Part shown: one piece after another, positions 1 to 64,000 of the stretch
How the letters are laid out: each line of letters begins with the position of its first letter
How positions within the stretch are numbered: the stretch's first letter is position 1
Virus record (IMG/VR): IMGVR_UViG_3300021958_000026
Direction: 5' to 3' (one strand)
Source of the DNA: an uncultured virus (IMG/VR IMGVR_UViG_3300021958_000026)
Lineage: Duplodnaviria > Heunggongvirae > Uroviricota > Caudoviricetes
Length of the DNA stretch: 64,000 nt
Translations under genes and position numbers: made by a program
Notes under the pieces: model-generated
What the model saw: the letters and a program-made list of their open reading frames with translations, nothing else
Databases searched by the model: none
What the model was told of the DNA's origin: nothing

Positions 1-200
1 TAAGTCTTAAACTTCACGTCTACTATCATTTCGTTCTCGTCAAGTTTAAGTTGCAGTTTCATTACATCACCACAAGCAGGTGCTCCTGTCATTCCTGTTG
101 CAACGTTTGGGTCGTTGGGGTCGAATCTACCAACTGAGAATTGTTCAGGTGCATTGAGAACACCTTCGAATCTATCGATTACTTTTTGTGAATATGGCAT
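1..200 (-). CDS. iscU: Fe-S cluster scaffold IscU/NifU-like protein, truncated by window edge
   Basis: Manual translation from ATG at 200: MPYSQKVIDRFEGVLNAPEQFSVGRFDPNDPNVATGMTGAPACGDVMKLQLKLDENEMIVDVKFKT. GAPACGDVM and DVKFKT are IscU hallmarks. TAATG overlap with the upstream gene. Confidence 0.92.
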   Translation of the reverse strand, partial: MPYSQKVIDRFEGVLNAPEQFSVGRFDPNDPNVATGMTGAPACGDVMKLQLKLDENEMIVDVKFKT

Positions 201-937
201 TAGTTACCTTGTGTTACTGTGACTGAACAACCACCAACTGTAACACAGTTTTGTGAAAGTGAATATGATTGTGTAGTTGTACCTTGTTGTAAAAGATTTA
301 ATGTGGTTGGGTCTGAACCTGATAATGAGATGTATGCAGTATGGTTAGCGCCACTACCTTTTTGTCTGAGTGTGATGTCATTACCATCTACCCATGTTGT
401 TAGATTGATTGTCTTTGCACCGTCATGTTGTTGTCTCACCCAAATATCATTATAATCACTATAGATAATACTTGTGAATGTATGACCACTAGTGCTTCCT
501 TGATTTGTTTGATGACCTTGCATATGATTATTGTCACCATGTATATCTAATCTTGCATAATGACCACCACCTTCGTCACCATCATATGAGTATGTAGTAG
601 ATGTTGCACCATCCCATGCAACACCTTGACCCCAACGGACAATGTTGTCTTGTCCATCAAGATGCCATAGTTCTATAACATTATTTGTAGTTGTATCATT
701 TTGCTGAATGAGTGTAAGAGTCATATCTGCACCATTGACATAAGAATATGCATCATACATCTTGATAACATTGTTTGCACCAAATTGATTGATTGTGAGA
801 TTGAAGTTATCCCCACCAGTTTGGTCAATGGTAATTTCATTGTCTGCGAATGCAACTGAACAATATGAAAGTAGGATTAACCACCCTATGATTAAGAGTG
901 GTTTATCCTTAGTTTTTTTATTATTTAAAATATCCAT
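200..937 (-). CDS. Secreted curlin-repeat (CsgA/CsgB-like) protein
   Basis: Signal peptide ending AFA-D, then repeated I-x-Q-x-G-x-x-N motifs (ITIDQTGGDN, LTINQFGANN, ITLRQKGSGAN). Lies in the csgF/csgG cluster. Start reassigned to ATG 937. Confidence 0.7.
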   Translation of the reverse strand: MDILNNKKTKDKPLLIIGWLILLSYCSVAFADNEITIDQTGGDNFNLTINQFGANNVIKMYDAYSYVNGADMTLTLIQQNDTTTNNVIELWHLDGQDNIVRWGQGVAWDGATSTTYSYDGDEGGGHYARLDIHGDNNHMQGHQTNQGSTSGHTFTSIIYSDYNDIWVRQQHDGAKTINLTTWVDGNDITLRQKGSGANHTAYISLSGSDPTTLNLLQQGTTTQSYSLSQNCVTVGGCSVTVTQGN

Positions 938-1074
938 AGCAAAAACATACCGACTAGAACTCCTTCTCCGAATGAAATCCACAACATGTGGTAGTCATCC
1001 AGTCTTAGTGACTTCTGCAGTGAGAACAATCTGTCCTCATGCCAGTCACGGAGTTTTTCTAGGTGTTTTAACAT
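925..1074 (-). CDS. Small membrane protein, 49 aa (not in ORF track)
   Basis: MLKHLEKLRDWHEDRLFSLQKSLRLDDYHMLWISFGEGVLVGMFLLWIF. Preceded by a GGAGG RBS; C-terminal hydrophobic helix. Confidence 0.7.
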   Translation of the reverse strand: MLKHLEKLRDWHEDRLFSLQKSLRLDDYHMLWISFGEGVLVGMFLLWIF

Positions 1075-1106
1075 ACCTTTTCCTCCATATTGGTTAGGTA
1101 TTATAT

Positions 1107-2252
1107 TTAGTTAACTTGACGTATCCGAACATCTATACTATCTCCACTATTTGTGGTGATGATACCTTCATATCCATCAACTATTGTATCTAGTGTTATA
1201 TTGGCACCAGCTGCAAATTTTAACGATATCACACCGTTAACATCACGATAAAAGACAATACCACCATCTTCGATGAAGATGTTATACTGTGAATTATCGT
1301 TCTTACCAAAGTTTGCACCTTTGATAACAAACTCACCTGAACCACCTGAAGTTTCTTGTTGGTCAGCAAGTTGTTTTGTGGTTTTTATAAGTTCTTCCAC
1401 TACATCTAGTAAGTCAACAAGGAAGTCTACATCTAAGAAATCTACATCTAATGCAGAGTATTCTAAGTCTCTTCCAGTATCTTCTAATGCATCTTGTTCT
1501 AAATCATTAAATTCTAAAAAATCTACATCCAATAACCCTTGGTCTTGGTCTAAGTCATCCTGTGCCTGTTCTTGTATCGCATCTGAGACCTCCTTAGGGG
1601 GATTTACAATGAACATGTTATCAATCATTGAGGGGGTTACATTTTGTATTGTGACTGTTGGTGTAGGTGGTGTTGCTAATGACGATACCATTGTTGCAGA
1701 ATATGCTTCTGTAAGTGTCACTTGACCACCTTCATTTGACACTACTATTTCACCTGATGCATCACCAAATGCATCTGGCAAAAGTACCACAAGTGAACGT
1801 CCAAGTTCATCTATGGTTGTTGTAAAATCTGTTCCGTTGATTGCAATTTGTGCCGTAGGTGTTGTGACACTTATGTTTCTTTTTTTGATTTTGTTTCCTG
1901 CACCTGAAGCGAATCGTGCAGTTCCCCTTGCCATTCGAATTGCCATTTTGGATTTCGATGGGTCAGGGTCGTAGTATGCCTCATCGATGTACACTATAGT
2001 GTGTTCAGTTAATGCAAGTTCCTCTTCATCGAGAAACTCAATGAGCATTCTACCGTTTTGTGTTTTTGCCTCATCGTATAGGTTGATTCCTAAATTGGTG
2101 GATGAGGGTATCTCTTCGTTTGAACGAAAGATTGCACCGACTCCAGTGGACTCTACTATGTCTCCTATGGTGTCTGCATGAACAGACACCGATAGAAGTA
2201 CAATACTAAGAATCGTTATTTGAGTCTTTCTGATTGATTTGAATAGTTGCAT
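1107..2252 (-). CDS. Secreted FecR-domain protein
   Basis: Signal peptide (VHA-D). FecR-like motifs (T-x-NGRMLIEFLD, TPTAQIAINGTDF) and an acidic D/L-rich C-terminal region. Located in the curli cluster. Confidence 0.75.
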   Translation of the reverse strand: MQLFKSIRKTQITILSIVLLSVSVHADTIGDIVESTGVGAIFRSNEEIPSSTNLGINLYDEAKTQNGRMLIEFLDEEELALTEHTIVYIDEAYYDPDPSKSKMAIRMARGTARFASGAGNKIKKRNISVTTPTAQIAINGTDFTTTIDELGRSLVVLLPDAFGDASGEIVVSNEGGQVTLTEAYSATMVSSLATPPTPTVTIQNVTPSMIDNMFIVNPPKEVSDAIQEQAQDDLDQDQGLLDVDFLEFNDLEQDALEDTGRDLEYSALDVDFLDVDFLVDLLDVVEELIKTTKQLADQQETSGGSGEFVIKGANFGKNDNSQYNIFIEDGGIVFYRDVNGVISLKFAAGANITLDTIVDGYEGIITTNSGDSIDVRIRQVN

Positions 2253-2931
2253 TGTCACTTGTTACATCCAAAGTGATTATACCTTTACATGAAGACACGT
2301 TTGTAGGACATGTACCACTTAATTGGTTTATGTCTACGTCTGCACTATCACCACTCAATGTGAAATTGATTTCTTGATATGCACCATCTTTTTGTAAAGT
2401 GTTAATGTTATTTGAACCACCTGTAATATCAAAGTTCCAAATAACATCGTCTGCTTCTACGTCAACATCAAATACGTTTGAATCACCTATAACTGTTAAA
2501 TCAAAATCCAGTCTTTCTGCTTGGAACAAACTTCCTTGATCTAAATCCATTGTGTTAGAACTACCTGTGATGTCAACATCAAATGCAGAACTGTCAGAAC
2601 TTCCTGTGTCCCCTATCAACCAATCCCATACGTTTGAATCTCCAGTAAACAACATGTTATATGTTGAGGAGTTTGCAGTAAGGGTACCATATAGTAAATT
2701 ACTATTACCAATCTGATCGATATCAAAAGTTAAACTAGTACCAGTGATAGGCATTGCCGATGAACTTGATGAAAAGTCATTCAACCCTATTTTGTTACCA
2801 TAACCGACTTGGTCGATGTATAGTGTCAAAGTGTCACCAGTTTGACTAATATTAATTTCATTATCGTCAGACGCTTGTGCGAACATGAAAGACGAAAATA
2901 ACATGCTTAGGCCTAATAAATATTTTAACAT
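2206..2931 (-). CDS. Secreted curlin-repeat (CsgA/CsgB-like) protein
   Basis: Signal peptide MLKYLLGLSMLFSSFMFA, then INISQTGD, IDQVGYGN, IDQIGNSN and TGDSN/GSSN repeats. Immediately downstream of csgG (TAATG coupling). Confidence 0.72.
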   Translation of the reverse strand: MLKYLLGLSMLFSSFMFAQASDDNEINISQTGDTLTLYIDQVGYGNKIGLNDFSSSSSAMPITGTSLTFDIDQIGNSNLLYGTLTANSSTYNMLFTGDSNVWDWLIGDTGSSDSSAFDVDITGSSNTMDLDQGSLFQAERLDFDLTVIGDSNVFDVDVEADDVIWNFDITGGSNNINTLQKDGAYQEINFTLSGDSADVDINQLSGTCPTNVSSCKGIITLDVTSDNATIQINQKDSNNDS

Positions 2932-3824
2932 TATTCTCTTCCCTCTATTTTCCAATAACCACGTGAGTGGCCTTGATTAATTATTTCTAATACTCCTGCC
3001 TCTATTGCAGTTCTCACTGCATAAGTGACAGACTCGTTTTTTCCCACACCGTCTTCATATTCAACCAATTGTGTTCCCTGTTCAATGAACCTGAACACAT
3101 CACCCCCACTACCATATGACAAAATTGTTTTAGTAGTTTGGACGTTTAATAATATCTCCCCAGTCAAAACAGAAACTGCTCTGATTGAGACTGTAACAAT
3201 ATCTTGTCGATACTGTTTACTAAATCCGATTCCAAGTGTCCGTGCGCCTCGTCCACCTGATTCAATGTTAGTATCATAACCAATTATTCCACCCTCAATA
3301 ATCATTCCTGCGAATAACATGGGTGCAATTCCTTGTGACTCTTCGTCTGCATATTCTTGTCTTGCAGAACGAATAATCTGTCTTTCTCTTACTAGGTTAT
3401 CAAGTCCTTGTCTTTCTACGACTCTAAACCAAGTTCCACCTCCTGCAGTTTTCAATGCATCGATTAACATTGCAGTACTACCTTGTGTAACTGCAGTTGA
3501 GAAATCTGCAAGATTCTCTCTGTACTTTCTTTGTCCTGTTAAGTCTGCAAAGTTGTACACTGCAACTACAGGTTTTGTTTCTGCAGGCGGTAAATCTAAT
3601 AATTGTAAATAAGATGGTAGGTCTACTACGTGTGGACTCTCAACACAAATATAATTTCGTGTAACTTGTTTTGCAACACCTGTAACTACATCTCTACCGA
3701 AACCCTCATCAAACCTTCCAGTTTCATAAGCGCAATCAGCAGGATCATCAGACCACTGTGGGACTGATGCACATGATGTTAATAACAATCCAAATATTAG
3801 ACTAACCGTCAGGGTTCGTGCCAT
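2931..3824 (-). CDS. csgG: Curli secretion pore lipoprotein CsgG
   Basis: Lipobox LLTSC; VAVYNFADLTGQRK, FSTAVTQG, WFRVVERQGLDNLVRERQIIRS and IIEGGIIGYDTN are CsgG motifs. Confidence 0.93.
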   Translation of the reverse strand: MARTLTVSLIFGLLLTSCASVPQWSDDPADCAYETGRFDEGFGRDVVTGVAKQVTRNYICVESPHVVDLPSYLQLLDLPPAETKPVVAVYNFADLTGQRKYRENLADFSTAVTQGSTAMLIDALKTAGGGTWFRVVERQGLDNLVRERQIIRSARQEYADEESQGIAPMLFAGMIIEGGIIGYDTNIESGGRGARTLGIGFSKQYRQDIVTVSIRAVSVLTGEILLNVQTTKTILSYGSGGDVFRFIEQGTQLVEYEDGVGKNESVTYAVRTAIEAGVLEIINQGHSRGYWKIEGRE

Positions 3825-4299
3825 AGTCACTACCAAAGTATCCTGTTCCAATTGGAATCTGTATTTCTGTTGTTGAACCATCTTCTGCAACAATCGTCAT
3901 CTTAATATACTCTGTACCGTCTTCGTTGGTAATCACTTCATACGTTATCGTTGAACCTTCTAACACAAATGAACCAAACCTTACTGGATTGTCATTTTGA
4001 AACATTGACTCTACCAGTTGTTTTGCCATCTGTGCATAAATTCTACTCTCCAAGTTTCTAATAAACTTTGCAAGTGTAGTGTTATCTGCCTCACGTTCTG
4101 CAGCTTTACGTGCTGCCTCCAAAGCATCCTCTATCGCTTTCTTACGAGAATGTTCTTGGTTCTCAATCGTGAGATAATGAGAACCAGTACCTATCCCACT
4201 AAAGGATGGGTTTTTAAACTTATGTACTATCTCAGTTGCATTTGCATTCATTGACAAAAGAAGTGTAAATAACACTACTTTCCAATCTCTGTCATTCAT
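3802..4299 (-). CDS. csgF: Curli assembly protein CsgF
   Basis: Signal peptide then EIVHKFKNPSFSG...LTIENQ (CsgF N-terminal F-x-NP-x-F-x-G motif) and C-terminal TTEIQIP. Directly upstream of csgG. Confidence 0.85.
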   Translation of the reverse strand: MNDRDWKVVLFTLLLSMNANATEIVHKFKNPSFSGIGTGSHYLTIENQEHSRKKAIEDALEAARKAAEREADNTTLAKFIRNLESRIYAQMAKQLVESMFQNDNPVRFGSFVLEGSTITYEVITNEDGTEYIKMTIVAEDGSTTEIQIPIGTGYFGSDYGTNPDG

Positions 4300-4603
4300 G
4301 TGTATGTTCCCTTTGTTTATATTCCTTGAGTAATTCGTCTTCTTTTGCCTCTTCAATCAATTCATCACGTTTTCTGTACTCAAGAACCACGTTCACTTTT
4401 TGTTGTAATCTAATCATGTCCTGATCTAACATACGAGTTTGGTCAATAACACGTATCAACGCCATATGCATTTTCTCAATTTCAGGTTCTATTTGATTAG
4501 AAATAAAACTCCATATAAAGTATATGAAGTATCCCATACCGACACTCATAACAACTGGAAATCCATAGTCCTTGACTACTTGTGCGATTTCAGTAAAATC
4601 CAT
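4292..4603 (-). CDS. Small membrane protein (N-terminal TM helix plus coiled coil)
   Basis: DYGFPVVMSVGMGYFIYFIW TM segment. Similar architecture to 4624-4917. Confidence 0.7.
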   Translation of the reverse strand: MDFTEIAQVVKDYGFPVVMSVGMGYFIYFIWSFISNQIEPEIEKMHMALIRVIDQTRMLDQDMIRLQQKVNVVLEYRKRDELIEEAKEDELLKEYKQREHTHE

Positions 4604-4623
4604 TGTCTTTTGTGTCCTCTCCG

Positions 4624-4917
4624 CTAGTCTCTCCTCACATCCAGTTTACCGTCTTCGATAAAGTTTTCTGCACGAGAGATTCTTTCGATGTCAGGTCTCA
4701 AGTCTAGTGCGCTTGATACTAACAAATCAATTTTTATCATTTCATTTGACATAGTTCTTGCTCTGTTCTCTAATGAGGAACAGAATGTTGTCAGGGTTTT
4801 AATGTTATCCACTATACCCTCAAGAATCTGTTTTAGAACGATGAAGATAAAAATACCCATCACTATCGCACCTGCGATTGGTGTTCCGACATCGCCTATA
4901 AATTCAAAGAAATCCAT
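4624..4917 (-). CDS. Small membrane protein (N-terminal TM helix plus coiled coil)
   Basis: DVGTPIAGAIVMGIFIFIVL TM segment. First gene of the curli operon, after a late-promoter motif at 4923-4930. Confidence 0.7.
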   Translation of the reverse strand: MDFFEFIGDVGTPIAGAIVMGIFIFIVLKQILEGIVDNIKTLTTFCSSLENRARTMSNEMIKIDLLVSSALDLRPDIERISRAENFIEDGKLDVRRD

Positions 4918-4922
4918 ACACT

Positions 4923-4956
4923 TATTTATGGAAATGGACTGGTTGTAACCTAAATA
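4923..4956. promoter_or_regulatory. Divergent T4-type late promoter motifs
   Basis: CATAAATA on minus (4923-4930) just upstream of the curli operon; CTAAATA on plus (4950-4956) just upstream of the riboswitch. Confidence 0.55.
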
Positions 4957-4962
4957 ATTGTA

Positions 4963-5021
4963 CGTTCATTTATACTTTATCTGAAGTATAGACGGAAGTA
5001 GTCAATTGTGACGAAGGAACG
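4963..5021 (+). ncRNA. Glutamine riboswitch (glnA RNA motif), aptamer 1
   Basis: CGTTC...GAACG P1; TATACTT/AAGTATA P2; GACGGAAGTA junction; GTCA/TGAC P3; GAAG. Matches the glnA motif three-way junction as I recall it. Confidence 0.85.
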
Positions 5022-5029
5022 CATTGTTA

Positions 5030-5076
5030 CGTTCATCTAGTAATAGACGGAAGTAGGCAATGGTGCTGAAGGAACG
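5030..5076 (+). ncRNA. Glutamine riboswitch (glnA RNA motif), aptamer 2
   Basis: CGTTCATCTA-GTAA-TAGACGGAAGTA-GGCA-ATGG-TGCT-GAAGGAACG. Same conserved core as aptamer 1 with different, covarying stems. Confidence 0.85.
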
Positions 5077-5096
5077 CAATCTTTTCGGAGATTGAC

Positions 5097-5246
5097 ATGA
5101 CTAAATATCAAACTTTGCTCTTTATAAGAGCAGTCAAAAAATCTCTTAGGGAAAAACACCTTACATCTAGTGTCAAGAACACTGTAAGGGAAAATAAGAA
5201 AATAGAATTACCTCATTATATCAGAGAGAATCCTTTCTATCCTTAA
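5097..5246 (+). CDS. Small basic protein, 49 aa, downstream of the glutamine riboswitch (not in ORF track)
   Basis: MTKYQTLLFIRAVKKSLREKHLTSSVKNTVRENKKIELPHYIRENPFYP. GGAG RBS at 5087-5090; followed by a hairpin. Confidence 0.7.
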   Translation: MTKYQTLLFIRAVKKSLREKHLTSSVKNTVRENKKIELPHYIRENPFYP

Positions 5247-5249
5247 GAT

Positions 5250-5277
5250 AAAAAAAAAGGGGTCGTAAGACCCCTTC
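5250..5277 (-). terminator. Intrinsic terminator (possibly bidirectional)
   Basis: AAGGGGTC-GTAA-GACCCCTT hairpin with a long T-run on the minus strand, between convergent genes. Confidence 0.8.
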
Positions 5278-5302
5278 TAACAATTGTTATTATTGTTTGT
5301 AC

Positions 5303-5578
5303 TTATTTTAACTGTGTGTGGATTTCGTTAATCACTGCAGCCTTAGTACCTGACTTCTTCACTTTAAGATTTCTCTTTTCAGCAAATTCAATCAGTTGGT
5401 TTTTGGTTAACTTCTTAAGCTCTGCTTTAGAAGTGACACCATTACCATTTGCATCTGCTACTGGAGCAGGTGCTGGTGCAGGACTGGAAGTTGAAGAAGA
5501 AGTGTTACCACCTTTTCTCTTTTCCAAAACGAAAAATGCGACACCTAATACAACTAGTGCTATCACAAAAATTTCCAT
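5303..5578 (-). CDS. Membrane-anchored protein with C-terminal Rho-N/SAP-like helix-extension-helix domain
   Basis: N-terminal TM helix, S/PA linker, then LKKLTKNQLIEFAEKRNLKVKKSGTKAAVINEI. Confidence 0.6.
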   Translation of the reverse strand: MEIFVIALVVLGVAFFVLEKRKGGNTSSSTSSPAPAPAPVADANGNGVTSKAELKKLTKNQLIEFAEKRNLKVKKSGTKAAVINEIHTQLK

Positions 5579-5602
5579 AATTTACTCCTACTAATATATT
5601 AG

Positions 5603-5809
5603 TTATTTATCCAATAATGGATTTTTGTCCTTTGCCTTACCAATTGCAAGAGCAAGAACCTCCAAGTATTTATACACTTTTGCCCACAACTTATCGTCAG
5701 CAGGTGTTGGTGTAAGTGCTACTACAACACTACAAATTGAGATTATCACAGGGACAATCATCAATAGGTTCCAAATTCCCATAACAAAGTCTATAATTCC
5801 TGAGAACAT
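5603..5809 (-). CDS. Small membrane protein (holin-like size)
   Basis: Hydrophobic helix, ALTPTPADD motif, GGAGG RBS. Confidence 0.6.
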   Translation of the reverse strand: MFSGIIDFVMGIWNLLMIVPVIISICSVVVALTPTPADDKLWAKVYKYLEVLALAIGKAKDKNPLLDK

Positions 5810-5843
5810 AGCTTTCCTCCGTTAGTTTATTTAACGATAGTAT

Positions 5844-6254
5844 TTAGGTATTTGAACTACCAATTGAGTATTTAGTTGTCAATTTCCACTCCGATTTTTC
5901 CTTAAAAGGAATCACCTTAATTTGAGATAGAGGAGCCTTAGGTTCCTCAATTTTGGAAGTGTCAACAACACTCAATAAGTTCCATTGTTTTAATAAATCA
6001 ATAATGGTGTTACGTCTTGCAACATCCGATTCATCAAAGTTAGTTGGTTTCCCATCTAACCGAAACAATTCTTTAAAATGTACGATATAGTATTTACCTC
6101 TTTTATGAAGTATATGACATGACTGGAATAATTCTTGTTCTTTTCGTGAAGCAACACCAATACGTGAAAGTGTTTCACGTATCTTTAAGAAATCGTCTTT
6201 TTGAGGGAATGTGACCTCTACTAGGTCTTTTGTTATATGTTCTAATTCATCCAT
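5844..6254 (-). CDS. regA: Translational repressor RegA
   Basis: DDFLKIRETLSRIGVASRK...LFQSCHILHKRGKYYIVHFKELF. Follows gp62. Confidence 0.95.
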   Translation of the reverse strand: MDELEHITKDLVEVTFPQKDDFLKIRETLSRIGVASRKEQELFQSCHILHKRGKYYIVHFKELFRLDGKPTNFDESDVARRNTIIDLLKQWNLLSVVDTSKIEEPKAPLSQIKVIPFKEKSEWKLTTKYSIGSSNT

Positions 6255-6636
6255 TTGTACCACCAATGTTCATTCTGTTTTTCAACTCACGTAGTTGTTT
6301 ATCAGATAGAAGTTTGACATATTCCTGTGCTTCTTTAGTTGATATCTGATAATACTCTTTTACGACATCGAGTTTTTTACTAATGTTGGGTTTCTCCCAT
6401 TTAGAAAACCGTTGTCTTTTCCTAAGAGTATTTAGGAAAAAAAGGTACTGAAGACGGTTGTCGAGACCGTGCTTAAGGTTCATTTCATTAGTAAGCAGAA
6501 TCGCATCTTGGTGGTAAGATAGTGATTTGTTTGCAAGATATGGTTGGTATGACTTCTCATCAATCTCATCCACCATGATATCTTTTTTGGTAGACGAGAC
6601 TGATTTAACAAAATCAAATGGATTGGTTTTAGTCAT
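6247..6636 (-). CDS. gp62: Clamp loader small subunit gp62
   Basis: YQPYLANKSLS, NEMN, LQYLFFLNTLRKRQRFSKW; T4 synteny. Confidence 0.9.
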   Translation of the reverse strand: MTKTNPFDFVKSVSSTKKDIMVDEIDEKSYQPYLANKSLSYHQDAILLTNEMNLKHGLDNRLQYLFFLNTLRKRQRFSKWEKPNISKKLDVVKEYYQISTKEAQEYVKLLSDKQLRELKNRMNIGGTNG

Positions 6637-6935
6637 TAACTAAGAATGGATTGTGTAACAGAGGGTGAAACTTTTCTAACATAGTCATCTATAAGAGCAT
6701 CACCTGTAAGTTGTTCACCAAAGTATCTGAGAACTTTACCATCCTGTTCTCTTTTGATAAGACCATTGTTGTATGTAGTGTCAGTTACGTTTTTGTTGTT
6801 TGTAGTGTCTTCAGGTTTATCATCATACCACATACTGCTCATTGAATGTATGTGGATATCTTTAATACCCTCTGCCCATTTCTCTGCTTCCAACAAAAGT
6901 CTTTGTCTCTCTACTTTATCTTTATATTGTCCCAT
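6636..6935 (-). CDS. Hypothetical protein
   Basis: Translationally coupled ORF in operon. Confidence 0.6.
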   Translation of the reverse strand: MGQYKDKVERQRLLLEAEKWAEGIKDIHIHSMSSMWYDDKPEDTTNNKNVTDTTYNNGLIKREQDGKVLRYFGEQLTGDALIDDYVRKVSPSVTQSILS

Positions 6936-7813
6936 TATGATAAAAAATCCTCCAAAGTTATAGTATCCATTATATCATAGGATACAGGGTTTAGTACACC
7001 CTCTTTTTTAAATACAAGTATGAATTCATGTATCTTACTTGTATAACGATTGGCTGCAACCTTTCCTAGTTGAAGGGATGCAAAGGGTGACTGGTTCTCC
7101 ATAATTATAGTGTCATGATGTTTTAGTTTTTTATTTTGCATGATAGTAATAAGGTCAGAGTGGAAAGACCTGTAAATACCTTTCTCTCTCCAATCACCTA
7201 CAACCCATACACAAAATGCACCTTCTTTCATCACTCTGTGACAGTTTTCTGCACATAACTCTATCTCAGTTAGAAAATCATCATAACTTCCTATGTCTGA
7301 TAATTGGGAATCGACAGATTCATATTTTTCTAATTGATGATAAGGTGGGCAAGTGAACACTAAGTCTGCAGTTTCTGATTCAGTCTTTTCCATGACACAT
7401 CCATTTCCAACATGGATGATTCCATTTAAGTTGTCTTCAGTTAAAACTTTATTAGATTCATCTACGGTTCTTTGAACGACATCGTACCCTTCATAAGTTC
7501 TACCGAGACTTGAAGTTACATATGCACGTGTTAGTCTTCCTGCAAATGGGTCGACAACTTTTGCACCTTTCATTGACCAATAGTGAATAATGTTTTCTGC
7601 CATACCAGCATGAAATTCACTAAACTTTAATCCTGCAAGATACTCAATGTCTTCCCCTCTTCTATATTCGACATTGTCTAGATAGGCACGACTCCACATC
7701 TTTTTAGATGACTTAGTTGGTTTTATAACTGATACAGGGTTCCAACCAAATTGGTCTAATACCTTTTTATTTGGGTCAAAAGGAAGCAATTGATTGTACT
7801 CCTTTTCTCTCAA
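6935..7813 (-). CDS. DNA amino-methyltransferase (N4-C/N6-A type)
   Basis: SAM-binding VVDPFAG and catalytic-like FTCPPY motifs; HEFILVFKK. Confidence 0.8.
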   Translation of the reverse strand: MREKEYNQLLPFDPNKKVLDQFGWNPVSVIKPTKSSKKMWSRAYLDNVEYRRGEDIEYLAGLKFSEFHAGMAENIIHYWSMKGAKVVDPFAGRLTRAYVTSSLGRTYEGYDVVQRTVDESNKVLTEDNLNGIIHVGNGCVMEKTESETADLVFTCPPYHQLEKYESVDSQLSDIGSYDDFLTEIELCAENCHRVMKEGAFCVWVVGDWREKGIYRSFHSDLITIMQNKKLKHHDTIIMENQSPFASLQLGKVAANRYTSKIHEFILVFKKEGVLNPVSYDIMDTITLEDFLS

Positions 7814-7935
7814 GTATTATCTCCGTCTGTAGTTTTGGCTTGATGTTTCATGAACAGTTTGTCTGCTTGTCTTTGTAGACTTCTCTCTAAATGGTAATCA
7901 AACCATCTTGCTATCCATTGTCTAATCTTACCCAT
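7810..7935 (-). CDS. Small hypothetical protein, 41 aa (not in ORF track)
   Basis: MGKIRQWIARWFDYHLERSLQRQADKLFMKHQAKTTDGDNT. Its stop overlaps the next start. Confidence 0.5.
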   Translation of the reverse strand: MGKIRQWIARWFDYHLERSLQRQADKLFMKHQAKTTDGDNT

Positions 7936-8011
7936 TATAATGTTGCACCAACCCAAAATCCAATGACGAACCAACAAAACATCATGGTTAAAACTCTTAG
8001 TCTATTAATTT

Positions 8012-8953
8012 TCATTTGAATTTACACTCCGACATTATTTCAGTGAGACATGCAACAAAGTTAATCTCACTATCCATTGCAAATGCAGACTTGTATTGAT
8101 AGTCTGCGATTAACAAGACTGCAGCAGGAATCGAAGTTGGTTCTAACCTCACCTCAAGTGTATTGAATAGTTTTCTATACAGAGTGTTGAAGTCGTTGTC
8201 AGAGTTCTGACCAACCCACTTTCTCATTCCACCCCAGTTCTTGTCTTGTAGCATATCAATCAATGGTGTGAGTTTCTCTTCATTAAGTGTAGAGAGAAGA
8301 CCACTATCGATTTCACCACCGACACCATATCGTTGTACTTCGTTCAGACAACGTCTGAAGTCAGGGAAGAACTTAACAATAAGTTCAACCAACACTTTAG
8401 TGTCGTACTTGATGTTCTCTGCATCACAGATATCACATAGTCTCTTATGAAAGATACCAGCAAGTTTCTGCTTGTCAGTTGGTGTTAGTGAAAAATCTAT
8501 AACAGTTGTTCTTGAATGTAGTGGTGGAATAATCCTGTTCTTATAGTTACAGGTGAAAATGAATCTACAGTTAGAAGAGAACTCTTCGATGAAGTTTCTC
8601 AATGCAGGTTGAACTGACTCTGCAGAAATGTAATCTGCCTCATCAAGTATAACAACCTTTGCACCACCACTAAGTGACACTGTAGATGCAAAGTTTTTGA
8701 TTTTGGTTCTGAGTGTATCAATTAATCTTCCTTCATCCGAACCATTGATGACAATGAAGTCTGCACCCATTTCATTACAGAGTGCTTTTGCAACTGTGGT
8801 CTTACCGATACCTGCAGAACCACATAACATGAGATTTGGAATCTCACCGTTTTTTACAAATTCTTGGAAAGTTTTTTTAAGTCTTGCAGGAAGTATCGTA
8901 TCCTCAATGGTTTGAGGACGATACTTTTCTACATAAAGAAATTCTTCTTTCAT
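8012..8953 (-). CDS. gp44: Clamp loader large subunit gp44
   Basis: VEKYRP, GSAGIGKTT Walker A, ILDEAD Walker B, LHSR. Confidence 0.96.
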   Translation of the reverse strand: MKEEFLYVEKYRPQTIEDTILPARLKKTFQEFVKNGEIPNLMLCGSAGIGKTTVAKALCNEMGADFIVINGSDEGRLIDTLRTKIKNFASTVSLSGGAKVVILDEADYISAESVQPALRNFIEEFSSNCRFIFTCNYKNRIIPPLHSRTTVIDFSLTPTDKQKLAGIFHKRLCDICDAENIKYDTKVLVELIVKFFPDFRRCLNEVQRYGVGGEIDSGLLSTLNEEKLTPLIDMLQDKNWGGMRKWVGQNSDNDFNTLYRKLFNTLEVRLEPTSIPAAVLLIADYQYKSAFAMDSEINFVACLTEIMSECKFK

Positions 8954-9067
8954 AGGTGTGAACCCCCCACCGAGTTCACAGTGCCTTCCACCCTTGAAGG
9001 ATGATGAGATTGGAAAGCTCCCGTGAGATTTGCAGAGACTGGCACAATCCTCACATCAATATATAGG

Positions 9068-9739
9068 TCAAACATTGTATTTTGAATCAGGTTCCAGTGC
9101 AATAAAATACTCTAAGTCTACATCTTTGTTCTTGAAGTTTGAAATACCCTTCGAAGAAACAAATACTTCGTAGTTCCCATCTAGAACTTTCAAGTTCTCA
9201 ATCTTGAAGTTCATTGAATACTTAACACCTGTAGTGTTCTCTCCTACAGTTCTTGAGAATGTATTAGAGGTAGCATTCTTTTTATCCTTTACAGTAAGTG
9301 TAATCTTAGTACCATCTGATTCAAGTACCAAGTCATTCACACCCAATACACTTGATGCTTTCTGCAACTCAGAAAGAAGTGTAGATGATAAATCAATTTT
9401 GATTTCTGCATCAGGCATTGTCACCATTTTCTCAGGTGAGTTTACCATTCCCTCACTTGCATAGAAGTAAGACATGGTTGTATTCGTGTCTGCAATCGTC
9501 AGACTTGCATCACCAAAGTTAAACTCAGGGTCATCCAATAAGGAAGTTGCACCTAAGAACTCAGGTAGATTGTAGATTGAAAAATCCTTAGGAAAGGATT
9601 CATTCACAGTTGCAACTGCAAGAATATTTTTCATATTTGAAATAGTCTTCAGTTGGTTTCCAGTTCCAACTTTAATACCACTGTTAATGGTAGCAAAGTT
9701 TTTGAGGATGCTCCTCGTATTATCACTTATTTTCATCAT
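9068..9739 (-). CDS. gp45: Sliding clamp gp45
   Basis: ILKNFATINSGI, FSIYNLPEFL, LEYFIALEPDS. Confidence 0.95.
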   Translation of the reverse strand: MMKISDNTRSILKNFATINSGIKVGTGNQLKTISNMKNILAVATVNESFPKDFSIYNLPEFLGATSLLDDPEFNFGDASLTIADTNTTMSYFYASEGMVNSPEKMVTMPDAEIKIDLSSTLLSELQKASSVLGVNDLVLESDGTKITLTVKDKKNATSNTFSRTVGENTTGVKYSMNFKIENLKVLDGNYEVFVSSKGISNFKNKDVDLEYFIALEPDSKYNV

Positions 9740-10032
9740 TTTGATTTAGTCTCCTTATCATGCACATATAACATAAACAAAGCATAGTGCAACACTTTAA
9801 GGATGTCTGCCCTATTCTTCCCATCTTTTTTTCCGTATCGTTGTGCATACTTTAAAATATTTCCGATACAAAAACCTTCACCATGTCCACTGTCAATAAT
9901 AAATTCAGTGGATTGGTATTTGTTCAAACTGTAATGTTGGTCATACGTTTTGTCGATGTACTGGGCAAACTCCTTTAGGAGTTCACCCTCGTTGTACTTG
10001 TAGTTAATCTTTTTACCAAACATTGACACCAT
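9736..10032 (-). CDS. Conserved phage protein (DUF3310-like)
   Basis: HY...GEGFCIGNILKYAQRYGKKDG...DILKVLHY. Confidence 0.75.
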   Translation of the reverse strand: MVSMFGKKINYKYNEGELLKEFAQYIDKTYDQHYSLNKYQSTEFIIDSGHGEGFCIGNILKYAQRYGKKDGKNRADILKVLHYALFMLYVHDKETKSK

Positions 10033-11276
10033 TATACCTCTTCAGTACCTGATTCGTCAATGGGGTTTTCAGAATTATCTTCATCAGTCAAACTGACCCC
10101 TGCATCAATCTTAGTGTAGAGGTCAAGAACTGCATTCCTAGTTTCTTCATCGAACCTAGAGATACACATTTGAATGGACTTGAGTTTGTCACCAAACATT
10201 CTGTAGGCATTCACGATGTGAACTAACCTTCTAGTAGTGATGACATCATCGATTGCACCTTCGTAGAAAGTCTTTCTGATAACGTCTGCCCAGTCGACAA
10301 GTTTCTCAACGAATTCTTGGTCAACCGAACCAGTCAATTCCATTTCCTTTGCAAGGATTTTTCTCTCAGTAGTCACTGGAGGATATTCCTGTTGCATAGT
10401 GATTGCAAATCTTTCTAACATTGCCTCGTTCATGATTTGAGTTCCAATGAACTTTCCATCTTCTGAACCCTGTCCTTTAGTGTTTGCAGTTGCAAGAACT
10501 GTGAAACCTTCTGCAGGTGTCACCCACTCACCAGTTTTCTTGATAAGGTATCCTTTACCTTCAAGAACTGATTGCAGACACATCATCTTGTTAGAACCCA
10601 AGTCAACTTCGTCAAGAAGAAGGACAGCACCTTTCCTCATTGCCTTGATGACAGGGCCTTCTCTGAAGACAATGTTACCATTGACTAAAGTATGTCCACC
10701 CATCAAATCATCTTCATCGGTTTCGATGGTGATGTTAACTCTGAAGAGTTCTCTCTTCAGTTTTGCACACACTTGTTCAATCATCAATGTTTTACCATTA
10801 CCTGAAAGACCAGTCACAAATACTGGAAAGAAGATTTTGGACTTGATGATGTTCTCAACATCTTTGAAGTGTCCAAAGGGAACATAGTTCGACATTTTCT
10901 CAGGAATGATTTTGAAGTTGTCAGAATTGACAGACTCAGTTGCAGCAGCAACTGGCATGTTTGACACTTGTTGTGTCGGCATGACTGTCACCTGAGGTGC
11001 AGGAGTTGGAGTTTTCATTTCAACAACCTTAGCAGTGGAACCACCACCCAAAATAGGTTGGAGATTAAACACCGAACCTTGTTTAAAGTTATACCTAGTA
11101 TGTTTCACCCAGTAGGGGAAATGTCCTAGATTCTCGAAATCCTCTTTAGTAAAAGAGGTTTGATTTGGATACTTCTTCTGAAGTGAGTCCAAAAATTCCT
11201 TCCTGTCAGGGGTAAAGTGGAAGGGTTTGCCGTCAATCGAAATTGACTCTGACCTGTCATATGATCTTTTATTCAT
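10032..11276 (-). CDS. CobS/MoxR-like AAA+ ATPase
   Basis: GLSGNGKT, LLLDEVD, ATANTKGQG, NEAMLERF. Confidence 0.9.
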   Translation of the reverse strand: MNKRSYDRSESISIDGKPFHFTPDRKEFLDSLQKKYPNQTSFTKEDFENLGHFPYWVKHTRYNFKQGSVFNLQPILGGGSTAKVVEMKTPTPAPQVTVMPTQQVSNMPVAAATESVNSDNFKIIPEKMSNYVPFGHFKDVENIIKSKIFFPVFVTGLSGNGKTLMIEQVCAKLKRELFRVNITIETDEDDLMGGHTLVNGNIVFREGPVIKAMRKGAVLLLDEVDLGSNKMMCLQSVLEGKGYLIKKTGEWVTPAEGFTVLATANTKGQGSEDGKFIGTQIMNEAMLERFAITMQQEYPPVTTERKILAKEMELTGSVDQEFVEKLVDWADVIRKTFYEGAIDDVITTRRLVHIVNAYRMFGDKLKSIQMCISRFDEETRNAVLDLYTKIDAGVSLTDEDNSENPIDESGTEEV

Positions 11277-11304
11277 GTAGTCTCCTTATTCATCATCAGT
11301 TTAT

Positions 11305-11334
11305 ATTATATAAAAAAGTGAGGGGCTTTGTCAA
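11305..11334 (-). promoter_or_regulatory. Sigma70-type early promoter
   Basis: TTGACA-18nt-TATAAT. Spacer nearly identical to the copies at 13949 and 14190. Confidence 0.8.
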
Positions 11335-11339
11335 CCCCA

Positions 11340-11612
11340 TTATTCTATAATCCTTAAAATTCTAGTCACATCCTTTTCAATGGAAACCATTTTGCCTTCC
11401 TTCTTAGACCAAGTTTCCATTGCACCGTTGTTCACCCAAAATCTGAATGCCTTACACTCAACACCTTCTGTGGCACATAAGTCTTTCCTCTCACATTCAA
11501 ACTTCATGCAGGGTGAAGGCCCAATCTCCATAATTGCATCAGCAAGTTTAGACATTGGACTAGTGTTCATAGTACCCCAATAGAATTGTTCATCAATTTT
11601 CAATGGTTCCAT
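11340..11612 (-). CDS. Hypothetical Cys-containing protein
   Basis: SPCxxxxCxxxxxCxxxxxECxAF possible metal-binding motif; coupled to the upstream gene. Confidence 0.6.
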   Translation of the reverse strand: MEPLKIDEQFYWGTMNTSPMSKLADAIMEIGPSPCMKFECERKDLCATEGVECKAFRFWVNNGAMETWSKKEGKMVSIEKDVTRILRIIE

Positions 11613-13942
11613 TATGCTATCTCCTTAATAAATTCATTAGTTAGAAATCTAGAAGTAGTTTTAGATTTCTGATTTTTCTTGAATGCAGCCAAGATTCTAA
11701 CCTTCTTTGCATCGACAAGTTCTTCGTCAAGTTCATCAGTTCCATCGACTCTTAATGCATTCGATGAAGTGATGAACAATTTGTTATATCCGTGGACTGA
11801 GTAAACCTTACCAGTCTTTCTGATTTCTGCCCAATCTTCGTCATGATGTTTTCCAGTTGCATCATGAAGGACATTCATTGCTTCGTGTTTCTTTCCAACA
11901 ACAAAGTAACCAGTGACTATGACACCTGTAGTGTCAGCAATCCAGTTGAGAATGTTCTGAGTTCTTTTGAACTCATTTCTATCCCAACCCTTTTCAATGG
12001 CGAAAGTGTAAACCTTTTTAGTGAAAGGGTCAATCAATTCTCTTGACTGAGTCACACCACTTCTATAGACATACTCATTATCTTCTTCAATCGACTTCCA
12101 TTGTTTGTCCCAGTCGTCATGTTCAGAAACTGATTTATCATACAAGTTACCAGTGTGAGAGTATCCATCAGTGATGACAGTGAGGATTGATTTCTCAATA
12201 CCATACTTCTTGTTGAAAGCAGGAAGCAACACTCTCATGTATCCTAGTGTTTGGTCAAGTGGTGTACCACCTAAACCATAACCATTTGGAGCGGAAGAAG
12301 GCATGTAAAGGTAACCACCAAAGTGTTCATCAATAGGTGAGAACCATTCGTTGTATGCTTTTTCTGCTTTCTCATAATTTCTAAATGAAAACTCTCTTAG
12401 GAAATACTCATTGTAGATACATCCGATGTACTTACATGCAAGTTTGTGGTCTCTGTTTGATTGTTCATTAGACAACAACTCAATCAGTCTAGCATCCCTA
12501 CTGTCCCAACCGTCTCTTCCATAAGAGTCTGAGAACAGGTAAACCCTGTAAGGGATTTGAACTTTTCTACAAAACTCTGCAAGAATTAGAGACTGTTCTA
12601 ACAAGTCCTTCACTTCATTAGCAATAGAACCTGACCAGTCTAACATTACGTTTAGACCATGGTTCTTACCTTCAGGAAGGTAGACTGCTCTTTTGAAAAC
12701 ATCATCAACAATCTGATACTTGGCAAGTCTATTCATATCCAACTTACCAGTCTTACCAGTGAATGCATGTTTACTTCTTTGTGCAGTCTGTCTCATGTCA
12801 AATTCTTTTGCCATGTGAGAGACAATCTTCCTAGACTTTTGTTCTAGTTTCTTTGCAGTGTGTTCACCCATCAATTCTGCTTTAGGTGTATCTTTCGTTG
12901 AAAGATATTCAGTCCAGTCTTTTTTAACCTGAGACCATGACACTAGCATTTCGTCAGTGGTCAATTCTTTGATAGGAGGAGTGAACTGAGTTTTGATAAT
13001 GTTTGCATCAGAAAGATATTGGTCTTCGTTGTTGTGTGCATTGTGTTCAGTAATTGACTCCCTTGCACCGTTTTCATCATCGTAAGAACCACCACCGTTT
13101 CTACCAGCAACTTTAGTACCAGTGTCTTTAGTGTCATCATCCTCTTCTTCAGATTCTTCTGAAGAGATTGCATCAGCAGGTTTATCACCCTCTACTGTTT
13201 CTAAATCAGGAAGAGTGTCTTCAGACTCTTCAGACCCACTTTCGTCACCGTGGTCACCATCTTCGTCTTCGTACTCACCTTCATCACCACCAAAGTCATC
13301 GAAGTCTTCATCTTCAAAGTCTGACTCTTCATACTGATAAGAAGAAGGAACGATAGATTCATCATTCTCATCCCTAGTCTCATTCTCTTTAGACCAGTCG
13401 TAGATTGATTGAGCACAAACCACAACATCATCCCAAGTCTTACATGCATATGCCATGTCAAGGAATGATTCTTCTTCATCAGTCAGTTTGATGTTGACCC
13501 TTGAACCAACTTTAGTAATCAAGTTGATTTTGTCAATCAATGAAAGTTCTTGTAAGTTTCTTTTACTGATACCAAAGAAGTCTTTTTCCATCAACTCATT
13601 GTATGCTTTGAAGAAAGACTTTCTTAGTCCTTGGTATTTGTTTTTAATTGCAGACTCAATCCTCACGTCTTCGATAACGTTAAGGTAACCCTTAAGAGTT
13701 CTGTTCTCTTTAAGAGTGGAGTGTAGTCCTTCGTAAGGTGTGTTTAATGCATGACCCACCTCATGACCCATGAACAAGTCATAGAGTTCAGGTGAGATAT
13801 CTTCTTTGAAAATAGGACAGGCAAGAATCCTGTTCTTAACATCAAAGTATGCAGTTGGAATTCTCTTATGAACAACAGTGATGTCTTCAGTAGCCATCAG
13901 TTTCGCAAGAGTGTCTTTTTGGGTTCTTAATTTCTCAGTCAT
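11612..13942 (-). CDS. CobT-like protein: HExxH metallopeptidase-like N-terminus, acidic linker, VWA domain
   Basis: HEVGH, NVIEDVRIE, MIDAS LDWSGS, GGTPL, VITDG. Typical partner of the MoxR AAA+ ATPase. Confidence 0.85.
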   Translation of the reverse strand: MTEKLRTQKDTLAKLMATEDITVVHKRIPTAYFDVKNRILACPIFKEDISPELYDLFMGHEVGHALNTPYEGLHSTLKENRTLKGYLNVIEDVRIESAIKNKYQGLRKSFFKAYNELMEKDFFGISKRNLQELSLIDKINLITKVGSRVNIKLTDEEESFLDMAYACKTWDDVVVCAQSIYDWSKENETRDENDESIVPSSYQYEESDFEDEDFDDFGGDEGEYEDEDGDHGDESGSEESEDTLPDLETVEGDKPADAISSEESEEEDDDTKDTGTKVAGRNGGGSYDDENGARESITEHNAHNNEDQYLSDANIIKTQFTPPIKELTTDEMLVSWSQVKKDWTEYLSTKDTPKAELMGEHTAKKLEQKSRKIVSHMAKEFDMRQTAQRSKHAFTGKTGKLDMNRLAKYQIVDDVFKRAVYLPEGKNHGLNVMLDWSGSIANEVKDLLEQSLILAEFCRKVQIPYRVYLFSDSYGRDGWDSRDARLIELLSNEQSNRDHKLACKYIGCIYNEYFLREFSFRNYEKAEKAYNEWFSPIDEHFGGYLYMPSSAPNGYGLGGTPLDQTLGYMRVLLPAFNKKYGIEKSILTVITDGYSHTGNLYDKSVSEHDDWDKQWKSIEEDNEYVYRSGVTQSRELIDPFTKKVYTFAIEKGWDRNEFKRTQNILNWIADTTGVIVTGYFVVGKKHEAMNVLHDATGKHHDEDWAEIRKTGKVYSVHGYNKLFITSSNALRVDGTDELDEELVDAKKVRILAAFKKNQKSKTTSRFLTNEFIKEIA

Positions 13943-13948
13943 GTGTAT

Positions 13949-13978
13949 ATGGTATCAAAAAGTGAGGGGCTTTGTCAA
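13949..13978 (-). promoter_or_regulatory. Sigma70-type early promoter (probably leaderless transcript)
   Basis: TTGACA-18nt-(TGA)TACCAT, 6 nt before ATG 13942, no RBS. Confidence 0.7.
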
Positions 13979-14166
13979 CCCCTACGTAAGTCTATGAATT
14001 TTCTATGAGATTTGGAGAACTGTTTCATTGGAGATTTAAAGATAATCTCCTCCTTAGTTCCAGTTTTGATGTAACCAACAAGGTTACCTTTTTCATCCAC
14101 CATATAAGTGTGGTTGGGGATATCCCCATCCCACTTGGTGATTTCTTTCAGGTACTTAATTGACAT
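13975..14166 (-). CDS. Small hypothetical early protein
   Basis: GGAGG RBS, own promoter; EITKW..PNHTY..GYIK..KQFSKSHRKF. Confidence 0.7.
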   Translation of the reverse strand: MSIKYLKEITKWDGDIPNHTYMVDEKGNLVGYIKTGTKEEIIFKSPMKQFSKSHRKFIDLRRG

Positions 14167-14189
14167 ATTTACCTCCAATTGATGATACT

Positions 14190-14219
14190 AGTGTATCAAA
14201 AAGTTGGGGGCATTGTCAA
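14190..14219 (-). promoter_or_regulatory. Sigma70-type early promoter
   Basis: TTGACA-18nt-(TGA)TACACT. Confidence 0.7.
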
Positions 14220-14222
14220 GGC

Positions 14223-14873
14223 CTACGTAAGTCTAGCCTGTACGTGGTCTATGTTGAGGTCTTTGATGGGGGAATCGTACATGATTTTACCTAAGTCTGT
14301 GGTAAACCATATTGCAATAGTGTATCGTGGACAACCTCTAATTTTTTCAACCCCATGTAAATGGTGAATACCTTGAAACAGAAGACCAGCTCCAACTTCA
14401 GGTTGAACTTCTATTAATTTAGGATTGTGTTCAGATGGTGGGAAGTATGTACGTCCATCCCTGAAGTCATCATTTAGATTGATGATACATGTCCACCCTC
14501 TAGAAAAACTTGGAGCATCGTCTCCTACTTTAACATCATGATTACTGTAAAGGTCAACATGAGGTTCTTGTAGAGAACCAATCGCCCATTCAGTGAGAAT
14601 GGTCATTTCAGGGAATACAACTGCATCACAGATTTTACGAATCTCACCAACTAGATTATACTCAATTGCATTGAGACAGTCTCTGACACTTTGTTTGTGA
14701 ATGTGTACTTTATTTACTGCAGTATAATCTGAACCATCACCCACTGTTCTCAAGTGTGTGTGTTCTTTCATCCACAGTATCAAGTCCTTCGCTACTGGTT
14801 TCTCCAGTAGATTCGGAATCTTTTTTGGACTGTAAATCTTTGATTGCTCTTGCAATGGCTTGATTTCGTTCAT
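14223..14873 (-). CDS. 2OG-Fe(II) oxygenase (prolyl hydroxylase-like)
   Basis: HVD...WTCIINLNDDFRDG...HGVEKI..RYTIAIW. GGAG RBS before ATG 14873. Confidence 0.85.
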   Translation of the reverse strand: MNEIKPLQEQSKIYSPKKIPNLLEKPVAKDLILWMKEHTHLRTVGDGSDYTAVNKVHIHKQSVRDCLNAIEYNLVGEIRKICDAVVFPEMTILTEWAIGSLQEPHVDLYSNHDVKVGDDAPSFSRGWTCIINLNDDFRDGRTYFPPSEHNPKLIEVQPEVGAGLLFQGIHHLHGVEKIRGCPRYTIAIWFTTDLGKIMYDSPIKDLNIDHVQARLT

Positions 14874-15375
14874 AGTTAATTCTCCGTTGTCTCTCTTTTG
14901 GTCTAGACTTGAGAGCACGTTCAAGTTTCAATCTAGATGCACGTTGTAAGAATACTATTCCGTTTAAGTGGTCGATTTCATGTTGGACACATCTTGCACC
15001 TAATCCATCTAGTGTAATGATATGTTCTTCACCATCACTGTCTTGATATTTTAGTTCTACTACTTTAGACCTTTTAATCATTAAATAAAGGTCAGGGAAT
15101 GATAAACACCCCTCTTTCATTAAATCTGTTTCTTGTGAGACCTTGGTGAGTTCAGGATTGAAGAATGCAACAATACCTGAATCTGCTGTTCTCATTACAA
15201 AAACTCTTGCATCTACTCCTACTTGGTTTGCAGAAAGACCGATACCACCAAACTTTTCCATTGCTTCTGCAAGTAACTTCTCAAGTTCTTTAGGGTCGTG
15301 TGGTGGGTTTTCAAAATCAAAAGGTAGTGGAGGTGTTCTTAACACCTTTGATGCTTCGTCTATTAATTGATACAT
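14737..15375 (-). CDS. def: Peptide deformylase
   Basis: GIGLSANQVG, EGCLS and QHEIDHLNG motifs. Confidence 0.95.
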   Translation of the reverse strand: MYQLIDEASKVLRTPPLPFDFENPPHDPKELEKLLAEAMEKFGGIGLSANQVGVDARVFVMRTADSGIVAFFNPELTKVSQETDLMKEGCLSFPDLYLMIKRSKVVELKYQDSDGEEHIITLDGLGARCVQHEIDHLNGIVFLQRASRLKLERALKSRPKERQRRINYERNQAIARAIKDLQSKKDSESTGETSSEGLDTVDERTHTLENSG

Positions 15376-15376
15376 A

Positions 15377-16774
15377 TTATTTTACTATTAAACCTGAGGA
15401 TGACATATAAAGTGATTTGCCTTGCCAACCTCCTGATGCTCTTGTTCTCAACGTAATCGGTAAAGTGCAATTCTTGTTTAATGGTTTATATTTGAAATGT
15501 ACCTTAAACGATTGTTGACCTTCCTTATATTCTACTTTAATTCCTGTATAATTACTAGGGGTTTTTTCTAATACGATAGATTTTAATTCTATGTTATCTG
15601 CAATGTCTTTAACAACAGACTTGGACTCTGCACCAATTAACATCTTGTATGGACATGGTGTTGAGTCAGCATCAGGGTAAGTGTAGTACCCCATAGTGTT
15701 TAACATGTACTGTAAGTTTTTTCCGTCTCTCTTTCCAAGATGATTTTTGAAAAAGTTAATAAGTTTATTTCTAAAAGGATAATAAAACCCATCTTGATAA
15801 AAATTCAGTGCATGTTTGTTAAACTCTCTTGCAATTTTAGGGAAAGAAGATTTCGAACCACCTTCTGTGTAATCGTCCTTTGCAACTTTTTTTAATAGTG
15901 GTGTAATTGTCTTTTTGAGTTCAGAATTGTTGATAGAATCAAATGCATGTTTAAGAGATTTATCAATAAATCCCATTACTGTTTTAAGTTGTTTTGAGTC
16001 TCCAAGTTTTTTATATTGTGCAGTAATAGATGAATTCATCTTTGGCGTTGCATCTTTACCTGAAGAAATTTTATTAGAGTATCCTATAAAACCATCGTCT
16101 AGTTCTACTATCACGTCTGATGGATTCCTACCACTGATTCCTGCAGGTTTACCTCTTGGTGTCCAGTAGAGTTTTTTAATCTTTCTGCCTTTGAGGTCAT
16201 TCCTTACTGCAACTCCGTTTGCCATACCAATCTTGATATCACGTTGTGCAGTTTCGTCTGCATCTAATAATGCAACTAGGTCTTCGTATGTAACTGCATT
16301 TCCTTCACCATCAAAAACTCCAGTCTTACCTGTACGTCCACCAACCTCTTTCTCCCAGTCTACACTGTCCATGTTTCCTTCTTCAGGATGTGCAACAAAG
16401 TAAAGAGATAAGAATTCATTTACGTTAGATGAAGCGGTAGAGTTTTTACGTGTACCCCCACCGAGGTGGTCTTTAACTGCAGACTTAGTTGTTCTTATAT
16501 AATAGGGTTGGTCTACCCCATCCTTCTCGATTTGGAAAAAGAATTTACCATTACCTAATGTAAGTAACTCTTCTCCTGCTGGGGTGTTGGTACACTTGAA
16601 TTTGATTTCACCATCACCTACTATATTAGTGATGGGTTCCATCTTAGTATCTAAAACATAATAGGGATTAAATACACCCTTTCGTTGATAATCAGGACTC
16701 ACAGTTAACTCAGAGATAACTCTCTTAGTGTTCGTTGTAGTGTCTAATCCTGTGAACTCTGAAAAACTTTTCAT
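15377..16774 (-). CDS. Hypothetical protein, 465 aa (possible PD-(D/E)xK-like nuclease fold)
   Basis: Long ORF after a late-promoter motif; PSDVIV...IGYSNK pattern is only weakly suggestive. Confidence 0.6.
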   Translation of the reverse strand: MKSFSEFTGLDTTTNTKRVISELTVSPDYQRKGVFNPYYVLDTKMEPITNIVGDGEIKFKCTNTPAGEELLTLGNGKFFFQIEKDGVDQPYYIRTTKSAVKDHLGGGTRKNSTASSNVNEFLSLYFVAHPEEGNMDSVDWEKEVGGRTGKTGVFDGEGNAVTYEDLVALLDADETAQRDIKIGMANGVAVRNDLKGRKIKKLYWTPRGKPAGISGRNPSDVIVELDDGFIGYSNKISSGKDATPKMNSSITAQYKKLGDSKQLKTVMGFIDKSLKHAFDSINNSELKKTITPLLKKVAKDDYTEGGSKSSFPKIAREFNKHALNFYQDGFYYPFRNKLINFFKNHLGKRDGKNLQYMLNTMGYYTYPDADSTPCPYKMLIGAESKSVVKDIADNIELKSIVLEKTPSNYTGIKVEYKEGQQSFKVHFKYKPLNKNCTLPITLRTRASGGWQGKSLYMSSSGLIVK

Positions 16775-16786
16775 AATACTATTTAT

Positions 16787-18502
16787 CTATTCTGCAATGC
16801 GACTGAAGTTTTTATGTTTCTCAAATCGAATAACATTTTCAAACTTGTCGTAAAGCACGTCTCCTTTATGAGATATGATAAATGCATTTGTCTTTTCTGT
16901 CAAGGTATTTAATAATTTTAGGAAGTCATCTGTACCATTAGTGTCTAATGAACTGTCAAACACTTCGTCTAGTATGAGTAGATTGGTATTCACTGAGTTC
17001 TTCATACGTGCTACACTTCTCCAAGTAAATAATAATGATAAATCGATTCTCATCTTTTCACCTTGTGAGAAGTTATCGTATTTGAATACGTCTCTGAATC
17101 GTGACTTGATTGTTTCTTCAAAAGATTCGTTAAGTTCAAACCCAACATAGAATTCAAGTTGTGCAAGATACTTGTTGATTAATTTATTCATGACTGGAAC
17201 ATACTGTTTGATAATCTTTTGTCTGACACCTTGGTCTCGTAGTAGTGTCACAGCAATGTCATGATAATGTTTCTGTTCAACAAGTGTTCCTTTTTTTGTA
17301 TGGAGAATGTCTAATGTATCCTCTTCACTGTCAATGAGTTCTTGAACATTATTATTACTAGTCTGTTCCTGTTCTAACTTAGTAATCTCTCCCTGAATCT
17401 TTTTAATGAATTTTTGATTTGAAACCACTTCTGCTTGAAGAAGACCAATTCCTCTCTGAATATCATCGATTTCGGATTGTACCTTGGAGATTTCTTCAAG
17501 TCTTCCATTGGACTCGTTGATTGTCTTCTCAATTTCAACCAAAGCAGTCCTGATTTCATCTGCTTTAGCTTGTCTTTCTGCAATGTGTTTCTTTTTATGT
17601 TCATCATCTAATCCCTGTTTACATGTTGGACAGTCATCATTTTCCTCATAGAATTCGACATCCTTAATTGCTTTCCTTCTAGCATCTTGCAACTGTCTCT
17701 CCAGTTCTGTTGCTTTTTTGAGTCTATCGCCCTGAGGGTCTTTATCCTTGATGGTGGATTTTTTCTCCACCACATTTTCCGTCTTTTCATCCACCTCTCC
17801 TAAAAGTTTGTCGATGTTTGTTTGAGTTTCATCAACGGTGGATTCATATTGTTTTATTTTCTTTTCACGATTTTCACGAAGTGCATTAAGTTGTCCATTC
17901 AATCCGTTGATACGTTCTTCTAGTATTTCAATTTCATGATTATTTTCATTCACGTCAATCTTATGTTCGGAAATCTTCGTCTTTAATATGTCAGACATAG
18001 TTGTAAAGATAGAGATATCCAATAGGTCTTCTACGAGTTTACGTCTTTCTACTGCCTTTAACTGCATAAAAGGTGTAAAGTTTGCAGAACCTAAAATTGC
18101 AACTTGAGTAAAGGAACGGTAACTCATTTTGAGTACGTTCTTCTCTAAGTGTTCTTGATAGTCCTTCATGGTTGCATCTTGATTAATGAGTGTGTCATTG
18201 ACGTACAACTCAAACTTATTTGGTTTTGCACCACGAATTACTTTATATGATTTCCTACCAATATCAAACTCAACCTCAACTATAAGGTCACGTCCATTGA
18301 TAGAGTTTATAAGAAGGTCTTTCTTAAGATTTCTGAACCCTTTACCATAGAGTCCAAAGCACAGTGCATCTAATAAGGTAGACTTACCTGCACCATTCTC
18401 TCCCAAAATCAAAGTTGTTTGGTGGGAATCTAATTGAATTTCGGTAAACTTGTTACCTGATGATAATAAATTTTTATATCTTACTTTCTTAAATATAATC
18501 AT
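16787..18502 (-). CDS. gp46: Recombination endonuclease ATPase subunit gp46 (SbcC/Rad50-like)
   Basis: GENGAGKST, CPTC zinc hook, FSQGEKMR, LILDE. Confidence 0.96.
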   Translation of the reverse strand: MIIFKKVRYKNLLSSGNKFTEIQLDSHQTTLILGENGAGKSTLLDALCFGLYGKGFRNLKKDLLINSINGRDLIVEVEFDIGRKSYKVIRGAKPNKFELYVNDTLINQDATMKDYQEHLEKNVLKMSYRSFTQVAILGSANFTPFMQLKAVERRKLVEDLLDISIFTTMSDILKTKISEHKIDVNENNHEIEILEERINGLNGQLNALRENREKKIKQYESTVDETQTNIDKLLGEVDEKTENVVEKKSTIKDKDPQGDRLKKATELERQLQDARRKAIKDVEFYEENDDCPTCKQGLDDEHKKKHIAERQAKADEIRTALVEIEKTINESNGRLEEISKVQSEIDDIQRGIGLLQAEVVSNQKFIKKIQGEITKLEQEQTSNNNVQELIDSEEDTLDILHTKKGTLVEQKHYHDIAVTLLRDQGVRQKIIKQYVPVMNKLINKYLAQLEFYVGFELNESFEETIKSRFRDVFKYDNFSQGEKMRIDLSLLFTWRSVARMKNSVNTNLLILDEVFDSSLDTNGTDDFLKLLNTLTEKTNAFIISHKGDVLYDKFENVIRFEKHKNFSRIAE

Positions 18503-19566
18503 AGATAGTTATGTTGGTCAAGTGCTTCATTATATAATGAGGTCATCAATTCTGTAAGGGGTTTTTTCTTCCCTTGAATGTCAAGACCTTCGATATAGTT
18601 TGTTAGGATTGTTAAAGTATCTTCAACATCCCCCATATCTTCGTCATCCATAAAGTCCATGTGCTTGTTGTCATCGACTACTGATACATGTAATGGATTG
18701 ACTCCATGAATCTTATCTAAGAAGGTATCAAACCAATATGGATTTTCTTTATTAACTACTACAATCTTTGTGAACTTTCCATCATACTTACTATAATCAG
18801 CATTACTAATTGTCTCAAAGGTTTCTTTAGTATCATCATAGAATGCTTTCTCAAACATGGTGATTGGATTATGTACTGGAAGTAATTCAACCTTCTCAGT
18901 ATCAAAGATGTGGAAGTGTTTTCCATCACCATAATCTGACCATGTGAACTGCATTTGTGAACCAAGGTATCTGATGTTTGCAAACTCTGACTTCTGATGG
19001 AAGTGTCCACTCAATACTTTGTCAAATCGTTTGACGTATGAATGGTCAAGTCCGTGTTGACATGTCATGCCTGGCATCATCAATGCACCTTCAAATTCAA
19101 AGTGACCCATACACCAACTTGCATTTGCAGATTGTAAAAACTCTACTGAATCAGCATAGTTCTCAGAGTTAATCCAAGGAACCAATGCAATGTTGAACCC
19201 ATCGTACTCTTTGACTTCACATTCGGAAATCACATTGACATTAGGTTGATTGTAGAGTAATAACTCAGGTGCATTTACTTCGTTAGTGTTCTTATAATAA
19301 GTGTCGTGATTACCAATGATTAAGTCCATGGTGATACCACGTTCATTCATAGGTTCAATAAAATGTTTGATGTTTGCTTTCATCGAAGCAAAGTTGATGT
19401 ACTTTCTTCGGTCAAAGTAATCCCCTAGATGGATGATGTGTTTAATATCATGTTTATCTAAGTATGGAAAGAACACTTCGTTATAGAAGCGTCCTTGGTA
19501 TTTGGACATTTCAATCATGTCACCACGAACACCACAGTGGGTATCGTTCAATAGTGCTATTTTCAT
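18499..19566 (-). CDS. gp47: Recombination endonuclease gp47 (Mre11-like)
   Basis: DTH, GDYFD, GNHD, SGHFH. Confidence 0.96.
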   Translation of the reverse strand: MKIALLNDTHCGVRGDMIEMSKYQGRFYNEVFFPYLDKHDIKHIIHLGDYFDRRKYINFASMKANIKHFIEPMNERGITMDLIIGNHDTYYKNTNEVNAPELLLYNQPNVNVISECEVKEYDGFNIALVPWINSENYADSVEFLQSANASWCMGHFEFEGALMMPGMTCQHGLDHSYVKRFDKVLSGHFHQKSEFANIRYLGSQMQFTWSDYGDGKHFHIFDTEKVELLPVHNPITMFEKAFYDDTKETFETISNADYSKYDGKFTKIVVVNKENPYWFDTFLDKIHGVNPLHVSVVDDNKHMDFMDDEDMGDVEDTLTILTNYIEGLDIQGKKKPLTELMTSLYNEALDQHNYL

Positions 19567-20120
19567 TCAGTAAATTTATCTAATGATGATTTTTTGGTTG
19601 TAGTTGTTGTTTTCGTTCTCTTTGATTTTCTTGGTTCGTATGCAACCCTGTTCATGTTCTCTTGCATCCACTCAATGTTTGTATTAGTGAATTCAGGGTT
19701 GTGAACACCATCAATTGTATCGTATGCATCCATAGTAATGTTTGTTGCATCGATAGCTTGTTGTTTGATGAAAACTTGTTTCTTTTCCTTTTGAATACGC
19801 CTTAGGAATGCATAGTAACAAATCTGTGTGATATATGCGAATGCATTGTTAGATTTTTCTGCATTGAAATTACGAATATACTGAATGCAATTTTCGATTG
19901 CATCACAAATCATTTCGTCTCTGTACGTATAGTTGATAAAGTTTGGACGTGTAGATAAACGAGTAGCAATCTTATAAATGCACTCCCCTATGTACTCTGT
20001 CATCTTTGGTGGGGTTTTCCCCTTTGATTCTGCGAGTCTAACGGATTCGTTATAATCGGAGACTGCTTGTGTGAACTCTTTGTTATTAACGTAGTGTTCA
20101 GATTGTTTTTTCGTAGTCAT
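19563..20120 (-). CDS. gp55: Late-transcription sigma factor gp55
   Basis: HYVNNKEF, NFINYTYRDEMICDAIENC, NAFAYITQICYYAFLRRIQKEKKQ. Confidence 0.95.
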   Translation of the reverse strand: MTTKKQSEHYVNNKEFTQAVSDYNESVRLAESKGKTPPKMTEYIGECIYKIATRLSTRPNFINYTYRDEMICDAIENCIQYIRNFNAEKSNNAFAYITQICYYAFLRRIQKEKKQVFIKQQAIDATNITMDAYDTIDGVHNPEFTNTNIEWMQENMNRVAYEPRKSKRTKTTTTTKKSSLDKFTE

Positions 20121-20126
20121 ACGTAT

Positions 20127-20155
20127 ACTATACACCATAACCCCCCATTCTACAA
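20127..20155 (-). promoter_or_regulatory. Sigma70-type promoter for gp55 (probably leaderless)
   Basis: TTGTAG-17nt-TATAGT, 6 nt before ATG 20120. Confidence 0.55.
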
Positions 20156-20164
20156 GGGGTTTTT

Positions 20165-20488
20165 TCAAATATTAAAGTTTACTGAAACCCCACATCCACA
20201 TGATGCTGCCTCTTTAGGGTTTATGAATTTGAAGAAAGAGTTCAGTCCTTCTTTGACATAATCTAGTGTCATCCCTTCTATATATTGTACACTATGATTA
20301 TCAATTAGGATAGAGAATTTTCCATAATCAATTACTGTATCATCTAAGTTAGCATCTAAACTGCTATCAAAGATGTATTCAAAACCAGCACAACCACCAC
20401 CAGTAACACCAACTCTGATGTAATTAAATGCATCCTTTTCTTGTAACGACAAAATTTGAGTAATTGCTTCGTTGCTGAGTTCTACCAT
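20165..20488 (-). CDS. iscA: A-type Fe-S carrier IscA/HesB
   Basis: RVGVTGGGCAGFEY and NPKEAASCGCGVS. TATAAATA at 20496-20503 upstream. Confidence 0.93.
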   Translation of the reverse strand: MVELSNEAITQILSLQEKDAFNYIRVGVTGGGCAGFEYIFDSSLDANLDDTVIDYGKFSILIDNHSVQYIEGMTLDYVKEGLNSFFKFINPKEAASCGCGVSVNFNI

Positions 20489-20576
20489 TATCTAGTATTT
20501 ATATGAAGTTTTTTTAAAAAACCCCTTGTGTTTTCAGAAATCTATGATAAAATGATTATGTCCCACAGGGAATATA

Positions 20577-20831
20577 TTATATAAAGAGATTGTTTATATA
20601 AAATACACCTAACATGAAACTAAACATGACAACCTGAACAACAGCAGGAATGACGACAAACAGTTTCATGACATCGAAATCACCTTTTGAAAAGAAATCC
20701 GTTTCCCTCCATTCTACAACCTCTTCAGGAGTTGCATCCTTTGGTTTATTTAGTGGTATTTCCAACTGATTCATTTTTGTGTTTCTGATTTGCAATGTGT
20801 TCTGCATAATAAATTGCACCTCTGATATCAT
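20577..20831 (-). CDS. Small membrane protein (start uncertain), one of several tiny hydrophobic ORFs at 20.58-21.05 kb
   Basis: C-terminal TM helix LFVVIPAVVQVVMFSFMLGVFYI; late promoter at 21081-21088. Confidence 0.55.
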   Translation of the reverse strand: MISEVQFIMQNTLQIRNTKMNQLEIPLNKPKDATPEEVVEWRETDFFSKGDFDVMKLFVVIPAVVQVVMFSFMLGVFYINNLFI

Positions 20832-21113
20832 TCATAGGCGCATACTTCAAATAAAAATAACTAACGATTATCGATAAAACTGATATTGCTATTTCTTCCA
20901 TGTTATACGATAGGTGCAATTGCCATTGTACAGATAAAAAATACAGATACGAGAATACCTATTTCCATTCCCTCCACAATTGTTTGACCATCTACTTTTT
21001 TTAATTTTTTGACTAACTCGGTCACTTTCTTTTATAAACTCCATTAATAATATGGTATAACACCAAGTTATACACGTGGATATTTATAAAACTTTCAGTT
21101 CTAACAAAATAGT

Positions 21114-21653
21114 TTAGTGAATTTTTTTCTTGTCTTTTGGTGGAGTCAATCTTTTAAATTTCTTATATGGGTCTTCAGAGTCTTTTTCACTATTGAGAAA
21201 TTCCTGTTCCATCATTTCTAAAAACTCCTCTTCTGTTGCCATATGTTTATCTTCATAGAGTTGTCTTAAAAGTTCGTCTACATTGTTTCGTACATCTACG
21301 TTATCATCTTTTGATAACTTATTTGCAAGTGGTATACTTTTGTTTTCTAACATAGTTAACCAACTGGTGGATGCATTGTCATACAACGGCACAACTTGAG
21401 GATTAACTTTGTTTCTATGAAGAATCATTTCTTCAGGAATTTTTACAACTGTATCTGAGGTTAGAGGTGAGTATGGATAGAATGTTGCAAGAGTTTTACC
21501 TCTCATTGTTACTGATAAATGACAAATCATAGGTAGAGTTACTTCAACAATGTTACCATTTTGTCGAGTCATACCTATCACTTCTTGACCTGTATCAAGA
21601 CGAAGTATTTCATACTTTGTTGGGATTAGACTTAAATCTCTTGGGCTAGTCAT
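21114..21653 (-). CDS. Conserved hypothetical protein downstream of uvsW
   Basis: ILRLDTGQEVIG N-terminal pattern and KKIH C-terminus, as I recall for T4-like marine phage proteins at this position. Confidence 0.65.
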   Translation of the reverse strand: MTSPRDLSLIPTKYEILRLDTGQEVIGMTRQNGNIVEVTLPMICHLSVTMRGKTLATFYPYSPLTSDTVVKIPEEMILHRNKVNPQVVPLYDNASTSWLTMLENKSIPLANKLSKDDNVDVRNNVDELLRQLYEDKHMATEEEFLEMMEQEFLNSEKDSEDPYKKFKRLTPPKDKKKIH

Positions 21654-23106
21654 CTTTCAGTTCGAACTGTTGAATCTCATATGGAAATTGTTCCTCATTG
21701 TATATATTTATTCTTTCTTTGAGGTGACTCAACGTAAAGTTCTCACATTGTAGATCATCGGCAATATCAAATAATCTCATTTTATCCTTCCCTTCAGTCT
21801 TACGTAAACCCCTACCAATAGACTGTAGGTTTCTTATTCGTGATTTGGAAGGAGATGCAAAGACTACATTATCAATCTTCTTAATGTTAACACCAGTTGA
21901 AAAGGTACCGTATGACGCCAGTATGACGTTGTCATTTGCTTTCTCAACGATTTCCCTTACGTTCTCCCTATCCTTGGTATCGGTTCCACCATAGACATAG
22001 TGTAATTGTTCACCCAATCGACATGACATTTTATCGTGTAGAAGAACTCCATGTTTTTCGACATATTGAAAAAGTACAAGTGTATTGCCTTTTAAACTGT
22101 ACACTAGATTACAGATGAATTCATTACGTTTTTCATGAGATACTAAGTAATCCATCTCATCTTGATACGACATTTTTTTCTGTTTAGTATGACGAAGTAT
22201 GACACAATCGATAGAAAGATTTGCAATCGTTCCGTCTTCAATTAGTTTTGCAGTTGATATAACTTTTTTGACAGGCCCAAATAATCCTTCAAGTTGTAGT
22301 CTATGAACTTCAGTTCCATCAAGTGTACCTGTAGTACCTATACGGAAACCAGTGGAAGACATCTTCTCTAGTATACTCTTAAGTGTTTGTGCTTTGAATA
22401 AGTGTGCTTCGTCTCCGATGACTACATCGAATGACTGTAATGTTTCTTTAGGTGCTTTAGCGAAACTCTGCCATGTGGTAATGGTAATAGGTGCATCAAA
22501 CACTTCTTGTCCATGGTATATCTTACAAATTTTTTCTTTGTATCCATACTCCTCAAAGTCTTTACTCATCTGTTCCACTAGAGATGTCGTAGGAACGATT
22601 ATAACGGTCTTACAGTTAGGTAAAGACATTTCTCCCTCAAACCACCTACACAACATGTATATAATAAGTGATTTACCACTTGCAGTTGGTGATAGTAGAA
22701 GTTGTCTACCATATTGCACTGCAGTTTTAAATGCATCTATTTGATAATCACGTGGTTCAAATGGAAGACCCAAGCCTGGAATTAGGTCATCACCGTTAAT
22801 AAAGAAATCAACATCCTCATCTGTAAGGAGTGTCTTTTCACCTATGACATCTTCAATACCACCAAACTCAAATCCACGTTCTCTGCAGAACTCATCAACG
22901 TATGGTAGTAGTCCGATATAAATCTTTTTAGTTTTTAGAGAGAAGAGTCGTACCTTACCATCCCAAAATTTATTTTTATAGGACGGCATAAACTTTGCGC
23001 CTGGCACTGTAAAAGAAAAGAAGTCGTAAAGGTCACGTGCAAGAGAGTCATCACAATTAACTTGCATAAAGACATCATCGACTTTACGAACCGTTACTCT
23101 TTCCAT
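21646..23106 (-). CDS. uvsW: RNA-DNA/DNA-DNA helicase UvsW
   Basis: SPTASGKS, DEAH, QSIGRGLR. Confidence 0.96.
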   Translation of the reverse strand: MERVTVRKVDDVFMQVNCDDSLARDLYDFFSFTVPGAKFMPSYKNKFWDGKVRLFSLKTKKIYIGLLPYVDEFCRERGFEFGGIEDVIGEKTLLTDEDVDFFINGDDLIPGLGLPFEPRDYQIDAFKTAVQYGRQLLLSPTASGKSLIIYMLCRWFEGEMSLPNCKTVIIVPTTSLVEQMSKDFEEYGYKEKICKIYHGQEVFDAPITITTWQSFAKAPKETLQSFDVVIGDEAHLFKAQTLKSILEKMSSTGFRIGTTGTLDGTEVHRLQLEGLFGPVKKVISTAKLIEDGTIANLSIDCVILRHTKQKKMSYQDEMDYLVSHEKRNEFICNLVYSLKGNTLVLFQYVEKHGVLLHDKMSCRLGEQLHYVYGGTDTKDRENVREIVEKANDNVILASYGTFSTGVNIKKIDNVVFASPSKSRIRNLQSIGRGLRKTEGKDKMRLFDIADDLQCENFTLSHLKERINIYNEEQFPYEIQQFELKDD

Positions 23107-23107
23107 A

Positions 23108-23788
23108 TTAAACGTATGGTTTACCTACTAACCATCCTACTAATGAGATTCGTGTACCACTTGTAACAGGTTTGACTTGGTGATGTACGAATGAGGGGAA
23201 TACAATCATGCTACCCTTTTCCTTTGCAGAGAATGGCAAAGGTTGAATGATGTTATCAACATCAATTGTTTGTTGATTTAATTTCAATGTATCAAAAGCA
23301 CGTTTTGAATCAATATATTCAAAATGACCACCCTCATAATCATCAGGATGAGATAACTGAATACTAAAACTCAACTTTCTCATTCCACCTTCTCTATACA
23401 CTTCAGGCCCTGCATCTGTGTGCCATGTGTAAAAGTCTCCTGTAGGTGCATCAGGTCTGTGTTTATAGATTGTGTATTGAAGGGGTTCTAAGTAATCATA
23501 TTCCCAATTACTCCACCCTGCATCTTGTACCATCACTCCAACACCTTCATGAATTTTGTTTACTATAGATTCAGGCATTTCATGTCCATTTTTACCAAAC
23601 CATTTGATTTCAGATTGACGTATTTCATTTTTAACATTGAAATCTTCTTCAAGACCATCAGGGTCACTTTCTGCAAAACCAACTCTACCGTAATCTACAG
23701 GTATCTTATCTGCAGATTTGTGAATTAGAGCAACTTCTTCATCTGTGAAGAATTCTGTTATAAATGTACAGTAGTTATTTAATATCAT
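23108..23788 (-). CDS. 2OG-Fe(II) oxygenase
   Basis: WHTD, RKLSFSIQLS..YEGG, HQVKPVTSGTRISLVGW. Confidence 0.9.
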   Translation of the reverse strand: MILNNYCTFITEFFTDEEVALIHKSADKIPVDYGRVGFAESDPDGLEEDFNVKNEIRQSEIKWFGKNGHEMPESIVNKIHEGVGVMVQDAGWSNWEYDYLEPLQYTIYKHRPDAPTGDFYTWHTDAGPEVYREGGMRKLSFSIQLSHPDDYEGGHFEYIDSKRAFDTLKLNQQTIDVDNIIQPLPFSAKEKGSMIVFPSFVHHQVKPVTSGTRISLVGWLVGKPYV

Positions 23789-24231
23789 TATGCACCACTC
23801 ATAAATTTACGCCAATCAATTGTATTCTTAATAGTTTGATGTCTCCATGTGATGTTTTGCATACACTCTTTTAGAAACTCAATGGTAATTTTAAGGTATT
23901 CAAGTTTGACGTTTAGTTTTTGTAAATCTTCATCAGAATTGTAAAAAATGTTCATGTCATTCTTCATGACTTTGAGTCCATCAAATGGGTCAGGATTCCA
24001 TCCCAGTTCTTTGATACGATTCTCATCCATCTTTCCGTTATACCATAACCACTTATCTTTAAGTAGTGTATCGTATTTCATCTGATATTGTTTTAAGAGT
24101 ATGAGCTTACTGGATAGTAAGTCTGAGTATTTTGCATGAAGTCTTGGGACTTCTAGTGAGGACTTATCTAATTCAATATCATCGATTTCACAATCGACTT
24201 TCCACATCTCTTTAATTTCATCTAAATTCAT
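23788..24231 (-). CDS. uvsY: Recombination mediator UvsY
   Basis: LHAKY...IKNTIDWRKFMSG; synteny with uvsW. Confidence 0.9.
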   Translation of the reverse strand: MNLDEIKEMWKVDCEIDDIELDKSSLEVPRLHAKYSDLLSSKLILLKQYQMKYDTLLKDKWLWYNGKMDENRIKELGWNPDPFDGLKVMKNDMNIFYNSDEDLQKLNVKLEYLKITIEFLKECMQNITWRHQTIKNTIDWRKFMSGA

Positions 24232-24285
24232 AATATAAAAATCCAATAGTAGTATTTTCTACTATTATACCATATTTATGGTGTT

Positions 24286-24822
24286 TTAGGAAGTGGATTC
24301 TATCTCGTAATATGTGAATCTGAATGACACTGTGGTCGATACTGCTTCTGCTTCTGCACCTGATTCCAATTCTAATGCACCTAATGAGATAGGGAAACAG
24401 TCATGGAATCTGAAGAATCTATTGGGAACGTTTTTGTTAGTGTTCATTACTAGTGTAATGTCACTGTATTGGTTTAGGTCATTTTCTACTGAACTGTAAG
24501 TACCTGAACCAGTTTTGATGGAATCTACGTATGCAGAGTATGCTTCAGGATTTGCAATAGGAACAATTGCATCCATCCAATCGTAGATTTCTTTAAAGTT
24601 TTCTAAGTCTTCGTCTACCAAGAACGTGACATCAAGTGTATCGAATGACACTTTGTCGCCAGGAAAATATGCATCCAAACCCACACCTGCAGCAGATGTA
24701 GTTTCTGAGAATGACATGCCTGGAATGTTAACAGACTTTACATAGTACTCCACTGTGGGTACTTTGTCTACTAACAATCTAAAATTGTTCTTGTTGAGTA
24801 TAGACTTATTGATTGTTGCCAA
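24286..24822 (-). CDS. gp3: Tail tube terminator/completion protein gp3
   Basis: VNIPG, FLVDEDLENFKEIYDW, FHDCFPISL. Confidence 0.85.
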   Translation of the reverse strand: MATINKSILNKNNFRLLVDKVPTVEYYVKSVNIPGMSFSETTSAAGVGLDAYFPGDKVSFDTLDVTFLVDEDLENFKEIYDWMDAIVPIANPEAYSAYVDSIKTGSGTYSSVENDLNQYSDITLVMNTNKNVPNRFFRFHDCFPISLGALELESGAEAEAVSTTVSFRFTYYEIESTS

Positions 24823-25030
24823 GTTTTATAATCCTTTTTGTCGATGTTGTATCTTGATAGTCGTCACCACGATATTCTCTAGTAACAATCTTTTCACAAA
24901 GATACCCATCTTGAATGTATGTTGTAGTAATAGTTCTACTCAATACATTGGTTGTTTCGACACCATCAGGGAATGCTTCTCTCTCCCATGGGCCTTCTAA
25001 CACTTTCACATTTTTTGCATATTCTGACAT
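24806..25030 (-). CDS. Hypothetical protein
   Basis: GAGG RBS, operon position. Confidence 0.6.
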   Translation of the reverse strand: MSEYAKNVKVLEGPWEREAFPDGVETTNVLSRTITTTYIQDGYLCEKIVTREYRGDDYQDTTSTKRIIKLGNNQ

Positions 25031-25082
25031 AATTATTCCTCTGAAAATGGGGTAGTAAATCTACCCCATAATACTATTTATG

Positions 25083-25298
25083 TTATTTCTCGTTTACAAA
25101 ATCGTTTAATTGTTTTGCATTGTCAATAACATCTTGCACTGAATAAGTCCTTAAAGGCAATTCCTTTTTAGATTCAGCATGATTATCATTCCACGAATGA
25201 ATGGTCTGTCTTTCATTTTCGATGTTGTTGATGATGATTCCCTCTGCGAGAGATAATAGGTCGGCACGGATTTCGTACCCTGATTTAGTATTACTCAT
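25083..25298 (-). CDS. Hypothetical protein
   Basis: GGAGG RBS; SGYEIRADLL...AKQLNDFV. Confidence 0.7.
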   Translation of the reverse strand: MSNTKSGYEIRADLLSLAEGIIINNIENERQTIHSWNDNHAESKKELPLRTYSVQDVIDNAKQLNDFVNEK

Positions 25299-25356
25299 AT
25301 TTCCTCCTGTGTGTGTATGTGTAATTGTATCCACTTGGATACACTTTTATTTAGGT

Positions 25357-25387
25357 CAAAAAAAAGGTCTCGTGAGAGACCTTTTTA
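25357..25387 (-). terminator. Intrinsic terminator after gp23
   Basis: AAAAGGTCTC...GAGACCTTTT hairpin with a T-run on the minus strand. Confidence 0.8.
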
Positions 25388-25417
25388 GTGTTCCGATTAA
25401 GGAACGAGACTTTCGTC

Positions 25418-26722
25418 TTACAGAATGTTGGACACTGCCATCTTTCTGTAGTAGAAGTTTGTCCCATTGGTAGCAAGACCGCTTGTTGGAGTTGAACCCA
25501 CGAATGGATTAGACACCATACCGTATCTTGTTTTGAAACCAATTTTTGGTTGGAATGTATTCTCACCAACGGCACGTACCATTTGTAATGGAACGTATGG
25601 GCAATAGAACATACCAGCATCATAAGGGTTAGACCCTCTGTAACCAACTGTTAAGTAATCAACACCAGCATATGGGTCGATGTATACTTTAACTCTACCG
25701 TTTAATACACCAGCAAAAGTATTGCCTGTGTCGTCAACGTTTAAGTTAGTTGATAATGCAGGTGCGTAATCTAATACACCAGCCATTGAAAGAGCAGACG
25801 CTACGTCTGAAGAACAAAGGATAAAGTTACCTTTACCTCTTCTTGATTCTTTAGCGATTACGTTTGATTCTCTTTCGATTTGGAATAACAATCCTTTAAA
25901 CTTTTCTACTGACCATCTACCGTTTGCATCAACGTCTAAGTTGAAAGTACCAGCTGAAGCAGTACCTGAGGCACCTGTTTTAGCTTGAAGGTTTACTTCT
26001 CTAACAACTTCTCTGTTGATTTCTGCAAGGATTTCTGATGAAAGAATGTTTGCAAGTTCTGATTCTGCATCTAGACCGTGGATTGCTTTAAGGTCTTGTG
26101 CAAGTTCGAGTGTGTACTCTGCTTTTAATGCTCTGGATTTGGCAGTCACAGTTGCTTTTTCAATTGTGAATGACATCTCGTTGAATGCGTTAGATGATGA
26201 ATCACCTAATGCTTCTGCAGTTGCAGTACTCATACCACCGACTGTATCTGTATCATATCCACCTGCGAATGGGTCGTTTGATGGATCAGCATCAACACCA
26301 GCTGAACTATTTGGGCCGTTTGTAGCGGAGTTCCCAGTTCTAACTTCGTTGATACCCATAGCTTCAGATTGACTTTCTCTTCCAGCAGAAGGATAGTCAT
26401 TATATCTTGCCTTCATGGCAAAGATAAGACCTGTTGGGCCTGTCATTGGTTGAACACCACAAATGTCGTAAGCAACGAGATTTGGCATAGCTCTACGTAC
26501 TAATGAGATCAAGATTGGATCCCAGTTAGAAATTGCAGAACTACCAGTAGCATTTAAAGGTGCAGCTTCTTGAAGAGATGCTCTATCTTCGTTTAGAGCT
26601 TTCTCTTGGTTTTCAAGGATTACTGCTGTGACTGCTTTCTTGTAGTTGTCTTTGATCTCAGGAAGATCAGAGTGTTCTAGAATCGGCTGCCACTTTTCTT
26701 GTAAGTTTTCTGATAAAAACAT
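25418..26722 (-). CDS. gp23: Major capsid protein gp23
   Basis: GVQPMTGPTGLIFAM, KSRALKAEYTLELAQDLKAIHGLDAE, FQPKIGFKTRYG. Confidence 0.98.
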   Translation of the reverse strand: MFLSENLQEKWQPILEHSDLPEIKDNYKKAVTAVILENQEKALNEDRASLQEAAPLNATGSSAISNWDPILISLVRRAMPNLVAYDICGVQPMTGPTGLIFAMKARYNDYPSAGRESQSEAMGINEVRTGNSATNGPNSSAGVDADPSNDPFAGGYDTDTVGGMSTATAEALGDSSSNAFNEMSFTIEKATVTAKSRALKAEYTLELAQDLKAIHGLDAESELANILSSEILAEINREVVREVNLQAKTGASGTASAGTFNLDVDANGRWSVEKFKGLLFQIERESNVIAKESRRGKGNFILCSSDVASALSMAGVLDYAPALSTNLNVDDTGNTFAGVLNGRVKVYIDPYAGVDYLTVGYRGSNPYDAGMFYCPYVPLQMVRAVGENTFQPKIGFKTRYGMVSNPFVGSTPTSGLATNGTNFYYRKMAVSNIL

Positions 26723-26743
26723 TTTTTAAGTTTCCCCTTTAAA

Positions 26744-28108
26744 TTAACCTAATGGTTTTAATTTAGATATTGCAGTAGCATACTTAGACATTGTTGGGTT
26801 AGTGACTTTATCTGAAGATGCTTCTTCTTCTAAAGTTCCTGTTCCTTCCTCTACCCTTGTTTCTTCTGCAATTGTTTCACCTTCAACTGGAAAGTATGCT
26901 TCTTTGAGTTCGTTAACTTTATCACTAAAGTCTTCGATATCTGTGAAGTCTACACCATTTGATAATGAAACCATCTTCTCTTTTTGTGATTCAGTTAAGT
27001 CTTTGCAGGCTTCTCTGATCACGTTACTTCTCTTGAGTGAATCATTCTCTTCAGCTATTTCCATATTTTTTTGGACTTCACTGTCAAGTTTTGCTTCCAT
27101 CTCATCGAGACGATTTGCGAGTTCGTCAATGACATCGTACTTGTCTTCAGGAACATCAACGTAGTGTTCTACGAATAATGTTTTTAGACCTTCAATAAAG
27201 TTTTCTGTCATTTCTGACCTCAAACCTCTTTCGATTGCAAGTTCGTTTTCTTTCGTCCACTCTTCTGCACAATAAGTCATGTACTTGTCCACTGCTTCTG
27301 CAAGGTCGTTCTTGACTTCTTCTGTCGAGGTTTTTAGTTGTTCGTTGTATTGTTCTTCAAGTTCTGTCTTGATTTCTGAGACTTTAGAAGACACTGCAGC
27401 TTTAAAGATAGTTCTTGCTTTTTCAGTGTTTTCTTCTGATAAGTCAAGAGCTTCTGAGATTGCAGATAGGTCGTCATCTATTTCCATCTCTACTAACTCT
27501 GATTCGAGGTCAGCAGACAATTGCTCATCTACTTTTTCTTCCTCATCATCTTCGTCTTCGACTTCGTCTTCATCTTCCATTTCAGACATAACTTTTTTAA
27601 CATCATCGTCTTCTTTCTTTTTCATAAGTTCAACGATGTTTCGAGCGATTTCTGCCTTTGTTAAGGATTCGTCAACTTCCTCTTCGTCATCCTTGACTTT
27701 AGAGAACATTGCCTGAAGTTTTTCTTTATCCATACCCTTCATTGCGTTGACCATTGCCTTAATTGTTTCCATCTTAGATGGTGAATCCTTTTCAGAATCT
27801 TCGCCCTCTGAAACTTTTTTCAATTTAGGTTGTGCATCAGGTTTACCCTCACCTTTCTGTTGAGAATCATTACTAACTTCTTTAGTACCTTTCTCAGCAG
27901 ACTTGACGGATGCAACTGCTTTGTCAACAGGATTTTCTTCAGGTTTGACGACTTCACCTTTACCACTTTCTATTTTAGCGGCATCAGATGAACCTTGTTT
28001 TACAGGCGCTTTGTCACCCTTTTCTGCTTTTGAATCAGGTTGTTGACCTTCCTCAATAGCCTCCACAGTTTCTTCAACTGTTTCTAGGTTTTTATCTAAC
28101 TCTGCCAT
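26744..28108 (-). CDS. gp22: Prohead core scaffold gp22
   Basis: Acidic; EEWTKENELAIERGLRSEMTENF; lies between gp21 and gp23. Confidence 0.92.
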   Translation of the reverse strand: MAELDKNLETVEETVEAIEEGQQPDSKAEKGDKAPVKQGSSDAAKIESGKGEVVKPEENPVDKAVASVKSAEKGTKEVSNDSQQKGEGKPDAQPKLKKVSEGEDSEKDSPSKMETIKAMVNAMKGMDKEKLQAMFSKVKDDEEEVDESLTKAEIARNIVELMKKKEDDDVKKVMSEMEDEDEVEDEDDEEEKVDEQLSADLESELVEMEIDDDLSAISEALDLSEENTEKARTIFKAAVSSKVSEIKTELEEQYNEQLKTSTEEVKNDLAEAVDKYMTYCAEEWTKENELAIERGLRSEMTENFIEGLKTLFVEHYVDVPEDKYDVIDELANRLDEMEAKLDSEVQKNMEIAEENDSLKRSNVIREACKDLTESQKEKMVSLSNGVDFTDIEDFSDKVNELKEAYFPVEGETIAEETRVEEGTGTLEEEASSDKVTNPTMSKYATAISKLKPLG

Positions 28109-28138
28109 TCTTTTCTCCTGTTTGAGTTTTATATTATT

Positions 28139-28146
28139 TATTTATA
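28139..28146 (-). promoter_or_regulatory. T4 late promoter TATAAATA (gp22)
   Basis: Exact TATAAATA. Further exact copies at 20496, 21081, 30803, 33386, 51058 and 52531. Confidence 0.75.
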
Positions 28147-28148
28147 TG

Positions 28149-28802
28149 TTAAAGGTTTTCAACAAACCTTTTCCATGCATTTAATTTAACTTCCTGCAAT
28201 TTATTGAGTTTTGCAGACTTAATTGTTTCTCTCATCTCTTCTACTTCACGTGCTTTCAGGATACCATTTTCATATATCCATTCAACACCTTCCATAATAC
28301 CTTCGACAAATGCCTCAGGAGCGGATGGGTCAGCAACAATATCACCTGCAGTTGCAAGTTGGAAGTCACTTTTCACGTATTGAGCGCCACCCTTTTGTTC
28401 TAGTGAACCTAGACCTCTAGAAGAAACACCCAATTTTGCACCATCATCGATTAAATTTCTTACGATTTGACCGTTTGGTGTACTTAAAATTTTTGCACGT
28501 CCCACATAATTATTACCGTCAGCTTCTAACTTGGTAATTAAGTGTGACACTTTGTCAAGATTGATAGTTGGCCCGTCAGGATGTCCCAACTCACCAAATG
28601 CTCTACCTTTCTCAACGAATTCTTTTACGTAACGTTTTACCTCTTTTTCCATTACATCTTTAGGGTAAACACGTCCATTTCTGTTCTTTATTTCAGACTG
28701 CATGAAGATACCTTCGATGAAGTAATCCTTTTTACCATCTTCGTTTTCTTCAACGATAATAGGTGATACAGCGTAATCGTTAAATTCTGATATTAATTTC
28801 AT
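28149..28802 (-). CDS. gp21: Prohead protease gp21
   Basis: NRNGRVY, GELGHP, GVSSRGLGS, DIVADPSAP. Confidence 0.96.
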   Translation of the reverse strand: MKLISEFNDYAVSPIIVEENEDGKKDYFIEGIFMQSEIKNRNGRVYPKDVMEKEVKRYVKEFVEKGRAFGELGHPDGPTINLDKVSHLITKLEADGNNYVGRAKILSTPNGQIVRNLIDDGAKLGVSSRGLGSLEQKGGAQYVKSDFQLATAGDIVADPSAPEAFVEGIMEGVEWIYENGILKAREVEEMRETIKSAKLNKLQEVKLNAWKRFVENL

Positions 28803-29088
28803 CTAATATATCTCCAGTATTGATTCCATCATAGGACATTTGTAACATAATTTTCTTCATGTCCTTTGTTTCTTTTTCTGCCTGTTTCATGTCTTTATAA
28901 GGGTTACCTCCAGTGAAATCATCACCGTTTAGGTAGACATGAATCTTCCCTTTCTTGTCTTGTGTGAAGACTATTTCAATCTTCTTTCCACCGACTTTCT
29001 CAATGTCTCTCTTAACCTCTTTTTGGTCACGAGGTGCTTTGAACTTTGATTCGTTCAACTCTTTTGACATTGATGCAAACGTTTTCAT
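28780..29088 (-). CDS. Prohead core-associated hypothetical protein (gp68 position)
   Basis: Synteny between gp20 and gp21. Confidence 0.55.
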   Translation of the reverse strand: MKTFASMSKELNESKFKAPRDQKEVKRDIEKVGGKKIEIVFTQDKKGKIHVYLNGDDFTGGNPYKDMKQAEKETKDMKKIMLQMSYDGINTGDILDEINIRI

Positions 29089-29264
29089 TCGGAATCGTCA
29101 CCTATTTGTGTTGGATTGTTTATCCAATCTAGTTGCATTTCAACTCTTTTCATGTCAACAACTTCTGCAGCTTTCTGTTTGATACCATCAAAAGCAGTTT
29201 CCTTTGCATCGTTCCATTGACCTTGTTCGATTTGGTCTACAACTTTTCTACTTACATCGTTCAT
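29085..29264 (-). CDS. Small prohead core protein (gp67 position), 59 aa (not in ORF track)
   Basis: MNDVSRKVVDQIEQGQWNDAKETAFDGIKQKAAEVVDMKRVEMQLDWINNPTQIGDDSE; ATGA overlap with the next gene. Confidence 0.7.
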   Translation of the reverse strand: MNDVSRKVVDQIEQGQWNDAKETAFDGIKQKAAEVVDMKRVEMQLDWINNPTQIGDDSE

Positions 29265-29267
29265 TTA

Positions 29268-30797
29268 TTAAAATCCTCCGAAGTCATCTTCGTCATCACC
29301 ACCTTCCTCTTTTTCAGTTTCAATCTGTTTATTGAGGACGATCATTTCATCTTCTGTTTGTCTAAGTATGTATTTACGTACATACTCATGACTAAAGTAT
29401 TTACCAATGTATTCTTGTGCTTGACTTAAAGTATCTAGTCTTTCTCTCATGATTTCTGCATCTTTCAACTCTGTAAAGTGGTTGTCAGTTGCATAATCAA
29501 ACTGCATGAAGTCTTTGATTGTATCAAATTCTTCTGCAGAGACTATCTCTTTAAGTACAAGTTGTGTTTTTAATACATCAATAAACACTCTTGCAAATTT
29601 CTTTTGAAGTCTATTCGTAAACTTATTAAACTTCAATTCGTCCCTAGATATCTCAGAAGCACGACCCATGTTAAAACCATTGTCTGCCTCCATTCGACTT
29701 CTAGGAACATTCAGAGACTGATATAGTTTCTTCTTGAAGTATTCTATATCTTCAATCTCTGAAAGATTCTGTCCGCCTGGAAGTGTACTAATTTCTGTAC
29801 CTCTTCCACCTTCTCTACGTGGTAACCAAAAGTCTTCCATCATAGACATATGTTTACGGTCATCTTTTATCTCACCTGTTTGTGCATTATAAACAAGTTT
29901 GTTTCTGTACTTGTTCATAACATCAGCAAGATATTGTTCTGCCTTTGCCTTTGGAAGGTTACCTACATCAATGTAGAAAATTCTTCTTTCAGGTGCCCTT
30001 GAAATCCTATAGATAACAAGTGCATCTTCCATCATTGATAACTGGTTTGCAGTCTTCAATGCTTTGTGAAGGTATCCGATTACAACATTCTTAGTGTAAT
30101 CTAACAGACCTGAAGTCGTATATGTTACTGCCTCAGGTGCAATTTTCAGGGTTGCACCTTCACCTGCACTCCCTGTTTTGTCAAAACCTTTGTCGTTGAA
30201 GATGAAGTACTCTTCAATCTTCGTAATCTTTTCTATACCCTTTTTGTCTTTTTCTTTCTCTACGTTACGAACCTTTTTAATTTTTAAAGGGTCAATGATT
30301 CGTAAATCTACAATACCAGCTTTCTCACGTGACGAATTCACTACCTTATGCAGATAGATTCTTCCGTCAACGTACCACTTTCTGAAAATTTCATGAGAGT
30401 TCTGATTGAACTTCATTAAGGATAGGATGTAAGCAAACTCGTCTTGTATCTTTCTCTTGATACCATCAGAGAGTTTAACATCTCTGAGATCGAGTGAAAC
30501 AATCCTATCGGCTGAATCAGATGTGATACACTCATTAATAATGTCTTCGATGGCAGAGTCACACTCAGGTACTAATGAGACTTCTCTGTACCTACGAATG
30601 AGTTCTGCCTCATTCCTAATGTTGCCATCAAAATCTACAAAAGACCCATAGGCACCACCAGTGATAAAACCGCCTGGTTGTGTCTGTATGACAGGTGTTC
30701 CGTCATCGTCTACAGGTGGAACAAACGAAGGCCCTTTGACCTCCGTTGTTCTTAACTCGTCTTTCTTACGAGATATTTCAAACCCAAATAATTCCAT
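29268..30797 (-). CDS. gp20: Portal protein gp20
   Basis: YRISRAPERRIFYIDVGNLPKAKAEQY, EDFWLPRREGGRGTEI. Confidence 0.98.
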   Translation of the reverse strand: MELFGFEISRKKDELRTTEVKGPSFVPPVDDDGTPVIQTQPGGFITGGAYGSFVDFDGNIRNEAELIRRYREVSLVPECDSAIEDIINECITSDSADRIVSLDLRDVKLSDGIKRKIQDEFAYILSLMKFNQNSHEIFRKWYVDGRIYLHKVVNSSREKAGIVDLRIIDPLKIKKVRNVEKEKDKKGIEKITKIEEYFIFNDKGFDKTGSAGEGATLKIAPEAVTYTTSGLLDYTKNVVIGYLHKALKTANQLSMMEDALVIYRISRAPERRIFYIDVGNLPKAKAEQYLADVMNKYRNKLVYNAQTGEIKDDRKHMSMMEDFWLPRREGGRGTEISTLPGGQNLSEIEDIEYFKKKLYQSLNVPRSRMEADNGFNMGRASEISRDELKFNKFTNRLQKKFARVFIDVLKTQLVLKEIVSAEEFDTIKDFMQFDYATDNHFTELKDAEIMRERLDTLSQAQEYIGKYFSHEYVRKYILRQTEDEMIVLNKQIETEKEEGGDDEDDFGGF

Positions 30798-30838
30798 ACT
30801 GATATTTATAACACCCCAAAAGAGATGTTATTCACTTT

Positions 30839-31336
30839 TTAGACTACTCTTTCCCAGTGAGAGAATTCAAAATCAACTGTAAACTCTTCTAATGCATCTA
30901 CTGTCTCGTAAGAAAGTTCGATTGCACCAATTGAAGTTGGGAACATGTTGAAGAACTCATATCTCGCTAGGACTGAATCGTCTTTGTTTAATTGTTCTAC
31001 GTATGCACGTGATAATAAGTAATCAGTGTCTGTTGCACCTTCACCACTATCTAATGCTTGAATTTCTGTTTGCCATGCTTCAAGAGCAGTTCTTGCAGAG
31101 AACTCAACGTCATTGATGATAGTAACACTCCATGGTTCGAAGGTTCTATCTCCAGCAAGTTTCAGAATGTGACCTCTAAAGTTTACAGGTACTACTCCGA
31201 TTGTTGCAGGTGGTATTTGTGCAGCTTTACACAGGAATTCTATCTTATTACCTGCACGAGGTAAGAACACTCTAAATCGGTTAGCACGTGGGCCACCTCC
31301 GATTAATTGTGCTTTAAATTGGTCTATAGTTGCCAT
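30839..31336 (-). CDS. gp19: Tail tube protein gp19
   Basis: GGPRANRF, AGDRTFEPW, FPTSIGAIELSY. Confidence 0.95.
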   Translation of the reverse strand: MATIDQFKAQLIGGGPRANRFRVFLPRAGNKIEFLCKAAQIPPATIGVVPVNFRGHILKLAGDRTFEPWSVTIINDVEFSARTALEAWQTEIQALDSGEGATDTDYLLSRAYVEQLNKDDSVLARYEFFNMFPTSIGAIELSYETVDALEEFTVDFEFSHWERVV

Positions 31337-31347
31337 TTATTTCTCCC

Positions 31348-33345
31348 TTAAACTGCACTGTATACTTCTTCAAACTGTACACCACTTCTTGTGGCAACAA
31401 AGTTTAAAGTTACAAAGTTAATAGACTTAGCAGGTTTCACAAAGATTGAACAAACAAATTCGTTTCTATCAATCACTGAATCAGTGTTGTTTGTTTCGTC
31501 ACAAACTACTGAGTAATCTACTAGTCCTCTTCTATTCTTCACGTCTCTTAAGAAAGGTTCTACTGCACTTCTAAATTGTGCTCTTGTGAATGCATCGTTG
31601 AATTCAAAGAGTTGTGCTTTAGCAGCAGTTGCAATTGCTTTCTCAAGTACAATGAATAATCTTCTGACGTTAATTCTGTCAAATGCACTTGTTGTTGTTA
31701 ATCCAGTTTTGTCACCAAATAACACTGTACCTTGGCCAGGGAATGTAACCACAGGGTTAACCCTTGCACGGTATAGGTCATCTCTTGATGCTTGTTTTGG
31801 ATTGTGAGCAAGTTTTGTAATTCCTAGATACTGTCCTCTTGAGAAACCTGCAGGTGAGAACCATGGGTCTCTAAGAAGGTCTGATCTTGACATAATACCT
31901 GCAGTATGGGGGTTTGCAGGAATCCATACGTATCTATCGTTGAATCTATCGTACTGATACACCCATGTTGAGTCAAACACAACATAAGATGATGAACTTG
32001 CAGTATTTACTGTTTCTACAACGTTAGTATTTCTATTAGACTCTGAAGTTGGTGCAAAGTGATTAGTTTCACCATTTGCAGTTCCGATGCAGTCCTTTCT
32101 TAAAGGTGATGCAACTAACATACAATCTTTTCTGTTTTCACATACTAAGATACCTTGGTTGACAATTGATGTCCAATCTGCAAGTGTGTCACCTGCAACT
32201 GAACCCATAATCAAGAATGAGATGTCTACTGACTCTGCATCCTCAAAGTGGTCTTGCCATGCACCATATTTTTCTCCAGCAGTCATTGCACTACCATCTG
32301 AACCAGCACTCAATGATGAGTTTTCAGGTGTTGAAGGTCTTAAGAATGCAGTTGTTGCTGAAACTAAGTGTGTTCTATGTTCGTTAGCGGTTGTGACCAT
32401 TGCAGTTGAATGACCTGACCACCATACCCATTGAGACAATCTTTCGATTACATCTCTATAGTAATTTGAGTTACCGTTTGAATCTTTTGAATCCGATGCG
32501 AGTGATACGAAACCAAATGTTTCTAAGACTGTGTTTGCAGTTCCTGAAATACTTCCGTCTTCGTCAACTACGACTACATGAATCTCGTCATCTGAACCAC
32601 CTGCTGCGAGGGCAGATGCAGATTTGCCTGGAGCTTTGTTGAATAATCTGTAGAACTCCCAATATCTGTCAACAGATGTTAATGCAGGTACTGTCTCTGT
32701 TAGACCTGTTCCTGCAGGTTGATTTAATGCTTCGACAACAACTGTGTCTGCATCTGTATCAACTGAAGTTACTCTATAACTAGTACTATGGTTTGCGAAC
32801 TTAATGATATCTCTGACTGCAAACCCATCGGATGAAGTCATTGAAATTGTAGTTTGACCTGAAACCTCTTCTGAGGAAACAGTTGTCTCGCTATCATTAA
32901 AGTAAGCGTCTGAACTAGCACATACTGAAACTTTAAGTGAATTACCTAAAGCACCAGCATATCTTGCTGCCCATTTACCGATTGTACCGTTTAGAGAACC
33001 ATCTCTTGCAATATCTTGGTAATTAGATTCATTTTTGATTAGTTGAGTCCCACCACTTTGGTTAGCGTTTAGTAAACCTGATTTGTTTACTCTCACTACT
33101 CGAAGTGACGAACCATATCTTAGGAACGACTCTGCTGAATAAAAGTCTTCAGCTCCAGCGTCACTATTTTCAGGTTCGTAGAATGTATCGACTAAACTTT
33201 TCGCATCTGAAACTGTTACTACTTCATCAACAGGGCCCCATTGAAATGAACCAGCGAATGCACCTGTAGTAGATGAAACTGCTGGCACAACATTTGTAAG
33301 GTCTATCTCTGAGACCTGTACGCCTGGTGATACTTGAAATGCCAT
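31348..33345 (-). CDS. gp18: Tail sheath protein gp18
   Basis: SPGVQVSEIDLT, WFSPAGFSRG, FDRINVRRLF. Confidence 0.97.
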   Translation of the reverse strand: MAFQVSPGVQVSEIDLTNVVPAVSSTTGAFAGSFQWGPVDEVVTVSDAKSLVDTFYEPENSDAGAEDFYSAESFLRYGSSLRVVRVNKSGLLNANQSGGTQLIKNESNYQDIARDGSLNGTIGKWAARYAGALGNSLKVSVCASSDAYFNDSETTVSSEEVSGQTTISMTSSDGFAVRDIIKFANHSTSYRVTSVDTDADTVVVEALNQPAGTGLTETVPALTSVDRYWEFYRLFNKAPGKSASALAAGGSDDEIHVVVVDEDGSISGTANTVLETFGFVSLASDSKDSNGNSNYYRDVIERLSQWVWWSGHSTAMVTTANEHRTHLVSATTAFLRPSTPENSSLSAGSDGSAMTAGEKYGAWQDHFEDAESVDISFLIMGSVAGDTLADWTSIVNQGILVCENRKDCMLVASPLRKDCIGTANGETNHFAPTSESNRNTNVVETVNTASSSSYVVFDSTWVYQYDRFNDRYVWIPANPHTAGIMSRSDLLRDPWFSPAGFSRGQYLGITKLAHNPKQASRDDLYRARVNPVVTFPGQGTVLFGDKTGLTTTSAFDRINVRRLFIVLEKAIATAAKAQLFEFNDAFTRAQFRSAVEPFLRDVKNRRGLVDYSVVCDETNNTDSVIDRNEFVCSIFVKPAKSINFVTLNFVATRSGVQFEEVYSAV

Positions 33346-33418
33346 ACTTTTTCTCCTGTTAATGTAAAAAGTTTTCTTACAGTTTTATTTATAAGTTTAA
33401 TACTTTTAACATCGTTAT

Positions 33419-34999
33419 TTATTGTTCAATGAACCATCTATCTCCATTAGGGTCTACAAAACTTGTACTTTCTTCTTCTTGGTGGAAGAAGCCTGGAGGT
33501 AAAAGGTCGTCTTCAATCATTTTTTGTTGTTCTGCATACAATAAATCCTTTACTGCACGGTCTGTAAGGTATGTGAACTGTTCTGTTGTCACAAACCAAC
33601 TAAACAACACTAGATTCATAACAGTGTCATCATTATATCCACGGTCTGCTTCATAACTGTTTCCTTTGATAACAAACGTCATCAATTCAGTTATAGTTGC
33701 ACGGTCAACTATTGATAGTCTATTCTCTTCTAATAATTCTTTGAGAGTAGAACAACCAACTCTTTTAATACGTCTGTTCATAGTTACACCTATATCAGAC
33801 GCCTTTTGTAACCCTTGTGCAAACACATTTGGATACTCTATATCATAGTGTAATTGTGTTGCAACCATGGAACCTTCTGCATTATTTTCAATAATAACTA
33901 ATGCTTCGTTGTAAGGTCTAACGTATTTATTAATTATGTCAGGTAACAACATACTTGATATCATATTGTCCCTATAACATAGCACTTGTCTAAATGGTTT
34001 GACTGATACGTCTATAACAGTGAACGATGAATAGTCTAATCCACGTCCTGAGGACACGTCTACGGTGCATACATAGTTGTGGTCAGGTTGGGGTAGTTCA
34101 TAGACAGAAACACCGTCACGACCCCACTCACAGTCCACAGCACGCATTCCTAGTAGGGTATCTGAGTTGATAAGTGTAGAACCAGTACCTAAGAAACTAT
34201 TACCATATTCCTGTTCAAACTGTGCCTCTGAGGTGTTTGCAATGGTCATTTTCTTCCATTCTTCATCTCTATCAGGGACATCATACCAGTTAATAGTGAA
34301 GTGTTTGTACTCTGATTGACTATGTACTGCACTTTCGTATATCTTATGAAACATATTACCCACACCGTTTGCAGTTGAGGTAATAATAACCTTAGAATCT
34401 TTACCTGAGGTTACCACAGGATATGTTGATGTGTAGAACTCTTCTGCACCTTCAACGAATGCAAACTCATCGAGGTATAGTAGGTTGATTGACATACCAC
34501 GAATGGATGATGAAGATGTTGCAGCTGCAACGACTTTAGAATCGTTTGCAAATTCAATTGAACCTTTGTTAAGAATCTTAACTCCAGGCTGTAAAAAGAA
34601 TGGTACAGACTCTAACATAGTTACGAGACGTGCAATCATCTCTCTTGCAATTGCACCTTTGTTTGCAAGGATAGCAACGTTTACTTCAGGATGAAAGAGT
34701 AAAAACCACAGTAAATATGCACAGGATGTGATGGACTTACCACTCTGACGTGATGCAAGTACTACATTAAATCTATTTGCATTGTAGTGTTCTATTAGTC
34801 CTGACTGATAACCACGTAGTTTAAATGGAACTAAGCCTTCGTCAAGTGAGATAATTTGAGTGTAAGATTCGATAAAGTAACAGGGGTCTTTGGAACACTT
34901 TATGTATTCTTTTAACTCTTTTTCATCGTACTGGTGGTCTATACCAGCACGTTTAATGAGTGTGTTACCTAAGTAACCTTCGTTTTTAGGTTGTACCAT
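33419..34999 (-). CDS. gp17: Terminase large subunit gp17
   Basis: SRQSGKS, YLDEFAF, TSTANG, DYS, DDTVM. Confidence 0.97.
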   Translation of the reverse strand: MVQPKNEGYLGNTLIKRAGIDHQYDEKELKEYIKCSKDPCYFIESYTQIISLDEGLVPFKLRGYQSGLIEHYNANRFNVVLASRQSGKSITSCAYLLWFLLFHPEVNVAILANKGAIAREMIARLVTMLESVPFFLQPGVKILNKGSIEFANDSKVVAAATSSSSIRGMSINLLYLDEFAFVEGAEEFYTSTYPVVTSGKDSKVIITSTANGVGNMFHKIYESAVHSQSEYKHFTINWYDVPDRDEEWKKMTIANTSEAQFEQEYGNSFLGTGSTLINSDTLLGMRAVDCEWGRDGVSVYELPQPDHNYVCTVDVSSGRGLDYSSFTVIDVSVKPFRQVLCYRDNMISSMLLPDIINKYVRPYNEALVIIENNAEGSMVATQLHYDIEYPNVFAQGLQKASDIGVTMNRRIKRVGCSTLKELLEENRLSIVDRATITELMTFVIKGNSYEADRGYNDDTVMNLVLFSWFVTTEQFTYLTDRAVKDLLYAEQQKMIEDDLLPPGFFHQEEESTSFVDPNGDRWFIEQ

Positions 35000-35693
35000 C
35001 TAAAAACCCCCAACTTGCTTTCCAATGAGATGGAGTTAGATAGTTAGATATTACAAAATCACCATCAAAACTCATTTCCCATAACATATGATTAGCATCT
35101 CCTTTTAACATCTCCACCTTAAATTCTGATATGTGTCCTTCATGTTTAGTATTTAACACTTTAGTCTTACTGTCTACCAATGTCTGTTTTGGTGTTAAAT
35201 TGTGCTTTCTAAAAAAATCTTTACCCCCTTCCATAAAATTTTTATCAGATTCTATTCGAATAAAGGTTTCTTCTTCGCATATACCCTCTAAAATTTTATA
35301 CCTGTTTGGGTATACTTTATCTATAATACCTTGTCTTCTGCAGTTTTCAAAGAGCAAATCAACACGCTCTTGTATAAACTGTGCTCCTATATTTTCCTGT
35401 AGGTAGATGTCACTCTCAGGATAATCCATCTCATGGATGTCTCCTTCAATAATCTCCATCTCAGGTATGTTATCGAAACGATAATGTAGTAGTTTCAAAG
35501 TCTCCACTTCTCTTTCTATACCAATGACCTTTTTTGCACCATTTATGTATGCAAGCCACATTAAGATTCCAGTCCCTGCACCTAAGTCACAGACGACTTT
35601 ATCTTTCACATTGTCACGAATCCAACTCTCATATGCATTAGTCCTATAATAGTCATATGCACACATTAAGTGTGTGTAACCAAATTTGTCCAT
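34986..35693 (-). CDS. Class I SAM-dependent methyltransferase, PRMT-like N-terminus
   Basis: DYYRTNAY..I...KDKVVCDLGAGTGILMWLAYINGAKKVIGIE, later DIYLQENIG. Confidence 0.8.
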   Translation of the reverse strand: MDKFGYTHLMCAYDYYRTNAYESWIRDNVKDKVVCDLGAGTGILMWLAYINGAKKVIGIEREVETLKLLHYRFDNIPEMEIIEGDIHEMDYPESDIYLQENIGAQFIQERVDLLFENCRRQGIIDKVYPNRYKILEGICEEETFIRIESDKNFMEGGKDFFRKHNLTPKQTLVDSKTKVLNTKHEGHISEFKVEMLKGDANHMLWEMSFDGDFVISNYLTPSHWKASWGFLDGTT

Positions 35694-35696
35694 AAT

Positions 35697-36089
35697 TTAG
35701 TCTTTATTTTTTTTCAAAAACTTCTGTAATTCCGAAGTTGACCCCACATATAAATGATTGTGTTGAGTCTTAGGTGCATCTTCACCTTCTAATTTTTTAA
35801 GTTTGTTTTGTAAGTCAATTAGTTTTTCTGCAGTCTCCCCCACAGTTTTAATTAACTGTCCTGCGACTTCGTAGGCACGTGGGTGTTCGGTTTCTTTGGA
35901 AAGTTCAAGGATACCATCGATTGCATCTTGTCCTCGTTCTACGAGGTTGTAGAGGTTCTCACGGGCATATTTGTAATCTGTTTCGATATTATCAGAACGA
36001 GAAGGAAGTTTTACTATATCAGTCTCCTTCTTTATATCTGTACTAATATCTAACAGGTCATTTAACTGTTGGTCTACTTTGTCTGTCAT
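35697..36089 (-). CDS. gp16: Terminase small subunit gp16
   Basis: DYKYARENLY, HPRAYEVAGQLIK, VGSTSELQK. Confidence 0.93.
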   Translation of the reverse strand: MTDKVDQQLNDLLDISTDIKKETDIVKLPSRSDNIETDYKYARENLYNLVERGQDAIDGILELSKETEHPRAYEVAGQLIKTVGETAEKLIDLQNKLKKLEGEDAPKTQHNHLYVGSTSELQKFLKKNKD

Positions 36090-36091
36090 AA

Positions 36092-37138
36092 TTAACTTGC
36101 ATCACTTGTTTTATCTTCTTCAAATGTTGATGTAGTGCCGTCATCATAGAATGTAACTGTCTCTGCAATTACAAATGAATCTGATGGGTCTACTGAACCA
36201 ACAAACTTGAGTGTAGTGTTTGCATCGATAGTAATTGCATTACTTAATACGATTGCTAATCTATCTGATGCAATAGATGAGATAGTTGGATTTGTTGATA
36301 AATTTGTTCCAAATACTTCATCTCCCACACTTATCTTACTATTTATTGCAGTGGCAAATGTCACTGATGTTGAGTTAGATACTGCGTTTGCAGTCTCACC
36401 GAATGCAGGTTCATAGTGTTTAACTTCTTTGATAAGACCTGCACCATCGATTTGTGTTGAGGTAAACTGTCCTGTACTGTCACTGATATAGTCTCTTTCA
36501 ATAACATTCTTGATAACATTTCCAGTAGACACAGGCCCGAAGAAGTATATCTTCATAGAAAACTCTAGTGTATATTCGAGCACTCTACGTTCTTCGAATG
36601 TTCCTTCAAACTGGTCATCCATTGTGACACTAGTAAGTGTAATAGGAACATCTCTTACATCTGACATATCATCAATCATCTTCATTGTGACTGTGTATTC
36701 AGGTTGGAAATATGGTATTATCTGTTCTACAATCTGTAAACCATCAGCAGCGTTCTTTGCAAGAACACTCAATGTAAAGTTTAGATTGTAAGGTGCAGGT
36801 TGATACTGATAACCTCTTGTTAGATTACCGTCTTCTAATACTGTCTTAGAATGACGAATAATTTTATTCTGTTGTCTTGTTGCATCGTATTCAAAACCAC
36901 TTAACTGGAATGTCATACGTGGTAGAGAGATTGCAGTTCTGTTTCCATCTGTTAGATTAGGTTCTTCTGCAAGTCTCTGTAGAAACTTTTGTTTTGGGCC
37001 ATATGAAATCGGAACCTTTTGTGATGACAATACTGTACCGTCTGACTTAGTCTTCTTTACAGTCAGATTATTGAAGAGTGTACCAAAGATTGATATTGAC
37101 CTTTTGATTGTCTCATTATAAAAATATGTACCAAACAT
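36092..37138 (-). CDS. gp15: Tail sheath stabiliser gp15, with a C-terminal insertion
   Basis: FGTLFN, VPISYGPKQKFL, QIVEQIIPYFQP. Confidence 0.92.
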   Translation of the reverse strand: MFGTYFYNETIKRSISIFGTLFNNLTVKKTKSDGTVLSSQKVPISYGPKQKFLQRLAEEPNLTDGNRTAISLPRMTFQLSGFEYDATRQQNKIIRHSKTVLEDGNLTRGYQYQPAPYNLNFTLSVLAKNAADGLQIVEQIIPYFQPEYTVTMKMIDDMSDVRDVPITLTSVTMDDQFEGTFEERRVLEYTLEFSMKIYFFGPVSTGNVIKNVIERDYISDSTGQFTSTQIDGAGLIKEVKHYEPAFGETANAVSNSTSVTFATAINSKISVGDEVFGTNLSTNPTISSIASDRLAIVLSNAITIDANTTLKFVGSVDPSDSFVIAETVTFYDDGTTSTFEEDKTSDAS

Positions 37139-37992
37139 TAGGGTTCTCCAAATGGATTAGTTTCACTGAAGTCTAGGTATGATGTTTCAGAATCTTCAAA
37201 CTCTTTGTTCTGTGCATTACCATCGTTTGCAAATGTAAGTATATCTGTGATTGATGCAATGTCATAAGAGGCACCGTTTGCACCAACCAGTGTATCACCG
37301 ACTTGAAGTGTAGTAGTGTTATCTTTAATGGTAAGTTTTCTATTTGCACCACCATCCCATGAAACCACTTCACCAACTACGGTTTCGTTTAATGACACAT
37401 TTTCATTAACATAGTATTGACCACTTCCACCATCTGCCATTGTTAATTCAATAGTATATGCTTGTTGGTCTTCAACCAAGTCAATGTTAGTGATATCTGT
37501 ATCAAAGTCTTCACCACTGTATTCAAACAGTTCACACTGCATCTTGAATACAAAGAGTTTACCAACTTGATAGAATGGGTTTTCGTGTTCAACAAATTTG
37601 ATTTCAAATAAAGAACCTGAAAGTGGGAAATATATGAGATCACCCTCATTTGGTCTTAGACTTGTTGCAAGGTTGCTGTCTAACGAAATAAATCTTTCCC
37701 AACTTCTCAGTGATAAAACAAATGTTGCTTGGTCTCTTACTTGAACACCAAACTTACTGAAGAGGTCTCCCTCTCCTTCAAAACCTTCTGTGTTTTCAAT
37801 GTACATTTCAACACTGTATGCATCACCAAATGTAGACTGAATGTCTTCACCTAAGATACTGTCTTCTTCGACTATCTCTCTAGGTAAATAGAAACATTCA
37901 TGCCCATAGAATCGTAAAGACTCAACAACTAAATCTTCGTATAGATGTTGTTCAGTCGATACTGCATGATTGAAATATACATTTGTTGGCAT
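37138..37992 (-). CDS. gp14: Neck protein gp14
   Basis: YLPRE, FSKFG, PNEGDLIYFP, FYQVGK, NPFG. Confidence 0.93.
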   Translation of the reverse strand: MPTNVYFNHAVSTEQHLYEDLVVESLRFYGHECFYLPREIVEEDSILGEDIQSTFGDAYSVEMYIENTEGFEGEGDLFSKFGVQVRDQATFVLSLRSWERFISLDSNLATSLRPNEGDLIYFPLSGSLFEIKFVEHENPFYQVGKLFVFKMQCELFEYSGEDFDTDITNIDLVEDQQAYTIELTMADGGSGQYYVNENVSLNETVVGEVVSWDGGANRKLTIKDNTTTLQVGDTLVGANGASYDIASITDILTFANDGNAQNKEFEDSETSYLDFSETNPFGEP

Positions 37993-37994
37993 AA

Positions 37995-38810
37995 TTAACC
38001 TATCATATCCATCACAGGCATTTCAAAGTTCAATCGAGACTCTTCTTCTAATCTACGTATCTCTTCCTGTGCTTCTTGTTTCATTGCAGAACCATCAAGT
38101 GTTACACCGCCTGGCAATTGAATACCTGAGAACTTAGATAAGTTTTCTCCCCATTGATACTTCACTAATGAGGTTGCATACTTTTTCAACCACATGTCGT
38201 TGTAAATATCTGTGAAATCTGTTGGGTCTAATTTTCTATAACACTCAATGAGAATATACTCATTGTCATAGATTGAATCCACATCCATATCTAGATACAA
38301 TCTATTCATGTGTGTGTTGTATCTGATAGGAGTTCTACCCACTAAAATGTTGTCTAGTAAGTTGATGTGTTGTTGTACTTGTTCGTAGTATAAGATGTTT
38401 GTTGATGTTAAATCCCATAAATCATTCAATCTTAATTGATATCTAAGGTCAAACATATTCATGTTATGTTTATCATTAAATGGGAATATGTTTATAACTG
38501 CAAGGACATGTTCAGGTAACACGATGTAATTCTGTTGTTGATATACAACCTCATCGTCATATGCATGTGTACCAGCTGCACTCTCTGTAAAAGACTCATT
38601 TGTTTTCATTGCAGTCTTTTTAGCATCAGTTATTCTGTGTTTTAGATATGTTTTGATTGAACCATCATAGTGATACTCTCTGAAGTACTGAAGTGCTTCA
38701 TCGATTCTGTCATCAAATTGGTCATCATCCACGTTAATTTCGAGAACAGGCGCCCCTAACTTACGTTTGATATACTCTTTTAATGATGCTTTTGAATTTG
38801 GTTCTGCCAT
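37995..38810 (-). CDS. gp13: Neck protein gp13
   Basis: RKLGAPVLEINV, QWGENLSKFSGIQLPGGVTLDG. Confidence 0.93.
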   Translation of the reverse strand: MAEPNSKASLKEYIKRKLGAPVLEINVDDDQFDDRIDEALQYFREYHYDGSIKTYLKHRITDAKKTAMKTNESFTESAAGTHAYDDEVVYQQQNYIVLPEHVLAVINIFPFNDKHNMNMFDLRYQLRLNDLWDLTSTNILYYEQVQQHINLLDNILVGRTPIRYNTHMNRLYLDMDVDSIYDNEYILIECYRKLDPTDFTDIYNDMWLKKYATSLVKYQWGENLSKFSGIQLPGGVTLDGSAMKQEAQEEIRRLEEESRLNFEMPVMDMIG

Positions 38811-38855
38811 AGTAGTGTTCCATTAATAAATGTTCTACTACTATTTATGTGAATT

Positions 38856-39116
38856 TTAATCTTGGAAGTAAGTTCTAGACTGTAATCTGTCTATCTTTTC
38901 ATCGATACGTTCAATTGTATTCATTAAACGTTGGAAATCTGCTTCGATTTGTTCTCTTGTAACATAATCTTTTGCTATCTCTTCACGTGTTTTATTGAGA
39001 AGAATATCAATTCTTTTTTGTTCAGATAAAACTGAACGTACTAAGAATCCCAATGGCACTAACACCACTGTTATAAAGAAGTTCCAAAGAAAGGTTGGGT
39101 CTACTGTGATTTCCAT
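38856..39116 (-). CDS. Small TM plus coiled-coil protein
   Basis: FLWNFFITVVLVPLG TM; REEIAKDYVTR coiled coil. Confidence 0.65.
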   Translation of the reverse strand: MEITVDPTFLWNFFITVVLVPLGFLVRSVLSEQKRIDILLNKTREEIAKDYVTREQIEADFQRLMNTIERIDEKIDRLQSRTYFQD

Positions 39117-39133
39117 ACGAGTATTTATGAAAA

Positions 39134-39838
39134 TCAACCCATTATAGGGTCACCGTTTTCGTCTATTTCAAAAAGAAATTCATCAGGATGGTAGTTTTGT
39201 GGTTCACCAAATTGACCTCCATCACCATGGTATTTAACTACCATATTGAATGAAATGCTGTATCGGTCTTTATCTGTCATGTTGGGTTCTACCATATGCA
39301 TCAATCCACTAGGAAATAAAATTAACATACCTGATGTGGGTGCATAACTCATAGAACCTGGCGCCCGAGGTGAATGTGGAAAATCAGACACAACCTTAAC
39401 ATCTTTATCGACCATATCTATGCAACCTTCATCACCGTCTCCCTTTATATAAAACACACCACTATACCAACATCCATTATGCATATGTGGTTTATTCCAT
39501 GCAGAGAAATCGTTTACGTTAGCCCAAGAGTTACCAATATGTATCGATGTTTTTGTTTGGTCTAATCCATGAAAAGGAAATACTTCATCTTTAAAAAGTT
39601 GTTCTATTTTTCTCATTAACTGTTGTAAAATTGGATTTGATTCACACCCATCGTTTGATTGCCAACCAGTATATGCATTAGATACTCTTCTACCTTCAGG
39701 GTCTTTTCTTCTCATACCATCTATTGCATCTACACACTGTTGAAGATACTCATTAGTTATTCCTCTTCTTTTATCCAAGTTTGGGTCTAATAAGTTTCTT
39801 TCAAATACAAAATTAGGAAATAGTAATCTAACTGCCAT
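39134..39838 (-). CDS. 2OG-Fe(II) oxygenase-like protein (TIGR02466 type)
   Basis: SWANVN..WNKPHMH..YSGVFY..LFPSGLMHMVEPN..RYSISFN. Confidence 0.85.
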   Translation of the reverse strand: MAVRLLFPNFVFERNLLDPNLDKRRGITNEYLQQCVDAIDGMRRKDPEGRRVSNAYTGWQSNDGCESNPILQQLMRKIEQLFKDEVFPFHGLDQTKTSIHIGNSWANVNDFSAWNKPHMHNGCWYSGVFYIKGDGDEGCIDMVDKDVKVVSDFPHSPRAPGSMSYAPTSGMLILFPSGLMHMVEPNMTDKDRYSISFNMVVKYHGDGGQFGEPQNYHPDEFLFEIDENGDPIMG

Positions 39839-40730
39839 CTAAATCTAACTCCAGTTGATGTTCTCCACTATCATCGTTTTCGCTTACATGAAATGGACAC
39901 TCAGGTGGTGGAGATTCTTCTTTATAAAACTTGCCTTTAGGTGTCCAATATTCACCTTTTCTATATCCACCACTAGTTAAATTTTCTGCTCTATCTGATT
40001 CAGATAGGCCTGGTTTTCTAACCCACTCATCCATTGTTGCACCTGTTCCATCTTCTTGTGAATGATGTGATGTAACGGATGACCTATTTTCTGTGAATGA
40101 TTTGTGGTCGTATTGAATATAACTTGCATTCCACTCTTCTCTTTTATATGGAATCACTTGACACAAAGGAGTTCCTTCTTTTATAGTAAATGAATGATTC
40201 ACCTTTGGATAAAAGATTATCTGTGCATTGTCCATATTCTTATTGAATTTATCGGTATCTATAATTCCTTGCCAAGTTGCAAAGTATCTATTTTGAAAAA
40301 GAAAGGGGTCTAAGTAAAAACAAGAATAGCCTGGAGGTGTAACTACGTTCCATGGATTTCTCATTTTAAAGGCATCTTTAATCGGGCCTTCATTATCTAA
40401 GTATTGAAATGCACCTGCCATTTGTTCTGAGGGGTGCGAAGGTGATGCATAATCACCATTATCTACAACATGACCTCTAGAATGGTCATCATTAGTTTCA
40501 GGAGTTCTTCCAAACTTAACATGCAAATCTCTATTTGCAATTAAATACCACCCACTCTTTAACCAATCATCCATAGCAGGACATGCACGAATAGTAGTCG
40601 TCTTCTTATTTCTAACGTCCATTCCAACTTTAGCACGTTTCCACCAATGTGGTTGGTATTTTCTTGCTAAAACAGGTCTAAAGTTTTTTGTTGTTTCAGT
40701 ATCGTATGTTGTGAACTCTATCGTTGGCAC
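39828..40730 (-). CDS. Conserved hypothetical protein (DUF6065-like beta fold)
   Basis: TIRACPAMDDW, NPWNVVTPPGYS, GIIDTD, IKEGTPLCQVIPYKRE. I recognise this type from oxygenase cassettes next to phage tail genes. Confidence 0.65.
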   Translation of the reverse strand: MPTIEFTTYDTETTKNFRPVLARKYQPHWWKRAKVGMDVRNKKTTTIRACPAMDDWLKSGWYLIANRDLHVKFGRTPETNDDHSRGHVVDNGDYASPSHPSEQMAGAFQYLDNEGPIKDAFKMRNPWNVVTPPGYSCFYLDPFLFQNRYFATWQGIIDTDKFNKNMDNAQIIFYPKVNHSFTIKEGTPLCQVIPYKREEWNASYIQYDHKSFTENRSSVTSHHSQEDGTGATMDEWVRKPGLSESDRAENLTSGGYRKGEYWTPKGKFYKEESPPPECPFHVSENDDSGEHQLELDLDGS

Positions 40731-41418
40731 TAAACATTTCCTCACTATCTATTAATTGAACCTCGTCACCTCTAAGAACAATTGACCTTCTGTCTACATA
40801 TTTTGCTTTAGGTGTTGGTGCATCTGCACCATGTGGTATTCTACCATCAAACATTAATAACCTATTAGGTTTGAATTCAACTTCACCTATCTGATGGTTT
40901 TTAATGTGTTCGTCTCTACCTTGAAGTCCAAACTGTGGTTCATCATAAAATCTTAAATTTCCACCCCACTCCTTGTTCCAAAATCTATTATAGTAATATA
41001 AAAAAGATAGATTCCATTCATCATGGTCAGCACAATCAGAGTGAGTGGTTCCATGTAATCCTTGTGTCTGACTATTCAATCCCATGTATTGAAATCTAAT
41101 CCACTTAAATTGAAAGTCAGTTTGGATTCTTCGGTTAAACCATAAAGGTATATAGGAGTGATATTCATCTTGACCTTGTTCTAATCTTTCATCCTCTCTA
41201 AGAAAACTTGCACCCCAAAAACTATGATGTGGTAATCCTGTGGGATTTCTACTGCTTACTTGATTGGTCTTAGACCATATAGAACTATTGGTTAAAATTT
41301 TATCTATATGATGATGTAATTCTGTACATAGATAGTCATCAATTACATAGATTTTTTTAAGTGGTAGTTCTGTGACCTTGAATGGTTCATCCAAGTACAC
41401 AATATCAAAATCAGACAT
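40696..41418 (-). CDS. 2OG-Fe(II) oxygenase (prolyl hydroxylase-like)
   Basis: HSD, SFLYY..W..EWGG, PNRLLMFDGRIPHGA, R-x-S. Confidence 0.85.
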   Translation of the reverse strand: MSDFDIVYLDEPFKVTELPLKKIYVIDDYLCTELHHHIDKILTNSSIWSKTNQVSSRNPTGLPHHSFWGASFLREDERLEQGQDEYHSYIPLWFNRRIQTDFQFKWIRFQYMGLNSQTQGLHGTTHSDCADHDEWNLSFLYYYNRFWNKEWGGNLRFYDEPQFGLQGRDEHIKNHQIGEVEFKPNRLLMFDGRIPHGADAPTPKAKYVDRRSIVLRGDEVQLIDSEEMFSANDRVHNIRY

Positions 41419-41419
41419 A

Positions 41420-41986
41420 CTAAGTCCTGGCTTGACTATCAGGTGCCTGTAAAGGTTGTGGAATTACACTAAGATACTCTTCGAAGTCTTTTAAGAAGTC
41501 TTCTCTAGTATTTAAAATCTCTTCTTCTACTTGTTGATAACAACACCAAAGGGCATCTATGTACTCTAAAACACGTCTTGCAGGTGACCTTGCAGGATGT
41601 GCTGAACCCTCTCTACCTGCAATAAGAACTTCAACTTCATTATCAAAACCATATGCATTACATTGATTATTAACATTTTCATGACACATGTCATTAAGAC
41701 GTTTTAGGAATTGGTTGTTTAAAGAATAACCTATAGGAGGTTCAGAGTTTTCTATGTATAACTCAATAGCATCTTTCTCTTCGTCATTAAGTTTTATGTG
41801 GTCTTGACTATCAAACCCTAAACTATCGTCCCATTTAAGAACCTTGACTTCGATGTCTGAATACACCAGCATGTCATATTCAAAACCTAACTCAGGTGCA
41901 TCTACATTTTCAAAACTGTATGAGAGACCATTAGGTTTGGTGATTCTCAATTCACCATTTTCTGTATATATTAATTCACTTTTCAT
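41420..41986 (-). CDS. Hypothetical protein, possible tail-fibre assembly chaperone
   Basis: Acidic; position downstream of fibre genes; C-terminal helical region. Confidence 0.5.
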   Translation of the reverse strand: MKSELIYTENGELRITKPNGLSYSFENVDAPELGFEYDMLVYSDIEVKVLKWDDSLGFDSQDHIKLNDEEKDAIELYIENSEPPIGYSLNNQFLKRLNDMCHENVNNQCNAYGFDNEVEVLIAGREGSAHPARSPARRVLEYIDALWCCYQQVEEEILNTREDFLKDFEEYLSVIPQPLQAPDSQART

Positions 41987-42002
41987 AAGTTACCTCTTTC
42001 AT

Positions 42003-42031
42003 ATTATAAACTATAATGTGGGATTTGTCAA
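42003..42031 (-). promoter_or_regulatory. Consensus sigma70 promoter driving the oxygenase cassette
   Basis: Perfect TTGACA-17nt-TATAAT followed by GAGG RBS and ATG 41986. Confidence 0.85.
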
Positions 42032-43581
42032 ACTAAAATTTCCCATCTTTTGTAAATATCTAAATTATTTATGTGGGAATAATCCATACTTTCTACCCAA
42101 GGCCCACCCCTTGTGTAATGAATACCGTTGAAATCCCATTTAGTTTCAGGGTCATCATACCCTTCTGTAAATATATATCGTTCAGGAATCTTACTGATTT
42201 TGTCCGTCCATTCAAATTGATGGAGTTGTTTTCCTGTCCAAGTGTTAACCACTTCAGGTGTTAATTTTTTACAATCTTCATGTCCATTGTTAAATATCAT
42301 TAGACTTGACCACAGTTTTTTGGGGTAATCGATATTTACCTCACCTTTAAACTTAGTGCCATCATGTTTGTATTGTGGATACTGAATACATGCAACAGCA
42401 TCATCAGGATTTAAATAATAGAACATAGGTAATAAACTTTTTTGAAAGATGAAGTCATCATCAATGAACATACTGAATCCTTCATAGTTCTCTAAGTATG
42501 GAATTAAAAATCTACTGTAAGTAAACTCAGTTGATTGATTTGCATACTCTCTAGTGTATTCAGGTATCTTTGAAACATCTAAGAACTTAACTTCAGGTTT
42601 AAATTTTACCTGTTCAATACAGTGACCATTACCAGTGTCCTTTTCGATGGTGTCTAATATAGATTTTTTTGCAATCTCAGGCAGGTCTCTGTGTCTACTG
42701 TCGTATCCAATATAGATATTGAATGGTTTACCTTTTGCAAGTTCTGTAACCTTTTTATTGAATTCATATACAACTGGACGAAACATACCTACGTTCATTA
42801 AGTTTGTATTATACTCTAATGCACCTTCAATAAGTGTAAAGGAAACATTATAGTGTCCATTGTCTTTATTTAATTCAGGTCTTGCATCAAGTTTGGTTTT
42901 CCAATACTCTATAAGTTCATCTACAGTAACAGCAGGGGAATCGATTGCATCATACTTATCTATGATACATAACTCCATATCAGGGTCACCCATTTCTTCA
43001 AATACTCCTGACCTAACAGAGCCTGGATGTATTCTTAATTGATATCTGCTATCTTTAACAAGTTCTACCACTTTACCTTGAATTGGTGCCCAAAGACCTT
43101 CTTTTTGAATACTTTGAGTTAACCAGTGTGCTTTTGCAGCATGGTAATACATTGAATGTAATGACTCTGCATCACTTTCTGTAGGAGTGTATCCATCATT
43201 CCATGTGACTTCGTTTTCAATATCTATGTACTCACCATCAAGTGTAATGGTGTCCATACCTGCGACACCTTTCTCTTCATTTCTTGGTTTGGTGGTGTAT
43301 CCTAAAGGTAGGAATTTATGATAACATGGTGCTTCATTTTTGAGACCGTTGAACAGTGACCACTTAGATGATTTGCGTTCCTTTTCAAAATCACCCCATT
43401 TAAAAATCTTAATTGGTGGAATGATTTCTTCCATGACATACTTCAGAATCTTATACGATTCTTTTTCAGAGTAATCTCTGTCTATGTCAATTTGTCCTAG
43501 ATGATAATACTTACCACTGAAATCCTCAACCTTTGAGAGGATTTCTTTTGCAATATCGTATTCCTTTAAATCAATAAACAT
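42028..43581 (-). CDS. Two-domain protein: unknown (weakly ParB-like) N-terminus fused to a GT-A glycosyltransferase
   Basis: C-terminal IYIGYDSR, STEFTYSRF, FIDDDF (DxD), WSSLMIFN, IHYTRGGPW. Confidence 0.8.
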   Translation of the reverse strand: MFIDLKEYDIAKEILSKVEDFSGKYYHLGQIDIDRDYSEKESYKILKYVMEEIIPPIKIFKWGDFEKERKSSKWSLFNGLKNEAPCYHKFLPLGYTTKPRNEEKGVAGMDTITLDGEYIDIENEVTWNDGYTPTESDAESLHSMYYHAAKAHWLTQSIQKEGLWAPIQGKVVELVKDSRYQLRIHPGSVRSGVFEEMGDPDMELCIIDKYDAIDSPAVTVDELIEYWKTKLDARPELNKDNGHYNVSFTLIEGALEYNTNLMNVGMFRPVVYEFNKKVTELAKGKPFNIYIGYDSRHRDLPEIAKKSILDTIEKDTGNGHCIEQVKFKPEVKFLDVSKIPEYTREYANQSTEFTYSRFLIPYLENYEGFSMFIDDDFIFQKSLLPMFYYLNPDDAVACIQYPQYKHDGTKFKGEVNIDYPKKLWSSLMIFNNGHEDCKKLTPEVVNTWTGKQLHQFEWTDKISKIPERYIFTEGYDDPETKWDFNGIHYTRGGPWVESMDYSHINNLDIYKRWEILV

Positions 43582-43620
43582 AATATAAACCGAATTGTTA
43601 AACTTACTAGTATTTAGTCA

Positions 43621-44448
43621 CTAGGAAATAGGTGTTGCAGGCCACTGTTGTGATAATTCACCATCCCATCTTGCAACTGGAGTTCTACCCTGTCTTGCAT
43701 AGGTAAACGGTTGTCTATGTTGATAGGTAAATGGTGTTTGACCTTGACGTGCATAAGTAAATGGTTGTCTATTTTGATAGGTGAAAGGTGTTTGACCCTG
43801 TCTTGCATATGTCACTGGTTGTCTATGCTGATAGGTGAAAGGTGTTTGACCCTGTCTTGCATATGTCACTGGTTGTCTATGTTGATATGTAAACGGTTGT
43901 CTTGCACTAGCAATATATGGGTATTGTCCATTTGCAATGTAAGGATACGGTTGTTGTGCATTAGCAATATAAGGCGATTGTGCATTTGCAATATATGGGT
44001 ACGGTTGTTGTGCTGATGCAATATATGGACTTTGTGCATTTCTAATGTTAGGTTCTTGTGCTGACCTTATATTTGGTTCTTGTGCAGACCTTATATTTGG
44101 TTCTTGTGCAGACACAGGGTTTCTATAGGTAAATGGTGACCTATAGTTGTATGTAAACGGTTGTCTTGCATTAGCAATATAAGGAACCCTATATGTAAAT
44201 GGTACTCTATAGGTAAACGGTTGTCTTGCATTAGCAATATAAGGCACACGATATGTAAACGGTGACCGATAAGTTACAGGTTGTTGTGCTGATGCAGGAT
44301 ATCTATTGGAATACGTAAATGGGTTTTGGAACGTAAACGGTTGTTGTGCTGATGCAGGATACCTAGCATTATAGGTAAACGGAGTCTGCACGTTTATCGT
44401 GCTTCTCGCATTTCCTGTTGTTATCGTCCTATAAAAACCTGTTGCCAT
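43621..44448 (-). CDS. Repeat-array fibre protein B (reverse-complement partner of A)
   Basis: Residues 21-254 are 30 units of 6/8/10 aa beginning [QR]xP. Confidence 0.8.
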   Translation of the reverse strand: MATGFYRTITTGNARSTINVQTPFTYNARYPASAQQPFTFQNPFTYSNRYPASAQQPVTYRSPFTYRVPYIANARQPFTYRVPFTYRVPYIANARQPFTYNYRSPFTYRNPVSAQEPNIRSAQEPNIRSAQEPNIRNAQSPYIASAQQPYPYIANAQSPYIANAQQPYPYIANGQYPYIASARQPFTYQHRQPVTYARQGQTPFTYQHRQPVTYARQGQTPFTYQNRQPFTYARQGQTPFTYQHRQPFTYARQGRTPVARWDGELSQQWPATPIS

Positions 44449-45282
44449 TTTACTTTATAATCCTCATTATTTCAATTGTTGTGGGAAGAAACCGCCACCG
44501 CCGCCACCACCACCGTAGAAGTATACAACATTCTGTCTGAAGTTATACGTATACGGTTGTTGTGCTGTACTTGGTTGTCTTGCGTTTGCAATATAAGGCA
44601 CACGATAGGTAAATGGGTTCCTTGCACTGTTTGGTTGTCTTGCATTAGCAATATAAGGTACACGATATGTAAACGGTGACCTAAATGCTACTGGTTGTCT
44701 TGCATTTGCAGGATACCTTGCACTATAAGTGAACGGTGTTTGACCGTTTGCTGGATATCGAGCATTTGCAGGATACCTTGCACTATAAGTGAACGGTGTT
44801 TGACCATTTCTAATATTAGGTTCTTGTGCAGACACAGGGTTTCTGTATGTAAATGGAGACCTATGGTTGTATGTAAACGGTGACCTATGTTGATAGGTAA
44901 ACGGTGACCTATGTTGATAGGTAAACGGTTGTCTGTTTTGATATGTGAAAGGAGTTTGTCCTTGTCTAGCATATGTTACAGGTTGTCTATGTTGATACGT
45001 AAATGGTGTCTGACCTTGTCTAGCATATGTAAATGGTTGTCTATGTTGATACGTAAATGGTGTCTGACCATTTGCAATATAAGGTGACTGTGCATTTGCA
45101 ATGTAAGGATAAGGTTGTTGTGCATCAGCAATATATGGTGATTGTGCATTTGCTATATAAGGATAAGGTTGTTGTGCATCTGCAATATATGGTGTTTGTC
45201 CATTTGCAATGTACGGATAAGGTTGTTGTGCATTAGCAATATATGGATACTGACCATTTGCAATGTACGGATAAGGTTGTTG
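43687..45282 (-). repeat. Coding tandem repeat arrays of genes B (43687-44388) and A (44581-45282)
   Basis: 18/24/30-nt units. Exact DNA duplications include 43775-43827 = 43829-43881 and 44702-44745 = 44762-44805. Confidence 0.9.
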
Positions 45283-45438
45283 AGTTAACTCTTGACCTGA
45301 AGCGTCATTCCAACCAGTAGGAGTTTTGATGTAAATTTGTTTTACAGCACTCCAAGTACCTTGTGCAGTTTTTACCCATGCACCTCTTGTAGCACTCCAC
45401 CCTGTAGGTGTTTTTACGCTTTGATTACCTGACGCCAT
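44467..45438 (-). CDS. Repeat-array fibre protein A with N-terminal VK-x3-W docking-like domain
   Basis: N-terminal VKTPTGW/WVKTAQGTW/IYIKTPTGW motifs; residues 53-286 are 30 repeat units; poly-Gly near the C-terminus. Confidence 0.8.
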   Translation of the reverse strand: MASGNQSVKTPTGWSATRGAWVKTAQGTWSAVKQIYIKTPTGWNDASGQELTQQPYPYIANGQYPYIANAQQPYPYIANGQTPYIADAQQPYPYIANAQSPYIADAQQPYPYIANAQSPYIANGQTPFTYQHRQPFTYARQGQTPFTYQHRQPVTYARQGQTPFTYQNRQPFTYQHRSPFTYQHRSPFTYNHRSPFTYRNPVSAQEPNIRNGQTPFTYSARYPANARYPANGQTPFTYSARYPANARQPVAFRSPFTYRVPYIANARQPNSARNPFTYRVPYIANARQPSTAQQPYTYNFRQNVVYFYGGGGGGGGFFPQQLK

Positions 45439-45472
45439 TTATGTTTTTATCCTCACTAATCTACGCAATTAT

Positions 45473-46990
45473 TTATGCGTAGTAAATCCACAAGTCACCA
45501 ACTGCACCATCACCTGATGAAGGTGTAGAAGTTGATTGATGTATATTCCTTGCAACAGCACCACTATTGTTGGCATAGTTTGTACTAATTTGTGTAAACT
45601 CTACGTTTGATGATGTTGAAACTGCCTGTCCGATACTTACCTGACCTGAAGAAACTGAAACACCAGTTCCTGCAGTGATTAATCCTTGTACTTCTGAATC
45701 TGTTCTTTCAGTAAATGATACTACACCAGTTGAACTGTTGTATGATAAATCACCACCAGCAGAGATTGAACCTCTTGCTCTTGCAGTAGTATGATATAAA
45801 TTGGTTGAGCCTTCAGAAACATCGTCTGTATCATGGTTTGAAATATCTGAAACTGTTCCAGTTACATCTCCAGTTAAGTTACCAATAAATGTTGCTGCAA
45901 CCATAGACTCTGAACCGACTGTCCATCTATCGTTGGTCTCATCCCATAAGAATGTTTTTGCAGCTGAACCACCTCTTGAGATACTTAAACCAGCATCTTG
46001 AGTAGGTGAACCTGATGTGAAATCAGAGTTTAAATTTAGAATGTTATCTGCAAGGTTGATTGTTTCTGAGTTAACAGTAGTTGTTGTACCTGAAACTGTA
46101 AGGTCTCCAGTAATTACAACTGTATCGTTAAGTGTAACATTACCTGTTCCATTACCACTTAATACTAAGTTAGTATCTGCACTTCTTGATGCAATTTGGT
46201 TTACACTGATATTGTTTCCAAACTCTACATCGTTACCTGCACTGTTGGTGATTGTTTCACCATCCAACATTTGAAGTGTACCTTTTGCTTGAATGATACC
46301 TGTACCTGATGGGTTGAACTCAATGTCACCACTACCAGCAGTTTTCATTTGAAGGTTTTGGTCACTGTCAGCAGAAACAACGATTGTTCCTGAACTATCT
46401 TCTAATACTTTTTGTCCGTTAACATAAAGTGACCCTGGCCCGACATATACGTCTCTCCATTGATACGATGCTGAACCTAAGTCGTAGGTAACATCTGCAC
46501 TTGGAAGAATATGTCCTGAAACTGTTGATGCACCTGTAAGTGTCATACCTGCAAATGAAGGTGAATCTGAAGTTCCTACTGCCTGACCGATACTAACTTC
46601 ACCACTTGAAACTGAAACACCAGTTCCAGCAGTAATTTTAGATTGAATTGTTGCATCTGAAATTACAAGGTCAACTGCACCGTCTCCTGCATCATCGTAA
46701 GATGCAGTAATGTTTGTATGTGAACCGTTGGTTACTAATTGACCACCAACTATATCTTGAATCTCTTCTTCTGTCTTACCAGTTGATGAAATCGTGATAG
46801 TATCGTTTGTATCATCATAGGTTACTGTGGTTGAACCTGAACCCTGAATAATACCACCGATTTTGTCTGCGATTGCTTCTTGAACGGCAGCACCAACACC
46901 ACTTGCAGTGATGTTACCTGAACTATCGATAACCTCTACGTTACCAACGGTCAGACCATTCTTGATTATAAAATTCTTTTCCCCTGCCAT
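45473..46990 (-). CDS. Tail fibre/spike-like structural protein
   Basis: G/S/T-rich; GDLTVSGTTTTVNS motif, EGSTNLY repeat, C-terminal PSSGDGAVGDLWIYY. Confidence 0.75.
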   Translation of the reverse strand: MAGEKNFIIKNGLTVGNVEVIDSSGNITASGVGAAVQEAIADKIGGIIQGSGSTTVTYDDTNDTITISSTGKTEEEIQDIVGGQLVTNGSHTNITASYDDAGDGAVDLVISDATIQSKITAGTGVSVSSGEVSIGQAVGTSDSPSFAGMTLTGASTVSGHILPSADVTYDLGSASYQWRDVYVGPGSLYVNGQKVLEDSSGTIVVSADSDQNLQMKTAGSGDIEFNPSGTGIIQAKGTLQMLDGETITNSAGNDVEFGNNISVNQIASRSADTNLVLSGNGTGNVTLNDTVVITGDLTVSGTTTTVNSETINLADNILNLNSDFTSGSPTQDAGLSISRGGSAAKTFLWDETNDRWTVGSESMVAATFIGNLTGDVTGTVSDISNHDTDDVSEGSTNLYHTTARARGSISAGGDLSYNSSTGVVSFTERTDSEVQGLITAGTGVSVSSGQVSIGQAVSTSSNVEFTQISTNYANNSGAVARNIHQSTSTPSSGDGAVGDLWIYYA

Positions 46991-47250
46991 TAGATACTAC
47001 CCCCATCAACTGTTGGTAATGAAAGTTCACCAGTAGATGAATTATAACTTAAATTTGATTCTCCAGTAGCAAGTGATATAGAACCTCTTGCTCTTGTGTT
47101 TGAAAAGTATTGATTCGTGGAACCTTCTGAAAGACTATCTGTGTCTAATTCTGATAATGCAGTTGCCTGTAGTTTACCTGAACTATTGATAACCTCTGTA
47201 GAACCCACTGTCAATCCGTACTCTATAACAAATGTATTCTGTGTTGCCAT
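46990..47250 (-). CDS. Short fibre-related structural protein
   Basis: Shares GLTVG..EVI and EGSTNQYF motifs with 45473-46990; ends DGGSI. Confidence 0.65.
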   Translation of the reverse strand: MATQNTFVIEYGLTVGSTEVINSSGKLQATALSELDTDSLSEGSTNQYFSNTRARGSISLATGESNLSYNSSTGELSLPTVDGGSI

Positions 47251-47319
47251 GTTTTGTGTGTCCTATAAAACTTAAAAGTGTGGTTTAACACTTGTATTTA
47301 TGAGTTTGTGATGTTTAAA

Positions 47320-48153
47320 CTACACCCCAATTTCAATTTTTTTAAACTTTATTGCAGTAGAGTTTGTAGAAGCAGGTGTAATTCTTAATCTCACATCCCC
47401 ACCACTGATATCAACACCAAAAGATACTAATTCACTCGTGGTTCCTGCAAGTACAGTACCGAATTGAGAGAAATATGCATTTGTACCATCGTGTAGTACA
47501 TGTATCTCAGTCATTTCGTAATCACCTGCAGTACTATCTGAAATTGATATAGTATATTTAACGGATCGATACGTTGAAGAAGACCATGTATCTAAATTTG
47601 TTTCAGAAGTTGATGTAGTTGTTACACTACCTTCACTAAGTCCACTTCCTGCATCTTGAAATGTTAATGTTCCACTGCCATTGGTTGTAAGAACCTGTCC
47701 GCTTGTTCCGTCTGATGTTGGGTATGATATACTTGCACCAGTGATACTGTTTGATACATTGAGTGTCGTTGCAGTTAAATCACCAACTTCTAGTGCTGCC
47801 TTTGCATATCCTGAACCTGTAGTGTCTACCGTTGTTCCTGGCTCGACTTCTAGACCATCAAAGAGTTTCCATGTGGAATCTGATGCATCTCTGAATAGAC
47901 CTGTATACTCACTTGCATCATCTGATAAACCATCATCATAGTTACCATAGAAACCAATATCTATAGTGTCACTAGAAGTGTTCTGATTTGCAAGTTCTAA
48001 TAAACTGTCTTCAACTGATGTGGTAGTAGAGTTAATGGTAATTGTCGTACCATTAACCGTTAAGTTTCCTGTAATTGTTGCGTTTCCATCAACACTCAAG
48101 TCACCGTTAGTTGCAAGTCCCAAGTCTGCAATAAGTTTATGTTTCGTTGCCAT
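47320..48153 (-). CDS. Virion structural/fibre protein
   Basis: GNLTVNGTT, PTSDGTSGQVLTTNGSG; C-terminal domain (YRSVKY..EIHVLHDG..QFG) paralogous to the next two genes. Confidence 0.7.
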   Translation of the reverse strand: MATKHKLIADLGLATNGDLSVDGNATITGNLTVNGTTITINSTTTSVEDSLLELANQNTSSDTIDIGFYGNYDDGLSDDASEYTGLFRDASDSTWKLFDGLEVEPGTTVDTTGSGYAKAALEVGDLTATTLNVSNSITGASISYPTSDGTSGQVLTTNGSGTLTFQDAGSGLSEGSVTTTSTSETNLDTWSSSTYRSVKYTISISDSTAGDYEMTEIHVLHDGTNAYFSQFGTVLAGTTSELVSFGVDISGGDVRLRITPASTNSTAIKFKKIEIGV

Positions 48154-48183
48154 TATACTATTTAGTCATTTTTACCGTGCATA

Positions 48184-48210
48184 TAAAAGAAGGGGGACAT
48201 AAAGTCCCCC
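48184..48210 (-). terminator. Intrinsic terminator
   Basis: GGGGGAC-loop-GTCCCCC hairpin followed by TTCTTTTA on the minus strand. Confidence 0.75.
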
Positions 48211-48232
48211 ATCTAGATTGCATTTTTTGATT

Positions 48233-48643
48233 TTATGCTTCGACTACTGTTCTATCGAATTTAATCACTGTAGAACTTGTGGATGCAGGTGTCACGAGCA
48301 GTCTTACGTCTGATCCTGAAATGTCTGCATCAAAGGTTGCTAACGAGTGTGATTTAAGTGTGCCATATTGTGTCATTGTTACACTACTTCCATCGTGAAC
48401 TAACACGATTTCAGTTGAGTGATACTTTGATCCTTCAGACATTGCAACGATATATCGTCCAGCTCTGTAATCTGATTTTGCAAAAGTATCAAGAGCAAAT
48501 TCGTCAGTAGAGGTTTTTGTTGCATTACCCCTCTTTTTGTTTTTGTCTTGAGTTACCTTATCAGTTACAATCTCGTCTGTATCAGCATCATATCGAAGGT
48601 GTCTAATCAATTCTGCAATTTCAAATGCTTTTGTCTTTGCCAT
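48233..48643 (-). CDS. Virion structural protein
   Basis: Domain YRAGRY..EIVLVHDG..QYG..DVRLLVTPA shared with neighbours. Confidence 0.7.
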   Translation of the reverse strand: MAKTKAFEIAELIRHLRYDADTDEIVTDKVTQDKNKKRGNATKTSTDEFALDTFAKSDYRAGRYIVAMSEGSKYHSTEIVLVHDGSSVTMTQYGTLKSHSLATFDADISGSDVRLLVTPASTSSTVIKFDRTVVEA

Positions 48644-48656
48644 TATTCATCTCCTC

Positions 48657-49481
48657 CTATGAATGCCTAATTTGGAAAGTATCAACTGTAGTGTCAGTGT
48701 TTGCAGGTGTAATGAGAAGTCTCATGTTACCTGAATTCACATCTGAACTAAGTGAGAACAATGATGATGATGAATACACGTCACCGTATTGGATGAAATA
48801 TGCATTCGTACCATCGTTAATCAACAATACTTCTGCAGCATGTGTTCCTGCAGAGGCGTGAGTTGCATTTATAACATACTTAATCGCTTTGTTTGCGACT
48901 CCATTGGATGATAAAACTTGGTCAGCAGTTGTTGCACTGAAAGTGTTAGCCGTATAATAACCTTGCACAAGATTTTGTGTGTCGGTTATTGCAACGACTT
49001 CAACTGTATCACCATTTACAGCATTTTCTGCAAGGGTTATTACGGTTGATGAAGTTGCAGTATAGTCTGAACCACTTATTAACTTAACACCATTAATAAA
49101 AACTTGTTCAGAACCTACTTGGTACTGAAGTGTGTTTGAATTATCATCTGCACCACTGATACCTGTACCAGTAGATGTGATTGAATAGGTGAAAGTTTCA
49201 ATTCCTGATGAAGGAAGTGCAGTGAAACTTAACTGTCCTGAACCATCAGTTGTTAATGCTTCGTTAGAGTTACCATCACTTGTTGGAAAAGAGTACGCAT
49301 CGTTAACAGTAAGAGTTGCAGGATTTGAACCAACTTCTACAATAGAAGCTGTTCCATTATCTGCCTCAGTATAGACCCTACCATGATATGTATTAATCGC
49401 TAATTCACCGAGTGATAAATCACCAGTGGTCGGCGAAGAACCTTGAGTCGAACTTCTCTTAAATTGAATTACTGTTGCCAT
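48657..49481 (-). CDS. Virion structural/fibre protein
   Basis: MATVIQFKRS..GELAIN N-terminus, VFINGVKL..DY domain, shared C-terminal domain. Confidence 0.7.
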   Translation of the reverse strand: MATVIQFKRSSTQGSSPTTGDLSLGELAINTYHGRVYTEADNGTASIVEVGSNPATLTVNDAYSFPTSDGNSNEALTTDGSGQLSFTALPSSGIETFTYSITSTGTGISGADDNSNTLQYQVGSEQVFINGVKLISGSDYTATSSTVITLAENAVNGDTVEVVAITDTQNLVQGYYTANTFSATTADQVLSSNGVANKAIKYVINATHASAGTHAAEVLLINDGTNAYFIQYGDVYSSSSLFSLSSDVNSGNMRLLITPANTDTTVDTFQIRHS

Positions 49482-49510
49482 TTGCTACTCCTATAAACGA
49501 TTAATTATTG

Positions 49511-50926
49511 TTAGAATGAACCACCGTCTATGTTGGAGATAGAAACTTCACCAGCACCAGTTACTGAGAACTCTGAAGAAGCAAATGATGCCACACCAAC
49601 TTGTGATGTAGAAGCAATCGCATTTTCAATAGTTATAGAACCGTCTGCGTTGGTGATTGTTACACCGTTAGAGCCTGCAGTTAGAGCTGCAAGTTCCATG
49701 TCTCCGTTAGAACCGTTACCAATTAATAATTGACCTGCAGTTGGAGCTGCACCATCGACTGAAGTAATTGAACCTGATAATGCAAGACCTGTTGCTTCTA
49801 ATCCACCAAATACTGCATCCATTGCTGTACCTGTGAATACTGAAGAACTGTCTGTTGCATCATGTAATGCTACGAACTTCTCATTAGATTCGTCCATACC
49901 GAAGAAACCTACTTTAGCAGATCCATCGTTATATTTGAATTTAATACCTCTATCGAGGTTGTCGTCTGCAGAATCGTCACCAATTTCAAATACAGGGTCT
50001 GCAATTGATACTGTTGTTGAGTCTACAGTTGTGGTTGTTCCTGAAACTGTTAAGTTTCCTGTAACTGTTAGGTCATTTCCTACTGTTACGTCATTAGGTA
50101 AACCGATTGTTATTGTTTGTCCTGAAGCAGATGTTTCAATCTCATTAGATGTACCAGCAATCGTTAATGATTGTGAATCTAAATCAATTGCACCTGTTCC
50201 TGAATCACCAGCAACGTCTAAATCTTGAGCAGTTACTTGTGAATCAACGTATGCTTTAACAGATTGTTGTGAAGGGACTTTGACATCTGAATCAGAGTTC
50301 ATGTCATCTTCGTCAACTAAGAAGTCAATCATACCGACTTCAACTGCGTTAGAAGCGATTGTGACTGCACCATTAGATGCAAGTGTCACGTCTCCACTTA
50401 GTGTTACGTTGTCAAATGAATCTGAACCGTCATGAACAAGGATTTGTCCTGATGATGGAGTAGAGATATCTGAGTCAGATGCACCTGCAAGTGTTGATGT
50501 TGTTGAAAGGAAAGATAGGTTACCTGAACCGTCTGTTCCTAATACTTGGTTTGCACTACCATCTGATGCTGGAAGTACAAAAGTTAAGTCTGAAGCGACT
50601 GAGTCTGGCGACTTAAGTGCAACGAAGTGAACACCATTGTCCGAATCTTCGTAAAACTTTACAGAACCACCTGATGTTGAACCGTTACCGACTTTGAAAT
50701 CTGCTGGTGTAGCAGATGAACCATCAATAATATCGGTATAGAACTTACCACCAATCGCATGGATTAATGGAGTACTATTGTCGGAGTCAACTGATTCTAT
50801 GAAAAGTTTTGCACCAGCACCACTGTTACTTCTGTCCTGAATATACGCCAATTCTCCTTCTGAAAGGTCTGACGTAGTAGGTGCAGAAACCCCAGTACTT
50901 CTTTTAATTTGAATTACTGTTGCCAT
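49511..50926 (-). CDS. Tail fibre-like structural protein
   Basis: MATVIQIKRS..GELAY N-terminus, GNLTVSGTTTTVDS, ends IDGGSF. Confidence 0.75.
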   Translation of the reverse strand: MATVIQIKRSTGVSAPTTSDLSEGELAYIQDRSNSGAGAKLFIESVDSDNSTPLIHAIGGKFYTDIIDGSSATPADFKVGNGSTSGGSVKFYEDSDNGVHFVALKSPDSVASDLTFVLPASDGSANQVLGTDGSGNLSFLSTTSTLAGASDSDISTPSSGQILVHDGSDSFDNVTLSGDVTLASNGAVTIASNAVEVGMIDFLVDEDDMNSDSDVKVPSQQSVKAYVDSQVTAQDLDVAGDSGTGAIDLDSQSLTIAGTSNEIETSASGQTITIGLPNDVTVGNDLTVTGNLTVSGTTTTVDSTTVSIADPVFEIGDDSADDNLDRGIKFKYNDGSAKVGFFGMDESNEKFVALHDATDSSSVFTGTAMDAVFGGLEATGLALSGSITSVDGAAPTAGQLLIGNGSNGDMELAALTAGSNGVTITNADGSITIENAIASTSQVGVASFASSEFSVTGAGEVSISNIDGGSF

Positions 50927-51071
50927 TTTATTTCTCCTAAAATGTGTTTAATTTAAATAAGCTTATTCTAGTTCACATATCCCTAGAAGACCATTATATA
51001 CCTGTCCACTCACCATGTGGGTCGTGTCTCACTGAATGACACCTTGATTTGTACTAGTATTTATAACATCT

Positions 51072-51953
51072 TTAACCTCTAACGAGGTCTAAAGTGCAAC
51101 AATGTAGTCCACCTGATAACTCACGTGTGTATCTTAGAGGTACAGGTATACAATTAAATCCTTTCTTACCCAATTTATCCATTAATTTTACTTGACTTTC
51201 ATTCACAAACAGTGTATTATGATTAAGAGAAAGAGTATTCATACCAATCATTTTTCCTGCTATCTTGTCTTTAATGACAGGTCTCTCCTCTACGATATCC
51301 TCATCATGTATCCAAATAATGTCCCAATCTTTAAAAAATACTGGTACATTGTCTTTGTTGACTCTGTTAGCATTAATCATAACTGTACCCTCTGATATGG
51401 GAACAATAGTTGTGTCTATGTGTGATATGTTATCTCTTAGAGAAATGTAATCAATATTTTTATTAGGAAATTGTTTTTCTAACCACAATCTTCCATATCG
51501 ATTTGCAGTTTCGTTTGTTGCAATGAGTAGATTATCTCCCAGTCTACAGATATTTGCACCATCAAAAATAATATCAAATTCTGAATTCCAAGAAGGTTTG
51601 GGGCCTGATATCCATGTGTATCCTTCAGACCATTTTTCAAAAAATATTTTTTTAAGTGTAGATAGATTTCCGTACTCTTTTTCATATCGCATAGACCCTT
51701 CAACTATAACATCATCTATGACGACAGCACAATCCCTAACATTATAACACATTCCATTAGGTCTGTAAACCTTTACATTATTGGATTCTAGAATATTAAC
51801 AAATTTGTTAAGTCCTTCTTCTGCCTCAACAAATATATCGTATATGAATTCAGTAGTATGATACTCTGAATAATTGTCTTGTTTTTGAAATCCTTTGAGT
51901 GTCCCTACAACAATCTCACGTAGTGGAGACCACTCGTCACGTGAACATAACAT
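51072..51953 (-). CDS. Amidinotransferase (glycine/inosamine amidinotransferase-like, pentein superfamily)
   Basis: EWSPLREIVVG, NVRD, FDGAN, HIDTT, SGGLHCCTLD catalytic Asp/His/Cys motifs. Confidence 0.88.
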   Translation of the reverse strand: MLCSRDEWSPLREIVVGTLKGFQKQDNYSEYHTTEFIYDIFVEAEEGLNKFVNILESNNVKVYRPNGMCYNVRDCAVVIDDVIVEGSMRYEKEYGNLSTLKKIFFEKWSEGYTWISGPKPSWNSEFDIIFDGANICRLGDNLLIATNETANRYGRLWLEKQFPNKNIDYISLRDNISHIDTTIVPISEGTVMINANRVNKDNVPVFFKDWDIIWIHDEDIVEERPVIKDKIAGKMIGMNTLSLNHNTLFVNESQVKLMDKLGKKGFNCIPVPLRYTRELSGGLHCCTLDLVRG

Positions 51954-51969
51954 AAATTTTTTAAATTAT

Positions 51970-52188
51970 CTAAAAAGTTCCACCATCTAAAACATTAGAG
52001 GTTTCCCACTTGTCTGTAGTAGCGTTATACTTCAATACACCTTCATCTGTTTCAATTACGTTAACATCTGCAAGTTCGTTAATAGATTTTGCAGACAAGT
52101 TTACATTAGTTGATGAGTTACCAACTGCAACCTGTTTTGCACGAATTGTATTGTTTGTTAATACTCTTGCTTTAATATTTCCTGCCAT
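51970..52188 (-). CDS. Small structural protein
   Basis: LADV...GVLKYNATTDKW fibre-type motif; ends LDGGTF. Confidence 0.65.
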   Translation of the reverse strand: MAGNIKARVLTNNTIRAKQVAVGNSSTNVNLSAKSINELADVNVIETDEGVLKYNATTDKWETSNVLDGGTF

Positions 52189-52192
52189 TTTA

Positions 52193-52525
52193 TTACCTCG
52201 TTACGCCTGGTGTGACAATTGCTTGTCCTTCTATAACACGAGTTTTCTGACCAGCACTGCTTTCAATATTTAGGTCATACACGTATCTTCCACCTTCCAG
52301 TCCTGCAGTTACAGTATCGGTTAACGAGATAGTCACCTGTCCTGCTAATTCTGCAATAGACGTATCAAAGGTTGCAGCAACTGTAGATGAGGTATAAGTT
52401 CTTCTCACTTGTGCAGTTGCAGTGTAACCACTTAATTCTAAAACTTCCCCTGCAGAATCTGTAACGTCTACAGTAATGGAAAAATCAGTACCTTGGTCTA
52501 TGTATATGTTTGCAATTATCGCCAT
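52193..52525 (-). CDS. Conserved virion adaptor-like protein
   Basis: IDQGTDF..GRYVYDL..RVIEG...TPGVT; late promoter at 52531. Confidence 0.7.
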   Translation of the reverse strand: MAIIANIYIDQGTDFSITVDVTDSAGEVLELSGYTATAQVRRTYTSSTVAATFDTSIAELAGQVTISLTDTVTAGLEGGRYVYDLNIESSAGQKTRVIEGQAIVTPGVTR

Positions 52526-52533
52526 AATACTAT

Positions 52534-53349
52534 TTATACACTCGTGTTACTTGGATTCTTAGAGAATCTTGCAGTAGGAACGGACTGGTGAATTTTTTCT
52601 AATGTTCCACCATCGTTTACATATACTTCATCAAGTTTTCTAAGTGTTCCACTATCATTCACAAAAACACCTTTAACCTTTGCAACTGGCCCAACGGTTC
52701 TTGTAGTTGGGTAGGATACTTGATAGGTAAATGGTGACCTTATAGTATAAGGAATCTGATATGCAACTTGATAGGTAAATGGTGTTTGACTATTTGCAAT
52801 ATACGGACTCTGTGCATTTACAGGGTTTCTATATGTAGAAGGTGACCTATGTTGATAGGTAAACGGATTCCTTGCATTTGCAATGTAAGGATATGCCTGT
52901 TGTGCAGACCTAATATTTGGTTCCTGTGCATTTGCAATGTACGGATAGGGTTGTTGAGCATTTGCAATGTACGGATAAGGTTGTTGATTGTTATACGTGA
53001 AAGGTGTTCTACCTTGTCTAGCATACGTTGCAGGTTGTCTGTTACTATAGGTAAATGGTGTTTGACCTTGACGTGCATAGGTAACAGGTTGTCTATTTTG
53101 ATATGTAAACGGTTGTCTGTTCTGATAAGTAAATGGTTGTCTACTCTGATACGTAAACGGTGTTTGACCCTGTCTTGCATAGGTTACAGGTTGTCTTGCA
53201 TTAGCAATATATGGACTTTGTGCATTCGCAATATAAGGATACGGTTGCTGTGCATTAGCAATATAAGGCGTTCTACCCTGCAATGCATAAGGTGTTTGAC
53301 CTTGTGCAATATAAGGATACGGTTGTTGTGTGGTTTGCAACTCTGCCAT
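52534..53349 (-). CDS. Repeat-array fibre protein C (reverse-complement partner of D)
   Basis: Residues 8-193 are 22 repeat units; C-terminal VFVNDSGTL/VYVNDGGTL docking-like motifs. Confidence 0.8.
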   Translation of the reverse strand: MAELQTTQQPYPYIAQGQTPYALQGRTPYIANAQQPYPYIANAQSPYIANARQPVTYARQGQTPFTYQSRQPFTYQNRQPFTYQNRQPVTYARQGQTPFTYSNRQPATYARQGRTPFTYNNQQPYPYIANAQQPYPYIANAQEPNIRSAQQAYPYIANARNPFTYQHRSPSTYRNPVNAQSPYIANSQTPFTYQVAYQIPYTIRSPFTYQVSYPTTRTVGPVAKVKGVFVNDSGTLRKLDEVYVNDGGTLEKIHQSVPTARFSKNPSNTSV

Positions 53350-54461
53350 TTTTAGTTCTCGTTAAACTGTCCTGTAGATGCAATCAGTTCTATTCCACCT
53401 GAAGTATAAGTTGTAATATAACTGTCACTACTTCCTGAAGGAGTTGCACGGACTGTAAATGTTACACCATATGTGCCACCAATACCAGTTTCAACCCTTG
53501 AAAAGGACGAACCATAGTTTGGATTAACCTTTGCCATCCAACCAAATGTTGTGAGTGAATAATATGTTCCTGAATTATACCCATCGGTAACTGGTGTGGG
53601 CCCAAATGCACCACTCATACAATTACCTGAACACGATTGCTGAGATACTGTATATTTACATTCAAATGTTGAAGAATCTGTTACTGGAGACTGATAATTA
53701 ATTGAGTCGGTATACACTGTTGCCATTTGTGCTGAAGTACCAGCTTTCCAGCTAACATCGACTTGGTTATTTGTAGTGTCTAAACTAAACCCCATTGTTG
53801 CGAATGCTTCAGGGAATCCTGAAGAGTTAACACTTTGACGAGGAACCCATGGACTTGCACCTGATGGGCCCCAAGATTGGTCTAGAGGACTGATGCTTTG
53901 TGTTCCAGTTGCATTAAACGTATAAGGTGTCTGTGCAATATATGGGTAAGGTTGTTGATTACTATACGTAAATGGTGACCTACCCTGTCTTGCATAGGTA
54001 AACGGTTGTCTATGATTATAGGTAAACGGACTTTGATACGATGCAATGTACGGATACGGTTGTTGAGCGTTTGCAATATAAGGTGACTGAGCATTTGCAA
54101 TGTATGGACTCTGACCATTTGCAATGTATGGACTCTGTTTGTTTGCTATGTACGGATAGGGTTGTTGAGCATTAGCAATGTATGGAGTCTGACTATTTGC
54201 GATATAAGGATACGGTTGTTGTGCATTTGCAACATATGGTGTTCTACCCTGTCTTGCATACGTGAAAGGAGTCTGTCCCTGACGTGCATACGTGAACGGA
54301 GAACGATAGTTATAGGTAAAAGGTGTTCTACCTTGGTTTTGGTATGTAAAGGGTTGCTGAGCGTTTCTTATAAATGGTGTCTGTGCATTTACAGGACTTC
54401 TGTAGGTAAACGGTTGTCTGTTTTGATACGTACTAGGTTGTCTTGCGTTTGCAGGAGTCTG
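52771..54461 (-). repeat. Coding tandem repeat arrays of genes C (52771-53328) and D (53904-54461)
   Basis: Same 18/24/30-nt unit vocabulary as A/B in a different order. Confidence 0.9.
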
Positions 54462-54566
54462 TGCAGGAGTCTGTCTGACTTCTAGCGATTGAGCATTTCT
54501 TACAGATTGACCTTGGTACGGTTGTTGAAAACTCGACCCTGTGTTTATATAGATTTCATCAGCCAT
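53352..54566 (-). CDS. Repeat-array fibre protein D with C-terminal ~180-aa globular domain
   Basis: Residues 36-221 are 22 repeat units, followed by a non-repetitive S/T/G-rich beta-type domain. Confidence 0.8.
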   Translation of the reverse strand: MADEIYINTGSSFQQPYQGQSVRNAQSLEVRQTPAQTPANARQPSTYQNRQPFTYRSPVNAQTPFIRNAQQPFTYQNQGRTPFTYNYRSPFTYARQGQTPFTYARQGRTPYVANAQQPYPYIANSQTPYIANAQQPYPYIANKQSPYIANGQSPYIANAQSPYIANAQQPYPYIASYQSPFTYNHRQPFTYARQGRSPFTYSNQQPYPYIAQTPYTFNATGTQSISPLDQSWGPSGASPWVPRQSVNSSGFPEAFATMGFSLDTTNNQVDVSWKAGTSAQMATVYTDSINYQSPVTDSSTFECKYTVSQQSCSGNCMSGAFGPTPVTDGYNSGTYYSLTTFGWMAKVNPNYGSSFSRVETGIGGTYGVTFTVRATPSGSSDSYITTYTSGGIELIASTGQFNEN

Positions 54567-54567
54567 A

Positions 54568-55683
54568 TCATATCACAAACCATAAATGACCAGTTGCAGT
54601 ACTACCTACACCTGAAGGTGCAGTAGATGTGGTCTCATAATCTAAACTAATACTACCTGAACTGTAACTAACACCGTTACTACCACTTAAGTGTGCATCT
54701 ACATCAGAGTCACCATATTGAGCAGCAGCAGAAAATGATAATGTTCCTGCATTATCATCATAAGTAACAGTTATGTTACTGTGAGTTGCACTTGTAATCA
54801 TAGATGCAGCTGCATCTTGTGCTTGTTCATCTGTGTAGTTTGCAGGTGCATCACCTGCTTCCCAATCACCTGTTGAAACATTATAAATTAATAACTGACC
54901 GTTTGTTGCACCAGTGGTGTTAATGTCTGAAAGACTATTTACACTATGATTAGTAATGTCTGATACTTGACCAGTGACATCACCAACAAATGCAGTTGAT
55001 GTAATAGAGGTTGCACCTGTAATAGCACCACCATCTAAAGTAAGTGTTCCGTTTGTTGCAGTGTCAAAAGTGAATGTTGTTCCACTTGCAAGTGTAAGGT
55101 CATCTTCACCATACACTCTTCCTGCAAATTGAATTGTATATCCTGTCTCTAGTGCAACGGTTTTATCAGCACCATCACCATTTAAAATAATACCGTTATC
55201 ATTATTATTGTAAATAGTGTTTAATGCAGTTTCTGTAAAGTATGTTGAGGTTGCACCATCACCGACAACACCTAAGTATGAACCAGTGAATGCATAAACA
55301 GTAATCTTATCACCATTAGTTGCAGCAACAACTAAATCAATTCTATCTGCAAGACCATCTGACACAGGCCCAATAGAATAATCATCACCTTCAATTAAGT
55401 GTTGAGTGTTTTTAAAGACTTGAATTCTGTTAGGTTTAAAAGATAATGTATTGCTGAATGCATCAACACCTTCGTATCTTGAAAGTGTAGAACCATGTGT
55501 TCCAGCAGTATAGATAAACTCCTGAAAGAAGAACGACTTATCTTCGATACTATTAATTGCATCTACGATAGTACTTTGTTTTTCAGTTCTAAGACCTGAC
55601 CTGTCACCAACGTCATTAGCGAGGTCATTATAATTACGTCTAAAATCTTCTAATGTACTGTGATTGTCTACTGTTCTAGCCAC
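54568..55683 (-). CDS. Fibre base/neck-appendage-like structural protein
   Basis: N-terminal TLEDFRRNYNDLA..VDAIN; EQAQDAAA repeat shared with 45473-46990; C-terminal APSG...GHLWFVI. Confidence 0.7.
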   Translation of the reverse strand: MARTVDNHSTLEDFRRNYNDLANDVGDRSGLRTEKQSTIVDAINSIEDKSFFFQEFIYTAGTHGSTLSRYEGVDAFSNTLSFKPNRIQVFKNTQHLIEGDDYSIGPVSDGLADRIDLVVAATNGDKITVYAFTGSYLGVVGDGATSTYFTETALNTIYNNNDNGIILNGDGADKTVALETGYTIQFAGRVYGEDDLTLASGTTFTFDTATNGTLTLDGGAITGATSITSTAFVGDVTGQVSDITNHSVNSLSDINTTGATNGQLLIYNVSTGDWEAGDAPANYTDEQAQDAAASMITSATHSNITVTYDDNAGTLSFSAAAQYGDSDVDAHLSGSNGVSYSSGSISLDYETTSTAPSGVGSTATGHLWFVI

Positions 55684-55888
55684 TTAATTTCCCCATGAGT
55701 TCAGTTAAGAGAGACTTAATTTCACCCATCTCTTCTTTTAATGTATTTATCTCGTTTACCTGATTCCTAAAAATCTCTTTTCTTTTCTTTGCAAGTCTCC
55801 ACTGTTCAATATCAGTAGACACGATTGCTTGAGAACTATCGTCTCTATATAAATGTGTTGCACCTTCTACTTTAATATAATCAGACAT
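55676..55888 (-). CDS. Small conserved coiled-coil protein
   Basis: KVEG..LYRD..S.AIV...EINTLKEEMGEIKSLL; coupled to the upstream gene. Confidence 0.7.
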   Translation of the reverse strand: MSDYIKVEGATHLYRDDSSQAIVSTDIEQWRLAKKRKEIFRNQVNEINTLKEEMGEIKSLLTELMGKLSG

Positions 55889-58800
55889 TATGCAACTGCA
55901 ATACATCTCAATGCAGATACCAATGGTACTGTTGATGTATTGTATCCTCTTCCTACAATCTTAATGATGAACCCACTAAATTCAGGTAGGTCATCTACAC
56001 TGAATTCATACTCTTTAAAGTTTCTTGCATCTGCATCAATTACTGTATCAGGTGAACCATCACTGTTGAAGAATTCAAAACCGATATCATCGATTGCAGA
56101 TTCTTCATCGTTTTTGATAATCTTATACATGACCTTAACGTCTGTCGTTGCAGGTCTAAAGATATCTGCAGTCACCCTTAATCCTGATGCAGGTGCTTTC
56201 AAGTTAACTTTCTTAGTGATGTAACACATTGCATTATCTTCACCTTCTGAATCGGTTGAGATTGAAATGGTTTCTGCATCACTTGAATTTAATCCGTTTA
56301 ATCTGTTTGCAATTGCAATTGCACCCAATGAACTTAAGTCTACAACTGGTGAAAGGTTTGAATTACCTGACACTAATTGTAAAGCACATCTAAATGACCT
56401 GTTCGAAGACATCTCATTCTGTTCATTGATTCTTGATGCAACGACACTTGGATATGAGAAGAACACGTTATCGTTCAATGCGATAATCTCTCCAGCAGTT
56501 CTTCTATTATATACTGTACCGTTGATATAACCTTCAGGTGAATTCATAGGAGTACCAACTTTATGTACACTAATGAAACAATCTTCAGGTGTTACATTTG
56601 GAATAACAGTATGCAGTGTATCGTAGTAATAGTTACGTGTTGAGTATACCTCATCACCACCACCAACTGTCGAATCACTTGCAGAGTAATCTGACACAAA
56701 GTCATATCCTGAGATATCAGGAGTTACTCTAAATGTATCCATTGTAAATGTTGAACCAATCGAAGTGAATGTTTGATTGATTGCATCAATTGGAATACCA
56801 CCAAGTGAATCACCAACTGTATCGATAGTTACGGTAAAACTAAAGGTTGAACCAATAGTACAAGTGATAATATCACCTGCAACATGTCCACTACCTGCTT
56901 GTAGTATTCTTGTTCTTGTAATGTCTGCAGTTCCTGAAAGTGTTTCCACTTTAATTTCAAATGCAATACCGTTTTCAGTTACATCACCACTACCATTAGT
57001 TGTAATCGTTACTGCATCTGAACCAACGGTTCCACCATGAACAATGTCATAGGTTCCATCTGAAGGTAGTGTACCACTATCTACTGCATTTTGTACCTCT
57101 AATACTGAACCAGTTCTATCACCAGTCACACCTGAAATGGTTACATTTGATGATGTATTGTACATACCGTGAGTATAGTTATATACTTTAACATATGTCT
57201 GACCTGAAACAGTTTCTATTGGGTTGTTCTGCAGTTTTGCATTCGGTAAATCTAAGTTTTCAAATTCAAGATATCCTGACACTGAAGTGTCAAACTTACA
57301 TGCTCTCAAGTGGAACTTGAGGTCATCTTCTTGTGCAGCAGTCCAAGTCGAGTTGTTCTGTGACATGAATAATGAACCTGCATAAGGTTGTCCTGAAATT
57401 GTTTGTCCAGTTGCAAGGTCTGTTTCACCCATTCTTGAATGGAACACTTCGTATTCGTTAGAGTTTGAATATACCACAAACACATACTCTTGGTTTGTCT
57501 CTAAAAATACTGGTGATTCGAAAGTAAAAGTGGTTGCAGTTGAACCATCTTGTGAAAGGTTAATTTCACTTGGATTCTTAGTTACTGTTGAGAATGGAAC
57601 CACGTTAGGGCCTGGATAACCATTCACCATTGTTCTTACTTGTACTGACACTGGTAAGTTTGCATCTCTTGTCTTAAAGAACAAGTCTATGGATGATAAC
57701 ATTACTCCACCTTTTGCATCAACCAAGAATGATTGTGCAAGTGGGTCTGACCATTCAAAAAATAAATCATTACCAATATCAAAGATTGGGAAATCAAAGT
57801 CAAACTCAAACGGCGGGCCAGGTGGCGGTGGAGGTGGTGGGTCTGATATAATGACTGGTGGTACCACAGGTGGTTCAGGTGGTAACACAGGTGGGTCAAT
57901 AATAATAGGCGGTTCAGGTGGTTCATTAGGTTCACTAGGTGGTTGTGGTATTGCAGGTGCAGTAGTGTCAATATTTGTTGCATTGACAACCTCACCTCTA
58001 GTTGAGAAGTTTCTTTCTCCTGAAAGTCTTTCTGTTACCACTCTACCATTTCTAGTAGATACAATCTCAGTTTGGTTGGATTGTAATAAACCTTGTGCTT
58101 GATAGATACCTGTTCCTGCAGATGAAGGACTTCTCTCATTATACTTAGATGAGGTAAGTTTTAATTCTCTCTGACCTGTAGGGAATCTTTGTGTATTTGA
58201 ATTAGGTAATTCAAAGTATGCACGAAGTCTACCGTTACCATCTGTCTTAACACCTTTTCCAAGTGTTGTAGAAGAACCATCTTGTGCATATGCACTACTG
58301 AATGGTCTTACATATGACCCCACTGGTACGTCATCAAAATAGACGTAATGCCATGTGTCAGGTTTTAAATTTGTTGCATCAATCTCAATAGTCTTTGCAC
58401 GAATGAAAGGTATGATTGAAACTGATACGAGTCTGTCGTTTCTTGATTCTACAAAGTCTTCAACAACTGATGTAGTAACACCTGTTCTTGTTTGAATCTC
58501 AGGTGTTTCTGTAATCTCTCTTGATACTTGTAAGCCTGGAACCCATTCTCCACCTTGAGTTGGGTCTCCACTCCATGAACCGTTAGATGATGCAGTAACT
58601 TCTGTTGAAATAGTTTGAGGTTGACCAACCCATGTGGTCTGCCATGCATTCCAAACTGTACCTAATGAGTTTGTATTCTCAGCAAGAACTGCATCGAAAT
58701 TACCTTCTCTGTTTACTCTAACTTCAGGTAATCTTTCTGAATCGTTCCACACGTCTGTTTCAGGTGTGAGTTTAACATCACCAATAAATGCAAAGACGTG

Positions 58801-61800
58801 ATATGGGTTAACATTGATTGCACGTGATGCCTTGTCTTGATTTACAAATGTAACCTCAGAATAAGGAAGTGTCAATAAGTCACCAGTCTTCTTATAGTTC
58901 TGAGATGTTGCACTCTTAAATCCAATATCAAAGAATTGTGAATATGATTGTGGTCTTAATACACCAAGTTGTGAATCAACGGAGTTCTTGTAATCAGGAT
59001 GGTTTACATCACCGACTCTGTGACCTCTAAAGTTGTCTACTAGGAAACCTGATTTGAATCTATCAAATCCATCTCCATCTAAAATTTGTTTTGTTTGAGT
59101 GTCTTTCTCAAGTAATGAAAGAGATGTTACTCTTTCTAAGTTAGTCACTCTCTGATTGATTTTACCAATATCTTTCATGGTAAATCTTCTATGGTCTTGT
59201 GACCTAACTCTAATGTTCTTTAAGTTTTTGGTAAACGGAGGAATTGTTAATTCAAACAATTCGATAGCACCATCAACACTCTTTGGTTTGGTTGGAGATA
59301 ATGCAGGTTCACCTGAAGAGACTTGGAACTTACCTGACTTGTGTAGGAAGAGTTTATCAACTCTTCCAACATAGAATTCAATGTCACCTTGGACACTTGA
59401 ACCTGTTACAGGAGTGCCAGGCAAACTAGGATTAGTATCATAGTTATAACCTGTGTTAGTTGTCTCTTTGTCTCTTGAAGATTTATAACTTCTACCTTTC
59501 TCATATGAGAATGGTGCATATTCAATTGCAGTACTGATATCAGATACTGAAGATAAATCAGGGTTTGCAGATAAATCTATATCATACAACTGACCAACAA
59601 CTGGTCTGAAGTCTAAGGCATCTGATAATTCATAAGTACCGTCAGGTTCTAAACCACCCAAGTCTACTTTGTTTGCAGAGTAGACAGGAATGTCTTTATA
59701 TGGTACACTATATGATGTGACATCAAAGAAGTCACCATCACCATGTGAGAATTGGTCAAAAACAATAAGAATCTGATTATTAGGTGCAGGTTCTGCTGGT
59801 TTTCTGACTAATTTACATATATCATAGTAACCATCTCTCTGACCATCATCAAAGAAATATCTTGATGTGATATTTGGTGAACCTTGTGATACGTCTGTAA
59901 GTGTTGCTTGTGCAAGTGAATCTTGACCAACAACAAACTCATTCTCTTGGAATCTACCTGATATCATATACCAGTACGATGTTCCACCTGAGTTATAGTC
60001 AATCAATACAGCACGTGCATTTGATGTTTGTCCAACAAGGACTTCATGAAGTTGGAATGTACCTACTTCACTTGAAAGTGATGCATTAGGTGTAACTGGA
60101 GTTCCTCCAACACCTTCATAGATTCCTCTAATTTTAAATACGTCTGCAATACCAAGAGAAATCTCTTTATCTCTAAATGATGAACCATACACTCCTGTGT
60201 ATGAACCGTTTCTATCACCTGAGACTCGTAATGCACGTCCTTTGTTTAAATCTTTTGTTCTTGGATTTGGGTCTGCAATTAATACTGAGTATGTAACTCT
60301 TAAAACGACATCTTCGTTTGCAGCACCAAAACCTGTAAGTGTAATACTCTGACCATCACCATTTTGTGTAGGTGAAGTGTCTTCATAATCTTCTATGTTT
60401 AGTGTATCACCTGCAGAGAATGTTGGAGAAGCTGCAGAACTGACATCGATAACTGCAATTGAGAAGTTATCAGTGTTTTGGTCTTCAAATGTACCCTCTG
60501 TTTGTGCAATAGTAATATTACCTGATGCACCAATGGTTTGTACTGTTTGTCTTTTAACTTTTACTAAATCTGCAGTGTGGTCTTTAACCCAGTCTCTAGG
60601 CCATGAGAAGATGTTTACTGTTTGGTCTTGGTCAATAAGTTTTACACGTCTTCTTTCAACATTACCTTGATATGCATTAGTTGAAGGACTTGTAAGTGTT
60701 AAACTGATATCGTTTGTAATTGATGCAACAATAAGTTCTTGGCCACCAAGTGGGTTAACAATAATGTCACCCTCTTTAAGTTCTGATGCAAATAAAGTAC
60801 CTACACCACTAACTGCAGTGCTTGATGCAGTGAATACTAGTGTACCTGTTAGAATTTTAACTGCATCTGTATTGATATCTGCAGTAAAGGTTTCCCTTGA
60901 ACCATTTGTTGGTGCCTGTGTAATAGACCTTGTACGGTCAATGTTATAGTTTCTTGGTGTACCATCAATACTACATGCAAAGTTACCTGCACCCTCAGAA
61001 GAAAGTGAGTCATTTGATGAGAAGTTTCCTACTACATCATGAACATAAAGTGCATCTGAATTATTATCATACGCAACAATACCAGTAGCACCTGTTGCAC
61101 TACCTGTTATCTTATCACCTGCTTGTGCAGTACCTGTATGAGATGTATACGGTAATTTGGAGAACATCTTAATGTCAAACATTGACAAATCATATTCTGA
61201 ATTACTTGCATAGACACCACTTGTGTCTGAACCGTCATGCAATTCAATATCTCGTACTCTTGCATAACCGATAAAATCTTCAGAGTTTTCTGTTCCGTCT
61301 ACTGCAACAACACTAGGCCATAACTTACAGAATTTGTAAGGAGTGATACCTGTACTGTTAACACCTTGAATTACTTCAGGTAATCCGTGTGCATTTGAAA
61401 CTCTTAATTTATTACCTAAACGAATAGGTGATTTTGCATTTGATAACGACTTAGTTGAACGTGCCTTTGAGAAAGGAATTGTTGTAGTACCAGTTTTGTC
61501 AATTTCAAAACCTCTAACATATGCCTTACCAGGCGATACTTGCATTACAAACTTATCTTCTTTACCACCTGAACCTACAGGATAGAAACCTCTGTTGGTT
61601 GTGTCGTCTAAGTGTTCTCTTAATGATTGTGTAAATTGTCTAACTACAAAGTCACCATTTGCATCGTATGTTCTACGTGCAAGTGTCTTTTCAATGGTGT
61701 TGTAGATAGGATTGGAAATCTGTAACTCAATGATACCTTGATTAACTCTAATCAATTCAATAAAGTTTGCATCAGTTTGAGTGTCAATAGTGAACTTTGC

Positions 61801-62586
61801 AAGTGTTAGATTAACTTGGAATCTATCTGCACCTGCAGCGTTCTCGTTTGAAGACCCTTGTGCATTATCTTGTAATGATGAGTCTTCTGAATTAGAAATG
61901 AGTTTCTCTTCTATTTTTAGACCAATTCTATATGATGGTCTTGAACTATACTTTTCTAATAGTAAATGTTGTTTTGGAACCTTTACAAAGAAACCTCTTG
62001 TAAAGATAACACCTTCATCAATCTCTGCTCTTGAACCAACTCCGATTGAGTTGTTTGTTGATGGAAGGACTTTAAATTCGTTGTTGTTTGCAGATACAGC
62101 AGAGTATGCACCACCTGAATCTACAGTTACTTCCTGTAGTTCCTCACCTGCAGTGAATGTGTATTCGTTGTTTGTACCTGAAGTTAGATACTTAAAGAAG
62201 ATAGTTAATTCGTCATCGGATGTTTTTGCAGAAGAATCTATAACCTTTGCAACAACACCTGAAGTTTTACCACGAATTAGTTTACCATGGAATGATTCTC
62301 TATATGTTTCGACAACGTCATCACCATTAGTATTTGGATTCTCAGTATCTACTTTTGCATAGTAAAGTTCTAAGTCAATACCTGACTGAACACCTGCAAC
62401 AATAGAACCTTCTTTAAAGAAATGTCCACCAAGTCTTTCAACTTGGTTCTGAAGAATTGATTGTGACTGAGTTAACTCTCTTGCTTGTAGAGGTCTTCCT
62501 GCTCTGAAGAGAACCTTATGAAAGTTTTTATCTTCAGAGTAGTCATCGTAGTATGGTGATATATTTAAATCAGTTTTTTCTGGCAT
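55888..62586 (-). CDS. Large virion structural protein (DUF4815/VrlC-like)
   Basis: NISPYYDDY..VLFRAG..QARELTQ, GKAYVRG, RFKSGFLVDNF, DPLAQSF. Confidence 0.85.
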   Translation of the reverse strand: MPEKTDLNISPYYDDYSEDKNFHKVLFRAGRPLQARELTQSQSILQNQVERLGGHFFKEGSIVAGVQSGIDLELYYAKVDTENPNTNGDDVVETYRESFHGKLIRGKTSGVVAKVIDSSAKTSDDELTIFFKYLTSGTNNEYTFTAGEELQEVTVDSGGAYSAVSANNNEFKVLPSTNNSIGVGSRAEIDEGVIFTRGFFVKVPKQHLLLEKYSSRPSYRIGLKIEEKLISNSEDSSLQDNAQGSSNENAAGADRFQVNLTLAKFTIDTQTDANFIELIRVNQGIIELQISNPIYNTIEKTLARRTYDANGDFVVRQFTQSLREHLDDTTNRGFYPVGSGGKEDKFVMQVSPGKAYVRGFEIDKTGTTTIPFSKARSTKSLSNAKSPIRLGNKLRVSNAHGLPEVIQGVNSTGITPYKFCKLWPSVVAVDGTENSEDFIGYARVRDIELHDGSDTSGVYASNSEYDLSMFDIKMFSKLPYTSHTGTAQAGDKITGSATGATGIVAYDNNSDALYVHDVVGNFSSNDSLSSEGAGNFACSIDGTPRNYNIDRTRSITQAPTNGSRETFTADINTDAVKILTGTLVFTASSTAVSGVGTLFASELKEGDIIVNPLGGQELIVASITNDISLTLTSPSTNAYQGNVERRRVKLIDQDQTVNIFSWPRDWVKDHTADLVKVKRQTVQTIGASGNITIAQTEGTFEDQNTDNFSIAVIDVSSAASPTFSAGDTLNIEDYEDTSPTQNGDGQSITLTGFGAANEDVVLRVTYSVLIADPNPRTKDLNKGRALRVSGDRNGSYTGVYGSSFRDKEISLGIADVFKIRGIYEGVGGTPVTPNASLSSEVGTFQLHEVLVGQTSNARAVLIDYNSGGTSYWYMISGRFQENEFVVGQDSLAQATLTDVSQGSPNITSRYFFDDGQRDGYYDICKLVRKPAEPAPNNQILIVFDQFSHGDGDFFDVTSYSVPYKDIPVYSANKVDLGGLEPDGTYELSDALDFRPVVGQLYDIDLSANPDLSSVSDISTAIEYAPFSYEKGRSYKSSRDKETTNTGYNYDTNPSLPGTPVTGSSVQGDIEFYVGRVDKLFLHKSGKFQVSSGEPALSPTKPKSVDGAIELFELTIPPFTKNLKNIRVRSQDHRRFTMKDIGKINQRVTNLERVTSLSLLEKDTQTKQILDGDGFDRFKSGFLVDNFRGHRVGDVNHPDYKNSVDSQLGVLRPQSYSQFFDIGFKSATSQNYKKTGDLLTLPYSEVTFVNQDKASRAINVNPYHVFAFIGDVKLTPETDVWNDSERLPEVRVNREGNFDAVLAENTNSLGTVWNAWQTTWVGQPQTISTEVTASSNGSWSGDPTQGGEWVPGLQVSREITETPEIQTRTGVTTSVVEDFVESRNDRLVSVSIIPFIRAKTIEIDATNLKPDTWHYVYFDDVPVGSYVRPFSSAYAQDGSSTTLGKGVKTDGNGRLRAYFELPNSNTQRFPTGQRELKLTSSKYNERSPSSAGTGIYQAQGLLQSNQTEIVSTRNGRVVTERLSGERNFSTRGEVVNATNIDTTAPAIPQPPSEPNEPPEPPIIIDPPVLPPEPPVVPPVIISDPPPPPPPGPPFEFDFDFPIFDIGNDLFFEWSDPLAQSFLVDAKGGVMLSSIDLFFKTRDANLPVSVQVRTMVNGYPGPNVVPFSTVTKNPSEINLSQDGSTATTFTFESPVFLETNQEYVFVVYSNSNEYEVFHSRMGETDLATGQTISGQPYAGSLFMSQNNSTWTAAQEDDLKFHLRACKFDTSVSGYLEFENLDLPNAKLQNNPIETVSGQTYVKVYNYTHGMYNTSSNVTISGVTGDRTGSVLEVQNAVDSGTLPSDGTYDIVHGGTVGSDAVTITTNGSGDVTENGIAFEIKVETLSGTADITRTRILQAGSGHVAGDIITCTIGSTFSFTVTIDTVGDSLGGIPIDAINQTFTSIGSTFTMDTFRVTPDISGYDFVSDYSASDSTVGGGDEVYSTRNYYYDTLHTVIPNVTPEDCFISVHKVGTPMNSPEGYINGTVYNRRTAGEIIALNDNVFFSYPSVVASRINEQNEMSSNRSFRCALQLVSGNSNLSPVVDLSSLGAIAIANRLNGLNSSDAETISISTDSEGEDNAMCYITKKVNLKAPASGLRVTADIFRPATTDVKVMYKIIKNDEESAIDDIGFEFFNSDGSPDTVIDADARNFKEYEFSVDDLPEFSGFIIKIVGRGYNTSTVPLVSALRCIAVA

Positions 62587-62635
62587 GTCCTATCTCTTTA
62601 TTATATTTATTCGTCCCCATAAAGAGGACGAATGA

Positions 62636-64000
62636 TTACATTTCAACAATCAGTTTGATATCTTCAATCTGATCAGCGGCACGTGTTACTGCACCTCTGT
62701 TTTCAATGTACATAATCTTCCCTGTAAATCTTTCTACTTCAGGGTGAGTTGTACTCACGGCACTTCCACCAGTTGTTGCAACCTGTACACCGTCAACATA
62801 GATAGTGTCACTATTTGCGAAGTCAACATATTGACCGCCTGAGTTTGCAACTGGAATGTGTGATACAACGTTAGTTGATGCATCAACTGATACTACTCTT
62901 GATACTGCAGCACTTGAACCGTTTGAGTTTGCATTCATGATTATATCATCAACACTAATGTTACCCACTGACGATACAGTGATTTCGTTGTATGCAGTAA
63001 GTGAATCACTTGTTGATACAGTTGTTGTACCTTTAGCAAATGGGTCTTGAATTAAACCAATTCGTCTAAAATCGTTATCTGTTGGGAAGTCACCTGAACC
63101 TTCGTTGAACTCAAGTCTTGAGTTAACGATAATATAGTTACCACCAAGTTCTTCAACTGGATTAGCACCATGTCCATATATGGGTGAAATAATTACTTTT
63201 GCAGTTGCGTTTGCACCTGAACCAATACCTGTGATTCCATTGATATCAATTGATGCACGTTTGTAACCTGAACCTGCAGTTGTTACAGTGATATGAGTTA
63301 CAACATTACCTGAAACGTGAACTGTACATTCACCGTTTTGACCGTCTCCTAGGATTGCAACACCAGTGTAGTCGTTATCGTTATAACCTGACCCACCGTT
63401 TGTTACTTCAATGTGATGGACAGCACCATCAACTGCTTGGTTCTCAACATCCCATAGAGATGAACCGTCATCGGTGGCAGCAGTACCGATTCCTGTTTCA
63501 CCATCTACTTCAGTTTGAGCACCTAATGTCTTAACTGGAATAAAATCGTTTGTTACGAATTTGATTGTATCGGATGCACCGATTGTGTACATATACTTCC
63601 ATAGGTAACCTCTACCACCAGCTGCATTTGTATCAGATGTTTCAACTAATGCAGTAGGACTTGTACCTGTTGGTTTGACTGTTGATGCAATTACAGCACC
63701 ACTTGAATCTCTACCAGTTCTAATACACTTGTAGACGTGATACTCATCAGTAATTACATAAAATCTTGAGTCATATAAGTTAGTTGCACCTGATGCTACT
63801 GCAGTATTTGAAGTTGAGATGTCATGTTGATACTCATCATATGATGTTGCACCTGTTGAATCATAGTTTCTTCTTACCAAACCATGTGTCACGTCAGAAG
63901 GTGCAACCTTCTTAAGTGCAATCATGTCTGCAAATGCATCTATCTCTTCACCAACTGCATTAGCAGGTGAAGGGGGTGAATTTTCATCAGTCCAATCGAA
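62636..64000 (-). CDS. gp8: Baseplate wedge gp8-like protein, 5' end outside window
   Basis: FYVITDEYHVYKC, GYLWKYMYTI, GHGANPVEELGG, YIENR..R..QIEDIKLIVE. Frame is open to the window edge. Confidence 0.88.
   Translation of the reverse strand, partial: FDWTDENSPPSPANAVGEEIDAFADMIALKKVAPSDVTHGLVRRNYDSTGATSYDEYQHDISTSNTAVASGATNLYDSRFYVITDEYHVYKCIRTGRDSSGAVIASTVKPTGTSPTALVETSDTNAAGGRGYLWKYMYTIGASDTIKFVTNDFIPVKTLGAQTEVDGETGIGTAATDDGSSLWDVENQAVDGAVHHIEVTNGGSGYNDNDYTGVAILGDGQNGECTVHVSGNVVTHITVTTAGSGYKRASIDINGITGIGSGANATAKVIISPIYGHGANPVEELGGNYIIVNSRLEFNEGSGDFPTDNDFRRIGLIQDPFAKGTTTVSTSDSLTAYNEITVSSVGNISVDDIIMNANSNGSSAAVSRVVSVDASTNVVSHIPVANSGGQYVDFANSDTIYVDGVQVATTGGSAVSTTHPEVERFTGKIMYIENRGAVTRAADQIEDIKLIVEM

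Follow-up and report, generated by a model that had tools for sequence, protein, structure and literature searches.

Two adjacent genes, A and B, were found to encode arrays of thirty repeat units each that mirror one another at the protein level in a 64,000-nucleotide stretch of DNA (the window) from an uncultured virus of the Caudoviricetes (IMG/VR record IMGVR_UViG_3300021958_000026). With a probability of roughly three in four by our estimate, the two proteins form a heteromeric antiparallel beta zipper fibre encoded in the host-recognition gene cluster of an uncultured, T4-like myovirus of marine origin. This reading draws on the mirror rule itself and its persistence in relatives, on the specificity of the partners, on a covariation register, on the parity of residue positions and on natural fusions of paired arrays.

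Organization of the gene pair

Both genes are located on the minus strand. Gene A, the first gene of the pair (44467..45438), is a 323-aa ORF comprising a conserved N-terminal domain with repeated VKTxxGW motifs (residues 1-52; 45283..45438), an array of 30 units of 6, 8 or 10 residues (residues 53-286; 44581..45282) and a Gly-run tail containing the last degenerate units and YFYGGGGGGGGFFPQQLK (residues 287-323; 44470..44580). Gene B, the second gene (43621..44448), is a 275-aa ORF with a short N-terminus, a 30-unit array that is the mirror complement of the A array (residues 21-254; 43687..44388) and a conserved C-terminal tail with the sequence RTPVARWDGELSQQWPATPIS (residues 255-275; 43624..43686). 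B is the shorter chain and is without a large domain. It starts 18 nt downstream of A and carries the same SD-like TGAGGAT that is found in A at 12 nt upstream of the ATG, and the equal sites suggest a similar dosage of both proteins.

The N-terminal domain of A is kept in all 56 distinct gene-1 proteins from the relatives described below, and the gene-2 tail consensus RTPV[AI]RWDGxLxQxWP[AG]TP is recurrent among the 56 pairs. No Pfam or PHROG family was found for residues 1-52 of A and tblastn gave no match to them in cultured phages. The homologues of A amount to 412 proteins, none of which is informatively named. Neither A and B nor the genes of a second pair in the window, C and D, match any Pfam family at E<=0.01, and no PHROG family was assigned to A, B or C.

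The position of the A tail is occupied in relatives by a Hint/intein-like or another domain of about 150 aa. The gene-1 protein of locus L005 matches PF14890 at residues 280-430 with 45.1 bits (cut-off 35.8), and GGGG-C...VHN junctions occur in 12 of the 56 distinct pairs (L005, L014, L022, L026, L042, L045, L046, L055, L064, L066, L067 and L078); a comparable C-terminal domain without this junction is present in L047. The Hint/intein domain is absent from A of the window according to Pfam and to its tail, which is YFYGGGGGGGGFFPQQLK.

Mirror relation between the two arrays

The arrays were tokenised by cutting at each xxP, with the second P of PYP skipped, which gave 30 units for A (residues 53-286) and 30 for B (residues 21-254). 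Read from the N- to the C-terminus, the unit lengths of A are 10,8,10,8,10,8,10,8,8,10,8,10,8,8,8,8,6,6,8,8,6,6,8,6,6,6,8,6,6,8. The initial annotation had claimed that the same lengths are obtained when B is read backwards, and the two series are indeed identical at 30 of 30 positions after tokenising. It had also claimed that the unit class is swapped at every position, F-class units facing A-class units; under this two-class scheme the swap holds for 29 of the 30 facing units and fails where RQPVAF lies opposite QQPVTY. In this facing pair position 4 is small and position 6 is aromatic on both chains, an arrangement that also characterises a third, self-facing class of units observed in relatives.

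When the unit order of B was shuffled 200,000 times, as the initial annotation had proposed, the mean number of matching tokens was 5.9 and the maximum 16, compared with 30 of 30 observed (the classifier used here assigns any unit outside the F class to the A class and therefore counts RQPVAF as swapped). As none of the shuffles reached 30 matches, chance is excluded. The best off-register alignment of A and B matched 12 of 28 units, and complement alignment widened the pairing to residues 53-299 of A with residues 11-257 of B, corresponding to 247 residues with no gaps. A also partly complements itself, with a self-hairpin complement score of 195 vs 422 with B.

An origin at the DNA level, through duplication in inverted orientation or through antisense reading, was considered and rejected since the inverted DNA similarity that it needs is absent. 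Only three inverted repeats, all weak and 15-22 nt long, were found in 43500-45600. The A array and the reverse complement of the B array are 21% identical at the mirrored offset, and across all offsets identity reaches 36%, compared with 34% on average and at most 37% in codon-shuffled controls. None of the three antisense frames of A has a 4-mer in common with B. At the DNA level, the A-class and F-class blocks of the two genes are paralogous in direct orientation, with 71% identity over 378 nt.

Conservation of the mirror relation in relatives

The family was found in 387 IMG/VR stretches from public metagenomes. Two adjacent array genes occur in 77 of 80 IMG/VR loci, the other three holding one array gene only. 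Homologous pairs with arrays that are not mirrored had been named beforehand as the finding that would speak against the idea, and it survived this comparison, as the mirror relation persists in 56 distinct IMG/VR pairs. Of 2047 aligned unit positions in these pairs, 1993 agree with the length mirror, the others being 32 mismatches and 22 gaps, some of which may be tokeniser or assembly errors; an example of unmatched units is L038, in which gene 1 is one 18-residue doublet shorter than its partner. A total of 41 distinct array architectures were found among the 56 pairs, with array lengths of 150-520 residues and a correlation of r=0.98 between the lengths of gene 1 and gene 2. The pooled units have almost exclusively lengths of 6 (1559 units), 8 (1994) and 10 (732), in comparison with 16 units of 7 and 25 units of 9 residues.

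F-class units face A-class units in 587 of 706 6-mers, 893 of 940 8-mers and 330 of 332 10-mers, and an F-class unit was never found facing another F-class unit among the facing units of the 56 pairs. The class swap is not universal, as 119 of the 706 facing 6-mer pairs are not of the F.A type. The third class, in which P[AVR][GS]Y faces P[AV][GS]Y, accounts for 76 facing pairs, and PVAF facing PVTY recurs four times among relatives.

A fused or self-mirrored form in the A/B lineage was looked for among the 31 longer homologues of A (567-695 aa) and rejected, as their best self-mirror run is at most 8 units. No cultured relatives were found among 50,697 phage records, either by tblastn with A and with its first 52 residues as queries or by megablast of 8.5 kb, although the low-complexity filter may hide array matches in these searches and entries close to the window may be missing from the set.

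Residue register and proposed pairing code

The antiparallel unit mirror proposed in the initial annotation stands at the level of whole units, but the residue register best supported by covariation and mutual information is shifted by 3 residues from a unit-on-unit register. Within facing units, covariation peaks where the F position and the A position add up to L+4, for L=6, 8 and 10, and it is found for same-parity position sums only; the counts include related sequences and repeated units within arrays and hence non-independent events. Residue mutual information is highest at shift +3, with 1.70 bits vs 1.17 at shift 0.

Residue types are strictly segregated by parity over the 13,492 array residues: the fraction of aromatics is 0.349 at even and 0.001 at odd positions, and that of proline is 0.000 at even and 0.286 at odd positions. 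Together with the same-parity covariation, this segregation points to a beta geometry. Among 6746 even facing pairs, 4643 contain one aromatic residue, 2073 none and only 30 two, and the volumes of facing partners are negatively correlated (r=-0.49). Position 2 has a pairing of its own, in which Q.T, E.S and V.Y were observed 547, 226 and 126 times (188, 41 and 7 expected) and Q.Q 9 times vs 181 expected. Position 1 (Q or R) lies opposite P in 1773 of 1790 cases. Further sub-rules place FTYQ[HY] opposite NIR and PGTYARQG opposite PYPYIANS. The two-letter, three-length code of the initial annotation is thus retained as far as unit lengths and class swap are concerned, but is incomplete with regard to the third self-facing class, the sub-rules and the position-2 pairing.

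The prolines exclude an alpha helix for the arrays. Pairing could also be antiparallel but non-beta, with polyproline-II-like or other extended helices lying side by side as in the antigen I/II stalk. Both chains have a proline every 6-10 residues and are rich in Gln, Tyr and Thr, AF2 failed to model the array as a beta structure, and extensin-like models, none of them above the bar, appear among the ESM Atlas structure neighbours. However, a three-residue PPII period should give unit lengths in multiples of 3 and leave no pattern of period 2, whereas the units are almost only of 6, 8 or 10 residues (1559, 1994 and 732 units vs 16 + 25 of 7 + 9), aromatics and prolines are segregated by parity and covariation is limited to same-parity sums. 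Such a geometry is considered quite unlikely, and extended beta strands are the conformation that we favour for A and B.

The structure predictions themselves carry little information on this point. Complex prediction of A+B by ESMFold2, run without controls, gave a score of 0.00 and a partner pLDDT below 50 and counts neither for nor against binding, and AF2 on P0103, a fused relative modelled from an alignment of 15 such proteins, was uninformative, with a mean pLDDT of 31.0 and a pTM of 0.14. In the ESM Atlas no feature match of B reached 0.9 and its structure neighbours are extended low-confidence models; a feature match of 0.78 to the gp37_trimer cluster is at lead level only.

Partner specificity and the second gene pair

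The second pair is also located on the minus strand. Gene C (53352..54566) encodes 404 aa, of which residues 18-229 are mirror-complementary to D and residues 212-404 form a beta-sandwich domain, and gene D (52534..53349) encodes 271 aa, with residues 4-214 pairing with C in the alignment and a phrog_13729 match at residues 223-256. A VKGxFVNxxG motif at the C-terminus of D resembles the N-terminal motif of A. The AF2 model of the C-terminal domain of C has a pLDDT of 82.4. Foldseek found nothing against the PDB at E<=0.001 for this domain (the best match is CfaE, E 0.022, TM 0.17), and a wide search with VIA-align gave a best Z of 5.2, again for CfaE (rmsd 4.2, 126 aligned), which is at the level of common arrangements.

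Complement scores in the window were 422 for A-B and 286 for C-D, compared with 111-134 for the cross pairs and 12-23 for unreversed controls. The scoring matrix was trained on A/B-type pairs only and C-D, aligned over 210 residues with 3 gaps, is therefore out of sample. Among relatives, 51 of 56 gene-1 proteins reach their highest mirrored score, alone or in a tie, with the gene-2 protein of their own pair. Both cognate scores exceed all four non-cognate scores in 16 of the 16 genomes holding both pairs, and by these scores the two pairs of one phage, A/B and C/D, are orthogonal.

Single-chain fusions were found at the C/D position in 8 loci (L133 = L135) and in 7 database proteins, with a C-type N-terminus and a D-type C-terminus in one chain. 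The N-arm and the reversed C-arm are complementary with scores of 88-210 (in L099, 149 residues with no gaps), and unreversed controls, computed for the 8 locus genes only, scored 14-18. When L099 was used to look for further fused relatives, only 3 loci were found. Mirror-complementary arms within one chain are consistent only with antiparallel pairing.

The fusions bear on two further explanations. The first holds that A and B have no direct contact and form separate homomeric fibres, the mirror being imposed by a common third periodic partner or by a concerted genetic mechanism. The mirror data are sequence statistics, and the paralogous DNA blocks of A and B (71% over 378 nt) indicate that the arrays exchange or share ancestry. 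A third partner, however, would have to vary in step across 41 architectures, there is no inverted repeat or antisense relation able to copy one array in mirrored form, size complementarity and position-2 pairs are hard to explain without contact, and the fused forms place both arms in one chain. This explanation appears highly unlikely.

The second gives B a role during assembly only, where it would pair antiparallel with A as a folding template or as a checker of length and register and would be absent from the finished fibre. It explains the mirror, covariation and specificity data equally well. The fibres of phages commonly depend on a chaperone of their own that is encoded by an adjoining gene, and B is the shorter chain and has no large domain. 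In this role it would resemble T4 gp38 and gp57A, which assist gp37 according to PMC6957217. Against this, the C/D fusions hold both arms in one polypeptide, where transient pairing would need proteolysis, and a one-to-one template of client length would be costly. B also has its own conserved C-terminal tail beside the N-terminal domain of A, as expected of a joint structural end, and the SD-like sites suggest similar rather than unequal dosage. An assembly role alone is considered unlikely, and we prefer a fibre in which both proteins are structural components.

Proposed fibre and genomic context

A and B would together make up a single fibre, long, thin and heteromeric, in which the two chains run antiparallel as extended beta strands and pair at each residue over a stretch of about 235-247 residues. 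In every unit a [QR]-x-P box would be followed by a core, with even positions, including all aromatics, on one face and odd positions, including all prolines, on the other. Each [QR]-x-P box would lie opposite a P-x-[QR] box such that P faces Q/R, and position 2 would face position 2 as Q.T, Q.S, E.S, N.N or V.Y. The even core residues would face size-complementary partners (F.A, Y.A, Y.G, Y.V, H.N and also R.Y), so that large-large F-class units must face small-small A-class units, the third class (small-large) would face itself, and insertions of 2 or 4 residues would need a match on the other chain. The aperiodic order of the units would then serve as an address that fixes one register and prevents cross-pairing between A/B and C/D.

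In this antiparallel arrangement the B tail would adjoin the conserved N-terminal domain of A, and the two together would form one end of the fibre, probably the virion-proximal one with the N-terminal domain as the attachment end; the variable C-terminus of gene 1 and the N-terminus of B would lie at the opposite end. The length of 75-80 nm given for A/B in the initial annotation would follow by arithmetic from an assumed extended strand. The fold is deduced from sequence statistics, as is the stoichiometry, which may be two chains or several A-B pairs per fibre.

The surrounding genes are consistent with a role in host recognition, and the host recognition cluster of marine T4-like myophages is defined in PMC7029224. 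The neighbours of A/B include fibre-like proteins (phrog_697 and phrog_15769) and baseplate genes, and a 2232-aa protein (phrog_358) and a gp8-like wedge gene are found upstream. A 505-aa fibre-like structural gene matching phrog_697 'structural protein' (45473..46990, minus strand) precedes A, and its homologue lies upstream of gene 1 in all 45 loci with room for it. A glycosyltransferase-like gene of 517 aa (42028..43581, minus strand; phrog_28018 at E 2.5e-41, with a weak Pfam GT8 match of 16.3 bits, below the cut-off) follows B, and such a gene lies directly downstream of gene 2 on the same strand in all 50 loci with room. The T4 late-promoter word TATAAATA has 8 matches, all on the minus strand. 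As many or more were present in 7 of 100 shuffles, so that the number is not above chance, and no match lies directly upstream of A or C.

Implications of a possible protein pairing code

No description of mirrored two-gene fibre arrays was found in the literature, and the motif words PYIANA, FTYARQG and PYPYIAN did not occur in the papers retrieved. We lean narrowly towards regarding the arrays as a true protein-protein pairing code, in which recognition over hundreds of residues would be achieved by rung-wise complementarity of size and polarity together with matched unit lengths, providing orthogonal 'addresses' within one virion. This would represent a principle of long-range protein-protein recognition for which we found no printed counterpart. 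A modular code, readable from sequence alone, would specify which partner is chosen, in which register and at what length. Any array order could evolve provided that the partner carries the mirror complement, and fibre length (possibly some 50-175 nm in relatives) could be tuned by matched gains and losses of units in both genes. Such a code would explain the variation in fibre length and tip domains in the host-recognition cluster of abundant uncultured marine T4-like phages.

Programmable, sequence-addressable pairing of beta sheets is an old design goal that would become directly testable with natural parts. Natural variation would already offer dozens of orthogonal pairs, with 41 architectures and two non-cross-matching pairs per genome, and the arrays would provide a natural programmable beta zipper for protein nanostructures, to be used like DNA duplexes or designed coiled coils.

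Comparison with known systems

The closest likeness among phage fibres is to the T4 gp37 needle (D10-D11, at the long-tail-fibre tip), which is a thin fibre with size-complementary packing between strands, as would be the case in A/B. The ascending and descending strands of the needle reportedly run antiparallel in the 2010 crystal structure. According to PMC6957217, G921 of gp37 lies in a beta strand and packs against F970 of another subunit such that a larger residue would clash, and seven iron atoms are bound by His. No H-x-H motif was found in A or B, where histidines occur singly in FTYQH and FTYNH units. The fold-back topology of gp37 is matched by the single-chain C/D relatives only, as A and B are encoded apart, each ORF having its own start codon and SD-like site. 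Moreover, gp37 is the homotrimeric product of one gene, without modular 6/8/10 units, mirrored arrays or a second gene, whereas neither A nor B matches a tail-fibre family of Pfam or PHROG, and both would be roughly five times longer if extended.

In the stalk of streptococcal antigen I/II (SpaP/SspB) two different repeat regions of one chain are joined in antiparallel fashion along their whole length, an Ala-rich region as an alpha helix and a Pro-rich region as a PPII helix. A and B differ from it in having Pro every 6-10 residues in both chains and a strict period of 2. They are also the products of separate genes, and their code runs unit by unit, with indels matched between the chains. 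A collagen-like triple helix was rejected, as the fraction of Gly is 0.045 at even and 0.008 at odd positions (13,492 residues) and there is no period of 3. A coiled-coil zipper was rejected for A/B as well, given the proline content of 0.286 at odd positions and units of 6, 8 or 10 residues rather than heptads.

Nevertheless, the arrays resemble heterospecific coiled coils such as Fos/Jun and designed sets in that partner and register are written in a repeating code and orthogonal pairs coexist. Coiled coils are alpha-helical, heptad-based, usually parallel and tens of residues long, whereas A/B-type arrays are antiparallel and proline-rich, span 150-520 residues and use length as part of the code. 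By analogy only, the arrays may also be compared with a nucleic-acid duplex, with which they share an antiparallel arrangement, one large and one small member per rung, a sequence-addressed register and the occurrence of both hairpin (fused) and two-strand (split) versions. Unlike such a duplex, they are a protein polymer written in a larger and degenerate alphabet.

Unit-by-unit mirror of genes A and B

Gene A (44467-45438, minus strand; 323 aa) and gene B (43621-44448, minus strand; 275 aa) are open reading frames on the same strand, separated by 18 nt. Cutting their products two residues ahead of each proline, with the second proline of PYP skipped, gave 30 units in residues 53-286 of A and 30 units in residues 21-254 of B. 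The initial annotation had claimed that the unit lengths are mirrored and that the unit class is swapped at every position. With this tokenising, the 30 lengths of A read from N to C are the same as those of B read from C to N, and an F-class unit (P[FV]TY) faces an A-class unit (P...ANA/SA) in 29 of the 30 positions. In the remaining position RQPVAF faces QQPVTY; both have a small residue at position 4 and an aromatic at position 6, which by sequence matches a third unit class that faces itself in the relatives. When any unit other than F was scored as A-class, all 30 tokens of the two proteins matched, compared with a mean of 5.9 and a maximum of 16 in 200,000 shuffles of the B unit order. 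The best off-register alignment matched 12 of 28 units. Both genes have an identical SD-like TGAGGAT 12-13 nt 5' of the ATG (44449-44466 and 45439-45472, minus strand), which is compatible with similar translation levels of the two chains.

A DNA effect as the source of the mirror was rejected, as no matching inverted or antisense similarity was found. The region 43500-45600 contains only three inverted repeats, all weak and 15-22 nt long. The A array is 21% identical to the reverse complement of the B array at the mirrored offset, and the best identity at any offset (36%) compares with values in codon-shuffled controls that average 34% and go up to 37%, while B has no 4-mer in common with A read in any of its three antisense frames. 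Read in the same direction, blocks of the A class and F class show 71% identity between the two genes over 378 nt, which indicates that A and B are ordinary paralogues whose blocks are ordered so that each faces its complement.

Conservation of the mirror in related loci

A scan of IMG/VR with A returned 387 related stretches, and the best 80 of these 387 loci were used. Two adjacent array genes on the same strand were found in 77 of the 80 loci, with a single array gene in the other three, and collapsing identical pairs left 56 distinct pairs of gene 1 and gene 2, the counterparts of A and B. Homologous pairs had been named beforehand as the place where the mirror might fail; it was kept across these 56 pairs, the unit lengths of gene 1 and reversed gene 2 being equal at 1993 positions with 32 mismatches and 22 gaps, against 1185 equal positions in the unreversed control. 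Among the exact-mirror blocks, which contain 10 to 68 units, 41 architectures can be told apart. The arrays are 150 to 520 residues long, with a strong correlation in length between gene 1 and gene 2 (r=0.98); the two large length differences (loci L009 and L070) involve a gene 2 cut by the contig end. Matched changes were observed between L063 and L048, with one extra 18-residue doublet in both genes, and between L016 and L012, with one extra xab-yyy block. Gene 1 of L038 (148-2167) is one 18-residue zy doublet short of the mirror of its partner, whereas L048 and L063 are matched between their genes, each at a different doublet number. This shortfall could reflect either a tolerated bulge in a natural intermediate or a tandem repeat collapsed in the assembly.

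Pairing rules and residue register

Among facing units of equal length in the relatives, F stands opposite A in 587 of 706 six-residue, 893 of 940 eight-residue and 330 of 332 ten-residue pairs, and F was never found opposite F. In 76 facing pairs both units belong to a third class of 6-mers, P[AVR][GS]Y. Finer rules were also observed: NIR units face FTYQ[HY] and YIANA units FTY[QNS][NA], PYPYIANS faces PGTYARQG and PYPYIANA faces PFTYARQG, and PNNA faces PFTF. The two-letter, three-length code originally proposed keeps its three lengths of 6, 8 and 10 residues but has to be extended by the self-facing class and these finer rules.

Covariation in the F.A facing units is maximal along one antidiagonal, on which the F and A positions add up to L+4; this applies to L=6, 8 and 10 (sums of 5.14, 5.68 and 3.61 respectively), and strong covariation is confined to same-parity sums. 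Across the 13,492 mirrored residues, mutual information peaks when the unit mirror is displaced by +3 (1.70 bits, compared with 1.17 bits undisplaced); by this measure the best residue register lies three residues off the mirror claimed at the level of units. In the +3 register FTY faces reversed ANA, the insertions of 2 and 4 residues in one class lie opposite those in the other, and every [QR]-x-P box meets a P-x-[QR] box, position 1 (Q or R) having proline as its partner in 1773 of 1790 cases. Positions 2 of the two chains are opposite each other, with pair preferences of their own: Q.T (547 observed, 188 expected), Q.S (318, 206), E.S (226, 41), N.N (146, 42) and V.Y (126, 7) exceed expectation, and Q.Q (9, 181) and T.T (2, 49) fall below it.

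A second pair and natural single-chain fusions

A six-frame motif scan of the window identified a second pair, gene C (53352-54566, minus strand; 404 aa) and gene D (52534-53349, minus strand; 271 aa). A log-odds pairing matrix trained only on the 56 A/B-type pairs, by which one protein is aligned with another reversed, gave scores of 422 for A-B (in sample; 247 aligned, no gaps) and 286 for C-D (out of sample; 210 aligned, three gaps), 111-134 for cross pairs among the four proteins and 12-23 for unreversed controls. C and D share the code of A and B in another unit order, without cross-match to them. In each of the 16 distinct genomes with both pairs, even the lower of the two cognate scores was above every one of the four non-cognate scores; this comparison was confined to loci with four complete adjacent array genes. 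When tokens were compared all against all, 51 of the 56 gene 1 sequences had no better partner than their own gene 2, ties included. In two of the five exceptions gene 2 is truncated; the other three lost by a small margin, L011 and L059 to close relatives.

D has a VKGxFVNxxG-type motif at its C-terminus and C has a globular domain at its own, which places two end functions on different chains, unlike in A/B. The last 193 residues of C (53355-53933, minus strand) were modelled as an all-beta sandwich (AF2 pLDDT 82.4, pTM 0.80). No clear relative of this domain was found in the PDB by Foldseek (best E 0.022, CfaE) or by VIA (best Z 5.2, the fimbrial adhesin CfaE); the domain is a candidate for the distal or receptor-binding tip.

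Eight loci carry at the C/D position one gene of 484-543 aa with the N-terminus of C and the C-terminal motif of D (L095:9104-10699, L097:9245-10876, L099:149-1615, L100:9278-10810, L106:9644-11110, L121:9272-10741, L133:9401-10855 and L135:7203-8657), those of L133 and L135 being identical. In all eight, the C-terminal half read backwards complements the N-terminal half (scores 88-188; unreversed controls 14-18), in L099 over 149 residues without gaps. Two protein searches added seven more fusions (P0069, P0075, P0089, P0103, P0106, P0117 and P0152) with hairpin scores of 121-210. At the centre, a region of about 120-150 residues replaces the globular domain of C and joins the two arms. Mirror-complementary arms within one chain can pair only antiparallel, as a hairpin, and the C/D fusions are, at the sequence level, gene-fusion evidence for contact between the chains and for its direction.

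Period of two and proposed fold

A total of 1559 units of six, 1994 of eight and 732 of ten residues were counted, with 16 of seven and 25 of nine. Aromatic residues (F, Y, W, H) have a frequency of 0.349 at even and 0.001 at odd positions, and proline 0.000 and 0.286 respectively. Out of 6746 even facing pairs, 4643 contain exactly one aromatic, 2073 none and 30 two. The residue volumes of facing partners are anticorrelated (r=-0.49) and the spread of their sum is 45.5, against 63.7 after re-pairing.

A period of two kept strictly for hundreds of residues, together with covariation limited to same-face residues directly or diagonally opposite, points to an antiparallel beta ladder. Of the antiparallel two-chain beta-ribbon first suggested, the direction and the beta character agree with the parity, covariation and hairpin fusions, while the fold and chain number of the fibre are what we infer from such patterns. 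By textbook sheet geometry, all prolines would lie in those pairs in which the backbone groups are turned outwards from the opposite chain. Several A-B ribbons, for example three as in other phage fibres, may pack together, as the even face is rich in aromatics. AF2 on a fused relative reached a pLDDT of 31, and the ESM Atlas yielded nothing usable for the fold.

Protein ends and genome neighbourhood

Gene 1 proteins have in common a conserved 52-residue N-terminal domain and gene 2 proteins a conserved C-terminal tail, RTPV[AI]RWDGxLxQxWP[AG]TP; given the antiparallel arrangement, these two would adjoin. The opposite end is variable across relatives, with three kinds of gene 1 C-terminus: a short Gly-run tail (A in the window keeps only the Gly-run and a short tail), a Gly-run and Cys followed by a Hint/intein-like domain of about 150 aa ending in His-Asn, and an unrelated domain of about 150 residues. 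The second kind occurs in gene 1 of L005 (L005:4001-5305; PF14890, 45.1 bits, cut-off 35.8), L014, L022, L026, L042, L045, L046, L055, L064, L066, L067 and L078; L047 has a comparable C-terminal domain without the Gly-run/Cys junction, and many database homologues have the same Hint families. The terminal His-Asn has no nucleophile after it, which suggests self-cleavage rather than splicing. A motif of the type V-K-x-x-x-G-W/F ... [IV]-Y-V was observed in the N-terminal domain of A (45283-45438) and the C-terminal end of D (52534-52700), both on the minus strand, and residues 223-256 of D match phrog_13729. This short repeated motif may dock on another fibre protein.

Fibre-like and baseplate genes surround the A/B pair. 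The gp8-like wedge protein shares 35-37% identity with its counterparts in Pelagibacter phage HTVC008M and Synechococcus phage S-RIM8, which indicates that the phage is a marine T4-like myovirus with no close relative in culture. Nearly all long open reading frames of the window are on the minus strand, as are all eight copies of the T4 late-promoter word TATAAATA, a count not above chance. Wherever a locus leaves room for them, a 505-aa fibre-like gene lies 5' of the pair (45 of 45 loci) and a glycosyltransferase-like gene lies 3' of gene 2 (50 of 50). The block directly downstream of B (39134-43581, minus strand) holds this glycosyltransferase-like gene (42028-43581), an unknown 188-aa gene, a 2OG-Fe(II) oxygenase (40696-41418; PF13640, 37.8 bits) and a second oxygenase (39134-39838; PF13759, 70.5 bits), all on the minus strand. 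Every unit of the repeat proteins has an invariant proline, and these downstream enzymes might be modifiers of the repeat proteins. The setting is compatible with the variable 'host recognition cluster' of pelagimyophages and cyanomyophages as described in the passages found of PMC7029224, which make no mention of such repeat proteins.

Comparison with known systems

No description of mirror-complementary two-gene fibres was found in the literature. The nearest structural idea is the T4 gp37 needle, in which, according to PMC6957217, the narrow core requires a glycine of one strand opposite a phenylalanine from a second subunit, and iron is bound by histidines. Unlike this needle, A and B show no family match and no H-x-H motif, and they are encoded by separate genes instead of folding back as a single chain. 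The antigen I/II stalk, coiled-coil zippers and collagen differ from A/B in period and composition, although each of them shares with A/B a long, register-coded association.

Follow-up and report, generated by a model that had tools for sequence, protein, structure and literature searches.

The products of two adjacent genes, G404 and G271, probably form the two antiparallel chains of a single β-ribbon fibre stalk in a T4-like marine myophage, with their register set by a code of repeat-unit length and class. We assign this reading a probability of about 0.7. The genes were found on the window, a stretch of 64,000 nucleotides of DNA from an uncultured virus of the Caudoviricetes (IMG/VR record IMGVR_UViG_3300021958_000026). 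Each gene carries an array of short repeat units belonging to two classes, F and A, and the unit series of G404 read backward is the series of G271 read forward, with the F and A classes swapped.

Organization of the G404/G271 gene pair

The two genes, their parts and the gene next to them are located as follows.

53352..54566, minus strand: G404, 404 aa, from the open reading frame and its translation; gene "D" of an earlier note on this DNA
53904..54527, minus strand: repeat array of G404, about residues 14-221, from the unit parse and the residue-level pairing with G271
53934..53957, minus strand: QQPYPYIA, an irregular unit at residues 204-211 of G404, equal to A10 minus its final NA
53355..53891, minus strand: C-terminal domain of G404, residues 226-404, predicted by AlphaFold2 as a β-sandwich
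52534..53349, minus strand: G271, 271 aa, from the open reading frame and its translation; gene "C" of the earlier note
52705..53328, minus strand: repeat array of G271, about residues 8-215, the class-swapped mirror of the G404 array
53275..53298, minus strand: QTPYALQG, an irregular unit at residues 18-25 of G271, equal to F10 minus FT
52537..52704, minus strand: C-terminal domain of G271, containing …VGPVAKVKGVFVNDSGTLRK…EKIHQSVPTARF, kept in split and fused homologs
52193..52525, minus strand: LtfC-like neighbour, 110 aa, matching phrog_3304 (E 5.3e-23) and Pfam PF23926 (E 0.0011, under the cut-off of that family)

G404 begins with a MADEIYINTG motif, followed by the repeat array and, at the C-terminus, by the β-sandwich domain. 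Along the array the unit parse gives a mixed F/A segment, an F block, an A block, a second F block and finally A-like end units. The ATG of G271 lies 2 nt beyond the stop codon of G404. The span singled out in the earlier note, 53275..53957, extends from the final base of QTPYALQG to the initial base of QQPYPYIA.

The profiles of the neighbouring genes place the pair within a tail/baseplate module, whose other members include a gp8-like baseplate wedge (phrog_438, E 7.3e-107) and tail-fibre-like ORFs. Because a protein resembling LtfC, or L-shaped tail fibre assembly protein, adjoins the pair, we place G404 and G271 in the fibre module; their role in the virion is presumed. The family has hundreds of members (at E≤1e-3, counts of 430 and 312 homologs were obtained), and none of the 430 homologs of G404 bears a name past "hypothetical protein".

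Two unit classes with even lengths

All units of both arrays in the window are 6, 8 or 10 residues long and start with xxP. Class F (xxPFTY) is extended at its C-terminal side and class A (…ANA) is extended directly after xxP; the classes were called with regular expressions that we wrote. Across 363 distinct F·A unit pairs, the consensus sequences are xxPFTYARQG (F10), xxPFTY[QNS][NHA] (F8) and xxPFTY (F6) for the first class, and xxPYPYIANA (A10), xxP[YN]I[AR]NA (A8) and xxP[VAS]N[AG] (A6) for the second. The nested design described in the earlier note, in which F units are trimmed from the C-terminal side and A units from the N-terminal side, holds in this consensus. Its description of the A-class 6-mers as ANA has to be amended, since in the window these units read xxPVNA. 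A third regular subtype, xxPNIRNA, includes members such as QTPFIRNA and QEPNIRSA. The claim that each gene contains just one irregular unit does not stand either: QQAYPYIANA is a unit without its anchor proline, and atypical units are found at both ends of the arrays.

The even length of all units, also pointed out in the earlier note, is true of both window arrays and extends to related loci, where the short spacings between proline anchors (4-12) comprise 2207 even and 45 odd ones. Spacings of 6, 8 and 10 were counted 795, 927 and 385 times respectively. Moreover, all prolines within the array spans (2323/2323) fall on one parity. With a proline every 6-10 residues across both arrays, helices are ruled out in these regions, and an SMC-like coiled-coil hairpin was rejected on this ground. 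A collagen-like or polyproline-II fibre was rejected as well, as there is no three-residue period, the spacings are even and glycine does not occupy every third residue.

Antiparallel mirror match between cognate arrays

A single antiparallel sum takes 21 of the 28 anchors of G271, compared to a mean of 8.6 and a maximum of 15 in 500 shuffles of the unit order. When the units were matched by hand, 20 consecutive G404/G271 units agreed in length and were of opposite class. The best parallel offset between the two proteins takes 13 anchors, and the self-pairing peaks are low (16/33 and 14/28 counts, in which each pair is counted twice). Parallel pairing and self-pairing were rejected, both scoring below the antiparallel cognate pairing. 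The aperiodic order of 6-, 8- and 10-residue units, the low self-pairing and the parallel peaks below the antiparallel ones also led us to reject a parallel homotrimeric β-fibre shaft of the triple β-spiral or gp12/gp37 type.

The window contains a second mirrored pair:

44467..45438, minus strand: A323, chain 1 of the second pair
43621..44448, minus strand: B275, chain 2 of the second pair

Of the 33 anchors of B275, 31 are mirrored with A323, which gives 30 consecutive unit pairs. Scores of 12-19 only were obtained when A323/B275 were crossed with G404/G271.

The comparison was extended to 64 viral loci, reduced to 47 non-identical sets, one of which (L001) is identical to the window. In 32 of the 33 comparisons of adjacent genes on related viral contigs, the antiparallel peak was higher than the parallel one and than any of the shuffles, with for example 70/72, 51/54 and 27/30 mirrored anchors. 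Parallel peaks were below the antiparallel ones in all comparisons except that of L052, where they tied at 10. No mirror signal was detected at L052 (peak of 10, shuffle maximum of 12) or at L066 (peak of 8, shuffle maximum of 10). An out-of-sample pair, L065, had 24 of 27 anchors mirrored for a shuffle maximum of 14. The 32 gene pairs represent 26 distinct mirrored series, and the cognate partner is the top match in 27 of the 32, in agreement with the antiparallel pairing between chains that the earlier note had proposed. Both units could be classed in 376 of 458 distinct unit pairs, which were distributed as 363 F·A, 10 A·A and 3 F·F.

The lengths of the two arrays vary together between close relatives. 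Corresponding blocks of L006 are 12 residues shorter than those of the window in both genes, one A10F-A8F step of L023 is missing from both genes of L024, and L010 differs from L017 in the same way in both genes. As such indels are matched in two genes, inter-protein co-evolution could be read straight from the sequence.

In some homologs a single gene joins the N-terminus of G404 and the C-terminus of G271 on one chain. Certain of these fused forms have self-mirrored arms, which are linked by 9-11 F·A unit pairs in the best cases. Compared with their own shuffle maximum, 8 of 20 fused forms are above, 3 are tied and 9 are below; their matched units comprise 66 F·A pairs, 10 F·F pairs and 34 unclassed ones.

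The irregular unit pair

The earlier note had described QQPYPYIA and QTPYALQG as facing each other, and these units are indeed partners in the proline-anchor register of the window. Placed in the FTY/ANA register, they keep residue pairs one to five of the canonical A10·F10 combination; exactly the two pairs with which that combination ends, N·T and A·F, are missing. The pair was originally read as two compensating deletions. Alternatively, though we regard this as the less probable course, it could be a specialised unit of old origin that serves as a marker of the array end nearest the tip. Its position is conserved in L002, L004 and L006, with variants such as QQPYPFIT·QQPASTQG, hybrid end units are present elsewhere (xxPYTFNA·xxPYIAQG in L016), and a single event of this kind can be counted within this lineage. 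Against this reading, the pair in the FTY/ANA register is a canonical A10·F10 from which the two final residue pairs and nothing else are absent, and the matched changes of L006, L024 and L010 described above show that paired length changes occur between close relatives.

Residue register

Covariation between the chains across homologous pairs, which the earlier note had named as a check on its register, was found at position F4 and the last residue of the A unit. The z values are 20.6 for 8-residue units, 8.0 for 10-residue units and 8.0 for 6-residue units, and they overstate the number of independent events because the loci are related. This pair of positions ranks first in the 6-residue class only, second in the 10-residue class and fourth in the 8-residue class, where the three stronger pairs all include F8 and are part of the linked NIRNA subtype. 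F5 and the penultimate A residue also covary (z 8.7). At F4 and the last A position, F is preferred with A or G, G, A or N with S or T, L with Q, and Y with I. The mutual information between them is 0.771, as against 0.305±0.024 after shuffling of partners within loci, and the observed value was reached in 0/2000 shuffles.

The volumes of opposed residues, for which we supplied the values ourselves, are anticorrelated (r=-0.49) at the shift that brings FTY opposite ANA when 17 shifts are tried along the whole chains. This shift gives the most negative correlation in 30 of 31 loci. The same correlation computed within units is ambiguous for some shifts, and it is the whole-chain version that is decisive. 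The recurrence of the F4 covariation, the volume test and the single parity of the array prolines thus support the register put forward in the earlier note, in which FTY would lie opposite ANA, AR/QH opposite YI/NI, and QG opposite YP.

A model for a probable fibre stalk

We propose that the two arrays run alongside each other, antiparallel, with residue i of G404 opposite residue 232-i of G271. Each unit pair would consist of a constant junction, xxP/Pxx, and a three-pair core (F·A, T·N and Y·A). Up to two optional modules of two residue pairs would follow the core, first Q/A-N/H/R against I-Y, then Q-G against P-Y. Given this core and its optional modules, a unit of 6, 8 or 10 residues would therefore require a partner unit of equal length and of the other class. 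The chains would be in direct contact and would adopt the conformation of an extended two-stranded β-ribbon, with every proline at a non-hydrogen-bonded position, an arrangement that fits the even lengths and the single proline parity. At about 3.3 Å per residue, the 180 residues spanned by the anchors would make a stalk some 60 nm long. On one face of the ribbon, the large residues F, Y, R and H would be set against the small residues A, G, S and N. The aperiodic succession of unit lengths and classes would serve as a code for both register and partner, such that a single alignment is possible and G404/G271 and A323/B275 are held separate within one phage. The N-terminus of G404 beside the C-terminal domain of G271 would constitute the proximal end, and the β-sandwich domain of G404, at the opposite end, the putative distal tip.

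Structure prediction gave contrasting confidence levels for the two parts of G404. As an AlphaFold2 monomer the array is unfolded (pLDDT <50, about 20-30) whereas the C-terminal block forms a β-sandwich with pLDDT values mostly of 67-92. A Foldseek search of this domain against the PDB gave no match at E≤0.001, and BFVD gave weak matches to uncharacterised phage proteins only (E 1.6e-5). A wide VIA-align comparison returned the CfaE adhesin as best match, with a Z of 5.2 that is in the range called common. No informative cluster was found in the ESM Atlas. For the fused protein P0029, modelled by AlphaFold2 with 19 aligned fused forms, the mean pLDDT is 33.5 and the arrays appear as coil; in this low-confidence model the sole elements near pLDDT 50-60 are strands 5-9 and 448-480.

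The arrays might also associate unit to unit in antiparallel fashion without forming a ribbon, as a bundle of heterodimers (three-fold, for example), a face-to-face zipper or another extended form, "opposite" then meaning a spatial neighbour. We hold this to be unlikely. Phage fibres are usually trimers, the aromatic-rich face of the modelled ribbon would require burial, and AlphaFold2 did not produce a hairpin ribbon for the fused single chain. However, covariation is seen at both parities (F4 with the last A residue, F5 with the one before it), which suits an edge-to-edge ladder better than a zipper made through one face, and the strict rules of even length and proline parity are those that a continuous β-ladder requires. 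The two-stranded ribbon, with its presumed stoichiometry of two chains, is the arrangement that we favour.

Antiparallel pairing of the chains in a different register, such as one shifted by two residues so that the anchor prolines face each other, appears improbable. Equal unit lengths by themselves would permit any constant shift, and the strongest single covariation in 8-residue units, F8 with A6 (z 40), falls on the proline-opposite-proline diagonal. However, A2, A4 and A6 are linked subtype positions, and this confounds the covariation of F8 with A6, which cannot fix the register alone. At the shifted register the volume correlation drops to r=-0.18, against -0.49, and is the most negative in 0 of 31 loci, while the covariation of F4 with the last A residue recurs in the three length classes.

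Finally, it is very improbable that the mirror lacks any protein-protein meaning and is a by-product at the DNA level (inverted duplication, RNA stem) or the imprint of a third-component template: a nucleic-acid stem would also yield an antiparallel mirror, but no nucleotide-level inverted repeat joins the arrays (the best one within 52534-54566 spans 25 nt at 72%), A units translated in antisense do not resemble F units (plus-strand ORF 52849..53355), and the mirror code is kept over 26 series together with a compensation of residue size.

Novelty and comparison with known systems

Profile and sequence searches returned little. Pfam contained no family matching G404, G271, A323 or B275, and PHROG contained nothing for G404 or A323. 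G271 matched phrog_13729 (function unknown) at C-terminal residues 223-256 only (E 4.6e-6), and B275 gave one weak match, to phrog_33328 (function unknown; E 0.0023, residues 235-260). No match below E 0.1 was obtained with phmmer among PDB sequences. By tblastn against 50,697 phage records, no cultured relative of G404 or G271 was detected, and A323 gave two weak partial matches. A full-text literature search whose scope lay outside subscription journals yielded no account of such proteins there. Residue-by-residue, head-to-tail zipping of two chains appears to be previously undescribed.

In a broader reading, to which we give somewhat better than even odds, the system would correspond, in polypeptide form, to a base-paired duplex, its antiparallel chains being matched residue by residue through two complementary unit classes, large residue against small. 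The aperiodic series of 6, 8 and 10 would act as an address that fixes the register, picks out the correct partner where one virion has several pairs, and forces matched indels, and the same code would operate whether the partner is a second chain or the folded-back arm of a single one, making a programmable heterospecific β-zipper of 110 to >500 residues per chain. If the pairing is real, it would represent a new design of long fibre, whose register is written in the unit lengths of two chains or of one folded-back chain, and designers of orthogonal β-strand heterodimers, or of nanofibres of set length, could take it as a template from nature. It would also propose a role for a gene family that lacks annotation and occurs widely on marine-type contigs of uncultured myophages, with a tip domain predicted to be modular and exchangeable.

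The arms of SMC, Rad50 and MukB are antiparallel α-helical heptad coiled coils. Like them, the proposed stalk would be antiparallel, its N- and C-terminal parts would come together at one end and the turn would bear a domain of its own, irregularities are matched in both arms, and one-chain hairpin and two-chain forms exist. Unlike them, the arrays have a two-residue periodicity and two size-complementary classes of short units, carry a proline every 6-10 residues and show no sequence or family relation to such arms, with no Pfam match. In the spectrin α/β heterodimer, as in our model, two different repeat-array chains associate laterally, run in opposite directions and recognise each other repeat by repeat. 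However, spectrin repeats are three-helix bundles of 106 residues and their pairing is neither residue-by-residue nor length-coded. With silk-type antiparallel β-sheets and single-layer β-sheets such as that of OspA the stalk would share extended β-strands, packing governed by alternately large and small side chains, and the precedent that exposed ribbons can be stable. Silk, by contrast, consists of a single repetitive sequence class in multi-strand crystallites, without two-gene complementarity or a register code. The shafts of T4 gp34-37 and gp12, of the adenovirus triple β-spiral and of reovirus σ1 are parallel and homotrimeric, with a near-constant repeat length. The proposed stalk resembles them in its repetitive shaft, its predicted distal β-sandwich domain and its location in a baseplate and tail-fibre gene module, and would differ from them in being the product of two genes, with mirrored, class-swapped arrays and a variable unit length.

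Mirrored repeat arrays in two adjacent genes

The two array genes are separated by only 2 nt between the stop of the first and the start of the second:

53352..54566, minus strand: G404, 404 aa, repeat array
52534..53349, minus strand: G271, 271 aa, repeat array

Units start with xxP in both arrays. The unit lengths, in residues, run as follows.

G404: 8, 6, 6, 8, 10, 8, 10, 10 (F-rich); 8, 10, 8, 10, 8, 8, 8, 10 (A class); 8, 10, 8 (F class); QQPYPYIA
G271: QQPYPYIAQG; QTPYALQG; 8, 10, 8 (A class); 10, 8, 8, 8, 10, 8, 10, 8 (F class); 10, 10, 8, 10 (A class); 8, 6, 6, 8 and a tail

As a result of these two series, G404 reversed reads as G271 forward: twenty lengths are equal, backward from residue 211 of G404 and forward from residue 18 of G271, and each matched unit belongs to the opposite class. 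Consensus tables bear out the nested design described in the earlier note, in which the F class keeps xxPFTY and lengthens C-terminally, while the A class keeps …ANA and lengthens just past xxP. The interval in which that note placed the pairing has its exact boundaries in two units, QTPYALQG ending at 53275 and QQPYPYIA starting at 53957. Alternative-frame and antisense ORFs of 107-168 aa also overlie the arrays (52849..53355, plus; 52818..53180, minus; 54162..54485, plus); they are most simply by-products of stop-free repeats, not genes.

All ORFs of at least 200 aa in the 64-kb window lie on the minus strand, and its GC content is 34-40%. The surroundings of G404 and G271 are a myophage baseplate and fibre module, which includes:

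within the module: gp8-like baseplate wedge protein (Pfam Phage-Gp8, E 2.1e-9; phrog_438, E 7.3e-107)
55888..62586, minus strand: DUF4815 structural protein, 2232 aa
within the module: several tail-fibre-like ORFs
within the module: 110-aa protein resembling LtfC, an L-shaped tail fibre assembly protein (phrog_3304, E 5.3e-23)
51072..51953, minus strand: 293-aa gene, enzyme-like among fibre genes

The DUF4815 protein contains a proline-rich linker (…PPSEPNEPPEPPIIIDPPVLPPEPPVVPP…PPPPPPPGPP…). The 293-aa gene matches phrog_25854 (E 5.2e-31) and, weakly, an arginine deiminase/amidinotransferase fold (Pfam ADI, E 0.0084, under the cut-off). Given the module matches, and a wedge protein only 35-37% identical to its counterparts in Pelagibacter phage HTVC008M and cyanomyophages, the window belongs to an uncultured T4-like phage. 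A 67-kb IMG/VR contig (locus L001) carries an identical stretch.

The mirror exceeds chance and recurs in relatives

The mirror was scored independently of unit classification, by counting pairs of xxP anchor prolines from the two proteins that share one sum of positions (antiparallel) or one difference (parallel). In G404/G271, 21 of the 28 G271 anchors fall on a single antiparallel sum; the best parallel offset gives 13, and 500 shuffles of unit order gave a mean of 8.6 and a maximum of 15. No nucleotide-level inverted repeat was found joining the two arrays, so a DNA or RNA stem is ruled out as the source of the mirror.

At E<=1e-3, G404 has 430 homologs and G271 has 312, none named beyond "hypothetical protein". 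A scan of viral contigs gave 64 loci, reduced to 47 non-identical array-ORF sets; in 32 loci, array genes lie side by side in twos or threes. Of the 33 adjacent comparisons, all but L052 had an antiparallel peak higher than the parallel one and higher than any of 500 shuffles, and this peak was often near-complete (70/72, 51/54 and 30/32 anchors). The 32 pairs comprise 26 distinct unit series. Of 32 first genes, 27 matched their cognate partner best; near-identical relatives account for four of the remaining five, and L052 for the other. Between close relatives, changes in one gene are matched in the other (L006 and the window, L023 and L024, L010 and L017). A genome collection supplied two more pairs, L065 with 24 of 27 anchors mirrored (shuffle maximum 14) and L066 without a mirror signal. 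The mirrored proline-anchor signal is absent from two homologous adjacent pairs, L052 (peak 10, shuffle maximum 12) and L066 (8 and 10), whose arrays are degenerate or differently anchored.

Class assignments were possible for both members of 376 of the 458 distinct unit pairs; F·A accounts for 363 of these, A·A for 10 and F·F for 3. xxPNIRNA forms a third regular subtype, whose partners are F units ending in H or Y.

The window holds a second pair, A323 (44467..45438, minus strand) and B275 (43621..44448, minus strand), with 31 of 33 anchors mirrored and 30 consecutive complementary unit pairs; cross-combinations with G404/G271 score 12-19. A323 begins MASGNQSVKTPTGW… and ends in an eight-glycine run followed by FFPQQLK, and the C-terminal end of B275 is RTPVARWDGELSQQWPATPIS. 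Two different array pairs per contig also occur in other IMG/VR phages (L017 with L033; L012 with L035). There the long pair scores 70-71 with its cognate and 18-20 in cross-combinations; the second pair scores 19 with its own cognate, not above the cross scores. In many A323-type chains (P0086, P0015, P0051; L065:1205-2428) the array ends in a poly-Gly run, a Cys and a Hint/intein-like domain (Pfam Hint, Vint and Intein_splicing, E 1e-5 to 5e-8). The domain closes with …HN and lacks a following Cys, Ser or Thr, which suggests that the proposed stalk may be autocleaved at its distal end, next to the partner-chain N-terminus.

At some loci a single gene combines the G404 N-terminus (MADEIYINTG…) with the G271 C-terminus (…AKVKGVFVN…EKIHQ). 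The clearest fused forms (P0025, P0029, P0038; L018, L019) show 9-13 unit pairs between N- and C-terminal arms, nearly all F·A. Self-mirrored arms lend partial support, since just 8 of 20 fused proteins score above their own shuffle maximum. P0125, 164 aa long and encoded on a 914-nt contig, resembles a P0025 that has lost an internal segment between two TYPANAQTP repeats; it is either a real recombinant lacking most of one arm or an assembly artefact.

Residue-level register

Equal lengths permit any constant shift, so the register must be judged on other grounds. Four lines of evidence favour the one proposed in the earlier note, FTY facing ANA, in which the fourth F-unit residue (F4) faces the final residue of the A unit (A-last; 1-based i+j = L+4, L being unit length). 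The covariation analysis across homologous pairs that the note had called for gave F4 × A-last z scores of 20.6 (L=8), 8.0 (L=10) and 8.0 (L=6). F4 × A-last is alone in ranking near the top at every unit length: it comes first at L=6, second at L=10 and fourth at L=8, where each of the three pairs above it includes F8 and traces to the linked NIRNA subtype. The residue preferences make physical sense: A or G lies across from F, S or T from G, A or N, Q from L, and I from Y. When partners were shuffled within locus, length and orientation, none of 2000 shuffles reached the observed mutual information (0.771, against 0.305±0.024). F2 × A-last (z 11.2, a diagonal neighbour) and F5 × A-last-1 (z 8.7, an odd-position pair) also stood out in the within-locus shuffle.

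The volumes of residues facing each other along whole arrays anticorrelate at this shift (r=-0.49), and in 30 of 31 loci none of the 17 shifts compared was more negative; with proline opposite proline, r=-0.18. All 2323 of 2323 array-span prolines share one parity, and 2207 of 2252 short proline spacings are even. From β-sheet geometry, an antiparallel ladder would hold all prolines of both chains at non-hydrogen-bonded positions only with even shifts.

Finally, the irregular units QQPYPYIA and QTPYALQG are matched as claimed. In this register they pair as Y·G, P·Q, Y·L, I·A, A·Y, and the canonical A10·F10 pair as Y·G, P·Q, Y·R, I·A, A·Y, N·T, A·F. The irregular pair is thus the first five pairs of the canonical one without the last two, so that the "missing" dipeptides NA and FT face each other.

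Structure and comparison with known systems

AlphaFold2 left the arrays unfolded, both in a fused homolog (pLDDT 33.5) and in G404, and predicted a confident β-sandwich for G404 residues 226-404, for which structural searches found no clear known relative. We infer direct binding, β conformation, stoichiometry and virion location for G404 and G271. The arrays had no match in Pfam, PHROG or PDB sequences, and 50,697 deposited phage genomes gave only two weak partial hits. A full-text index covering literature outside subscription journals returned nothing relevant.

The mirrored-array observation is confirmed, the interpretation of the earlier note is supported by independent comparative evidence, and the architecture appears undescribed. 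Functionally it comes nearest to antiparallel stalks with two arms, such as the SMC/Rad50 coiled coils and the spectrin heterodimer; by context, it comes nearest to phage fibre shafts. Each differs from G404/G271 in a defining feature.
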